Source: the human T2T-CHM13v2.0 reference genome, Homo sapiens
Assembly: GCF_009914755.1 (NCBI RefSeq)
Contig: NC_060947.1
Strand: one strand, 5' to 3'
DNA: 64,000 nucleotides
Part shown: piece by piece, positions 1 to 64,000 of the stretch
Layout of the letters: every line of letters begins with the position of its first letter
How positions within the stretch are numbered: position 1 is the first letter of the stretch
Program-made: the position numbers and the translations under genes
The notes under the pieces: generated by a model
Databases searched by the model: none
Seen by the model: only the letters and a program-made list of their open reading frames with translations
Told to the model about the DNA's origin: nothing

Positions 1-392
1 TTATTCGTTTGTTAGGGCTGCCATCAATAACTACCACCGACTGGGTGGCTTAAACAACAGAAATGTATTTTCTCACAATTCTGGAGGCTACATGTCTGAG
101 ATCAAGGTGTCAGCAGAGTTGGTTTCTTCTAAGGCGTCCTTCCTTGCCTTGTAGTCAGCTGTTTTCTCCCTGTGTCTGCCTTAGTCCTCCCTCTGTACGT
201 GTGTCTGTGTCCTCATTTCCTCTTCTTATAAGGGCACTGGGCAAATTGCCTTAGGGCCCAGTCTAATGACCTAATTTCTCTTAATTACCTCTTTAAAGAC
301 CCCACCTATGTCACATACAGTTACATTCTTAGGCACTAGGGGTTAAGACTTCGCCATATGAATTTTGAGCAGACACAATTCAGCCCATAATA
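1..392 (-). mobile_element. MLT1 (ERVL-MaLR) LTR
   Basis: GGGTGGCTTAAACAACAGAAAT...CTCACAATTCTGGAGGCT and ACACAATTCAGCCCATAA motifs. Confidence 0.8.
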
Positions 393-421
393 GTATTGCT
401 GTTAGCTTTATCTTAATACCG

Positions 422-725
422 TTTTTTATTTCTGAGACAGGGTCTCATTCTGTTGCCCAGGTTGGAGCGCAGTGATGTTAATGTGGGTTACTGCAGCCTG
501 CAACTCCTGGGCTCCAGGGGATCCTGCCATGTCACCCTCCCTATTAGCTGGTAGTACAGGCATGTAACAGCACACCAGGCTAATGGTTTAATTTTTTTTT
601 TTTTTTTGACATGGGACATCCCACTATTTTTCCCAGGCTGGTCTGGAACTCCTGTGCTCAAGTGATCCTTCTGCCTCGGCCTCCCAAAGTGCTGGGATTA
701 CAAGCATGAACCAACAAGCCCAGCC
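422..725 (-). mobile_element. AluJ
   Basis: Antisense Alu dimer ending CTCCCAAAGTGCTGGGATTACA; diverged. Confidence 0.85.
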
Positions 726-2055
726 TTATTTTAATACTATCTTCACTACTATTGTCACTATCATTTATTTTATTCTTACAATTACCTGGAAAGGTAGGAA
801 GTAGTCACTGAAGCTCACAAAGTTCATCTATTGCTGAACCTCACCAGGAAAGGAAGTACTAGTCAAACAGACAAACCTCATGTGTTTTCAAGTGGAGTGT
901 AACTGAGAAAGTCAGATTTGTTAGATTTCTTATCATGAATTTATTTGTTATTGTTAAATTTTACATGCTCAGCATCAGTAAAGAAAAGAGTAATGAAAAA
1001 TCATTAAGCCCAGAGATAAATCCACACACTTACGCTCTATTGATTTTTGACAAAGATGCCAAGCACAGACAGTGGGGGGAGGGCAGCTTTCAATAAATGG
1101 TATTGGAGAAATTGTACATCCACACGCAGATGAATGAAATTTGACCCTCATCTCTCACCATATACAAATCATAAACAGAGGGAGGCTGGTATGTTGCTTC
1201 ATCTGGGAACTTATAAAGATTTATTGACTGCTTTGGAAAATTACATCACTGCAGGGCATTCCATTCCTGGATTCTGCTCTGACACAACAGTCCAATATCA
1301 GTTTACTTTGTCGTTGTGCATGCCTGGGGGAAAGAATGATGGGAATCCAACTTCCCTACCAACATGACCTTTTCCAGGATCAGCTTCACTGTATTCCTTG
1401 TTTTTAAAAAATTAAGTGTTTTCTACTTTGATGGAGAAAATTTTAATCTCAATTTTGCCTTATTTTTCATTCTAAAATTACTAGATTGCATAATTATTTC
1501 CATAGCTTTGTACTTTGAATTGTTTTAGTACTAATTTTTTATTTTATTGTGTTATTTATTCATCTTGTTACTTATGTAGTGCTTTAAATTTATTTTTCAC
1601 TTCAAGAGTTTTTTTGTCTGTGTGAAGAATATCAACTCTACATATTATATAAAGACTAATTTTTCTGTATATATATTGTTCGAAGGTTGTTGACTTACTA
1701 TTTTTTCTTTTTTAAAACCTGTTTAATTAACAACTATTATATGTATTTATGGGGTACAATGTGATGTTTTGATATATGTATACAACTTAAGAGTTGCATC
1801 AGTTATAAAAGGTACTGGATAGAAGTGCAACACATTGTTTACCTCAGACTGGAGAAATTGTGGTTGTTAGTGTTTATTCTGCTATTCCATATTTTACAAG
1901 TTTCTATAAAAAGCATCTACTACTTTTTTAATCAGAAAAGAAATATTATTTTACATCAGGAAAATCAATATTAAATTCCCTCAGAGAGAATATACTATCA
2001 CAAATCTTTGATAAAATAAATAGCAGTGTGCTATCTTGAATACATTTTCTTGGCC

Positions 2056-2604
2056 TATTAGCTGGGGTTCTCTAGAGGGTCAGAACTAATAAGAGATATA
2101 TATATATATAGCTCCTATATATATATGTATATATATATATCTCCTATATATGTGTGTGCGTATATATGTACATACACATATGTATCCACATATATACATA
2201 TATATACATATATATATATGAGTTTATTAAGTATTAACTCACAAGATCACAAGGTCCCACAATAGGCCATCTGCAAGTGGAGGAGCAAGGAAAGCCAGTC
2301 TGAGTCCCAAAACTGAAGAACTTGGAGTCCAATGTTCAAGGGCAGGAAGATTCCAGCATGAGAGAAAGGTGTAGGCTGGGAGGCTAGACTGCTCTAGCCT
2401 TTTCACATTTTTCTGCCTGCTTTATATTCTAGCCGCACTGACAACTGATTAGGTGGTACCCACCCAGATTAAGGGTGGGTCTGCCTTTCCCAGCCCACTT
2501 ACTCAAATGTTAATCTCCTTTGGCAACACCCTCACAGACACACCCAGGATCAATAATTTTCATCCTTCAATCCAATCAACTTGACACTCACTATTAAGGT
2601 CACA
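2056..2604 (-). mobile_element. MLT2A-like (HERV-L) LTR with internal (TA)n/(CATA)n microsatellite at 2095-2220
   Basis: GGTCCCACAATAGGC..CTGCAAG, CAAATGTTAATCTCCTTTGGCAACACCCTCACAGACACACCCAGGA. Confidence 0.85.
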
Positions 2605-3534
2605 CTTGGTTATGTCAATTTTCCTTTTTAGGTATCATTTAGGGGTGGAGGATAGAGAGGACCTTAGTTTCCATTTTTCTTGGTGAAAGTTAATGAATGC
2701 TGCTTTCTGTGAAAGAAAGAAGGCTACAATATTTGCTGTAATAGTATTTCACGACATCAATACCATCTTTATCTTTATTTCTTTCATCATTACAGCAAAG
2801 GGAAATAATCATGGTGCTCAGTCATCAGACAAGAAGCAAAAGTCCATCAATGTGAATGCCAGAGGATATCTTTGCTTCTTAGAGTAGCCGTTTAGCAGTC
2901 TGTCATCTGTAAATTTACCTTAGCCTCTTCCAAATATTTCCTCATCTATCATCATTTAGGGGTTCAGAAAGTGGCTATTTTCGTATTTTTTTTGTCCAAA
3001 ACTTACTTAGGTTGGCTCCTTTACTAACTCCCAATCTTCTCCACTATAATGACTCTGGAACCAGTCCCTTTGCTGTGAAAGCAGCATCAACAACATTGAT
3101 TCTTCTACCTCAGACCCACTGGATAACATAATTAATGAAATTTTTAAACTTAAAATTGGAATGAAAACACCATAGAATTAGCAATGGCTAAATTATGTAA
3201 CTCCAAGCAGTTAACAATTAAGAGAAACTTTGTCCCTCAAAAAGTGAACATTACTTTCTTCTTTTTGATTTTTCTCAGAATTTTTTCTGAACTGAAAATG
3301 TAACAAATTCATAAAGGCCAAACACAGGCAAATTTTCTATTTTTTAATTTTTAATTTTTATGAGTACATAGTAAGGTGTATATATTTATGGGGTATATGA
3401 GATATTTTGAAACAGGCATACAATGCATAATAATCCCATCAGGGCAAATGAGGAATCTATCCCCTCATGTACTTTGATTTTTAATCCAAAATGTTAATTC
3501 TGCCTTTAAGTTTTTTTCTTTTTTTAGCATCCAT

Positions 3535-3820
3535 TTTTTTTTAAGACAGTCTCACTCTACTGCCTGGGCTGGAGTTCAGTGGCGCAATCAGCTCACTGAA
3601 ACATCTGCCTCCCACGCTCAAGTAATTCTCCTGCCTCAGCCTCCTGAGTAGCTGGGATTACAGGCACTTGCCTCCAGTCCTGGATAATTTTTGTATTTTT
3701 AGTAGAGACGAGGTTTCACCATTTTGGCCAGGCTGATCTCGAACTCTTGACCTCAAGTGGCCTGCCTGCCTCGGCCTCCCAAAGTGCTGGGATTACAGGT
3801 GTGAGCCACCGTGCCCAGCC
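3535..3820 (-). mobile_element. AluS
   Basis: Full antisense Alu. Confidence 0.85.
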
Positions 3821-4409
3821 AGCATCCATCTTTTTAATGACTATTTTAGTCTTAAAAACAATAAATTTCTCCGGACGCAATTCCTTTGAAAAAAATTATG
3901 ACAACATTAAATTGAATTATGCAATTTTAAAAATTATAATGATAAATTTACATGTCTCTGGGCTGGGTTTGATGGTTCACACTTGTTTTTGTTTTGTTTT
4001 GTTTTGATGGTTCACACTGGTAATCCCAGTTCCCATGGGAGGTCGAGGTAGGAGGATCACTTGTGCCCAGGAGCTCAAGGCTACAGTGAAGTAGCAACAC
4101 ACCACTGCAGTGCAGCCTATGTGACAAAGCCAGACCCTGTCTCAAAAACAAAGAAAGAAAAACTTTAATTAATTTATATGTGTCCTTAACCAAATTGCAT
4201 ATCCTTTGAGGGAAGAGGCTATTGAGCATCCTTTTGCCTCCCCGTAACTTCTAACACCTAAACTTATAATGATGGATCAATTCTCCAAAGGAAAGAATAT
4301 AGAGCAAAGCTAAGGAATACATGAAAACTGACAGAGAGAAGCAAGGACAATAAAATTGAGGAATATAAATCCGGAAAGAGAACTGAAGTATTATGGCATC
4401 CCCAAAATA

Positions 4410-4940
4410 GACATGTGACCCAAAGGAACAGAATAGAGAGCCCAGAAGTAAATCCATGCACTTACGGTCAATTGGTTTTTGACAGAGGTGCCAAGAACAC
4501 ACAGTAAGGGAAGGGCAGCCTTCAATAAATTGTATTTGGAAAATGATATATCCACATGCAGAGGACTGAAATTCCATCCTCATCTCTCACCATATACAAA
4601 AGTCAACTTAAAATGAATTAACATTGTATAATGTAAGACCTGAATCTATGAAACTACTAGAAGAAAACATAGGGAGAAAGCTCCATGACGCTGGTCTGGG
4701 CAATTAGTTTTTGGATATAATCCCCAAAGTGCAGGGAACAAAAGCAAAAGTAAACGAATGAGATTATCTCAAACTCAGAAACTTCTGCAGAGCAAAGGAA
4801 ACAATCAACAGTGTGCAAAGACAACCTATGGAATGAGAGAATACATTTGCAAACCATACATCTGAGAAGGGGTGAAGACCTAAAATATATAAGGAACTCA
4901 ACAGTAAGAAAACAAATAATCTGATTAAAACCTGAGCAAA
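4410..4940 (+). mobile_element. Old L1 (L1MA/L1PB-like) ORF2 3' fragment, followed by an Alu monomer at 4943-5085
   Basis: AAACTACTAGAAGAAAACATAGGG and ATTTGCAAACCATACATCTGA L1 motifs. Confidence 0.75.
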
Positions 4941-5957
4941 AAGCCCGGCACAGTGGCTCACACCTGTACTCCCAGCACTTTGGGAGGCCAGGTCAGAGGA
5001 TTGCTTGAGGCCAGGAGTTTGAGACCAGTCCTGGCAACATAGTGAGACCTTGATTCTACAAAAAAATAAAAATAAATTAGCTGGGGTAACAAGGCAGCCA
5101 TGGGAACTGATACCAAGGGTGGCTAGTCTCTCTGAGGGGAGATGAGACACACAAACTGCATCACCTCTGGCAGAGCACATGTGGAAGAAGTGACAGTCAT
5201 AAGAGGGGATAAGAAGGAAGTAATTGAAAATGTAACAAATTCATAAAGGCCAAACACAGGCAATTGGGAGAGCTGGAATCCCAGAAAGTCTCAGACACAA
5301 GTGGAATCCACATTCACTTGCCAGCTTTTTCCTGCACACCACCATCTGGCATTCATGAGGAAGACTGGAGGAATCCACGGAGGCCTGGGGGCATCTTCGT
5401 TGGCAAGAAACCCTGATTGCTTCGAAAACCTTGTCCCTTTAAAAAAAAAATCATTGTGTATATTTGAGGTTTACAACATGATGGTATGGGTTACATAAAG
5501 ATAGTAATGTGGCTAATGTAGTGAAGGAAATTAACCTATTATATCATCTCACAGTGACTTTTGTGTGACAAGAACAGCTAAAATCTACTTATTTAATCAA
5601 AGTGCCTAATATAATAGCAACAATCTTCATGTTGTACCTTAGCTCTCTAGACTTGTTCATCCTACATACCTGCTACTTTGTATCCTTGGACCTTCATCTC
5701 CCCATTTCCTCCTCTATCCTCCCCTGTCCCTGATCACCACCAATTTATTCTCTATCTCCCTATTGCTTGCTCTTTCTTCTATCTCCCTATTGCTTGCCCT
5801 TTCTTTCTTTCTTTTTCTCTCTTTCTTTCTTCTTCCTTCCTTTCCTTCTTTCTTTCCTTCTTTCTTTCCTTTTTTCCCTTTCTCATTCTCTTTCTTTCTC
5901 CCCCCACCTTTCTTTCTGATTCCACACATAAGTGAGATCATACAGTACTTTTCTTTC

Positions 5958-8022
<2,065 letters not shown>

Positions 8023-8324
8023 TTACTGAACAGTGGATAGGCCTTTTAAGCAGTTCCTAGAATCAATAATAAAGTTATGTTCAACTTTTATCTTCCCAGG
8101 CAAGAGATTCTTGTAGTAATAATGTTATGTTAATGAAGCCAGTGGAATAGTAAACTCTTGTTCATATAGGCAGTAAGCTGTGTGTGTGGTTTCAGTTCTC
8201 ATTACTTACTTTTAGATAACTTATGAGCGTGGTAGGTCATATAGGAAAGGGAAGGAGAGGAAGGGGGCCTTGATTAGCTAGTTGCTTTTTGTTAGTAAAT
8301 GAGGACATATGTGTGTGTGTGTGT

Positions 8325-9260
8325 GTGTGTACATATATCCTATTCATACATAATAATTGTACATATTTACAGGGTACAGTGAGATATTTTGATACACATA
8401 CACAACTTGTAATGATCAAATCAGGATAATCAGCATATCCACCACCTCAAACATTTAGCATTTCTTTGTGTTGGAAATGTTCAAAATCCTCTTTTATAGC
8501 TATTTGAAAATATACAATAGATTATTGTTAACTATAGTCACCCTACAGTGCTAAATAGACGACTAGAGATTATTCCTCCTATTTAGTCTTAATTTTGTAT
8601 CCATTAGCTAAACTCTACCTGTTCATCTCCCACCCTTCCCAGAGTCTACTATTCTCTATTCTGCTCTCTACATCTATGAAATAAAAGCTTTTAGCTTCCA
8701 CATATCAATGAGAATATTCAGTATTTATCTTTCTGTGTCTGGCTTATTTCACTTAATGTCCTCCAGGCTCACACATCTGAAGCCCATACATGTTGCCTCA
8801 AATGATGGGATTTCATTCTTTTATATGACTGAATAGTATTCCATTGTGTATACATACACCAATGTAAATTAGATTGTATTTTGTTTACTTATTTCTTTTT
8901 TATTGATACATTGTTGTACATATTTATGGGGTACATGTGACACTTTGATATATGTATACAAAGGACAATGACTAAATCAGGGTATTTAGGATATCCATCA
9001 CCTCAAACATTTATCATTTATTTGTGCTGGGAACATTTCAAATCTTCCCTTCTAGCCATTTTGAAATATATGATAATTTATTGTTACCATTAGTCACCCT
9101 ACTGTGCTATCAAATAGAAGTTATTCCTTTTACTTAATTGTATGTACCCATTAACCAACTTCGCTTCATCCCACCCACCCCCTGTTCCCAGCCTCTGGTC
9201 ACCAAAATTCTACTCCATTAGATCAAAATTTTTAGCTCCCACATATGACAGACAACATGT
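8325..9260 (-). mobile_element. Two old L1MA 3' end fragments
   Basis: TTGTACATATTTA(C/T)GGGGTACA...CACCTCAAACATTTA...AGTCACCCTAC motif present twice. Confidence 0.75.
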
Positions 9261-11314
9261 CTCGAACTCCTGAGTTAAAGCGATCCTCCTGCCTCTGCTT
9301 TCCAAAGTGTTGAGATTATACATGTGAACCACCGATCACAGCTTCTGTTTTCTTTTAAGATGTACATTAAACTCACATTTGTGAGTTTTCTCCTTCAGTC
9401 AGAAGAGGAACACTGACTCTTTCATCTGCCCCTTGGAGGTAAATTTTTCTTTTTAAATAAACTATGACTCCATTGAAATTCTTATTTCAACCAAGTTTAT
9501 GAAGCACTGTCTCATTTAAATTATCAGGGCTATATTATGCGAAGATTTAGAAGATTTGAAGCTCCTCCAACCCCAAATCAACTGAACCTTACTTGGTGAC
9601 CTGAACCCTCACCTCTCTTCTGATTAGGCTATTTCTGCTTTGGTTGAAGATGTTCATGGATCCTGCAAGGAAAATTCAATTTCCCTAATGTCTTGACATT
9701 TCCTATAATCACCAAACCTGTAACTATAGTGGATCCTACTCAGGATAAATGTGGTTTTAAGTTTATATCCTGTCGTAGGTTATTATATAAAAAATAACTA
9801 CAGGGATTTGCTAATTATATCTCCATTGTCTAGGTAATATACTTGGGAGAGGAAAAAAAGCATTGCTTCTCTTGTTTTTTGAGTGCTGGCCTTCCTCCCT
9901 CTGGCTCCCCTTGAGCAAGGGATGAAGCCATTTCTGGGGTTTGGCAAGTTAGCCTTATGGGCAGGGCATGTGGCTATTTGCTCATGGGATGTGACACTCC
10001 AGTAGGGTTGATTTTAGCTGGATTCTGGGAAGACCATTTTATAAGGGAATCTCTGTTGCAGATTCAGTTTTAAGGAGAGCTTCTTCCACTGTGGAGGGCA
10101 TAACAGGGTAATTGGCTCTACTCCAGTAAGGGCTTCAGTTTTAATTAAATGGTCATATAAGTTTTAAGGTATCACGATCATGATTGATATTAAAATGTGA
10201 AAGAGTTATACATCATATCCAGTATGGCAAAAAAAAATGAAGAGGGAAAGAAAACTGAGAGTAAGGCATCTGGAAAAGCTAAATATTTGCTTCTAAAAGT
10301 AACTGTTTTGAGGGACGAACAGCAAATTTCACAAGCTCATGCACAGTCTTTGTGATGTTCAGATATTCAGGTATTAAAGGTATATGTTAAATAATGTAGG
10401 TGTTCCTAGTATGTGAACCATTTCATCCATACTCTGAAAATATTAGTGTTCAAGAATGTATTCCCTTTCAATCATGCCTTATATTCAATATCTGTGTCTT
10501 GTTCATATTCCGTGTTGTGCTTTTTCCATTTTCCTCAAGAATGTTTAAGCTACTGGATGCTCTCTTCCTAGATATTTCACAAAAGAACGATCTATTAAAT
10601 TTATTACATTTGGATTACTTTTCCTTTGGTTAATGATTCGTACCTTTCATTTACTGCCTGTTTCCTTTTCCCTTAAGTTTCTCTTGTGACTCTTTTTTTT
10701 ATTTCTAAGTATTATTTTCTTGTATCATGTAATTTGCTGTCTATTTTAATAGGATACGCATATAATGCTATGACTGTCCTAAGAATACAATTCAGGCTTG
10801 TTCAATAGGCTCCTGGAAATCGTCTGTAAACTATCCTTTAATGTAAATAGTCGAATGGAATGGTTCAGCAGTGTGGAGTAAAAACATTTAGATAATTTCT
10901 TCCCTATACGTGCAGTGCTTCCTTTAAATTCAGAAGTTCTTCTAATTAAGTCAGCAATTTGGAAAACATGTATGAAAAATACTTATGTGGACTACTCAGG
11001 ACTTAGTACATTATAGACTTTGAACTCTAAATCATATCATCTGATGACTCAAGGCAGAAGCCTGTAATATAACCTCTGATATGGTTAGAGGTTACCATAT
11101 ATGTCTTCAATCTAATTATACACAGTAGCTCATGAAGACTGACAGGAGGACAGGGAGCATGCTTAGCACAGGCATCTTACAACCACCTTGAGCATGACTG
11201 ACCTACATGCATTCTCCCTACTTCATGGGTCACAAAAACCTGACTGTCTCTATCGATTTTATTACTCAGTCATTCAAGGCTTCACTGCGGGAAGACTTTA
11301 AAATGTAATCATTG

Positions 11315-11612
11315 GGTCTGGCGCAGGAGGAGGTTCACCCCTGTAATCACTCCCAACATTTTGGGAGGCCGAGACGAGTGGGTCACTTGAGGTCAGGAGT
11401 TCGAGCCCAGCCTGGCCAACATGGTGAAACCTCGTCTCTACTAAAAATAAAAAAACTGGTTGGCATGGTGGCAGGCACCTGTAATCCCAAATACACGGGA
11501 GGCTAAGGCATGAGAATTGCTTGAATCCGGGAGGCAGAAGTCGCAGTGAACCGAGATCGGAACACTGCACTCCATCCTGGGTGACAGAGTGAGACCCCAT
11601 CTGAAAAAAAAA
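11315..11612 (+). mobile_element. AluS (shared with the inverted arm at 23855-24150)
   Basis: Alu dimer with A tail at the same intronic position in both pseudogenes. Confidence 0.85.
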
Positions 11613-13544
11613 ATGCAATCATTGTTTAAGAGCCTGAGAGAATTCAGGATTTGACAAAATCCAAAAACACTCATGAAGGTCTCCATACAGGAAAACAAGC
11701 ATCAAGCAGAGTGCCTACTCATTTTCTTAGGAGCAATGAAATCTCAACTCAGATATTTTAATTGGACTAAAGCTGATTGTTATGATGAAAAAATCATGAA
11801 AATCAGAATATCTGTGTATTCTCTCCAACAGAACCATAGCATGCAGAAATCAGCACTGAAATGGATTTTAATCTATTTGATATGCATTCACTACTTTCAA
11901 TAAAAGCAAAAATGGGTGTAGGATTGATGTGATTTGTCCAGAATCTCACAAATCGTGTTGGAGCTGGTACTAGAATCTCCTTCAGAGATCAGTATATTTC
12001 ATACAAAGTGGTATTACAAATGCATTATATATTTGTGAGAAACAGAAATTACAAAGTAATCTGAAAATTGTTAGCTGTTGGTTATACTTAGAAGTAACAA
12101 AATGCTTTCCTATTTGATGGTTCAATATGGCTTTCACCCAATTTGTGTCTGTATCTGATAGTGTTTCGGCTTTGCAGTCAGGCTTCTGGGGTCTGAACCA
12201 CCTTACAAATAAAGTCTGCATTTGAATTCTGTTTTTAAAGGGGCAGTAATATTCTCTCTTTTTATTATGAAAAGTGTAATATTGTGGAATACAGAAAGCA
12301 CATAATTTTGAATCTTAATGGATAACATACCTCCTTCTGGCATTTTAAATTGCTCTGACTTTGTCAGAATCTTCCCCTGGACATCAGGACCATCTCCGCA
12401 TTCATCCCCAGTCTTTGACTGAGACAGCTCCTGGAGATCAGCTTCCAGGTCAGGCACTAAAAAATACCAAGGAAATCGATTGGAGCAGCCAGACAAGAAT
12501 GATAAATAAGGAAATGATCCTATTCTTTTCCTCAGTGTTGTGCAATAAAAGCCTGTAGGCTACTGTGGTAATAAATGTGATGCAAAGATGTCCCCGTTTG
12601 TTTTCCTGTATTATGATATCTTATTTTTAATGACAATCTGAGGATAAGTCTCAGCACACCTGCATTTCCCATACTTTACCATTGTGTATTATAAACACAC
12701 AGCTACCTAGGAAACCTGAAGATGGCCTCGTGGATAGCATTTTAATCATAACTTAAATGTAATTTTCTGAAGGATTAGATCAATGTATTGGTGAGCCTAT
12801 GACAAATCCTATAGTCTTGACACTCATCTCCTGTTGAGGTATCTTGAAAATGTTGTTGTTAACCTTAATTAAAGTAATTCTTAGGTTGAAAGGCCCTATA
12901 TGTGACTTTCCATACATGAATGTCATTAAGAAAAAATACAAAATATAACAGCAAAATCACTGTCTTCCAGTGAGAGTATGGGAACTGAAGTGCAAAGAAA
13001 TTAATGGGCATTGTTGACAGTCATATTCTGGAAACCCCTTAACAGGGAATTGCTAAAATAATCCATGGCCCAAATTCTGTCTCTGATTAGTCTGAAAATG
13101 CTATCTGTTGAGGAAACAGTTTCTGTTTCATGATAATCTTATCGTACTTGAAGTTTTCTAATTATAAAAATATTAGAACAACTTTTAAAAGCCCCTTCAA
13201 AATCCTACAAACACAGTTACCTGTATGCCATTGTCCTGAATTATCCAGCTTTTACTAAACATATGGTCAAAAATATAAATCAAAGGAAACAGTGGCTGTC
13301 ATCCATTGGCCTCTTTTCTGGAGTTGCTATCTTGCTTCACTGAACTGCGTTTTGCCCTGAGCCAATACCAAATTACCTTATAGTACAGACACATTTAAGT
13401 ATTAAGCATTTTTAAGCAAAATCATTCACATTTTCTAAAACAGAAGGCGGGAAGAATGCAAACCTTGAAACAAAATATGAATTCCTTCTCCATGAGTCGT
13501 GTTCTTGGTAAGTCTCAACCTCTGATTCTCAGTTTTCTTATTTA

Positions 13545-13852
13545 TTTTTTTATTTTTATTTTTATTTTTCAAGACGGAGTCTCGCTGTGTCACCGAGGTT
13601 GGAGTGCGGTGGTGCAATCTTGGCTCACTGCAACCAATGCCACCCGGGCTCAAGCAACTCTTCTGCTGCAGCCTGCTTAGCAGCTGGGATTATGAGTGTG
13701 TGCCACCATGCCCAGCTAATTTTTGTATTTTTCGTAGAGACAGGGTTTCACTATGTTGGCCAGGCTGGTCTCGAACTCCTGACCTCAAGTGATCCACCCG
13801 CCTCGGCCTCCCAAAGCACAGGGATTACAGGCATGAGCCACCACACCGGGCC
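13545..13852 (-). mobile_element. AluS (counterpart of 21280-21598)
   Basis: Antisense Alu with the same 3' flank (GAGACTTACCAAGAAC) as the 21.3-kb Alu. Confidence 0.85.
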
Positions 13853-14908
13853 TCAGTTTTATTTATAAAATGAGGTTAACATCCCTTTGCAAATGGGCTT
13901 TATTCAGGGTATTATAAGGTAGGGCGACTTGGCACTCCACATGCTATTAAAGGGTGCTTAAAACACTGTGAACACCATGGCTGAGAAGATCTCACTGCAA
14001 CATCCTAAGAATATCAAGTTAAACTAGTGAAATAATGTACATTTTTATACAACCAATTAAATGGTTTCATCTGATTTAGGAAGGACTGTATTTTCAAGCC
14101 CACAAAATGCATCTCGAAGAAAAAGAGAAGATTAATCATATCCAGGGACTGCAGGAAGCTGCAAACTATACCCGTCACGTTTCCAGCCAACCCTCAGCAA
14201 ATGTTTGAGATCCTTTCCTAGTGTTTTCTTTCCTCCTCTTACTGGTCATGGCATAAGGCATGATGCACACATAGGTCTCCTCCCCCCCATAGACATTCTT
14301 TCTTTCCCTTCCCACCACCTTGAATCTCAGCTGCACCCTGATCTTCTTCTGTCTTCTGACCAGGTGTACGATCCCAACTTTAAGCTGGTGGTTCTTCTTG
14401 TTGAGGCTCTGGCACACTGGGCTCCTGGGAAAAGAGGGTTTTGTGTGTGCGCGTGCAGATAAAAAATTTTTCTTATCAATGCATGTCAATAATACGAATA
14501 TACAGATTACATAGATACTTCTGATCATATGCATGTTTAAAGACATGCTGCAACACTAGCTATGTGCTAGTGTAATGAGCTATGAATAAGCATGAGGAGG
14601 AAATCACTAGTCAAATCTGGGGAACACAAATTCCCACATCCAGGAAAAACCAGTATGTAGTCCTCTTGGGTTACTGTTTCCTTCATGAGATGCCGCAATG
14701 GTTTTTTGTCAACATGGGAGACCTTTATCATTGCATCTATACTAATTCAACAACACTATCACACAAAAAAAATTCTGCTAATAGAAAACATCAAATGTTA
14801 AGTCACTCACAAGCATAGGCCCAATCAGCTGAGCAAGTCGTAAACATCGTCTTGGTCTATATCATCTTCCTCGCCAACTCATATTTCAGTCTGCAAACAG
14901 AATAGTGT

Positions 14909-15200
14909 GCACTTTGGGAGGCCGAGGTGGGTGGATCACCTGAGGTCAGGAGTTCAAGGCCAGCTTGGCCAAAATGGTGAAACATCGTCTCTACTAACAA
15001 TACAAAAACTTAGCTGGGCATGGTGCGGGTACTTGCAATCCCAGCTAATCAGGAGGCTGAGGCAGGAGAATCGATAGAACCCAGGGGCAAATGTTGCAGC
15101 CAGCCGAGATCACGCCATTGCACTCCAGCCTGGGCAACAAGAGCAAGACTCCCTCTCAAAAAAACCAAACCAAACCATAGCAAATCAAAACAAAACAAAA
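14909..15200 (+). mobile_element. 5'-clipped AluS at the 5' breakpoint of the minus-strand XAGE pseudogene
   Basis: Starts at GCACTTTGGGAGGCCGAGG, lacking about the first 30 nt of Alu. Confidence 0.8.
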
Positions 15201-15281
15201 ATCAGAATACTGTGATTGGAAAAATGGGGTACATGTGCAGGATGTGCAGCCATCAGATGGCTAGATTTTACTGTTTCACAC

Positions 15282-15825
15282 TGTATTAGTTAGGGATCTG
15301 TAAAGGACAGAACTGATGGATAGATGTGTATGTGCAGCAGGGTTTGTTAAGGAGTATTAACTTACACAATCACAAGGCGAAGTCCCAAAATAGGCTGTCT
15401 GCAAGCTGAGGAGCAAAAAAGGCAGTCTGAGTTCCAAAACCTCAAACGTATTGAAGCCAGCATTGCAGCCTTTAGTCTGTGGCTGAAGGCCCGAGATCCC
15501 CTAGCAGATCACTGGTGTAAATTCAAGAGTCCAAAAGCAGAAGAACCTGGAGTCTGATGTTCGAAGACAGGAAGCATGCAGCACGGGAGAAGTTGGAGGC
15601 TGGAAGACTCAGCAAGTCTAGTTTTCCATGTTCTTCTGCTTAGTTTATTCTAGTGCTGCTGGCAACTGATTAGATGGTGCCCACCCAGATTGAGGGTGGG
15701 TCTACCTCTCCCAGTCCACTGACTCAAATGTTAATCTCCTTTGGCAACAACCTCTCAGACACACCCAGAAACAATACTTTGCACCCTTTGATCCAATCAA
15801 GTTGACACTTAATATTAAACATCAC
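15282..15825 (-). mobile_element. MLT2B-like LTR
   Basis: TGTATTAGTTAGGG...CCAATCAAGTTGACACTTAATATTAA MLT2 motifs. Confidence 0.8.
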
Positions 15826-17685
15826 CTGCAGACCTGGACTTTAATGATTCCTGAGTGGCCTCACTCCAGCTTCAAAGGGCAGGCTTGAATTTCTTGCCAA
15901 ATTTGAACTTCCCACTGCCATTCCTGTGGGCCATAACTCCGGACCTGCTGGATGACTTCAAAGGATCATAATTGCGTTGGTATTGGGAAAGTTGTGAAGG
16001 AGCCCTTGTGACAAACAGGAAGCAGCAGACAGTATGAAAGACACTGCAGAGACAAGAAGCGTTGCCTGATACATGACCCTAGCAACTCTCTAGCTGCTAA
16101 GGGAGGAAACAGAGCTGGGACCAACACAGCCAGTCTACCTGTGAGAGGGCTCAATTTCCCACATGACCAGAGCTTCCCATCCTCCATGCATGGGAATCTA
16201 TGACCAAACATAGATTTCCACAGGATGGTGGGTGGGTGGGACAAAGTCTACAGATTCTGAGCAGCTGGCAAGTTTCAGGGTACCAGAGTAAACACTGTCA
16301 CGTGACCTCAGATTGCTTGGTGGTTGAGGCCAAATTATTTACTACCTACCATTTTCAGTGTAGCTCTCCCACTTGCCTCATAAAATGGAGCACCATAAGG
16401 GAATGGAGGTCACACAGGGACCTCCCTGTGAATGCATGCAATGCATGACATTCAGCTATGCTGCAGCCCAAGCAAAGCCTCCACATGATATCAAGAGGAC
16501 AAGAGGTCACATGTATTTTCTGTTCCTTTTGCCTGTGAGTTCCCATCTGTCCAAGTAAGACTTCACCTGTGCAAAACAGACGCTGATATCTGCAGATGAA
16601 GCACATATTTCATCAGTAATTGTATATTTTGTAGTAGCCTTTGTGGCCCATAACAAAGATGATATTTTTGTCTAAAAACACTGAATTGCAAAGGAGGTGG
16701 ACAAAATTGGGTTCTCATGCATATTTGCATATATTCTATAGCAACATTTATCAACCATGGGGGATGTTCTCTGAAAAGCTGTAATCATTTCTAAACTGGT
16801 TTTTAATCCATAGTGGGTTGTAAGATTAATGTTGTCAGCCACAAACAGCATTTTAAAGAATGGAGATAAAATATATTACTAAATAGCGTTCACTGCATAT
16901 AGAATATACAAATACACTACACATCCCCATGTACAAACGTATATTTATTTGCCTAGTTGACTATATATAAACTGTGTATTTCTCACACATTGTCATAAAA
17001 GAGTTTGAACGTCACTACTTTAGTGGTTATTAGAAAAAATGTTTACAGGCCATTTCTTTAGCCATCTGTGAAGATGATGGATTAAGATTTGCTAAGAATA
17101 AGTTCACTGTTGTCTGTGGCTTTCTACATAATGCTTGAAATGGCACTCAGTGATGCTTAAACTGGTCAGTTTTACTGTGGGCATTTGACCCTCAGCAAAC
17201 TCATTTGTGAACTCATGAGCTGGTGAGAAGGAAGGCTGATGAGTTGTGGGGCTTTACTTCCTACCATGTCTTTCTGCAGCTGCAGGTGTGACCATGTGTG
17301 TGCTTCTGCACTCGTCTGACAGTGCTTTGATATGTTCCCTTTTATTTGCCCCTTTATTATTGACTGTGTCTTATAGTTCCTATTATGTACTTCATTAGCA
17401 TCCAGTGACAGCGACATCTGTGGTATTCAGTGTTGATCCAATTTACACAAATTTTAAAAATATTTTCAAGCATGAATATTTTTTCTTACCAACTTTCCTT
17501 AAGTACTTCCAGGAGTCAAATGCAATTCAATATTAGTAGTTGATGTTAGACCATACTGGGGTATAATCCTGGAAAATTACTGATAATACTAATTGTTGTT
17601 ACGCCTCAGCTTTTATGTCACCATAATGCTTAGATAAATGGCACAATGACCAACACATGGAAAGAAGGATTCTGAAATATTGACA

Positions 17686-18105
17686 TTTTTTATTTCCAAA
17701 ATTTACTTTAAGCTCAGGGGTACATGTGCAGGATGTGCAGGTTTCTTACATAGGTAAATATGTGCCACTGTGATTTACTGCACACATCATCACATCACCC
17801 TGGCATTAAGCCCAGCATCCACGAGCTACTCTACCTGACCCTCTCCCTCCTCCCACCCCCGCAGTCCAGTAGGCTCAGTGTGTGATGCTTCTCCCATGTG
17901 TCCATGTGTTTTCATCATTTACCTCCCACTTATAAGTGAGAACATCCGGTATTTGGTTTTCTGTTCCTGCATTAGTTTGCTAAGGATAATGGCTGCCACC
18001 ACCATCCATGTCCCTGCCAAGGACATGATCTCATTTTTTTATGGCTGCATGGTATTCCATGGTGTATATGTACCACATTTTCTTGATTCAGTTTATCATT
18101 GATGG
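17686..18105 (-). mobile_element. L1PA 3' end (copy at 37440-37885)
   Basis: GGGGTACATGTGCAGGATGTGCAGG...GGCTGCATGGTATTCCATGGTG. Confidence 0.85.
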
Positions 18106-19599
18106 GAAGGACATCTCAAATACCACAAAGACACTTGGTCCTTGTTGTGGGAAATATCGGACTGTGGTGGGGCAGACAGACAAACAGAACAGCAGTAGAA
18201 GAGCAAAGGAGAAACACAGGGAAGGGAACCAGAGGAATAAAAAACAATATATTGGCCATGAGACAGGGGAAAACAACACAATATTTTAAAAAGGTAATCT
18301 TTCTCCTTTGCCTTTGCCACTTTTCTGAAAATCAACTTATTAGGTTTTGTGAGTCTATTGCTGGCTCTATTTTGATTTGTTGACTTTTCTCCAATACCAC
18401 ACTGTCTTGAATACTGGAGAAGTAACACAATTGCCATATGGGGCTGGATGATTAAGAATCATAATCAACAACTTCATGCAATGCTTCCTAACTCAAGGCA
18501 GCACCCTCACCTCAGCTGAGGATCCCATGCCTCCCACCTTCTCAGGGGCTCCGCTCCTGCACTGATCTCTCTTCTCTCCTGAACCATCAACGGCTCCTTC
18601 TATACTGGATCAATCCCCAAGCCAAGGGGGAAGTCACCTTCTTCCAATGCACTGATAACATAATCAATCAATAAATATAATAGAATTAATGTGAATCTTG
18701 ACCTCCTGTAGGGTGAATTCCCCAAAGTTAAACTTCAGAATTGTTTTGGATATTCTGATTCATTTTCCTTTGTAGATAATTTTGAAAATGGACTCCAGTG
18801 AAGTGTGTTGCATAAGTTCATGCAGTTTTCCTTTGCAGGGCAGGAATTAAATGTGTTCGTAGCTAGAGAAGGACATGGGGGAAGAGGGTGAGTTTTCCCT
18901 TAGCTTGGGGAATGATCCAATGTAGAGGGAGCAGTTGATGGTTCTGGAGAGAGGAGTGATCACTGTAGGAGCAAAGCCCATGACAAGGTGGGAGGCATGG
19001 TATACTGACCTGAGGTGAGGGGGCTGGCTTCAGTTAGGAGTATTGTATGCAGAAGGGCAGCAGAGAATGTCCATGAATCACTGAAGGTGAGGGTGGCCTT
19101 GGGGGTCCCTGACACAGTGTCAGCAACCGTGTGATTCACCAGCAGGACCCTGACTCACTACAACATGGTGAAACTTTCTTTGAGTAAGGGAAGAGCGAAG
19201 GGGTAGAGATGAGGAAGCTGTCACTCCTGGGAGACTATGGATTTCCCCATAGTATGAAGCAGCAGCTGAGCTGTTGTCTATTATGAAAAATACTTGTACT
19301 CACAACATTCACAATAATCCCTCCAACTGCAAGGGAACTGGCTCACTGGATCCCTCAACTGCTGTTCTGTGCATGATAATATATGGGGGGAAAGCGCAGT
19401 CTTTAATTTTTGTTTTCTCCTGCAGGCAGGTAGAGACTGGATACAATTGTTGCCAATGAACTTTCAGTAGGCCAAAAATCCTGAAGGTTTGAATTGTTCT
19501 TTCCTCCAAGTGGGAGGGAAAAAATCAGTTTCCTGGGCTAAAGCAAAGCCTTAGATAAAACTTAAGTCTTAGATAAAGGAAAAAAAGTGAGAAAAAAAG

Positions 19600-19885
19600 A
19601 CCACTGGCAGTGGCTCACACCTGTAATCCCAGTATTTTGAGAAGCTGAGGGAGGAGAATCACTTGAAGCCAGGAGTTCAAGACCAGCCTGGGCAACATAG
19701 TGAGACCCCTGCTCTACACAATTTTTAAAATTAGCTGGGTATCATGGCACATGTCTGTAGTCCCATCTACTCAGGAAGGTAACACAGGAGGATTGCTTGA
19801 GCCTAGGACTCCTAGGTTGTGGTGAGCTCTAAGTCCTCCAGTGTATTCCAGCCTGGATGACAGAGAGAAACCCTGTCTCAAAAAG
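19600..19885 (+). mobile_element. AluJ (copy at 39390-39676)
   Basis: Diverged Alu dimer. Confidence 0.8.
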
Positions 19886-20811
19886 GGAGTGGGGTGTGTG
19901 AAGACACATTTCAGCCTTGTCTTCAGCTGGACTGCCACTGCTGCAGCCTCCTCCCAACATTTGAGGCAGGATTTCTCTTGGCCATGGAATCATAACTCTG
20001 TGAATGCTGAGTTCAGTGCTAGGGTTTTGATGGAAATTACAATGAGATAAAAAAAAAGGTACAGTTGTAAAATGTCTTTGTGTTTTGTGGCTATTACATC
20101 TGGATGTGTGATACTGACGGAGAGGGTCCAGCAGTTTGACTACTTAATGCAGTTGCCACAAGTGAGGAATTCATCTTTTCTACACTTCTCACTGGATAAG
20201 GGATAGAGACAAAAGGGATGGATGTTATGTAAACTGATTTTTAAAATTTTTATGAATTCAGGATTTCATCCTGTCCATTTCTTAAATATGATGAATCTTT
20301 TCACTAAGTTTATATCATAATGTGTTTTTCTGAAGATGTTTCGTCCCTTCTGCTTACAACCCTTCCAGAAAAAAAAAGGTCTGGAGGACGAAATGGGATG
20401 ATTAAAGAGATAAAAACTTTTCATCACAGGATACAACATGGTGATTCTGTAATAGTGGAGAAAACAGAAAACCTGGCACATGAGGAGAGGCAAGGGAGGG
20501 AAGGAGGACATCGGTTATCTCTGTTTTTCAAAACTATTCCTGCACACTCTCCACTTTTCCTCAGAAATACTTCCCATGAGGGCTTTCCAAGCCACTGTGA
20601 GCCATTGTTAAAACCACATTCATTGGTGAGCCGGTGATTACCTTACAGGTATTCAAGGAAATCAGCTACCAGTCAAGAGGTATAAAAGTGCAATAACACA
20701 ACCTTAAAAAAAAGTACAGGTGTGAATTGATTGTCTACAGCATGTATAAAAATTGGCAGGCATGGGAGGATCACTTGAGGCCATGTGTTTGAAAGCAGCC
20801 TGAGCAACTCA

Positions 20812-21180
<369 letters not shown>

Positions 21181-21255
21181 CTACTACAAACTACCTGGGA
21201 TAAGGGTGTGGGGATAGCAGGAAAACCCTGGCCGGCCCTGCATGTGCCTGACTCA

Positions 21256-21724
<469 letters not shown>

Positions 21725-23034
21725 TTAAAAATGCTTAATACTCAAATATGTCTGCACTGTAAGGTACTCAGCATTGACTCAGGACAAAACGCAGTTCAGT
21801 GAAGTAGGATAGCGTCTCCAGAAAAGAGGCCAATAAATGACAGCCACTGTTTCCTCTGATGCCTATTTTTGACAGTATGTTTGGTAAAAGGTGGATAATT
21901 CAGGACACTGGAATACAGATAACTATATCAGTAGGACTTTGAAGGGGCTTTTAAAAGTTGTTTCAATATTTTTATAATTAGAAAACTCCAAGTACAATAA
22001 GATTATCGTGAAACAGAAATTGTTTCCTCAACGAATAGATAGCACTTTCGAACTAAAGATAGACAGAATTTGGGCCATGGATTATTTTAGCAATTCACTG
22101 TTAAGGGGTTTCCAGAATATGACTGTCAACAATGCCCATTAATTTCTCTGCACTTCAGTTCCCGTACTCTCATTGGAAGACAGTGGTTTTGCTGTTGTAT
22201 CAGGTACTTTTTCTTAATGACATATAGGGCCTTTGGACCTAAACATTAATTAAGTTTAACCCCAACACTTTCAGGGTACCTGAACAGGGAATTAGTGTCA
22301 GGACTATAAGATTTGTCATAAGCAGACCAGTACATTGATCTAATCATTCAGAACATTATATTTAAGGTATGATTAAAATGCTATCCACGGGGCAGTCTTC
22401 AGATTTCCTAGGTAGCTGAGATACTTCAGATTTCCTAGGTAGCTGAGTGTTTATAACACACAATGTTAAAAAGTATGGGAAATGTAGGTGTGGTGTGATT
22501 TATCCTCAGATTGTTAGTTAAGATATCATAATACAGGAAAACAAACGGGGACATCTTTGCATCACATTTATTACCACAGTAGCCTACAGGCTTTTATTGC
22601 ATCACACTGAGGAAAAGAATAGGATCATTTCCTTATTTATCATTCTGGTTTGGCTGCTCCAGTCGATATCCTTGGTATTTTTTAGTACCTGACCTGGAAG
22701 CTGATCTCCAGAAGCTGTCTCAGTCAAAGACTGGGGATGAATGTGGAGTTGGCCCTGGTGTCCAGGGGAAGATTCTGACAAAATGAGAGCAATTTAAAAT
22801 GCCAGAAGGAGGTATGTTATCCATTAAGATTCAAAATTACGTGCTTTCTGTATTCCATAATATTACACTTTTGATAATGAAAAGAGAGAACATTACTGCC
22901 CCTTTAAAAACAGAGTCCAAATGCAGACTTTCTCGGGAAGGTAGTCGAGACCCCAGAAGCCTGACTGCAAAACTGAAAGACTATCAGATACAGACACAAA
23001 CTGGGTCAAAGCCATATTGAATCATCAAATAGAA

Positions 23035-23566
<532 letters not shown>

Positions 23567-23767
23567 TTATTGAAAGTAGTGAATGCACATCAGATAGATT
23601 AAAATCATTTCATTGCTGATTTCTGCATGTTTCGGTTCTGTTGGAGAAAATACAAAGATAATTTCATTTTCGTGATTTGTTTATCATAACCATCAGCTTC
23701 AGTCCAATTATAATATCCGAGTTGAGATTTCATTGCTCCTAAGTAAATGAGCTGGCACTCTACTTGA

Positions 23768-24154
<387 letters not shown>

Positions 24155-25166
24155 TGATTGCATTTTAAAGTCTTCCCGCAGTGAGACCTTGAATGACTGA
24201 ATAATAAAATGGAAAGAGACAGTCAAGTTTTTGTGACCCAAGAAGTAGGGAGCATGCATGTAGGTCAGTGATGCTCAAGGTGTTTGTAAGATGCCTGGGC
24301 TAAGCATGCTCCCTGCCCTCCTGTCAGTCTTCATGAGCTACTGTGTATAATTAGATTGAAGACACATATGGTAACCTCTAACCATATCAGAGGTTATATA
24401 TTACAGGTTTCTGCCTTGAGTCATCAGAAGATACGATTTAAAGTTCAAAGACTATAACATACTAAGTCCTGAGTAGTCCACGTAAGTATCTTTTACACAT
24501 GTTTTCCAAATTGCTGACTTAATTAGAAGAACTTCTGAATTTAAAGGAAGCACTGCATGTTTAGGGGAGAAATTACCTAAATGTTTTTACTCCACACTTC
24601 TGAACCACTCCATTAGGCTATTAACATTAAAAGATTGTTTTCAGATGATTTCCAGGAGGCTACTGAACAAGCCTCAGTTGTATTCTTAGGACAGTCATAG
24701 CATTAAATGTATATCTTATTAAAATAGATAGCAAATTCCATGATACAAGAAAATAATATTAAGAAAGAGCAAAATAATAAGAGTCACAGAATAAACTTAA
24801 GGGAAAAAGGCAGTAAATGAAAGGTATGCATCATTAACAAAAGGAAAACTAATTTGATATTAATAAATTTAATAGAATGTTCTTTTGAGAAATAGCTAGG
24901 AAGAGCATCCAGTAGATTAAACAATCTTGAAGAAAATGGAAAAGGCACAACACAGAATATGAACAAGACACAGATATTGAATGTAGGGCATAATTGAAAG
25001 GGAATACATTCTTGAACACTAATGTTTTCAGAGTGTGGATGATATGGTTGATATGCTCAGAATGCCTACACTATTTAATATATCCCTGAAATACCTGAAT
25101 ATCTGAACATCACAAAGACTGTGGAAGGACGTGAAATTTGCCAGTTGTACCTCAAAACACAGTCAC

Positions 25167-25464
25167 CTTTTTTTTTTTTTTTTGAGATGGAGTCTCTCTC
25201 TGTTGCCCAGGCTGCAGTGCAGTGGCACAATCTTGGCTCACTGCAAGCCCCGCCTCCCGGGTTCATGCCATTCTCCTGCCTCAGCCTCCCGAGCAACTGG
25301 GACTACAGGCACCAGCCACCACGCCTGGCTAATTTTTTGTATTTTTAGTAGAGACGGGGTTTCACCGTGTTAGCCAGGATGGTCTTGATCTCTTGACCTG
25401 GTGATCTGCCTGCCTCGGCCTCCCAAAGTGCTGGGATTACAGGCGTGAGCCACTGCGCCCAGCC
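25167..25464 (-). mobile_element. AluY with TSD (~AAAACAGTCAC)
   Basis: AluY-type CTGCAAGC.CCGCCTCCCGGGTTCA.GCCATT and CACCGTGTTAGCCAGGATGG; absent from the minus arm at ~10300. Confidence 0.85.
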
Positions 25465-26444
25465 AAAAACAGTCACTTTTAGAAGCAAATATTTAGCTTT
25501 CCAGATGTGTTACTCTCCGATTTTGTTTCCCTCTCCATTTCTTTTTCTTTGCCACATTGCTTATGATGTATAACTGTTTCACGTTTTAATGTCAATAATG
25601 ACAGTGATATCTTAAAACTTATATTACCATTTAATTAATTATACAAATGGGAATACTTTCCGGTGAAAAATGTATCATTATTCATATTGACATAATGACT
25701 ATAGGTGAAAACTGGATGCAAATGGTTAGTGTATGTCAAAAAAGGACTAAGAAGGGTAAACTAGCCCAAAGCAATATTATTGCACTTCTGCACAATAGAC
25801 AAAAAACAAATGCAATACTGGACCTTCTATTCACTTCACTTACGTATTTCCTAATGTATCATAACTGTTTTCAGTTACATTATGGCAAAACATACTTCTC
25901 AGACTATTTGCAGGAGCCTATTGGACATCCAGGTGATAGTTTCAAGCCAAAACATTAAATTATATATTTTTCACAAATTCCTTCGGTTGCTTAGGTTTTT
26001 TGTGTTTTAGTTGCATTTTGAGTAAAACTCTACACAATGTTTGCTATCTACTTTAAGCCCCTTTTAATAGGTTCACTTGATTTAATGTGTTCTGGTCTCA
26101 GACTGTCTTTTGGTTTCCTTCTAGCACCAAAAGCGGGGTGTGTTTAAAAAATGTTGTTTAATGTGTATGCTTGGAGGTGTTATGTTCAAAGTCTCTACAG
26201 AGGTCTAGTGGAATGTTAGCCATAGGGTGACTCTTACTTAGGCTTCTGGTTTTTGTCCAATGTATAAAACTAAAATTTTGGTGTCCTTTGTATACCTTTA
26301 ATTTCATCTGAATACAGTTCTGCTAGTAATGTTCCTTCCTGTTGTGTTTCTATTGCAGGGGAAGGGCAACCACAGCTTTAAACAAAGGCAAGCTGAAAGA
26401 ATGCAAACTGGATTTATCCGAGATATTTGACTTTTAAAAATCTC

Positions 26445-26450
26445 AATAAA
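26445..26450 (+). terminator. Polyadenylation signal of the plus-strand XAGE pseudogene terminal exon
   Basis: AATAAA about 65 nt after the TAA of GEGQPQL*. Confidence 0.6.
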
Positions 26451-26529
26451 GATTTCCAGTTTTCTCCAAATAAGTATCACACATCTTTTGTTCATTTATT
26501 CTCGCATATTAGACCCTATTGTAAATTTT

Positions 26530-26825
26530 GGCCGGGTGGAGTGGCTCATGCCTGTAATCCAAGCACATTGGGATGCTGAGGCAAGGGGATTGCTTGAGCT
26601 TGGGAGAGTGAGACATGCCTGGGCAACATGGCAAAACCCCCTCTCTACAAAAATAAATGAATGAATGCATGAATGTATGCATGTATGTTTGTAGGTGTAG
26701 TTCCAGCTACTCTGGAGGCTGAGATGGGAGGATCCCTTGAGTCTAGGAGGTCGAGGATGCAGGTAGTCATGTTCACACCACTGCAACTCCAGCCTGGGCG
26801 AATGCGACTCTGTCTGAATAAAATA
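26530..26825 (+). mobile_element. AluJ
   Basis: Diverged Alu dimer. Confidence 0.8.
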
Positions 26826-26875
26826 TAGTATCATTTTTGCAACTTTGCATTCTGATTGAGCTGGTATACACATGT

Positions 26876-27290
26876 GTGATATTGTGAAATATATATATTT
26901 GGTCCTGGACCCTGCTTACTGTCATACAGCTCCTACAGGTTTTAGAATCGCCTCATAGCGACGTCTTTTTGTATGCTAGTGAGTTGACTGATGGCTGGCA
27001 GCTCCTAGGTAGCTCTAGGATGGGAGCTTAGAGGGTTCGCACTTTCAGCTGCATCCCCAACCTTCAGGACAGGGAGAGGGGCTGAAGGTTAAGTTGATTG
27101 CCAATGGCGGGCCAACAGTTTAATCAATCATGCCTTTATAATGAAAACCTCCATCAAAACCCAAAAGGACAGGGTTCATAGAGCTTCTGCCTAGCGGAAC
27201 ACATGGAGGGTAGCATGCCCGTAGAGGGCATGGAAGCCCCCTGCCTCTTCCTTCATTCCTTCCCCTGTGTATCTCTGTATCTGCATCCTT
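26876..27290 (+). mobile_element. MER21-like LTR
   Basis: TGTGATATTGTGAAATATATAT..., GGGAGAGGGGCTGAAGGTTAAGTTGAT, AATCAATCATGCCT. Confidence 0.65.
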
Positions 27291-28861
27291 CGTTAGGATA
27301 TCCCATTTGCCACAAGATATGTGAGAATTCCCTAGACTATAGAGCTGGATGAAAGAACTAGCGCCTAGGCAGAAGAAAAAGGAAAGCGACTAGGTCAATT
27401 TGCTGAAGCAAAATTACTTGGATCCTACCTACACTGTCTCCTTACAGGCAATGGCATGGCATAGCCTTGGGTGTCCATCCTGCCTCTCAAACACTGGCCT
27501 TGTGATGTTGGGCAAGATACTTACATCCTGTGGGACTGTTTCCCCATTTCCAAAGTAGAAATTAGAATATTTAGACTAAATACTTGCTTTGAAGAATAAA
27601 TGAAATAACATAAGATGCAGGCATTACATTGCAGATAAATTTACTAGTTATCTTTCCTTAATCCCTTTAAAATTTCACATTTTTTTTACAACTACATCTC
27701 TAGTATGTGATAAGTGCTTTGGAATTTCAAGTAGGAATATTAGTCTACCTTTTAAAATGCATTTGACTTCAGAAACTGATTTGATGTAAATATGTAAATT
27801 AAATAGCAGTTGTAGCTGGTATCAGACATGGCATTGCTTTTGAAGTTGATTTGTAAATAACCGAGGTGTGACAAGGCCAACACTAAGTCAGTAGTACGTG
27901 CTGAAAACTTGTTTGGTGTGTGTGAAGCCATGAAGAATAAGTCTACTCCAGTCAGTCAACACCACACAACTCAATATCATCGTGTGTCAAGAGCTCAGGC
28001 AGTCCCTAAGCAGCCCTGTGGTGGCTAACAGGGACACAAGGATCGCCAGTGCGGTTGTTATTTTGTCTTGTCATATATTCATAGATTTGGTGGGTAAGAA
28101 GACAATGAGGCCAAATGGATCGAAATGGTTGATTACTTGCAGACGGAACAAAAGCAAGATCGGCATTGTGTCAACACTGTGTCGCTACTCCCACAGTACT
28201 ACACTGAATTGGAGATACTCAGTAACAGCACAGATGGTGGGTCTCTCTGCCTGTGAGGAGCCCACAGTCAAAACCTAAGGCCAATTTTGAAACCACACTG
28301 AATCCTGAACCCAAACTTACATCTGACCGAGCTGTGACCATTGGGCAGCAGGGGTGACCCAGCTGCTGAACATCCCACATAGAACACCTAGGGATGTCAT
28401 TCACACTTGTGAATAGGAAGAACTAGTGTCAATGACTACTCTGAACTGACTGCCTGCTGATAGTTCCACTAAATGAAAGATGCAAATCAATTGTTTGGAC
28501 TGGACAAAGAACCCTAGAGGGAAAGGTCCCTCAGTGGGAGGCCACATTGGGGGCCTTGGCCAGCTCCTGCCTGATGACTGTATGTCCTGCTGGGGGTGCC
28601 TTAACAAGGGTAAACTCTTGGTGTCCAGGGGTATCACCTGTGCCCTCTGGGATTGTTCTTACCTGTATGCCCTGACTATCCCACCACTGCCTCATCCCTG
28701 GAAGGCATTCACATCAGCTTCGGCTTCCTGGCCAGAGTTGTTATGACCCTGAAATGCTGGCTTGGGTTGGACAAAAATGGATAATACAGAATCTTAGTTA
28801 GGAAGTCACCTGCCTTTGTCAGATAGGCCTTCATCATTATTAGGATTTGTATAAGATGGCT

Positions 28862-29276
28862 ATGATGGGAAAGCTGATGTGTCAACTTTGCTACGCCACA
28901 ATGCATGAGAAATGTTCACTTTGACCAGGGTAGATGCTCTGTGAAGGGTTTTCTTTAGGAGAACTAACATTTAAATGAGCAGACTTTCAGTAAACCCAAT
29001 TGCCCTCTCCAGTGTGGGTGGGCCTCATCCAGTTCCTTGAAGGCCTTCAGAGAAGAAGACTGCGGTTCTCCACAAGATAAGAAATTCTGCCTCCACACTG
29101 CCCCTGGATTTGAGCTCTCATATCATCTCTTCCCCGGGTCTCCAGCCTGACATCCTGCTCTGCGAGATTTGGACTTCCCGGTCACAACAGCTGCATGAGC
29201 TAGGTCTTCAAACTCAATCTTTCTCTCTCTCTCTCTACTCACTCACATAAATACTTGGGTGCACAGCCCACCCCAC

Positions 29277-29317
<41 letters not shown>

Positions 29318-29332
29318 GAACCCTAACCAATA
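28862..29332 (+). mobile_element. MLT2-family LTR with (CA)n at 29279-29313
   Basis: TGATGTGTCAACTT..., TGTGGGTGGGCCTCATCCA, GAAGAACCCTAACCAATA. Confidence 0.7.
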
Positions 29333-30307
29333 GGCTGCTTATATTTGGGGCCCTTAAAGTGCATAACTGAGATCGATACTGCAGGTTGATCTCACTCTGC
29401 TGCATGGCTCCAAACGCAGAGGCCTGTGGTGTTCCCCTCCCATGCACTGACATCCATGCTGCTCGTCACTGCGACTCAGGGTTTGGTCATCTAACCATGT
29501 AGAGGTCACTACAATTCTACAAGTGTTCTCTGCCCTCCTTCTGCATGTGAGGTCCTCTGTTCCATCCTGAGGGCACAGAGATCTACTGGGTATGTTTCCA
29601 TCCTTCCAAGAAGGACTTTGGAGCCTGGTGAGGGAGATACACCTGCAACAGCGGTAACAGCAACGGGCATAGCCAGTGTGTTCACCAACTCATGAGAGAT
29701 CACACTACCAACATCTCCCACATAAATTTCCCCATCAACAAAGAGCTTATCATGGAAATGATCGTGTTCGTAGGTATGTTGGATTCCCCTTATTCTATTT
29801 TCCCCAGGAATGCACAGATACAAAGAAAACTGATGCTGGAATGTTGTGTTGGAGTGCAATCTAAGAATGGAATGCCCTGCAGTGATGTGATTTCTGAAGC
29901 AGTCAATAAGTCTTTATAAGTTCTTAGATGAAGCAACATACAAGTCTCCCTCAGTTTACAGGGAAGTGACATGTATGGAAAATCCAGTTTATGGAAGACT
30001 TTGGAAAAAGATGTTTGCCTCCCTGTAACACTCATTCCCCAAATGCCAGCAGCCCCTACCAATCATTCCAACAACCACAGCTGCACTCAGAAAAGTCCAA
30101 AATGGCCCAGTAGGTAACGATATTCTGGCTATAAGCCACAAGTTTATGATTGAAAAGAAGTATCCTCAAACTTCTTGTTTACATAAAAAGAGTAGGGATA
30201 TTGCGGTCGGTACAAAGGAAATAACAGGGCACCAAGGAGGAGGACACAATGTCCCTGGGAGGGGTTACAGGCACCTTCCTCCTCTGTCTTGCTTTGCTTT
30301 CTGTGAT

Positions 30308-33300
30308 AAGAAAGTGGTTCAGGGATAGGCGTGGTGGCTCCCGCCAGCTTGGGGGACATAGGGAGACCCCTTTTCTACTAAAAATTTTGAAAAACAGCCA
30401 GGCATGGTGGAGCATGCCTGTAGTCTCAGCTACTTGGGAGGCTGAGATGGAAGCATCGCTTGAGCGTGGGAGTGAGCCATGATTTCTCCACTGTAATCCA
30501 GGCTGAGCAACAGAGTGGGACCCCATCTCAAATAAAACAGAAATAAAAGAAAGTGTCTCAGGGCCAGCTGCGATGGGTGGTGAAGCTTCATTTCAAAGGT
30601 CAATCACTGCCATGAACATTAATACTCAGATGGTTCTGTGGTAGTCATAGCTCTGAGATCCTGGGACTGATGTCCTTCTTGATGAGGATAGCCCTCTCCA
30701 GGCTGGGACACAAGAGCAAGGTGCCAGGCTAGGTCATCAGGCTACCAGGGACAGCTGTCTGCTGTGGGATCACAGATGAGATCAGGAGAAGGACAGCTGA
30801 AGGGAGGAGAAGGGAGACAACCTCCTCAGAGGAGGTGCAGGTGTCTGTTACTGAAGGGAAGGCATTTGCCCTAAGTCCTGACATTGCTCTAGGCTCCCAT
30901 GGATGGACACGATGGTACCAGAAAGATCCAAGGCTGGTGGGAGGAGCACGATAGCTTCCATCACCTCCCATCTTATGTGTTCACTGGTCCCTTAGGGAAG
31001 TCCATGCAATTTTGGAATCTAAAGGGTTATTTTCTGGCATTCCCTCCATTCACCACCCACAAAGAGAAGGGATTTGAGATAAACTGAGGTCTTCAGGGAG
31101 AAAGGCCAGATGGAGTTGTGAGGCCTTCTCAAAAGTCCCTCTGCCCTACCCTTATGGTGAGTCTCACACTGCATTCATCATGTCTTGTGTTCCTGTGTGC
31201 TCTGAGGTCTCTCTTCTCAACCTCATGTCTGTCTTGGGAAGAGTGGGTATATTGCAGACAGTTTTGCAACCTAAGGGATTTAATCAGTTTTCTGAAACTT
31301 CCCTAGCCTGGGCAGTAAATTCCCAGATCCTAGGGCACCATTCCGACCACACTACATGAGACTCACTGGGTGTGAATCGTGGAATCTTCACTTTTAAAGG
31401 ATCCTGGATTCCAACTTTCATGGAAACTTGTCTGAGAACTAGTAGAGCAGGGGAGTAGTCTCCTTTCCCAGCTGCACAGCTTCTTTCTCCTTTGTGAAGG
31501 TATAGAAGGGACAGGTTTTTTTGTGTTCTCTGATGTACAAACCCAAGATCTTCAGGTGAAGACATGCTGCCGTTATGGTAATGACACACTCAGGGCACTG
31601 TCTCCAAATCATACCCAGGCCAATCCTTTCAAGTCTCCATCTCTTAACTATTTCTGAAGAAATCAAATGTCTCTTGCCTGTGCAGTCCCATGCTATAAAA
31701 TTCTAAATATTTTGCTATAGCCTTTGGCTCTTACCCTTCAGATCTTACCCTTGCACAAATATGCAGCACAATAGAGTTTTCCATGATGCCTCTGACCTGT
31801 GCCTCCACCACTCAGTGCTGGTGACACTGAGAAAGTTACTTAACATCTCTGTGACTCCTTTCTCCAATAGTACCATAGAAATACTACTAGTAAATTTATG
31901 TAGTTCTTGGGGCAGTTTAGAGCACTGAGTGTGTGAAGAAAACATGTACGGTTGTCAGGAAAGTCCCTGGCATATGGTCAATTTCCAATCAATTCTAGCT
32001 GTTACTGTTTTGCTGTTTATATTGTTGCTGTTCCCACATTTCCCTGGGAGCATGTTCCAGAGATACAATGTCACAACTACCTTTGACCCCTTCCATGATC
32101 TTTTGATTATCACTTCATTTCTTCAGGGACTCAAGGACTGAGTCTGTGGGGGCAGGGTGAGGCCATATTTTTATGAGCATAATAAATATTCAGCTCTCCT
32201 TACAGGGTATTGTGGAGCCTAAATGTAATGCTGGGATTTCATCATCATGAGCTTGTATGAAAAATTTAAATGGAAATTTCTCTAGGAAATCAGAAGTCTA
32301 ATGACCTCTTCATGTGATTTGTATAATGCTTGGAAAAGTAATTAGTGACTGGATAAGGATAGCATGTAAATATATAAATATTAAAAATTTTATGAATTTT
32401 CTATTTCATAGTTTGTGTGTTTTGTATCCCATCTATCGTTGTTTTACATGTTGCCACAGATTCTCCTACATTTTCTTCTAGAAGTGTGATAAGTTCTATG
32501 ATGCATTTTGAATTAACTTTTGTATATGGTGTGAGACAAAGGTTCAGGTTCACTTGTTTGCATGTCAATGTCCAATTGTTCCACCATCATTCTCTGAATA
32601 CAGCATCCTTTCCCACTAAATTATCTTGGGACCTTATGGAAAAAAATTAACGAGAATATATAGGTCTAGCTTTGGCCCTTATTTCTTTCCTTATGCCAAT
32701 ATCACAGTGTCCTGATTACCACAGTTATGAAATACATCTTGAAAACAGGTAACGATTCCTCCAATATTCTTTGTTCTTTATAAAATTGTTAGACTATTCC
32801 AGTCCCTTTGCTTTTCCATATAAACTTTGAATTCAGCTTATCAATTTGTAGAAACAAAAAGTTGCATGGATTTTGATTGTGGTTACATTGAATGTGTAGT
32901 TCATTTGGGAGAAACTGACATGTTCACAATCTTGAGTATTGCAATCCATTAACGTGGTATACCTCTCCACTGATTTCAGCCTGCTTTAATATTTCACAGC
33001 AATGTTTTTTAGGCTTCTGAGTACAGGTTTTGCACATATTTTGTTAAATGTTACCACTAAACATTTCATGAGATTTTGCCGCTATATTAAGTGGCATTGA
33101 TTTTAAATTTTCAATAGTTTGTTGCTGCGAAAGTCAAACTTCTCTTGTACATATTACCATGCTAAACTCACATATACATGTATAAATATATTCAAGTCAT
33201 GGGGTGAATCTCATTTGGCTATGATGTTGTAAATTTTTAATATATTCCTAGTTTTGACCTGCTATTATTATAGCATAAACATAAATCTATGCTTTTATAG

Positions 33301-33510
33301 ACATGAGTTATATTAGTCTGTCATGTTGTTTTTTCATGATGTTTGTCTGGTTTTGATACCAGGTTGATGTGGACTCTGTAAAATGTTTTGAAAAGTGTGA
33401 TCTCTTTTCAATTATAAAGAGTTTGTGTAGAAACAACATTATTTCTTTCACAAATGTTTTGCAGGATTATCCAGTGAAGTCACCAGAAACGTGAAATTTA
33501 TTTGAGAAAA
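30308..33510 (+). repeat. Segmental duplication block B (direct copy at 41625-44065)
   Basis: Shared CAGGGCCAGCTGCGATGGGTGGTGAAGCTTCATTTCAAAGGTCA and colinear downstream sequence; 31516-32370 is absent from the copy. Confidence 0.85.
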
Positions 33511-33549
33511 AATCTTTATTTCATTTCTTTGTTTCTGATGTATTTCTTC

Positions 33550-35010
33550 CTTTTTGATGTATAATGTAAAATGTATAATCTTTTGCAAACACTCTTTTTA
33601 ATGTTCTGGCTTGAATCTATGGTCTGTATGCCAAATGGGCTCCTGGAAATAGTCTCTCTTGGAAGAAAATGGTTAATGTCACCTTAGGAACTGCATCAGG
33701 GAAATGAATAGAAAGGCCAGCATTGCATTTATTTTTACTCTATTGTGCAGAAGGGCAAAAATATTTATTTGGGCTCGTTTACCCTACTGTGGTTTTTAAG
33801 GTACAGTAACCGTTTGTACCCAGTTTTCTTCTACCGTGATGTCAACATGAATGATGCCTCTTTTTACACTTGAAAGTATTCCCATTTGTATAATTAAATA
33901 TAAGGTCACATTACTCTTAAGCTATCACTATCAGTTTTGTCATCAATGTGTGACAGCATTATGAACTGTGCCACACACGAAAAAATGGAGGGATATGGAA
34001 ATGGAAAACAATAGTAAGACATCTGAAAAAGTCAAAATCAGTTTCTGAAAGTAAATGGGATGCCTTCCGAGCTTATCAACCATTTCATTCATGCTCTGAA
34101 AATATTAGAGTTCAAGATTTTATTCACTTTCAATAATGCCCTATATTAAATCACCCTGTCTTGTTCATATTCCATGTCGTGCTTTTTCCATTTTCTGCAA
34201 GATGGTGTAAACTACTGAATACTCTATTCATACCTATTTTTCAAAAGACCATTCTTTTAAATGCATTACATTTGAATTATTTTTTCTTTTACTGATGATT
34301 TGTAACTGTCTTTTATTCATTACCTCTTTCTTTTTCCTTTAAGTTTATTCTGTGGCTCTTTTATTATTATTTCATAGTATTATTTTCTTTTATCATGTAA
34401 TCAGCTATTTATTTTAAGAAGATTTGCATTTAAAGCTATGATCTCCCAAAAAATAAAACAGAGTCTTGTTCAATAGGCTGCTGGAAATCGTCCGAGAACT
34501 ATCTTTTAACGTAAACAGTCTAATGGAATGGTTCAGCAGAGGAGAGTAAAAACATTTAGGTAATTTCTCCCTTAAACATGGAGTGTTTCTTTTAACTTCA
34601 AGAGGTATTCTAATTAACAGTCACCAATTTGGAAAATATGTGTAAAATATATTTATGTCAACCACTCAGGAATTAGCACATTACTGTTATTGTACTTTAA
34701 ACCCTGTCATCTAATGTCTCAAGGCAGAAACCTGTAATGTGTAATGTATGGTATGGTTAGAGGTGACTCTACTATATGAGTCTTTAATCTAATTACACGA
34801 AGTAGCTCATGAAGACTGACTGACAAGAGGGCAGGGAGCATGCTTAGCAGAAGCATCTTACACCCACCTTAAGCATCACTGACCTACATGCATTCTCCCT
34901 GCTATACTGGCCACAGAAATCTGATGATCTCTTGCCATTTTATCATTCAGTCATTCAAGGCTTCACTGCGGGAAGGCTTTAAAATGCAGTTATTCTTTAA
35001 GAGCCAGAGA
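33550..35010 (-). pseudogene. Orphan XAGE intron fragment (no exon)
   Basis: Reverse complement aligns by eye to XAGE1 intron 62570-63990 (e.g. CAGTCATTCAAGGCTTCACTGCGGGAAGGCTTTAAAATGCA) and to 24.2-26.0 kb. Confidence 0.8.
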
Positions 35011-36074
35011 ATTCCTTTGGCAACAACCTCTCAGACACACCCAGGAACAATACTTTGCACCCTTTGATCCAATCAAGTTGACACTTAATATTAAACATCA
35101 CCTGCAGACCTGGACTTTAATGATTCCTGAGTGGCCTCACTCCAGCTTCAAAGGGCAGGCTTGAATTTCTTGCCAAATTTGAACTTCCTGCTGCCATTCC
35201 TGTGGACTGTAACTCCGGACCTGCTGAATGAGTTCAAAGGATCATTATAGTATTGGGATTGGGAAAGTTGTGAAGGAGCCCTTGTGACAAACAGGAAGCA
35301 GCAGAAAGTATGAAAGACACTGTAGAGACAAGAAGAGTTGCTTGATACATGACCCTAGCAACTCTCTAGCTGCTAAGGGAGGAAACAGAGCTGGGACCAA
35401 CACAGCCAGTCTACCTGTGAGAGGGCTCAATTTCCCACATGACCAGAGCTTCCCATCCTCCATGCATGGGAATCTACGACCAAACTTAGATTTCCACAGG
35501 ATGGTGGGGGGGTGGGACAAAGTCTACAGATTCTGAGCAGCTGGCAAGTTTCAGGGTACCAGAGTAAACACTGTCACGTGACCTCAGATTGCTTGGTGGT
35601 TGAGGCCAAATTATTTACTACCTAACATTTTCAGTGTAGCTCTCCCACTTGCCTCATAAAATGGAGCACCATAAGGGAATGGAGGTCCCTGTGCATTCAC
35701 AGGGAGGTCTCCGTGAATGCATGCAATGCATGACATTCAGCTATGCTGCAGCCCAAGCAAAGCCTCCTCATGATACCAACAGAAGAGGTCACATGTACTT
35801 TCTGTCCCCTTTGCCTGTGAGTTCCCATCTGTCCAACTAAGACTTCACCTGTGCAAAACAGACACTGATATCTGCAGATGAAACACATATTTCATCAGTA
35901 ATTGTATATTTTGTAGTGGCTTTTGTGGCCCATATCAAAGATGACATTTTTGTCTAAAAGCACTGAATTGCTAAGGAGGGCGACAAAATTGGGTTCTAAT
36001 GTGTTTTTGCATTTATTCTATAGCAACATTTACCAACCATCCAAGATGTTCTCTGAAAAGGCTTTAATTATTTC

Positions 36075-36153
36075 TTTTTTTTATTATTATACTTTAAGTT
36101 CTAGGGTACATGTGCACATTGTGCAGGTTAGTTACATATGTATACATGTGCCA
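36075..36153 (-). mobile_element. ~80-bp 5'-truncated young L1 (L1HS/L1PA2-like) 3' end
   Basis: TTATTATACTTTAAGTTCTAGGGTACATGTGCACATTGTGCAGGTTAGTTACATATGTATACATGTGCCA; absent from block A at ~16790. Confidence 0.8.
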
Positions 36154-36657
36154 TCTAAACTAGTTTTTAGTCCATGTTCGATCATAAGATTAATGTTGTC
36201 AGCCAAAAACAGCATTTTAAAGAACAGCATTTTAAAAAATGGAGGTAAAATAAATTACTAAATAGCGTTCACTGCATAGAGAATATACAAATACACTGCA
36301 CATTCCTATACACATACATATATTTATTTGCCTAGTCAACTATATATAAACTGTGTATTTATCACACATTGTCATAAAAGAGTTTGAACGTCACTACTTC
36401 AGGGGTTATCAGACAAAACGTTTACAGGCCACTTCCATAGCCATCTGTGAAGATGATGGATTAAGACATGCTCAGAATAAGTTCACTGTTGTCTGTAGCT
36501 TTCTACATAATGCTTGAAATAGCACTCAGTGATGTTTAAATTGTCAGTTTGACTGCAGGGTGTGTTCATGTGTGTGTTCCTGCAATCATCTGATGATGCT
36601 TTGATATGTCTCCTTTTATTTCCTCCTTTATTATTTACTGGGTCTTATGGTTACTAT

Positions 36658-37139
36658 TGAGAGAAGAGAGAGATCCTCTCATATTGTTTTATATTGTTTT
36701 ATATTCAGTATCTTTTTTAAGAAAAAACAACAAGGAAGTAAAACCAAAGACAGGCAGCCCCGCGCCAGGCCCAAAACCTGACCCGGGCCTGCCTGGCCTA
36801 AACCTAGTAGTTAAAAATCAACTCATGACTTAGAAACCGATGTTATTCATAGATTCCAGACATTGTATAGAAGAACATTGTGAAACTCCCTGCCCTGTTC
36901 TGTTTCTCTCTGACCACCGGTGCAGGCAGCCCCTGTCACATACCCATTGCTTGCTCAAATCAATCACGACCCTTTCATGTGAAATCTTTAGTGTTGTGAG
37001 CCCTTAAAAGGGACAGAAATTGTGCATTCGGAGAGCTCGGATTTTAAGACAGTAGCTTGCCGATGCTCCCAGCTGAATAAAGCCCTTCCTTCTACAACTC
37101 GGTGTCTGAGAGGTTTTGTCTGCGGCTCGTCTGGCTACA
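36658..37139 (+). mobile_element. Solo LTR2B-like element (HERV-E/Harlequin, ERV1)
   Basis: TG...CA ends, 482 bp, 4-bp TSD CTAT (36654-57/37140-43), AATAAA near the 3' end; sequence resembles LTR2B; empty site in block A at ~17380. Confidence 0.85.
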
Positions 37140-40100
37140 CTATTATGTAATTCATTAGCATAGTGCCAGTGACATCTGTGGTACTCAGTGTCAATCCAAT
37201 TTACATGAATTTTAAAAATGTTTTCAAGTGTGAATACTTTTTCTTACCAACTTTCCTTAAGCACTTCAAGGAGTTGAATGCAATTCAATACTAGTAGTTG
37301 ATGTTATATCATACTGAGCTATAATCCTGCTAAATTGCTAATCTACTAACTGTTGTTATGCCTCAGCTTTCATGTCACCATAATGCTTAGATAAATGACA
37401 CAAAGACCAAAACATAGAAATAAGGATTCTGAGATATTGACTTTTTTTTAATTTCCAAATTTTACTTTAAGTTCAGGGGTACATGTGAAGGATGTGCAGG
37501 TTTCTTACACAAGTAAATGTGTGCCACGGTGATTTACCGCACACATCATCACATCACCCAGATATTAAGCCCAGTATCCGTGAGCTGTTCTTCCTGATCC
37601 TCTCCCTCCTCCCACCCCCGCACTCCAGTACGCCCCAGTGAGTGATGGTTCTCCCATGTGTCCATGTGTTTTCATCATTTACCTCCCACTTATAAGTGAG
37701 AACATCCGGTATTTGGTTTTCTGTTCCTGCATTAGTTTGCTAAGGATAATGGCCGCCACCACCATCCACCTCCCTGCCAAGGACATGAGCTCATTCATTT
37801 CATGGCTGCATAGTATTTCATGGCTGCATAGTATTCCATGGTGTATGTGTACCACATTTTCTTGATTCGGTTTATCATTGATGAGATGGACATAGCAAAT
37901 ATCACAAAGACACTTGGTCCTTGCTGTGGGAAATATCGCACTGTGGTGGGGCAGACAGACAAACAGAACAGCAGTTGAAGTGCAAAGGAGAAACACAGGA
38001 AAGGAAACCAGAGGAATAAAAAACAATTAATGTAGTGGCCACGAGGCAGGAGAAAATAACACAATTTTTAAAAGATAATCTTTGTCCATTGCCTTTGCCT
38101 CTTTTCTGAAAGTCAACTTATTAGGTTTGTGAGTCTATTGCTAGACTCTATTTTGATCTGTAGATTTTCCCCCAATATCACACTGTCCTGAATACTGGAG
38201 AAGTAACATAATTGCCATATGGGGCTGGATGATTAAAAATCATAATCAATAGCTTCATTCAATGCTCCTAACTCAAGGCAGCACCCTCACCTCAGCTGAG
38301 GATCCCATGCCTCCCACCTTTTCAGGAGTTCTGCTCCTGCACTGATCATTCCTCTCCCCTGAACCATCAACGGCTCCCTCTATATTGGATCAACCCCCAA
38401 GCCAAGGGGGAAGTCAACTTCTTCCAACTCACTGATAACATAATCAATCAATAAATAAAATAGAATTAATGTGAATCTTGACATTGTGTGGGGTGAATTC
38501 CCCCAAGTTACACTTCAGAATTGTTCTAGATATTCTGGTTCATTTTCCTTTGTAGAAAATTTTGAAAATGGACTCCAATGAAGTGTGTTGCATAAGTTCA
38601 TGCAGTTTTCCTTTGCAGGGCAGCAGACACATGTGTTCGTAGCTACAGAAGGACATGGGGGAAGAAGGTGAGTTTTCCCGTAGCTGGAGAATGATCCAAT
38701 GTAGAGGGAGCAGTCGATGGTTCAGGAGAGAGGAGTGATCACTACAGGAGCAAAGCCCATGACAAGGTGGGACGCATGGTATACTGACCTGAGGTGAGGG
38801 GGCTGGCTTCAATTAGGAGTATTGTATGCAGAAGGGCAGCAGAGAATGTCCATGAATCACTGAAGGTGAGGGTGGCCTTGGGGGTCCCTGACACAGTGTC
38901 AACAACCGTGTGATTCACCAGCAGGACCCTGACTCACTACAATATGGTGAAAGCTTTCTTTGAGTAAAGGAAGAGTGAAGGGGTAGAGATGATGAAGCTG
39001 TCACTCCTGGGAGACTATGCATTTCCCCATAGTATGAAGCAACAGCCGAGCTGTTGTCTGTTATGAAAAATACATGTACTCCCAGCATTTAACAATAATC
39101 CCTCCAACTGCAAGAGAACTGGCTCACTGGATCCCTCAAACGCTGTTCTGCACAGGATAATGTATGGAGGAAAAGTGCAGCCTGGTGCTGACTTTAATTT
39201 TTGTTTTCTCCTGCAGGCAGGTAGAGACAGGACACAATTGTTGCCAATGAACTTTCAGTAGGTCAAAAATCCTGAACGTTTGAATTGCTGTTTCCTCCAA
39301 GTGGGAGGGAAAAAATTCAGTTTCCTGGGCTGGAGCAAAGCCTTACATAAACCTTAAAACTTAGATAAAGGAAAAATAAGTGAGAAAAAGGCCACGGGCA
39401 GTGGCTCACGCCTGTAATCCCAGTATTTTGAGAGGCTGAGGGAGGAGAATCACTTGAAGCCAGGAGTTCAAGACCAGCTTGGGCAACATAGTGAGACCCC
39501 TGCTCTACACAATTTTTAAAATTACCTGGGCATTGTGGCACATGTCTGTAGTCCCATCTACTCAGAAACGTAAGGCAGGAGGATCGCTTGAGCACAGAAG
39601 TCCTACGCTGTGGTGCACTATAAGTCGTCCAGTGTACTCCAGCCTGGGCAAAAGAGAGAAACCCTGCCTCAAAAAAGGGGTTGCAGGTTTGTGAAGACAC
39701 ATTCCAGCCTCGTCTTCAGCCGGGTTGCCACTGCTGCAGCCCCCTCTCAACATTTCAGGCAGGATCTCTCTTGGCCATGGTACTTGCAAGTGTGGGAATA
39801 TTGAATTTAGTGCTAGGGGTTTAATGGAAATTACAATGATATAAAGAAAACCGCCACAGTTGTAAAATGCCTTTGCATTTTGTGGCTATTAAATCTGGAT
39901 GTGTGATATCGATGGACAGGGTGCAGCAGTTTGACTAACTAATGCCACTGTCACAAGCAAGGAATTCATCTTTTCTACACTTCTCACCGGATAAGTGATA
40001 GAGACAAAAGGATTGGAGGTTATGCAAACTGAGTTTTACAATTATTACAAATTCAGGATTTCATCCTGACCATTTCTTAAATATGATGAATTTTTTCACG

Positions 40101-40949
40101 AAATTTATATTACAATGTGTTTTTCTGAATATGTTTAGTCCCTTCTGCCTACCACCCTTCCAGAAAAAAAAAAAAAAAGTTTTGAGGAAGAAACGGGATG
40201 ATGAAAGAGATAAAAGCGTTTCATCACATAATACTCCATGCTGATTTGTTAACAATTGGAGAAAGCAGAAAACCTGGCACATGAGGAGAAGCAAGGGAGG
40301 GAAGGAAGACATAAGTAGTCTCTGTTTTTCAAAACTGTTCCTGGAAACTCTCCAGTTTTCCTCAAGACATACTTCCCATGCAGGCTTTCCTAGCTGCTGT
40401 GAGTCAACGCTGAAATCACACTGACTGATGAGCCATGATCACCTTACAGGTTTTCATGGAAATCAGTTACCAGTTGACAGGTTCAAAGGTGGAGTAACAC
40501 AATATTAAAAAAGCACACAAGTGTGAACTGATTGAGTCTACAGCATGTATAAAAAGCCTTTATAAAAATTGGCCAAGATGGGAGGATCACTTGAGGCTGT
40601 GTGTTTGAAGGCAGCCTGAGCAACACACTGACACACCTCATCTAAAAAAAAAATTAAATACATTAGGTGGGCATGGTGGCGGCCATCTGCACTCCCAGCT
40701 ACTTGGGAGGTTTCAGTGTGAGGAGGCTTGCTTGAGCCCAGAAGATGGATGCTGCAGTGAGGCGTGATCATGCCACTGCCCTCCACCCTTCACAACAGAA
40801 AAACACCCTGAGAAAAAGGCATGTGTAAATATAGACATAAAATTCTTTATTTCTGTCACAAAAAGTCTTTCTGAGACACACTCCGCACTAAGGGTGACGT
40901 GGGACTCTCTGTTCCCAACGTTTCCGGATGCAGGAGAATGGTTGGACAA

Positions 40950-41033
40950 GACACACACACAGACAGACACACACACACAAACACAGACACACACAGACAC
41001 ACATACACACACACACACACAAGCACACACACA
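40950..41033. repeat. Imperfect (CA)n microsatellite
   Basis: CA-rich run; the paralogous site at 21140 has only an A-run. Confidence 0.9.
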
Positions 41034-41137
41034 AAAGCTCTCGCGTCCCTTTGTTTCCACTACAAACACCCTGGAATTCGGGTGTGGGGATACCAGGAAA
41101 ACCCTGGTCGGCCCTGCCTGTGCCTGACTCAGTGTGT

Positions 41138-41625
41138 CTGCTATAAAGACACATGCACACGTATGTTTATTGCAGCACTATTCACAATAGCAAAGACTTG
41201 GAACCAACCCAAATGCCCATCAATGATAGACTGGATAAAGAAAATGTGGCTCATATACACCATGGAATACTATGCAGCCATGAAAAAGGATGAGTTCATG
41301 TCCTTTGCAGGGACATGGATGAAATTGGAAACCATCATTCTCAGCAAACTGACACAGGAACAGAAAACCAAACACTCCATGTTCTCACTCATAAGTGGTA
41401 GTTGAACAATGAGAACACGTGGACACAGGGAGGGGAACATCACACACTGGGGCCTGTTGGGCGATGGGGGTCTATGGGAGGGATAGCATTAGGAGAAATA
41501 CCTAATGTAGATGACGGCTTGATGGGTGCAGCAAACCATCATGGCACGTGTATACCTGTGTAACAAACCTACACGTTCAGCACACATATCCCAGAACTTA
41601 AAGTATAATAGTAATTTTAAAAGAA
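41138..41625 (+). mobile_element. L1PA 3' fragment bridging blocks A' and B'
   Basis: [31 protein letters not shown]2 end plus 3' UTR to CCCAGAACTTAAAGTATAATA; no TSD seen. Confidence 0.9.
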
Positions 41626-44065
41626 AGAAAATGGTTCACGGCAAGGTAAGGTGGCTCAGACGTCAAATCTCAGCATGTTGAGTCATCGAGGCATGAGGAT
41701 TCCTTCAGCCCCAGAGTTCACGACCATCCTGGGCAACATAGGGAGACCCCGTTTTACAAAAAATTTTAAAAGCATATACCCAGGCATGGTGGAGCATGCA
41801 TGTAATTCCAGCTACTTGTGAGGCTGAGATGGAAGGATTGCTTGAGTCTGGGAGGTCAAGGCTACTGTGAGCCATGATTTCTCCACGGCACTACAGGCTG
41901 AGCAACGCAGTGAGGGCCTGTCTCAAATGAGACAAAAAGAAAAGAAAGTGTTTCAGGGCCAGCTGCGATGGGTGGTGAAGCTTCATTTCAAAGGTCAGCC
42001 ACTGCCATGGGACACTGATGCTAAGGATGGTTCTGTAGTAGTCATGGCTCTGGGACCCTGGGACTGATGTCCTTCCACTCGGGGAGGGCAGCCCTCTCCA
42101 GGCTGGGACATAGGAGGAAGGGGCCAGGCTAGATCATCAGGCTACGAGGGACAGCTGTCTGCTGTGGAATGGCAGATGAGATCAGGAGAAGGACAGCTGA
42201 AAGGAGGAGAGGGGAGACGCACTGCTCAGGCGAGGGGCCGGTCTCCTAAAAAGGGAAGACATTGGCCCTAAGTCGTGTCATTGCTCTAGGCTCCCGTGGA
42301 AGCACATGATGGTGCAAGAAGGAAACCAAGGCTGGTGGGAGGGGAACAATAGCTTGCATCATGCCCCATCCTATGTGTTCAGTGGCCCCTGAAAGGAGCC
42401 CATGCCTTTTGGGGATCGAAAAGGTCATTTCCTGACACAACTCCATTCACCACCCATGAGGAGCAGGGATTTGAGATAAACTGAGGCCTCTGGGGAGAAA
42501 GGCCAGTAAGAGTTGTGAGGTCTTCTCATAAGACGCACTGCCTTACCCTTATGGTGATTTTCACACTGTGTTCATCATGTCCTGTGTTTCTGTGTGCTCT
42601 GAGGTCGCTCTTCTCAACTTCATGTCTGTCCTGGGAAGAGTGGATATATTTCAGACAGTCTTGCTACCTAAGGGATTTAATAAAGTTTCTGGAAGTTCCC
42701 TAGGCTGGGCAGTGAATTCCCAGATCCTAGGACACCATTGTGGCCACACTACATAAGCTTCACTGGGTGTGATTCCTGGAATCTGCACTTTTAACAGATC
42801 TTGGGCTCTAACTTTCACAGAAGCTTGTCTGAGAACTACTAGAGCAGGGGAATAGTCTGCTTTCCCAGCTCCAAAGCTTCTTTCTCCTTTGTGAAGGTAT
42901 AGAAGGGACAGGTTTGTAGTATATAAAATTTTAAAAATGTATGTTTGTTCTATTTCATAGTTTGTGCTTTTTGCATCCTGTCTATCTTTATCTTACACGA
43001 TGCTGCAGATTCCCTTACATTTTCTTCTACAAGTGTTGTAACATTAGCTTTCACATTTAGTTCTATGAAGCATTTTGAGTTAACTTTTGTGTATGGTGTG
43101 AGGCAAAGTTTGAGGTTCATTTGTTTGCATGTCAATGTCCGACTGTTCCAGCACCACTCCTGGAATAAAACATCCTTCCCCACTGAATTCTCTTGGCACT
43201 TTATGGAAAAATCCATTTAACTTGAATATATAGATCTAGCTTCGGACTCTTATGCCTTTTCTTCTGCCAATATCACAGTGTCCTGATTAGCATAGTTGTC
43301 AAATGCATCTCGATATCAGGTAATGTGAGTCCTCCAATATTCTTGGTCCTTTATAAAATTGTTAGGCTATTCTAGTCCCTTTGCTTTCCCATATAAATTT
43401 TGAAGTCAGCTTGTCATTTTATAGCAACAAGAGGCTGCAGGGATTTTTATTGGTTTACACTAGACATATAGATTATTTGGGAGTAACTGACATATTGACA
43501 ATCTTGAGTCTTGCAATCCATTAATGTGGTATGTCTCTCTATTTATTTCAACGTGGTTTCATATTTTTCTGAAATGTTTTTTAGGCTTCTGAGCACAGGT
43601 CTTGCACATATTTTGTTAAATTTTACCACTACAGATTTCACGGGGGGGTTTGCTGCTATATTAAGGGATATCGACTTTCAATTTTCAATTGTTTGTTGCT
43701 GGCATATAAAAATAGCATTGACTTTTCCATGTTCATCTTGTACCATGTTACTTTGCTAAACTCACATGGAGGAAATTCCATTTGGCTAGGATGTAAATTT
43801 TTTATGTTGCTAGTTTCTAACTCCGGTTAATTGTTTTTTACAGAGTTTGTGTCTATGTTCATGAGTTACATTGGTCTGTCATGTTATTTTCTCATAATGT
43901 TGTCTGGTTTTGATATCAGGCTTGTGCTTGCTCTGTAAAATGCTTTGGAAAGTGTGGCCTCTCCTCAATTATCTTGAGTGGAGAACTGGTGTTATTTCTC
44001 CCAGAAACGTTTGGCAGAATTATCCAGTGAAGTCACCAGAAACATGAGGTTTAATTGAGAAATAT
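41625..44065 (+). repeat. Segmental duplication block B' (copy of 30308-33510)
   Basis: ORFs 31118-31306 and 42515-42703 are homologous; colinear L1M remnants. Confidence 0.85.
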
Positions 44066-44149
44066 CTTTGTTGAGTTTCTTTGTTGCTTTTACTGAATCC
44101 AATTCCTTTAATTGATATACGGCTATATATGTCGTTTATTTGTTTTTTA

Positions 44150-44340
44150 ACGTTTCATTTATGTCCATTTTTATGGGTATTTAGTAGGCACACATACTTG
44201 ACATGTTTTGATGCAGCTTGCAATTTGAAATGAGGACATGATGGAGATTGAGGTATTCCTCCTCTCAAGCATTTATCCACTGAGTTGCAAATAATCCAAT
44301 TATACTGTTCATGTTATTTTAAAATGCACAGTTACACTCT
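44150..44340 (-). mobile_element. L1MA 3' terminus (continues at 52268)
   Basis: CTCAAGCATTTATCC...GTTGCAAATAATCCAATTATACT...TTATTTTAAAATGCACAGTTA. Confidence 0.7.
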
Positions 44341-47300
44341 TTTTTTGTTTGTCTTTTTTAGCACTTGTCCACTGTTTATTCATTGGAAGGAAGGCCCGGT
44401 CCTAGGTAGACTCGACCTCCCCCGAGGAACCTTGGAGCCAAAGGCAGGAGGCTTCCAGAATGCTTAGACTCTGATCCTCCTTACTATCACCCTGAGACCT
44501 GTCTCACCAAAGCCTTCTTCTGTCCATGGTTTTCTCACTGGATCTACAAGGGAATCCCCCCACAAGTCTGGGGTCCAGTGTGGTCACTCCTGATGGTTTT
44601 CAAGAAGGGGAAGGCCAGGAACCTAGGGAAATACCTCATTTGGCCCGACCACAACTGGCCAGAGCAGGACAAACATGCCATGCCATGTCAGGCGCCCAGT
44701 TACCCAGCTGGAGGGAAAGTCAGTCCTGAGAGGGTGGAAGGGGCCAGTCACAAATCCCGGATAGATAGTGACCTGGGCTCCACAGGTGAGCTGGGCTCTG
44801 ATGGCTTTCCCTGCCTTTGGAAACAAGGAGGAGAAGTTTTTTGCAGAAAAAGCCTCTTTTCCTTCCAGAACTGCTGTTTTATGACAGCTGTTTCGGCAGT
44901 GAGTCTTGTGTCTGTTATGAGGGTGGGTCCCCCTCTTGGCCCTGCTCTACAGAAAATGATGGAGCAGGGCAAGCTGTCCTCAGTGAATGTACACCAGAAT
45001 GGCCTGGACGTGAGCCACGCCTTCAGAAACCATGCGTGCTCCAAGAGCGCTACAGCATCAAATAAGGCCTATGGAGGGTCCCCATCTGAAGGGCATCGGG
45101 GAGGTCTCTGAGTCGAGGTAGGTGTCTCAGAGAAGAGGGTGACAGCCCAGCCTACTGCCTGGAGTTCTGGCATTGGGTAGGGACTGCAGAGGGCCCGGGA
45201 ACGGGGAGGCTTTCAGGGAAGTCCTAGGGGCTCTGAACACCTCTGCTCCTTCCATGAGGACAAGGAAATGTTGTGCACCCAGACTGCCACCTTAATGTGC
45301 TTCCCACAGCACTCAATTGATGGGGCAAGGATGCACAGGAGACCGCCCCCCCTCCCCAGTCCAGTGACCCTGCTGCCCACAGTGCCTGGCTTCCCCGCTG
45401 TAGGGTTCTGACCCCTCCAGAATGATCCTGCTCGTCTCCTCTGCACAGGAGGCAGAGGCACGTCCCTGCAGGGCACAGAAACCATGCCGACATCCCACAG
45501 CAGGGGCTGGGGCTCAGAGCCGGCATCGTGTGCAGACTGGGCTAGGACTCACCTTGGGAGAGAACTTGGGGAGCCCCTTCTTCCAGGGGCCACATCCCAC
45601 TGAGATGAGTCGACCCCCATGAGGATCTGCAGGATCTTGTCTGACATAGCCTCATTGGGAAGGGGGGTCTGATACTGTGCAGAGTGGGTCCCCGGCACTA
45701 CAGACTGGGATCCCAATAGGCTCTGCTCACTCCACCAGCCATCAGCCTTGACAGGCCAGGTCCTCCCAGGCCTGCTGTCCCCACAGACCCCTTTTGGGCT
45801 CATCCTGAGGCTCTGGGAGGTCTGCCTTCTGCAGGGCGAGCACAAGCTCACAGCCAGGACATAAGCGGCATTCAAAGTTCATAGAAACTTGTCCCCATGT
45901 GCCTGAAGGTAGCAGGAGGACCACACAAGACAGACCTCAACTGTCCTGAGGGCAGCACTTGCACTGTCCACACGACCCTCTGCTCTGGCCTAGAGGGAAG
46001 GCCAAGCCAAGCCAGGCCTGGTCAGCTGTGCAGGGCACCGTGAGTCCTTCTGGAAACTGAGCCCACCCCTGACACGACACAGATGAAAGGCAGGAGCGTG
46101 GTGAGCATTCCCCTGCCTGGGCCTTCCCTGCATCCATGGCCTCCTGTGCACAGCTGGACCCCAGGGTTGTCCAAAAGGGGCCCAGCACTGCCCACTGGGA
46201 AGTGCCCAGAGCAGAAACGAGGTGAAGGCACAGACCTCTCCCAGGAGACCCCACCTGGCCTGATGTGCAGCCCCATTCCTAGAACATCTCCTGAAGCTGT
46301 CTCTCTTTGGCCCATGGGAGCTCCTTCAGGACATGCTGTCTCAGGCCTGGACTCTTGAGGACCACGTGGTGCTCAGGCCTCCATGGTCGAGTTGAGAAGG
46401 ACACACTGCGACCTGCATCCCACGTGGGCTCCAGCCTCCCGAGTCACCCTCTGAGGCATTAAATCATGGGGAGTGCCCAGAACCCTCCATCCCTACTCCC
46501 TGGGCCTTCCTCCTTTTCCTCTTCCTTCTCAAAGAAGTTTCTGAAAACAGGCCAGCTGGGCCCCAGGGCAGGTGCTAGACTCGCCTCAGTGACAGGGCAT
46601 GGGATGAGGGCAAGACCCCTCCAAGCCCCTCCCCCACACCCTTCCCCTCCTGGCCTAGAAGAACCCTAGGGGGCACTGGAGGGGTTGGTCCCATCTGTGC
46701 GAGCCAACACCCACAGCTGCCAGCACCAACGCCAGAGAACAGCAGGGGCGCCTCACTCACAAGCACCCCTCCAAGTGTGTCACGACGGCAAGCCTTGAGC
46801 CAGGGAATGGAGAGAATCAGTGTCTCAGACCCAGAGAGAGGATTCAGGGAAACGGTGCAGTAGGCCCCTTGGTGTGGGAAGTCATGGCATGGCGTGGATT
46901 GTCCGGGATGGCAGAGGGGCCCAGTGCCCAGGAGCGTCTCACGCGCTATGGAGACAGATCCTCATCTTAGGTGGCAAGGGGGCCAGGTGACAGGTAAGGC
47001 CTCTCCCAGCTGGGTTCTGCACCAGGGCTGAAGCCCAGACCGAGCCGCCCTGGGGTGAGGGTATGAGGCCTGGAGCCCCGAGCCAGCCTGAACCCTGGGG
47101 TCCGTCTCAGGAGCAGCCTGAGATGCTCTGACAGCAACCATGCCCCAAGCTGCACGCACCCCTCACTCTGGGTTCAGCAGCCTGTGGGTGTTTCCTCAGT
47201 GTCACACCAGGTGGGCCACTAGAGACCCCCAAAACTCCAGGGGCCCAGGTTCATGAGGCCCAGCCCTGCAAGGAACAAATGGGCTTGGTGGAGAAGTGGA

Positions 47301-50300
47301 CCAAATCTGCTTTTCTTTCAGCCAAACCCGCAAAGATCCCTAGGAAGGTCCTGGGCCTGGAGCGAGTGTCCCTGGCACCCAGGCCTCTGTGGGCATCCCT
47401 CAGCATGCAGACCCTCCCCAAGGGGGATGGGCTGGCCCTCCGTGGCCCACCAGCCCAGCTCCAGAAGTCCAGAAGCTGACCCTGAGGCCAAGGCCCAGCA
47501 GCATGAGGGGACTTCTGCAGAGCCCCGGGCAGCAGGACACTCTCTGGGGGCTCAGCCGCCCAGAGTGCAGCAAGTCTGTTCCTATCTCAGGACAGACCCC
47601 AGGATTTTGGGCGATTTCTGTGTGGGTGTCCTCTCCCAAAACTCCCCATGTACCTGGACATCCAGGGCTCATGGTTTCTACAGTGCAGCTTTGAGCAGGC
47701 ATGCTGAACTCCTATTCCTTCCACATCTGCTCTGGACATCGCCAGGACCAATGGACAGGCCCATCCCTGCAACCCCAGCAGGGCTCCAACAACCAGACCC
47801 GGCCCACCCCACTGAAAACCCAGAGGTAGGACCACAGAAACTCCCCTTGCATGGTGGCATCTGGATCTGACGTTTCTCTGAGGATAGTGACCTGCACAGC
47901 CCCAAAGCAGTCAGTACTACTGCTAGGCCATATGGGATCAATATCAATGGGGAAGCTGGGCCCTCAGAGGCTGCTGGAGGGGAGAGTGACTGTGGCATCT
48001 GCACAGCCCCAGCCAGCCAGCAGCATATCACATGTCCTCATGTCTGCCCATTCGTGTGACAGAGCCTCTCTCACATGGCAAGCGTCCTAGAGCCATGGGG
48101 CTGCGATCCAGCCCAAGCCCTCCCCAACCAAAGCCCTAAGAGAAAAAGGACCCAGGGGAGCCATGGGTGCCCCAGAAACAGCTAAGATGGATACACAGGG
48201 GACTGAGTTCCTGGGACACTGGCCAGAACTAGACTGTGGCCCAAGGCAGGGCAAGCCCCTTAAAGCAGTGTGTGGGTACGCAGGGCCTGTGCATGCCTGG
48301 CAGAGCCAAGCCAGTGACGTTACCAGGCTCAAAGAGCAACCATCCACGACGGCCATGGTGGGGCAGGAGCAGGTGGGCCAGCCCCCTGCCTCATCAACTC
48401 AAGGAATCAGGGATGGCTGGGTTCCCAGGCCCTGAGTGCCCACCACCTGACCATTAGTGAGGCAGAGACATGAGGCCAATCACATGATCCTGGGGCCCTG
48501 CTTCCATCTTACAAGAACTCCTTCAGCTCACAGCACCAAGAAAAATCCTGGGCAAGTGAGGGTCCAGGAGGCCAGGTTCCTACGTCTATTCTCCTTGTCA
48601 GGTGCATTTTGCCACTGGGAAAAGTCAGAAAAGGTGGCCTCAGTCCATGTAAGCAGGCTCCAAAGTAGGCACCATAGCTGCAGGGGGAGAAGGAGCTCCT
48701 GGCGGCACTGGAATAGGCTCTGGCAGGATCCCAGATTCTGTGATTCTGTCCCCCGCAACCTGTTTTTTGTTTTGTTTTTTTTTTTGTTTTTTTTTTTTTT
48801 TTTTCCCCTTGAGTGCTTGGAATCGTCCCCATTTTACACGGAGTCTGCAGCCATTGACAATCAGTTTATTAGAGGACTTGTCGGCACCCACTTCTGTAGC
48901 CACCCTGTGGAAAGCTGGATGAAAGGCACACTGCTATCTCTGCACAACGGTGACCATCCGGATCTCACCAACAGGCAGAGACAATTTCTTAAATCTGTCT
49001 GAGTAATGGTATCCGCCAGATCACCAACATACACTCTGGTGGAATCCTTCTCTGCTGGTGATTCAAGATGAAGCGTGGTTGAAGCCTGCTTTAGAAGCTT
49101 ATCTGCTACAGGGTCATTGTTTCCACAATATCGATCTTTAATATTTTGACCAGCAAGAGGGGGTCATCGGGATCTGCAGGCTTCTCATGTCTTTACGGAC
49201 AGTCCTCTCCTTTCACCTGGACAGAACAAATGTAAGGCTTATTCCTCAGCCAGTACAGTGTGGTCCGGGCCAGTTTGAGCAGCATCTCACTACTGGACGT
49301 GGCTTTCCCCAGCAGAGCAACTGGCCATGTTCTATCAGGGTTAGAAATTCCTCTGTCCATATCTGCAGTCACCTTTAAAGGCAAGTCTGTGTCATGAACC
49401 TGTATGGGCAGTCATACTCTAGGTCTAAGAGGCAAGTCTGACAGACATTTCCTGCAGGCTTGGCCCCCTTCAGTCTTCTTGGGATGCATGTGCTCCCCCG
49501 GGCACCAGCCAAACACTGAATGGCCTGACAGAGTTTGCATTTTTTCTCATAGTTCTCCTTGGTCATGTTTCTCTGAGACATATCTGGCACAGAATGGAGA
49601 AATCGACGTCCTCCCAGTTTTGCCTGTTTTAGGCGCTGGAACCCAGAGAGGTCGCCATCTTGAGAGGGTCGGCAGGCAGCAGTAGATTTCCAGGTGGGAG
49701 AGAGGACCCCCAGAATCCCACCAGACCCAGCTCTCCTTCCTGGTGCTGTTCTTGAGGCCCTGGATAATTGCCTTTCACCATACGTGAGTCATCTTTCTTG
49801 AGTCAAGGTGAACCTCACTTCCAAGGAATCCCCATTCTTGTAGGACACTCTGTGCTTCCTGGTCTCTCCAGGAGCTGGCTAAAATTCTATGCTTTTTCAT
49901 TGGAATACTGAGATAGACAGAAGTGCAGTTTTTTTACAAGTGTCTTTATCCAGCCATGGCATTAATTTCCCGTTTGGTAGGAGGACAATAGTCTTATTTT
50001 CATCAGTATGTGTAGTGCATGTTAGTGCACAGCATGAACCTTAGAGGAAGACTTCTACCTTGAGATGTGAAATGCATCAATACTTGTGTGGAGTTAATAA
50101 ACCTGCTCTACCTCCACAAGTGTCAGCTTCCTCACCCATACAATGGGGATCACACAACGACTTCTTCAAGTTGTTGCCAGAGTTACATTCACCAAGATAT
50201 TTAAAAGTACCTAACTACAAGGGTCCACAGCATTAATAAAACTGCATCAGACTTCAATGCACACAAAAGGAATAAAGTACATGCGTCCAAAGACGAGATG

Positions 50301-52267
50301 AGCAGCTTTCTAAGCAGCCTGATGAGCATCAGAATGAGATCTACATTTAAGTAGAATTCTTCACAGCTCCACTGAAGAGGACACACATGGGGGCTCCAAG
50401 AAGATAAGCACATGGCCATTGCACAGTAACTGGTGTAGTGTGGATGGAATCCCTGAAGACCCTCTGAAATATCATTACACAACTGGCTCTCAGGGAACAC
50501 TGGAACAAATCAGGAAACTCAGCAGATGCTACCAGGAACTGGGTGAGCAGAGGGGGGTCACATCCACAAATTTAAGCAGAAGACACCAAACCGCAAGGAG
50601 CTCCTGGCTCTGCAACAGCAGCTGTGGTGGCATCGGGGCCAATCTTCTGAGACAGCTGCTGTGGGATTGCTGAGACCATGTGTTTTTGCAGCCACACACC
50701 CAAAAGCAGTGCATTTGAAAACGGATCACAACACTCTCCTCTCCATTCATCTTTGTTTTAAGATGACTGATGATGGATACCCTCACATTGCAACATCCCC
50801 ACCAACACTTGTGGACAATCGTATTTAGAAAATCCCACCTAAAGAGGGAACAGTCAGGAGTAGGATGAGAATATTGAGGGATGGGGGAGAGATGCGGGTA
50901 CTTCACCCCAGACTCTGTTTGAAACAAGAGCCATTGTGCTGTGGTCTCCCTATACTTCCTCATTTTGCCGCATTCGTAGATGCCACCTGGTTTTTGTCCC
51001 TTTACTTACAAAGGTGCTGATGAGCCCATGGGTGGTTAATCCTGAAGGAGGAAATTCTTCACAAAATACAATAACAGAGTCTAATTTCAATGACCAGGTT
51101 TTTTAGTTTTTTTTTTTTTTTCATAGTATCCCACATTAAAAATCACAAATGAAACCTGTTGGAATGTGTGATATGAACAAAGTCTTATTTTCATGCAGAT
51201 TAACAACTTGGCTTTTACGGATTACACATAAAAGCATAAAAGCTGGTACCATCCCAGAATCAAAGGAACAGTCCCAGAGGACATACGGAATTTAGTGACA
51301 TCAATTATTAAGAGGCTACACGAAACTGGAAGTGCTCCCAGAAGTTTTCATTGTCTAGACAGAAAAATTCAAGACATCAGCCCCAGCGAGTAAAGGTACG
51401 TCCCCTGGCTGCCGTGGGTGATGAGCTTTTCATTCAAAGCAGAGATATGAAGCCTGAGGTGTCTCAAAGTCACCCCAAGTGCTCCACACCTTGAAAGTCA
51501 CTCCCACAAAGCTGGAACACCATCTGTTCCTGAAGGATCAGGTCATGACCTGTATCTTTGAGACACTGGGCAGTCAGGCCTCAGTTGAGATGAAGCCAAT
51601 GATTTCAAGTGTAAAATACCTAAAACCAAATCTTTAGGTATCTATTAGCAGCCCCGTCCACTTAAATGGGTTGGTGAACATGGCCCATCAGACAGACACA
51701 CACCTGAGCACTGGGGTTTTCTCCTCTGTTCTTAGCATCCCCTGGGTAAACCAGTAATTACCCTCCCTCATGCCTCAACGTTCACATCTGTGAAAAAGGT
51801 GATGGGGAGAGTGGCCTTTCCAGGAAAGCGGAGCACATGTCAACACCTGCTAAGCTCTGAATTTGTGCGTGGGCCCAGGCGACGGATTTCTCCAGAAAGC
51901 GGCTGAACTGGGACTCTGGCTGAAGAGAGCGGAGGTCAGCAGCACAATGCACAGCCCCTGGGACCTCAGGCCAGTTCCATAGCAGCTTAGGAAAGCAGTT
52001 GGGTCCCTAGGCTGGAGGAGGCCCGGTGCTCTGGAAAGATCCAGGGTGCGGGTGGAGAGGAAACGGAGCTGAGCAGTGAGAGGTGGGGTGAGCACCACGT
52101 CCATCCGGTTTGGGCAAAGGCAAGGTGTCCTTTGCAGTGTCACACCCTCCTCACTACTGAGCCCAGAACTGCCTCTCATGGCCTTCTCCAGACTCACTTC
52201 CCATGGCCAGGAGGTGGCACATGATCAGTAGCCGGCACATGATCAGTAGCCAGCATCATTCTTCTAT
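44341..52267 (-). mobile_element. Putative ~7.9-kb L1-retroposed RNA insertion containing the RBM22 retrocopy
   Basis: Poly(T) 44341-59; TTTATT (minus-strand AATAAA) 44375-80; flanks ACAGTTACACTCT (44328-40) and ACAGTTAACTTCT (52268-80); interrupts a colinear L1MA 3' end. Confidence 0.65.
48680..49680 (-). pseudogene. RBM22P: RBM22 processed pseudogene (intronless, disrupted, 3'-truncated)
   Basis: ATG at 49658: MATSLGSSA*NRQNWEDVDF; also [63 protein letters not shown]. These match RBM22 with stops and frameshifts and no introns. Pseudogene number not determinable. Confidence 0.93.
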
Positions 52268-53840
52268 ACAGTTAACTTCTTATTGACTACCGTCTCTCGG
52301 CTGTGCTATCAAATAGGACGTCTTATTCAGTCTTTCTAACTATGTTTTTGGTACCCATTACCATCCCCACATCCCCCAAGCTCCCCACTACCCTTCCCAG
52401 CCTCTGGTAACCATCCTTCTACTCTCTGTGTCCATGAGTTGAATTGTTTGGATTTTTAGATCCCACAAATAAGTGAGAACAATTGATGTTTGTCTTTCTG
52501 TGAATGGATTATTTCACTTAACATATTGATCTCCAGTTCCATTCATGGTTTTGCAAATGAGTGGCTCTCAATTTTTTTTATGGCTGAAGAGTACTCCCTT
52601 GTGTGTATGTGCCACATTTTCTTCATTCCTCTGTTGCTGGACGCTTAGGTTGCTTCCAAATCTTAGCTATTGTGAACAGTGCTGCAACACACATGGGAGT
52701 GCAGATATCTCTTCGATATACTGCTTTCATTTCTTTGGGGCATAAACCCAGCAATAGGATTGCTTGATCATATGGAAGCTCTATTTTTAGTTTGTAGAGA
52801 AACCTCCAAACTGTTCTCCGTAGTGGTTGTATATTACATTCCCACTGACAGTGTATGAGGGTTCCCTTTTCTCCACATCTTCGCCAGCATTTGGTATTTC
52901 GTGACTGTTGGTTAAAAGCCATTTGAACTGGAGTGAGATGATATCTCATTGTAGTTTTGATTGGCATTTCTCCAAAGATCAGCGATGCTGAGCACCTTCT
53001 CACATGCCTGTTTTCCATTTGTATGTCTTCCTTTGAGAAATGTCCACTCAAATCTTTTGGTGATTTCTTGATCAGATATTAGATTTTTTCCGATAGAATT
53101 GTTTGAGCTTCCCGTATACTCTGGTTATTAATCCCTCGTGAGACGGGTAGTTTGCAAATATTTTGTCCCATTCTGTGTGCTGTCTCTTCAATGTGTTGAT
53201 TGTATCCTCTGCTGTGCAGAAGCTTTTGAACTTGATGTGATCTCATTTGCCCGTGTTTGCTTTGGATGCCTGTGCTTGTGGGGCATTACTCAAGAAATTT
53301 TCGCCCAGGGAAATCTACAATCTAAATGTCTTGTAGAGTTTCCTCAATATTTTATTGTAGTAGTTTCATAGTTTGAAAGCTTAGATTTCTTTAACCCATT
53401 CTGATTTGATTTTTGTATATGGTGAGAGATAGGGGTCTAGATTCATTCTTCTGCATATGGATATCCAGGTTTCCCAGTACCATTTATTAATGAGACTGTC
53501 TTTCCCCAGTGTATGTTCTTGGCACCTTTGTGGAAAGTGAGTTCACTGTAAGTGTGTGGGTTTGTTTCTGCTTTCTGTATTCTGTTCAATGGGTCTATAC
53601 GTCTGTTTTAATGTCAGTACCGTGCTGTTTGGGTTACTATCTCTCTGTAGTATGATTTGAAGTCAGGTAATGTGAGTCCTCCAGATTTGTTCTTTTTTGT
53701 TTAGAATAGCTTGGCTATTCTGGGTCACTTGTGGTTCCATATGAATTTTGTGATTGCTTTATCCATTTCTGTGAGAAATGTCACTGTCTGTTGTTGTTTG
53801 TTTTTTTTTTTTAGGGATTGCACTGAATCTGCAGATTGCT
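52268..53840 (-). mobile_element. L1MA element, continuation (3' UTR and ORF2 end)
   Basis: ORF 52623-53051 (HFSKEDIQM...MRYHLTPV...[13 protein letters not shown]) is L1 ORF2. Confidence 0.9.
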
Positions 53841-54066
53841 TGCTTGTATATGTTTTAGAATGAGTTTTGCTAGCTAGTGTCCTTCAAATAATTTTTTCTT
53901 TCAATATAAATATAAGTTTTTGGATAACATTTCTTGAAAGGTTCCCTGTTGTACATTTAATATCTAAAGGATCTGTATTGACGTAACGACCCTCTGGGTT
54001 TGCTGATATTAATATTTGTAGTCTCTGTGTCTCCCTCTCTCATCAGTCTGGATAAAGGTTTATTAA

Positions 54067-54487
<421 letters not shown>

Positions 54488-56093
54488 TAACAGTTTTCCT
54501 TCTGACTTTGGGTATAATTTGATTTCATTTTTCTAGTTTCTTAATGTGGAAACCTAGATAATTGATTTGAGACTTTTCTTCCTTTCTGGCATAAGTATTG
54601 AAGGGTATAAATTTCCCTCTATGCTTTAGTTTCATCTTGCAAAGTTTGATAAGTTGAGTTTTCATTTTAAAATTTTTTCCTGCAATTTCTTCTTTGATCT
54701 CTGAGTTACTTAAATGTGACATTTAATTTCCAAGATTTCATGAGTTGCAGACATCTTTCTACAACTAATTTCCATTTCAATTCTTTTTTTGGTCATAGAA
54801 CATGTTTTATAACATTTCATTCCTTTTGAATTTGTTGAGATTTGTTTTTTGGCCCACAATATGGTCTATCTTGGTGAACATTCTATGAGCACTTGAGAAG
54901 AATGTGCATTCTGCTGTTGATCTATGAATATCAATTAGGCCATGCTGTCTGATAGTGTTGTTCAAGCCTTCTGCATTTATATATCCTGATTTTTTGTACA
55001 CTTTTTCTACCAAATGCTGGGAGTAATGGGGAAGTCTTCTACTAAAGGCACATGTGTTTATTTCTTCTTTGTGATGATGTATCAGTTGTCCCTCAAGTAT
55101 TTTGAAGTTGCCTACATATCCGTGGTGTTTCTGTCTTCTGAATCAATGCACCTCTCTATGATTATTATGTAATGTCCCACTTTGTCCCTTGTAGTAATCT
55201 CCACTATAAAGTGTGCTTTGTGAGATACTAATTTCACACTTTGAGTTTATGTGATTCATATTTGCAGGAAATATCTTTTTCCATCTTTTACTTGTATCTT
55301 ATTTATTTGTAGAGTGGGGCTCTTTTTTTCAAGATACAGATTACTGATAAATATACTGTGAAAATCAAGATCCTCTTGCAACTGTGCAACAACAATAAAA
55401 GTACCGAAAAATTAGATGCAGAAGTTAATATACAACTAAAATGTTACGCAGAAATCCACAGAATAATCTGCTCGGCTCTTCAAAAGAACCTCAATCAAAC
55501 TCTTTGACAGCCTTCATAGAAAGATATCTTCACATTAAAGTGGTATATTTATATGAAAAATATAATTTTATCCCCCTATTTTCTACAGTAGGGTTTTGGG
55601 TAAAATTTCATTTCACGAAGGTGTTCTTTTGCTAAAAATCCTTTGAGAAACAACTATATAAAATGATCTCTCAGAGCTCTCTTAGCTTTGAAATGTGGAG
55701 ATTCAAATATCCCTCTGTAGATTGAGGAGGAGATGTAAAAAAAAAAAACAAAACAAAACAAAAAAAAAAACAAAAAAAACCACGGGGGAGGAAATGTTGG
55801 TCTCCTGCACTTTTCTTTTCTTTTTCTTCCTAGACTAACCAGTTTGTGTTGGTCCTCCGCTGAGCTGTTAATCCAGGGAAGAGTTGCCCTTCTGAAGAAT
55901 ATGTGGATTTAATGGAGACCAAGGCAGGTTTGAATCGCTCAGAAACAACAGCCAGAATAACTTTTGAAGGGCTGTAAATGAAGATGATTCAAATCCTCTG
56001 ATTTATGTTACTTTTCACTCAAGTTTCTAAAAGTGCCTTCCCATCAAGAGCTGTTTGGCTAGGGACAGAAACGTTTGTTCAGCCCTATTTTTC

Positions 56094-56285
56094 TCTTCCT
56101 TCCTTCCTTCCTTCCTTCCTTCCTTCCTTCCTTCCTTCCTTCCTTCCTTCCTTCCTGCCTCCCTTCCTGCCTCCCTCCCTCCCTCCTTTACTTCTTTCCA
56201 CCCTCCCTCCCTCGCTCCATTTGTCCTTATTTTCTCCCTTCCTCCCTGGCTCCCTTCATGCCTCACTCCCTTCCTTCTTTCCTAC
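56094..56285. repeat. (TTCC)n/CT-rich simple repeat
   Basis: Direct TTCC tandem run grading into CCCT. Confidence 0.95.
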
Positions 56286-56359
56286 CTTTTATAAAAAGAA
56301 GTGAACTGATATTTGTAAAGTAGAAAGATCAGAAGAGTTCACAATTATTTTCGAGTTTT

Positions 56360-57030
56360 CTTTTAACTTTTATTTTGGGTTCAGGGTGCATGTGCAGGTT
56401 TGTAATATAGGTAAACTCATGTCATGGGGTTTGTTGTACAGATTATTTCATCACCCAGGTAGTAAGGCCAGTGCCCATTAGTTATTTTGTTGATCCTCTC
56501 CCTCCTCCCAGCCTCTACCCTCTGATAAGCCCCAGCGTGTTGGCCCTCTCTGGGTGTCCATGTGTTCTCAGCAATTAGCTCCCATTTATAAGTGACTTCA
56601 TGTGGTATTGGGTTTTCTGCTCCTGCATTAGTTTGCTAAGGATAATGGCCTCCAGCTCCATCCGTGTTCCTGGAAAGGACATGATCTCACTGTTTTTTAC
56701 GGCTGCATAGTACTCCATGGTGTATATGTACCACATTTTAAAAAGTGCAGTCTGTTATTGATGGGCATTTAGGTTGATCCCATGTCTTTGCTATTGTGAG
56801 TAGTGCTACAATGATCATACATGTGCATGCGTCTTTATAATAGAAAGGTTTATGTACCTTTGGGTATAGTCCCAGCAATGGGATTGCAGGGCCAAATGGT
56901 ATTTCTGTTCTTAAGTCCGTGAGGAATTGCCACACTCCTTTCCACAATGGTTGAACTAATTTATACTCCAACCAACAGGGTATAAGCGTTGCCTTTTCTG
57001 CACAAACTCACCAGCGTCTGTTATTTTTGT
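56360..57030 (-). mobile_element. L1PA 3' fragment
   Basis: ORF 56738-56971 (LVQPLWK...YYKDACT...TIAKTWDQPKCPS). Confidence 0.88.
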
Positions 57031-58214
57031 TCTTGCTTTTTATCCAGCCTTATAGACTCTGACTCTGTTTTTTGAGACAGGATGTCTTTCTGTCTGTGAA
57101 CGTGAATTCCGCTGGTGTCTGAGACTTGCCAGGATTCCAGCTCTCTCAAATGCCTGTGTTCGAACTTTATGAATTTGCTACATTTTCACTGGTTTTCTTC
57201 TTACCCCCTGTTATGGCTGTCACTTCTTCCACACATGCTCTGCCACAGGTGATGCAGTTTGTTTGTCTCATCCCTCCTCAGAGGGACTAAGTCACCATTT
57301 TGGATCAGTTCCCATGGCTGCCTTGTTACCTCAGGTCTCTCATGATCTAAAAACAAAGCAAAACAAAAGATAACGTTATAGATTATTAGGCTGTTTTTCA
57401 TTTTCAAGGCTAAAGTGACTTTCTCTTGAGGCTTTCTAAATCTTACCTGGTGGTAGAACTCTCCTTTGTTAATCTTTTGACTACTGGTACAAAAATACAG
57501 CATTCAAATATGTGAAGTAAAAGATAATCCAGGGGCTAGCTGACTATGGCTTGAGATCTAAATACAGCCCATGGCTTGTTTTGCATAGCCATTGAGATAA
57601 GGATTTTTTTCCATTTAAAAGTATTATTGCTAAAAAACACAACACTACGCCACAGAAACTACATGACCCACAAAGACTGAAATAATTACGATCAGATCTG
57701 TTAAAGCAAAATTTGGTGATGCCGTATTAATCAAATACCTGTTATTCTGCTTTGCATTATTGCATACATCTTTTCATCCATTAATTAATTTATTTACACA
57801 CGGATTGAAAATATGGATGTTACTCTATCCCCTCAAGAAAGCGTCCAGCTTTATGATACCATGATTTCAGTCTGGGAAACTTGTCCCAGGGATCAGGTCA
57901 ATACACAAACATACATTTGAGGTAGGAGACTGGCAGGACTTGTTTTCTGGTCATAACTGAGCCTAGAGCCTACAGTCAGAATCTATGGCTATTTCTGAAA
58001 CATATACTGTCTGAATGACCTACAGGTATATTCAGGGAAATCAGTTACCAGTCCAGAGATTTAAATGTGAAGTAACACAACCTAAAAAGAAAAGAGTAAA
58101 CAGGTGTGAATGTATTTATTCTACAGAAGAATTTATTCAATTACGTTTATTGGAAGCATGGCAGAAAACCCAGAACCAGAGAACAAAGTGATTAATAAAA
58201 GCATTTATAAAACT

Positions 58215-58480
58215 GGCCAAGGTGGGAGGATCACTTGAGCCCAGGAAATTGAGACCAGCATGGGCAACACAGTGAGACCACTATCTAAAAAATAAATAAA
58301 TAATAAATAAACCAATTACCCAGGTGTGGTGTCTGCACCTGTAGTAGCAGGGACTGGGGAGGCTACATCGGGAGGATTGTTTGAGCCCAGGAGATGGAGG
58401 CTTCAGTGAGGTATGGTCATGCCACTGCCCTCCAGCCTGAGCAACAGAGTGACACTCTGTCTGGAAAAAAAAATAAATAA
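58215..58480 (+). mobile_element. AluJ in the XAGE upstream region (paralogous copies at 20755-21000 and 40570-40800)
   Basis: Same 5'-clipped Alu with GGTCATGCCACTGCCCTCCA and identical flanks in three places. Confidence 0.8.
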
Positions 58481-59027
58481 AAACGGCTTTATAAATAAAG
58501 ATATGAAAATAATTTATTTCTTCCACAAAAGGTCTTCCTGAGACACATCCTCCAGTAAGGGACTGTCTGTTCCCAACGTTTCTGAATGCATGAGATTGGA
58601 CAAAGAGAGACGAAAGCTCTCAAGTCCCTTTTTCTACTACAAACGCCATGGGGATGCGGGTCTGGGAACAGCGGAAAACCCTACCCTGCCCTGAAAAGTC
58701 CCTGGCTCAATGTGCATGTCCCTTTCTATGAAAGTTCCTTGCTGCCTATGCGCCTTGCTCTCTAACTTCTGTCCCTCCACAACTGTGAAAGGAGACGTCG
58801 TGACTTCCTTCTTTCGTGCTGACTATGACTTAGCCAGTAGGTCTGCAGATCAGTCCTCCCAGAAAGTGAAGTGTGAGTGAGTGTGAGGGGGAGCGTGGGG
58901 GGCTTCCTGTGGGTTGTGCCACTTGGTCCATGGCCTCTGAGGTCGTCATCTTTCTACTAAAACTCAGCGATACTGCCATGGCCTTGCTGTTGTGGGGTCC
59001 CGGGCATGGGACGAAGGAGGGCCATAG

Positions 59028-59351
<324 letters not shown>

Positions 59352-59535
59352 CATGGAGTGAGTTTTGAAGGCTGACTTTATTTGAGGTATTTGAGTCCTG
59401 GTGGGGGGGAACCCACACACAGAGAGGAGGGATTCCAAAGTCGTTAATGGGGACCTGGGAAGGAGCATAGGACAGGGCAAGGCGGGATAAGGAGGGGCAC
59501 CACAGCCCTTAAGGCACGAGGGAACCTCACTGCGC

Positions 59536-59684
59536 ATGCTCCTTTGGTGCCCACCTCAGTGCGCATGTTCACTGGGCGTCTTCCCATCGGCCCCTTCGCC
59601 AGTGTGGGGAACGCGGCGGAGCTGTGAGCCGGCGACTCGGGTCCCTGAGGTCTGGATTCTTTCTCCGCTACTGAGACACGGCGG
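59536..59684 (+). CDS. XAGE1A: Upstream in-frame ATG segment of the long XAGE1a-type isoform (MLLWCPPQCACSLGVFPSAPSPVWGTRRSCEPATRVPEVWILSPLLRHG)
   Basis: ATG at 59536 is open to the exon 1 donor and splices in frame to exon 2 (GG|A CAC ACA CAA ... CCA GTA ATG). Translation is not shown by the sequence. Confidence 0.55.
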
Positions 59685-59813
59685 GTAGGTCCACAGGCAG
59701 ATCCAACTGGGAGTTGAAGTGTGAGTGAGAGTGAAGAGGAACCAGCAGGCTTCCGGAGGGTTGTGTGGTCAGTGACTCAGAGTGAGAAGGCCCTCGAAGT
59801 CGTCGTCCCTCTC

Positions 59814-60004
59814 ATGCGGTGCCACGCCCATGGACCTTCTTGTCTCGTCACGGCCATAACTAGGGAGGAAGGAGGGCCGAGGAGTGGAGGGGCTCAGGCG
59901 AAGCTGGGGTGCTGTTGGGGGTATCCGAGTCCCAGAAGCACCTGGAACCCCGACAGAAGATTCTGGACTCCCCAGACGGGACCAGGAGAGGGACGGCATG
60001 AGCG
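59814..60004 (+). CDS. XAGE1A: Alternative first-exon coding segment (XAGE1c-type, MRCHAHGPS...GEGRHER)
   Basis: ATG at 59814 and donor GAGCG|GTATGG at 60004/60005, in frame with the exon 2 acceptor at 61091. Confidence 0.45.
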
Positions 60005-60552
60005 GTATGGAAGGGTCCTGGAGACGGGGCATGCTGCGGGCTAGTGACCGCAGCCCCGAGGTCTGTAGAGTGCCTGGCATAGGGGTCCTGTGAGGAGTGC
60101 CCACTGCTGTGTAGCAAATTCTCAACTCCACTGTGGAGATTCCAATGGGCGGGGCCCTGAGTTCCTAAAAATGTGACTTTGGGGTGGGGGGGAAGTGGGC
60201 CTAGCAAATCATTATGTGACAAAATTGGTGGTCACTGCAGTTTCAGTTCTGTAGCTGTAATTTCCTACTTGTCTCCCTGATGGAGTGTCCAGTTGTGAAA
60301 CCAACCTCATGGGAAATGCCCTGTGTTTTTTGCCAGGAGCCTTAAGACATCGCTCAGCTAGCTAGACCTACTTAAGTGGCTTTGCAAGCATTCGATTCAA
60401 AAGGTGCATACACTTATACTTGCCCGGGGACTTTCAGAGTATTTCTAAATTAAAAAAAAAAAAAATGTCCAAGTTAACATTTGACCATGAAAGCGGTCAA
60501 ATCTAGTTGTCCTGTCAAGTGCATTTTCCCAATCGCAGTATTCTGCTTGCAG

Positions 60553-60638
60553 AGTGAAGTATGTGTTGATGAGGACGATCAACATATAGGCCTATGCCAA
60601 GAAGTTCACAACCTCCTGAGCTCATTGTGCCTCTGCTT
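60553..60638 (+). pseudogene. Degenerate ancestral XAGE/GAGE first coding exon within XAGE1 intron 1
   Basis: TTGCAG|AGTGAAGT ATG TGT TGA TGA GGA CGA TCA ACA TAT AGG...CTG CTT|GTGAAT reads MC**GRSTYRPMPRSSQPPELIVPLL, homologous to the family N-terminus MSWRGRSTYRP and to exon 14811-14890. Confidence 0.85.
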
Positions 60639-61136
60639 GTGAATGTCTTAACATTCGATGTTTTCTCTTAGCAGAAAGTTATTTTTCTGATAGTGTTGAT
60701 GGACTAGTATGGATACACTGATAATGGTCTCCCATGCTGATAAAAAATGATCATGGCATCCCATGAAGGAAAGATTAGTCCAGAGGGTTATATTTGGGTT
60801 TTGTGTGGGTGGATGATCGTGTGTGCCCAGATTTTGTCCATAACTTCCTCCTCATGCTTATTCAGAACAGATTACACACATTCATCCCAACATTGATTAA
60901 AACGGCTTCCAAAGTCCCTGAGGATATCTGTCTTTGAGTAACCTCTCTGAGGGAAGAATAGTGTTATGAAGATTAGGTATACGGGGTAGTGTTGGAGAAA
61001 TGTCTCTAGACATACTTATAATAAGACATACCTGTGTATTCTGTATATTTATATTATTGACATGTATTAATAACAAAACTTTTTATCTAGACACACACAA
61101 ACACAGAACCACACAGCCAGTCCCAGGAGCCCAGTA

Positions 61137-61232
61137 ATGGAGAGCCCCAAAAAGAAGAACCAGCAGCTGAAAGTCGGGATCCTACACCTGGGCAGCAGAC
61201 AGAAGAAGATCAGGATACAGCTGAGATCCCAG
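61137..61232 (+). CDS. XAGE1A: XAGE1 first coding segment (exon 2), MESPKKKNQQLKVGILHLGSRQKKIRIQLRSQ
   Basis: ATG at 61137, 32 codons to donor AG|GTGCTG at 61232/61233; recognised XAGE1b N-terminus. Confidence 0.95.
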
Positions 61233-61857
61233 GTGCTGGGAAGGGAAAGTATGTCTATGGGGCGGGAGAAGGTCTATGTGTGCATTGTGGCCTATGCCAT
61301 GAGCAGTAACAGGAGCAAAGAGAACATTAGGAAAAGATACCAAACATTTGCTCAAAGTTGGCTGGAAAAGGGAGAGTATAGTTTGCAGCTTCATGCTGTC
61401 CCTGGATATAATGAATCTTCTCTTGTTCTTCGAGATGGATTTTGTATGCTTGAAAATACAGTCCTTACTAAATCACTTGAAACCATTTAATTTGGTGTAT
61501 AGAAATGTACATTTTTTTATTATGTGGCAGAGGCTCATCTGTCACGCAGTGTGGATTGTTGTGGCATGATCTTGGCTCACTGCCACCTCCAGCTCTTGGG
61601 TTCAAGCGACCTCGGCCTCCCAAAGTGCTGAGATTACAGGCATGAACCACTACGCCTGGCTCAGGCTTTATTTCGTAACGCGAAGGAAGAGAATATTATC
61701 ATTTCCTTATTTATATTTCATGTTGGAATGCTTAAATCGATAACCTTTGTATTTTGAAGTGCGCGACATGGAAGGTGATCTGCAAGAGCTGCATCAGTCA
61801 AACACCGGGGATAAATCTGGATTTGGGTTCCGGCGTCAAGGTGAAGATAATACCTAA
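61137..61857 (+). CDS. XAGE1A: XAGE1d-type isoform (69 aa): exon 2 extended 16 nt to 61248, spliced to 61760, stop TAA 61855-57
   Basis: Alternative donor GGGAAA|GTATGT at 61249 gives ...RSQVLGREMRDMEGDLQELHQSNTGDKSGFGFRRQGEDNT*, matching my recollection of XAGE-1d. Confidence 0.8.
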
Positions 61858-61886
61858 AGAGGAACACTGTAAAATGCCAGAAGCAG
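61760..61886 (+). CDS. XAGE1A: XAGE1 exon 3, CATWKVICKSCISQTPGINLDLGSGVKVKIIPKEEHCKMPEA(G)
   Basis: AG acceptor 61758-59 and GT donor 61887; in frame with exon 2. The remaining C-terminal residues lie in the exon beyond the window. Confidence 0.95.
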
Positions 61887-64000
61887 GTATGTTATCCAGC
61901 AAGATGCAAAGTTATGTGCTTTCTCATTTACACAGTATTATACTTTTGATAATAGAGGGATAACATTAGTGCTACTTTAAAAACACAGTGCAAATGCAAA
62001 TGTTCTTTGAAACGTCGTTCAGACCCAAATGCCAGATTGCAAGACTTAAACACTATCAGATACAGAAACAAATTGGGTCAAAGCCATATTGAATCATCAA
62101 ACGTGACAGCATTTTCTTAGTTTGGTGTATAACCAACAGCTAACAATTTTCAGATTCTTTTCTAATTTCTGCTTTTAACAAACACATAATGCATTTGTAA
62201 TACCAGTTTGTGTGAAGTATGCTGAGCCCTGAAGCAGATTCTAGTACCAGCTCTACCATAATTTGTGAGAGTCTGGATGAATCGTATAAATTCCACAGGC
62301 ATCCTTGCTCTTAGTGAAAAGAGTGGATGCACATCAGATAGATTAAAATCCATTTCGTTGCTAATTTCCACATGCTCTGGTTCTGTTGGATAGAAGACCA
62401 AGATATTCTGATCTTCATGATTTGTTTATCATAACAATCAGCTTCAGTCCAATTATAGTGTCTGAGTTGAGATTTCATGGTTCCTAGGAAAATGAGCGGG
62501 CACTCTGCTTGGTGTTTGTTTTCCTGTGTGGAGCCCTGTATGAGTGTTCTTGTATTTTGCCAAATTCTGAGTTCTCTGTCTCTTAAAGAATAATTGCATT
62601 TTAAAGCCTTCCCGCAGTGAAGCCTTGAATGACTGAATGATAAAATGGCAGGAGATCATCAGGTTTCTGTGGCCAGTGAAGTAGAGAGAATGCATGTAGG
62701 TCAGTGATGCCCAAGGTGGGTGTAAGATGCTTCTGCTAAGCATGCTCCCTGCCCTCCCGTCAGTCTTCATGAACTACTTCGTGTAATTAGATTGAAGACT
62801 CATATAGTAGAGTCACCTCTAACCATACCATAGGTTACATATTACAGGTTTCTGCCTTGAGGCATTAGATGATAGGGTTTGAAGTTCAACAACAGCACTG
62901 TGCTAGTTCCTGAGTAGTTGACACAAGTATGTTTTACACATATTTTCCAAATTGGTGACTGTTAATTACAATACCTCTTGAAGTTAAAGGAAGCACCCCA
63001 TGTTTAAGGGAGAAATTACCTAAGTGTTTTTACTGTACCCTGCTGAACCATTCCATTATACTATTTACATTAAAAGATAGTTCTCAGACGATTTCCAGGA
63101 GCCCACTGAACAAGCCTCAGTTGTATTCTTAGGGAGATCATAGCTTTAAATGCACGTCTTATTAAAATAAATAGCACGTTACATGTTAAAGGAAAAGAAT
63201 ACTATGAAATAACAATAAAAGAGCCAGAGAATAAACTTAAAGGAAAAAGAAAGTGGTAGTGAATAAAAGACAGGTACGAATCATTAGTATAAGGAAAAGT
63301 AGTTCAAATGTCATAAATTGAAAAGATTGGTGTTTTGAAAATTAGCTACGAATATTCAGTAATTTACACAATCTTGAAGAAACGGAAAAAGCACAACATG
63401 GAATATGAACAAGACAGAGTGATTTAATACAGGGCTTTATTGAAAGTGAATACAGTCTTGAACGCTAAGATTTTCAGAGCATGGATGAAATGGTTGGTAA
63501 GCTAGGAAGGCATGCATTATTTATTTCTGTAATACCTGATTAAGCATCACAAAGCCTGTGGAAGAAACTGTGAAATTTTCCAGTTGTCCCTCAGAAACAT
63601 TTACTTTTAGAAACAAATTTTGGCTTTTTCAGCTGTCCTACTCTTGTTTTCCATTCCCGTATCCCTCCATGTGTTCATGTGTGACACAGTTCATAATGCT
63701 ATCACATATTGATGACAAAACTGATAGTGATAGCTTAAGAGTAATGCGACCATATACTTAATTATACAAATGGGAATACTTTCAAGTGTAAAAAGAGGCA
63801 TGATTCATGTTGACATCACGGTAGGAGAAAACTGGGTACAAACGGTTGCTGTACCTTAAAAACCACAGAAGGGTAAACGAGCCCAAATAAATATTTTTGC
63901 CCTTCTGCGCAATAGAGTAAAAACAAATGCAATGCTGGCCTTTCTATTCACTTTACTTATTCAGTTCCTAAGGTGACAGTAACCGTTTTCTTCCAAGATA

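What the first reader, a model, noticed from the sequence alone, without database searches (positions are those of the whole stretch)
44328..52280. ~7.9-kb block looks like one retroposed chimeric RNA inserted into an L1MA
Seen: an L1MA 3' end stops at ...AAAATGCACAGTTACACTCT (44340) and resumes colinearly at ACAGTTAACTTCTTATTGACTAC (52268). The ~13-bp flanks resemble each other (degenerate TSD). On the minus strand the block ends AATAAA + 15 nt + A-rich tail, and its 5' junction has an 18-bp tandem duplication (52216-52251). Established: these are hallmarks of L1 target-primed reverse transcription. Inference: an unusually long, apparently incompletely spliced transcript (unique 5' sequence + RBM22 retrocopy + GC-rich gene fragment) was retroposed as a unit, about 7 kb upstream of XAGE1.
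Basis: partly seen in the sequence, partly recalled or inferred. Interest (0 to 1): 0.75.

Follow-up and report, generated by a model that had tools for sequence, protein, structure and literature searches.

The report
Spliced retrocopy of a mosaic transcript
The 7.9-kb block is an old, dead, L1-made copy of one spliced RNA from a patchwork gene whose surviving relatives sit near the chromosome 7 centromere, so it is an unusually long but otherwise ordinary processed pseudogene.

Summary
An L1 3' UTR on the minus strand is split at 44341/52268. Both halves carry the same 14 nt (AAGAAGTTAACTGT / AAGAGTGTAACTGT), which is present once in 8 other L1 copies. The insert ends AATAAA + 15 nt + 18-20 nt A-rich tail.

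The interpretation (one RNA retroposed as a unit) is supported and can be sharpened. The whole block is collinear with genomic paralogs at chr7:57.65 and 56.72 Mb (76-81% identity). There it starts just after a CpG-rich region, and the sequence runs on past the poly(A) site without a tail. Those paralogs hold three introns (about 0.3, 0.7 and 2.6 kb) that the X copy lacks exactly at splice sites. So the RNA was spliced, not "incompletely spliced".

The RNA was not a template-switch chimera. The source gene is itself a mosaic:
- a CpG-island leader;
- an RPP40 intron piece plus two RPP40 exons;
- an older RBM22 retrocopy (codons 1-341);
- an antisense piece of a TBC-domain gene;
- a terminal module carrying AATAAA.

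RBM22P6, RBM22P11 and RBM22P7 are therefore second-hand RBM22 copies.

This is a new member of a known kind. No sign of function was found.

The parts
52268..52281 (-). 5' target-site duplication, AAGAAGTTAACTGT, which is the last 14 nt of the upstream L1 half
52282..53078 (-). Host L1, upstream half: end of ORF2 (residues 1069-1215 at 52626-53078) and the first part of the 3' UTR
   Evidence: ORF2p, E 3e-53; alignment with 8 L1 copies
52257..52267 (-). 11 nt (ATAGAAGAATG) between the TSD and the start of homology. They are either extra nucleotides at the 5' junction or diverged 5' nucleotides of the RNA
   Evidence: read by eye against the chr7 paralogs
50040..52256 (-). Exon 1 of the retroposed RNA. 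A leader module (about 52256-51250) sits just downstream of a CpG-rich region in the chr7 paralogs. It is followed by sequence derived from an RPP40 intron (51248-50099, matching chr6:4871322-4870165) and ends at the donor CTCTAAG|GT. It contains the 18-nt tandem duplication at 52216-52255
49971..50039 (-). Exon 2, an RPP40-derived exon (84% to chr6:4869619-4869545) that codes RPP40 residues from 90 to about 113
49880..49970 (-). Exon 3, the next RPP40-derived exon (matches chr6:4868891-4868818; read with exon 2 it codes on to RPP40 residue 129). It ends at RPP40's native donor position (ATTTA|GTAAGT in RPP40). It carries a 5-nt deletion that the RBM22P7 copy does not have
44360..49879 (-). 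Exon 4, the 5.5-kb terminal exon. It starts at the acceptor TCTTCCAG|GCCAG of the chr7 paralogs and ends 15 nt after AATAAA
48677..49734 (-). RBM22 retrocopy inside exon 4: 5' UTR, ATG at 49658, and codons up to residue 341 of 420, with stops and frameshifts. The A-run at 48762-48805 is the expanded GKEKEK-coding stretch, not a tail. The RBM22P6 annotation (48789-49728) stops at that run
45175..48679 (-). GC-rich module. It has a paralog at chr6:29404601-29408115 (66%). The part 47330-45175 has paralogs (64-67%) at sites on chr17 and chr1 that lie next to RabGAP-TBC exons on the opposite strand, so it is an antisense 3' part of a TBC-domain gene. No Pfam domain is left in the X copy
44360..45074 (-). 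Terminal module, with paralogs (68-69%) at several chr9 sites and at chr2:95.27 Mb. It carries the poly(A) signal AATAAA at 44375-44380
44342..44359 (-). [quoted passage not shown] It is absent from the chr7 and chr16 genomic paralogs
44328..44341 (-). 3' target-site duplication, AAGAGTGTAACTGT
44115..44327 (-). Host L1, downstream half: the rest of the 3' UTR. Its end near 44115 is approximate and read by eye

Best explanation
The block is a processed (spliced, polyadenylated) retrocopy of one roughly 7.9-kb four-exon RNA. The L1 machinery inserted it into the 3' UTR of an older L1 on the X chromosome tens of millions of years ago.

The source was a non-coding mosaic gene. Its present-day DNA-level paralogs lie at chr7:57.65, 56.72, 64.26 and 65.11 Mb and on chr16. 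That gene reads from a CpG-island promoter through four modules. First comes a duplicated piece of RPP40 (a cryptic donor in an intron, then two RPP40 exons). Next is an older, 3'-truncated RBM22 retrocopy. Then comes an antisense fragment of a TBC-domain gene, and last a module that supplies AATAAA.

Shown here: collinearity over the whole block, loss of three introns at splice sites, a non-templated A tail, the TSD and a contiguous host L1.

Inferred: the start of the RNA is the real transcription start, the enzyme was L1 ORF2p, and the date.

Later events: part of the copy was duplicated (RBM22P7), and the whole region was duplicated as the XAGE1 palindrome arm (RBM22P11). The copy looks dead, with no long ORF and CpG observed/expected about 0.2.
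For: Collinearity. The whole block (window 52237-44360 by BLAST; 52256 by eye) is collinear with chr7:57648492-57659738 and chr7:56716503-56728050 at 76-81% identity, and the L1 flanks do not match there.

5' end. Upstream of the start of homology the chr7 loci are CpG-rich (GC 0.58-0.63, observed/expected 0.61-0.73).

3' end. chr7a has AATAAA + GAGTGAGCAAGAGCT and then CAGGTTGTG..., where X has the A tail. The chr16 paralog also runs on without a tail.

Introns. Three chr7-only segments have intron ends: GTATGA...TTCCAG (about 310 nt), GTAACA...TTCATAG (about 720 nt) and ...TCTTCCAG (about 2.6 kb, containing Alus).

RPP40 origin. Exons 2+3 read RPP40 residues 90-129 without a break (6ahr_L, E 1e-9; PF08584, E 8e-5). 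In the real RPP40 gene (chr6; PF08584 scan) the same pieces are about 0.5 and 0.65 kb apart. The chr7 copies also keep the RPP40 intron sequence that flanks these exons. The exon 3 to exon 4 junction (TTTA|GCCAG) uses RPP40's native donor position, ATTTA|GTAAGT.

RBM22 context. The RBM22 piece sits in the same context on chr7, in one 2841-nt alignment that crosses both of its ends.

Host L1 and TSD.

Divergence. K2P is 0.21 between X and each of 4 chr7 paralogs, and 0.05-0.10 among the chr7 paralogs. The TSD differs at 3 of 14 positions, which fits that divergence.

Hallmarks. The three hallmarks (intronless copy, poly(A) remnant, TSD) are as listed in PMC5470649, sections 5-6 (passages read).
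Against: No surviving paralog can be the direct donor. All are about 20% diverged.

All 4 chr7 paralogs now read TTTA|GAAGCA at the third donor, with the T of GT missing. The donor must therefore be assumed intact in the ancestor.

The chr7 paralogs also lack about 310 nt that X and the chr6:29.40 Mb paralog keep.

A 2.2-kb first exon is unusual, and no transcript data were available to confirm the transcription start, the exon structure or use of the poly(A) site.

No outgroup genome was available to show an empty site.

The 11 nt at the 5' junction are unexplained.
Confidence: 0.92

Rival explanations
1. DNA-level (segmental) duplication. A piece of a chr7-like pericentromeric duplicon was pasted into the L1, and its ends only look like a retrocopy by coincidence.
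For: The family is spread by DNA-level duplication elsewhere: chr7 x4, chr16, chr9 and the acrocentric short arms. The block itself was later copied as DNA (palindrome arm, 100% identity over the 11 kb tested).
Against: It would need three precise deletions at splice sites, two of them at introns inherited from RPP40. It would also need an end exactly 15 nt after AATAAA with a non-templated A tail, and a 14-nt duplication of the target.
Confidence: 0.03
2. Template-switch chimera. The L1 reverse transcriptase jumped between separate RNAs (a GC-rich RNA, RBM22 mRNA, a 5' RNA) during a single insertion.
For: The block joins sequences of unrelated origin. Chimeric L1-mediated insertions are a known class (PMC13174262, abstract in the search listing; PMC5470649, section 5, passages).
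Against: The same junctions exist in genomic DNA on chr7, with introns and a promoter region. RBM22 is cut at residue 341 and joined to the GC-rich module at the same point in chr7 and X.
Confidence: 0.01
3. Nested insertions on X. A long retrocopy landed in the L1 first, and an RBM22 processed pseudogene inserted into it later, as the name RBM22P6 implies.
For: The annotation treats 48789-49728 as an RBM22 pseudogene, and an A-run follows it (TRF).
Against: RBM22 homology continues past the A-run to residue 341. The RBM22 piece has no tail or TSD of its own. It has the same flanks on chr7 and at chr16:32.25 Mb. By contrast, the independent RBM22 retrocopies on chr6 and chr18 start at the mRNA 5' end (query position 67-70).
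Confidence: 0.01
4. Retrocopy of a partly unspliced pre-mRNA.
For: Exon 1 contains 1.15 kb that is intron sequence in RPP40. The terminal exon contains antisense gene DNA with its introns.
Against: Relative to the source gene family, those stretches lie between a promoter and a used donor, or inside the last exon. All three introns that can be recognised in the chr7 paralogs are gone. Whether further introns existed cannot be told without RNA data.
Confidence: 0.15

Closest known systems
L1-mediated processed pseudogene (retrocopy) of a spliced RNA
   Same: It has no introns relative to the source, a poly(A) remnant after AATAAA, a 14-nt TSD, a T-rich nick site (TCTT/AT on the primed strand), and a promoter that was left behind.
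   Different: At 7.9 kb it is much longer than the processed pseudogenes I recall as typical (recalled, not checked here). The source is a non-coding mosaic of duplicons rather than a protein-coding gene.
Chimeric retrogene or fusion transcript, in which a retrocopy recruits upstream exons (PMC5470649, section 12, passages read)
   Same: In the source gene an RBM22 retrocopy is transcribed behind exons borrowed from another gene (RPP40) and a foreign CpG-island promoter.
   Different: No reading frame joins the parts, and RBM22 is truncated and broken. Here the fusion transcript was itself retroposed again.
Direct RBM22 processed pseudogenes (for example the copies at chr6:44.93 Mb and chr18:27.61 Mb found)
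   Same: They contain intron-less RBM22 mRNA sequence.
   Different: Those copies start at the RBM22 mRNA 5' end. RBM22P6, RBM22P11 and RBM22P7 carry RBM22 only as a passenger inside another RNA, sharing flanks with the chr7 and chr16 copies.
L1 template-switch chimeras (U6-L1 and mRNA-L1 types)
   Same: Unrelated RNA-derived sequences are joined and flanked by one TSD.
   Different: Here the junctions pre-exist in genomic DNA, so no switch is needed.

Membership tests
L1-mediated processed retrocopy | Introns of the source are absent, removed exactly at splice sites | tested here: met
   3 of 3 recognisable introns of the chr7 paralogs are absent. Two of them are RPP40's own introns.
L1-mediated processed retrocopy | A poly(A) remnant at the 3' end, after a poly(A) signal and not templated in the source | tested here: met
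   AATAAA + 15 nt + an 18-20 nt A-rich run. The chr7a and chr16 paralogs continue with non-A sequence.
L1-mediated processed retrocopy | Target-site duplication flanking the insert, with the target contiguous once the insert is removed | tested here: met
   A 14-nt TSD, 11 of 14 identical. Both copies align to the same columns of 8 other L1 copies.
L1-mediated processed retrocopy | Homology to the source stops at the transcript ends, with the promoter not copied | tested here: met
   BLAST of an 11-kb stretch against 26-kb chr7 loci matches only window 52237-44360, apart from one unrelated L1 hit. A CpG-rich region lies just upstream in chr7.
L1-mediated processed retrocopy | An empty (pre-insertion) site in an outgroup species | not testable with these tools
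   No primate or other mammalian genome is held.
L1-mediated processed retrocopy | The source RNA exists with this exon structure | not testable with these tools
   No transcript data or gene table for chr7 was available. The structure is inferred from splice-site motifs and the RPP40 exon boundaries.
Segmental (DNA) duplication from the chr7 family | Introns and flanks are co-duplicated | tested here: not met
   Introns are absent and flanks are unrelated. The feature is met only for the later palindrome-arm copy on X.
Direct RBM22 processed pseudogene | The RBM22 mRNA copy has its own 3' tail and TSD, and flanks unrelated to other copies | tested here: not met
   The A-run is internal, because RBM22 continues to residue 341. 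Flanks are shared with the chr7 and chr16:32.25 Mb copies.
Host repeat = L1, subfamily L1MA | L1 ORF2 and 3' UTR sequence; subfamily-diagnostic 3' UTR | tested here: inconclusive
   L1 is confirmed (ORF2p E 3e-53; 80-85% identity to other copies). The subfamily could not be assigned because no repeat library was available.

The most novel reading that the evidence does not exclude
The X copy is a molecular fossil of a germline-expressed fusion transcript (CpG-island leader, RPP40 exons, RBM22 retrocopy, antisense TBC-gene DNA) from an ancestral pericentromeric duplicon. It records a splice donor that all four surviving chr7 paralogs have since lost. It also makes RBM22P6, RBM22P11 and RBM22P7 twice-retroposed RBM22 sequence: mRNA to DNA, to fusion RNA, to DNA. 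My literature searches found no description of such a second-order RBM22 copy.
Probability: 0.85. Interest if true: 0.3.

Novelty: new member of a known kind. Interest (0 to 1): 0.3.

Why it matters
It corrects how three annotated pseudogenes should be read. RBM22P6, RBM22P11 and RBM22P7 are not direct RBM22 retrocopies. They are pieces of a retrocopy of a mosaic non-coding RNA.

It also shows that a pericentromeric duplicon mosaic was transcribed, spliced and polyadenylated in the germline tens of millions of years ago. The copy preserves about 310 nt and a splice donor that the living chr7 paralogs have lost.

At 7.9 kb, with three intron losses, a TSD and a tail, it is a clean worked example of a very long L1-mediated retrocopy. 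Nothing suggests a present function, or any bearing on XAGE1 beyond being carried along in its palindrome.

Tried and rejected
Pfam scans:
- 115 stop-to-stop ORFs (45 aa or longer, both strands) of the block gave only RBM22 traces and the RPP40 hit. There was no domain in the GC-rich part.
- 16 ORFs of the chr6:29.40 Mb paralog gave nothing.
- 63 ORFs of a chr17 paralog (L009) gave one weak antisense RabGAP-TBC hit (E 0.008, below the cut-off). I trusted it only after the genome scan placed TBC exons next to 8 of the paralog sites.
- 7 ORFs upstream of the insert gave nothing. The PDB search identified the L1 instead.

Rfam on 43500-53500 gave 0 matches.

I looked for other L1 copies spanning the junction in sequence already held and found none. 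They had to be fetched from the genome.

The intron 3 query was swamped by Alu hits.

I tested the chr16:38.98 Mb copy as a possible second retrocopy. It has no tail and continues like chr7, so it is a genomic paralog.

Papers:
- RBM22P6 appears only in one paper, found in a search listing. I did not open it.
- Six phrases for second-order or lncRNA retrocopies found 0 papers.

I recalled TP53TG3 as a possible identity for the 5' leader but did not test it, so I dropped the idea.
Full report
**1. The observation**

On the minus strand the left boundary reads ...CAATAAGAAGTTAACTGT | ATAGAAGAATG | ATGCTGGCTACTGATC... The right boundary reads ...AATGAATAAA CAGTGGACAAGTGCT AAAAAAGACAAACAAAAAAA GAGTGTAACTGTGCATTTTAAAATAAC... 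Exact positions come:
- 5' TSD at 52281-52268;
- start of the copy at 52256;
- AATAAA at 44380-44375;
- 3' TSD at 44341-44328.

TRF finds the 18-nt tandem duplication at 52216-52255 (2.2 copies).

The flank is an L1 on the minus strand. Window 52626-53078 (-) matches LINE-1 ORF2p residues 1069-1215 of 1275 (E 3e-53), so the break lies in the 3' UTR. The 241-nt downstream flank has 843 first-look candidates in the genome, of which 40 were scored. Of the 38 that are not the two X copies, most start at query position 7. I fetched 8 of these copies with about 220 nt of upstream sequence and aligned them with both flanks. In these copies the sequence runs ...AGTCAATAAT(AACT)TAACTGTACATTTTAAAATAAC... 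without interruption. The X 5' flank ends, and the X 3' flank begins, on the same columns. The two L1 halves are therefore contiguous, and 14 nt are present twice (11 of 14 identical). The 'L1MA' label itself could not be tested.

**2. What the block is: relatives elsewhere in the genome**

The window's genome can be searched. Three queries covering the block each found the following:
- an identical inverted copy at chrX:51809027-51816934;
- two chr7 loci, chr7:57648492-57659738 and chr7:56716503-56728050, that contain all three parts in the same order and orientation at 76-81% identity.

BLAST of window 54000-43000 against 26 kb around each chr7 locus gives a collinear chain from window 52237 to 44360 and nothing in the L1 flanks. 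The one extra hit is an unrelated L1 fragment.

At the 5' end, the chr7 sequence upstream of the start of homology is CpG-rich (GC 0.58-0.63, CpG observed/expected 0.61-0.73 over 1 kb). This looks like a promoter island. At the 3' end, chr7a reads CCCCTGAATAAAGAGTGAGCAAGAGCT and then CAGGTTGTGAACTC..., exactly where X has its A-rich run. A chr16 paralog also runs on, with sequence homologous to the chr7 downstream region and no tail. So the copy spans from a likely transcription start to a cleavage site, and the tail is not templated.

**3. The RNA was spliced**

The chr7 loci contain three segments that X lacks:
- about 310 nt bounded by CTCTAAG|GTATGA (GCATGA in the second locus) and TTCCAG|GTTC;
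- about 720 nt bounded by CCAAATG|GTAACA and TTCATAG|GGAAATT;
- about 2.6 kb, holding three or four Alu-like insertions (read by eye), ending TCTTCCAG|GCCAG.

In X the flanking exons are joined exactly at these points. That gives four exons: E1 52256-50040, E2 50039-49971, E3 49970-49880 and E4 49879-44360.

Two of these introns are inherited from RPP40. The 47-aa frame across E2+E3 matches RPP40 residues 90-129 (PDB 6ahr_L, E 1e-9; Pfam PF08584, E 8e-5). A genome scan with PF08584 places the real RPP40 exons at chr6:4864131-4868891.

Against chr6:4868600-4871400 the X sequence falls into three separated pieces:
- window 51248-50099 matches chr6:4871322-4870165. This is RPP40 intron sequence and contains what I recognise by eye as a MIR element;
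- E2 matches chr6:4869619-4869545 (84%);
- E3 matches chr6:4868891-4868818 (76%).

The chr7 paralogs also keep RPP40 intron sequence around E2 and E3. They are therefore DNA copies of RPP40's 5' part, and X is the spliced version.

RPP40's native donor after the E3 homolog is ATTTA|GTAAGT, and the X junction is TTTA|GCCAG. All four chr7 paralogs now read TTTA|GAAGCA, with the T lost. The retrocopy thus records splicing from a donor that has since decayed, or that was intact only in the true donor locus.

**4. The RNA was a read-through of a mosaic gene, not a chimera made during retroposition**

*RBM22.* Independent RBM22 retrocopies on chr6 and chr18 begin at position 67-70 of the query, which sets the RBM22 5' boundary at about window 49734. 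The ATG is at 49658.

The A-run at 48762-48805, where the RBM22P6 annotation stops, is not a tail. The frame after it still aligns to RBM22 up to residue 341 (5mqf_P, E 1e-11). The run replaces the GKEKEK-coding stretch.

RBM22 homology ends at about 48677. That is also where the chr6:29.40 Mb paralog of the GC-rich module begins (48679). A single 2841-nt alignment with chr7 crosses both RBM22 boundaries, so the RBM22 piece was already part of the source locus.

The real RBM22 exons on chr5 are 80-86% identical to the X copy.

*GC-rich module.* No Pfam domain survives in X or in the chr6 paralog.

Window 47330-45175 has paralogs at 64-67% at many chr17 sites and at chr1:15.43 Mb. In 8 of these a RabGAP-TBC exon (PF00566 positions 82-122) lies 1-4 kb away on the opposite strand, upstream in gene sense. 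One chr17 paralog keeps a weak antisense TBC C-terminal hit. So the module is an antisense piece of the 3' part of a TBC-domain gene.

From the map positions I recall this as the TBC1D3/USP6 family. The name comes from memory, not from a tool.

*Other modules.* The last 0.7 kb (45074-44360) has its own paralogs at several chr9 sites and at chr2:95.27 Mb. The leader has paralogs on chr16, chr9, chr19 and the acrocentric short arms.

**5. Timing and later history**

In exon 1, X is equally far from the four chr7 paralogs (K2P 0.21; 0.18 without CpG columns). The chr7 paralogs differ from each other by 0.05-0.10. The retroposition therefore predates the chr7 duplications.

With recalled neutral rates of 1-2.2e-9 per site per year, this is roughly 40-90 million years. 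The 3 of 14 TSD mismatches and the decayed tail fit that age.

X and the chr6:29.40 Mb paralog keep about 310 nt (within 47138-46763) that both chr7 copies lack.

A 2.26-kb fragment at chrX:51774420-51776659 contains RBM22P7. It is 86.7% identical to window 51572-49344 and carries the same three exon junctions. It still has the CAAGGT that X lost through a 5-nt deletion. Its flanks are unrelated. It is either an older DNA duplicate of this retrocopy or a second retrocopy of the same isoform, and I cannot tell which.

The palindrome-arm copy (RBM22P11) is 100% identical over all 11 kb tested, L1 flanks included.

**6. Function**

The block has no ORF above 233 aa and none with a domain. CpG observed/expected is about 0.2 throughout, there are no Rfam matches, and RBM22 is broken by stops. 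I read it as a dead retrocopy. Expression could not be checked.

**7. Known or new**

The three hallmarks are those of L1-mediated retrocopies: an intron-less copy, a poly(A) remnant and a TSD (PMC5470649, passages from sections 5, 6 and 12). What is unusual here is the length, the non-coding mosaic source, and the fact that the RBM22 sequence has gone through reverse transcription twice.

In the searched library, RBM22P6 appears only in one paper's text, found in the search listing and not opened. Phrases for second-order or lncRNA retrocopies found nothing. Subscription journals and supplements were not covered.

**Verdict:** real feature, interpretation essentially right, a new member of a known kind, modest interest.

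Noticed in passing
window 48677-48805: The RBM22P6 annotation (48789-49728) stops at an internal A-run. RBM22 homology continues about 110 nt further, to residue 341. The A-run is an expanded lysine/glutamate-coding stretch, not a retrocopy tail.
   Followed up: yes
L033-L038, L042, L043 (chr7:57.65, 56.72, 64.26, 65.11 Mb): All four chr7 paralogs have lost the T of the GT donor after the second RPP40-derived exon (TTTA|GAAGCA, against ATTTA|GTAAGT in RPP40). One of them also has GC instead of GT at the first donor and has lost the AATAAA.
   Followed up: partly
L039:2420-4659 (chrX:51774420-51776659, just beyond the window end): A partial copy (RBM22P7) shares the three exon junctions at 86.7% identity. 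It is bounded by an Alu with a GGAA-type simple repeat on one side and by unrelated sequence on the other. Whether it is a DNA duplicate or a second retrocopy is open.
   Followed up: partly
L040/L041 (chrX:51804000-51823999): The inverted-repeat arm is 100% identical to window 43000-54000 over all 11 kb tested, so the XAGE1 palindrome arms are identical across this stretch.
   Followed up: partly
window 45175-47330, and the chr17 sites: At least 8 paralog sites of the GC-rich module lie 1-4 kb from a RabGAP-TBC exon on the opposite strand (chr17:37.1-39.05 Mb cluster, chr17:5.03, 15.65, 28.37, 60.88 and 63.14 Mb, chr1:15.43 Mb). The contiguous 2.2-kb homology implies that exons and introns of that gene family are conserved together at about 65%.
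   Followed up: partly
one search hits on chr13, 14, 15, 21, 22 (short arms) and chr3:75.69, chr10:134.60 Mb: Parts of the exon 1 leader (query 92-807 and 628-1855) recur at 71-73% on all five acrocentric short arms, at chr3:75.69 Mb and at chr10:134.60 Mb. The leader therefore belongs to a widely dispersed duplicon.
   Followed up: no
window 43900-44110: Just downstream of the host L1's 3' end, the minus strand reads like another L1 ORF2 fragment. This was recognised by eye only.
   Followed up: no
one search hits at chr20:6260544, chr13:58482735, chrX:25175962, chr17:21.50 and 23.12 Mb: Further Rpp40-like stretches outside the RPP40 gene, some with open frames of 58-164 aa. They are presumably RPP40 pseudogenes and were not examined.
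   Followed up: no
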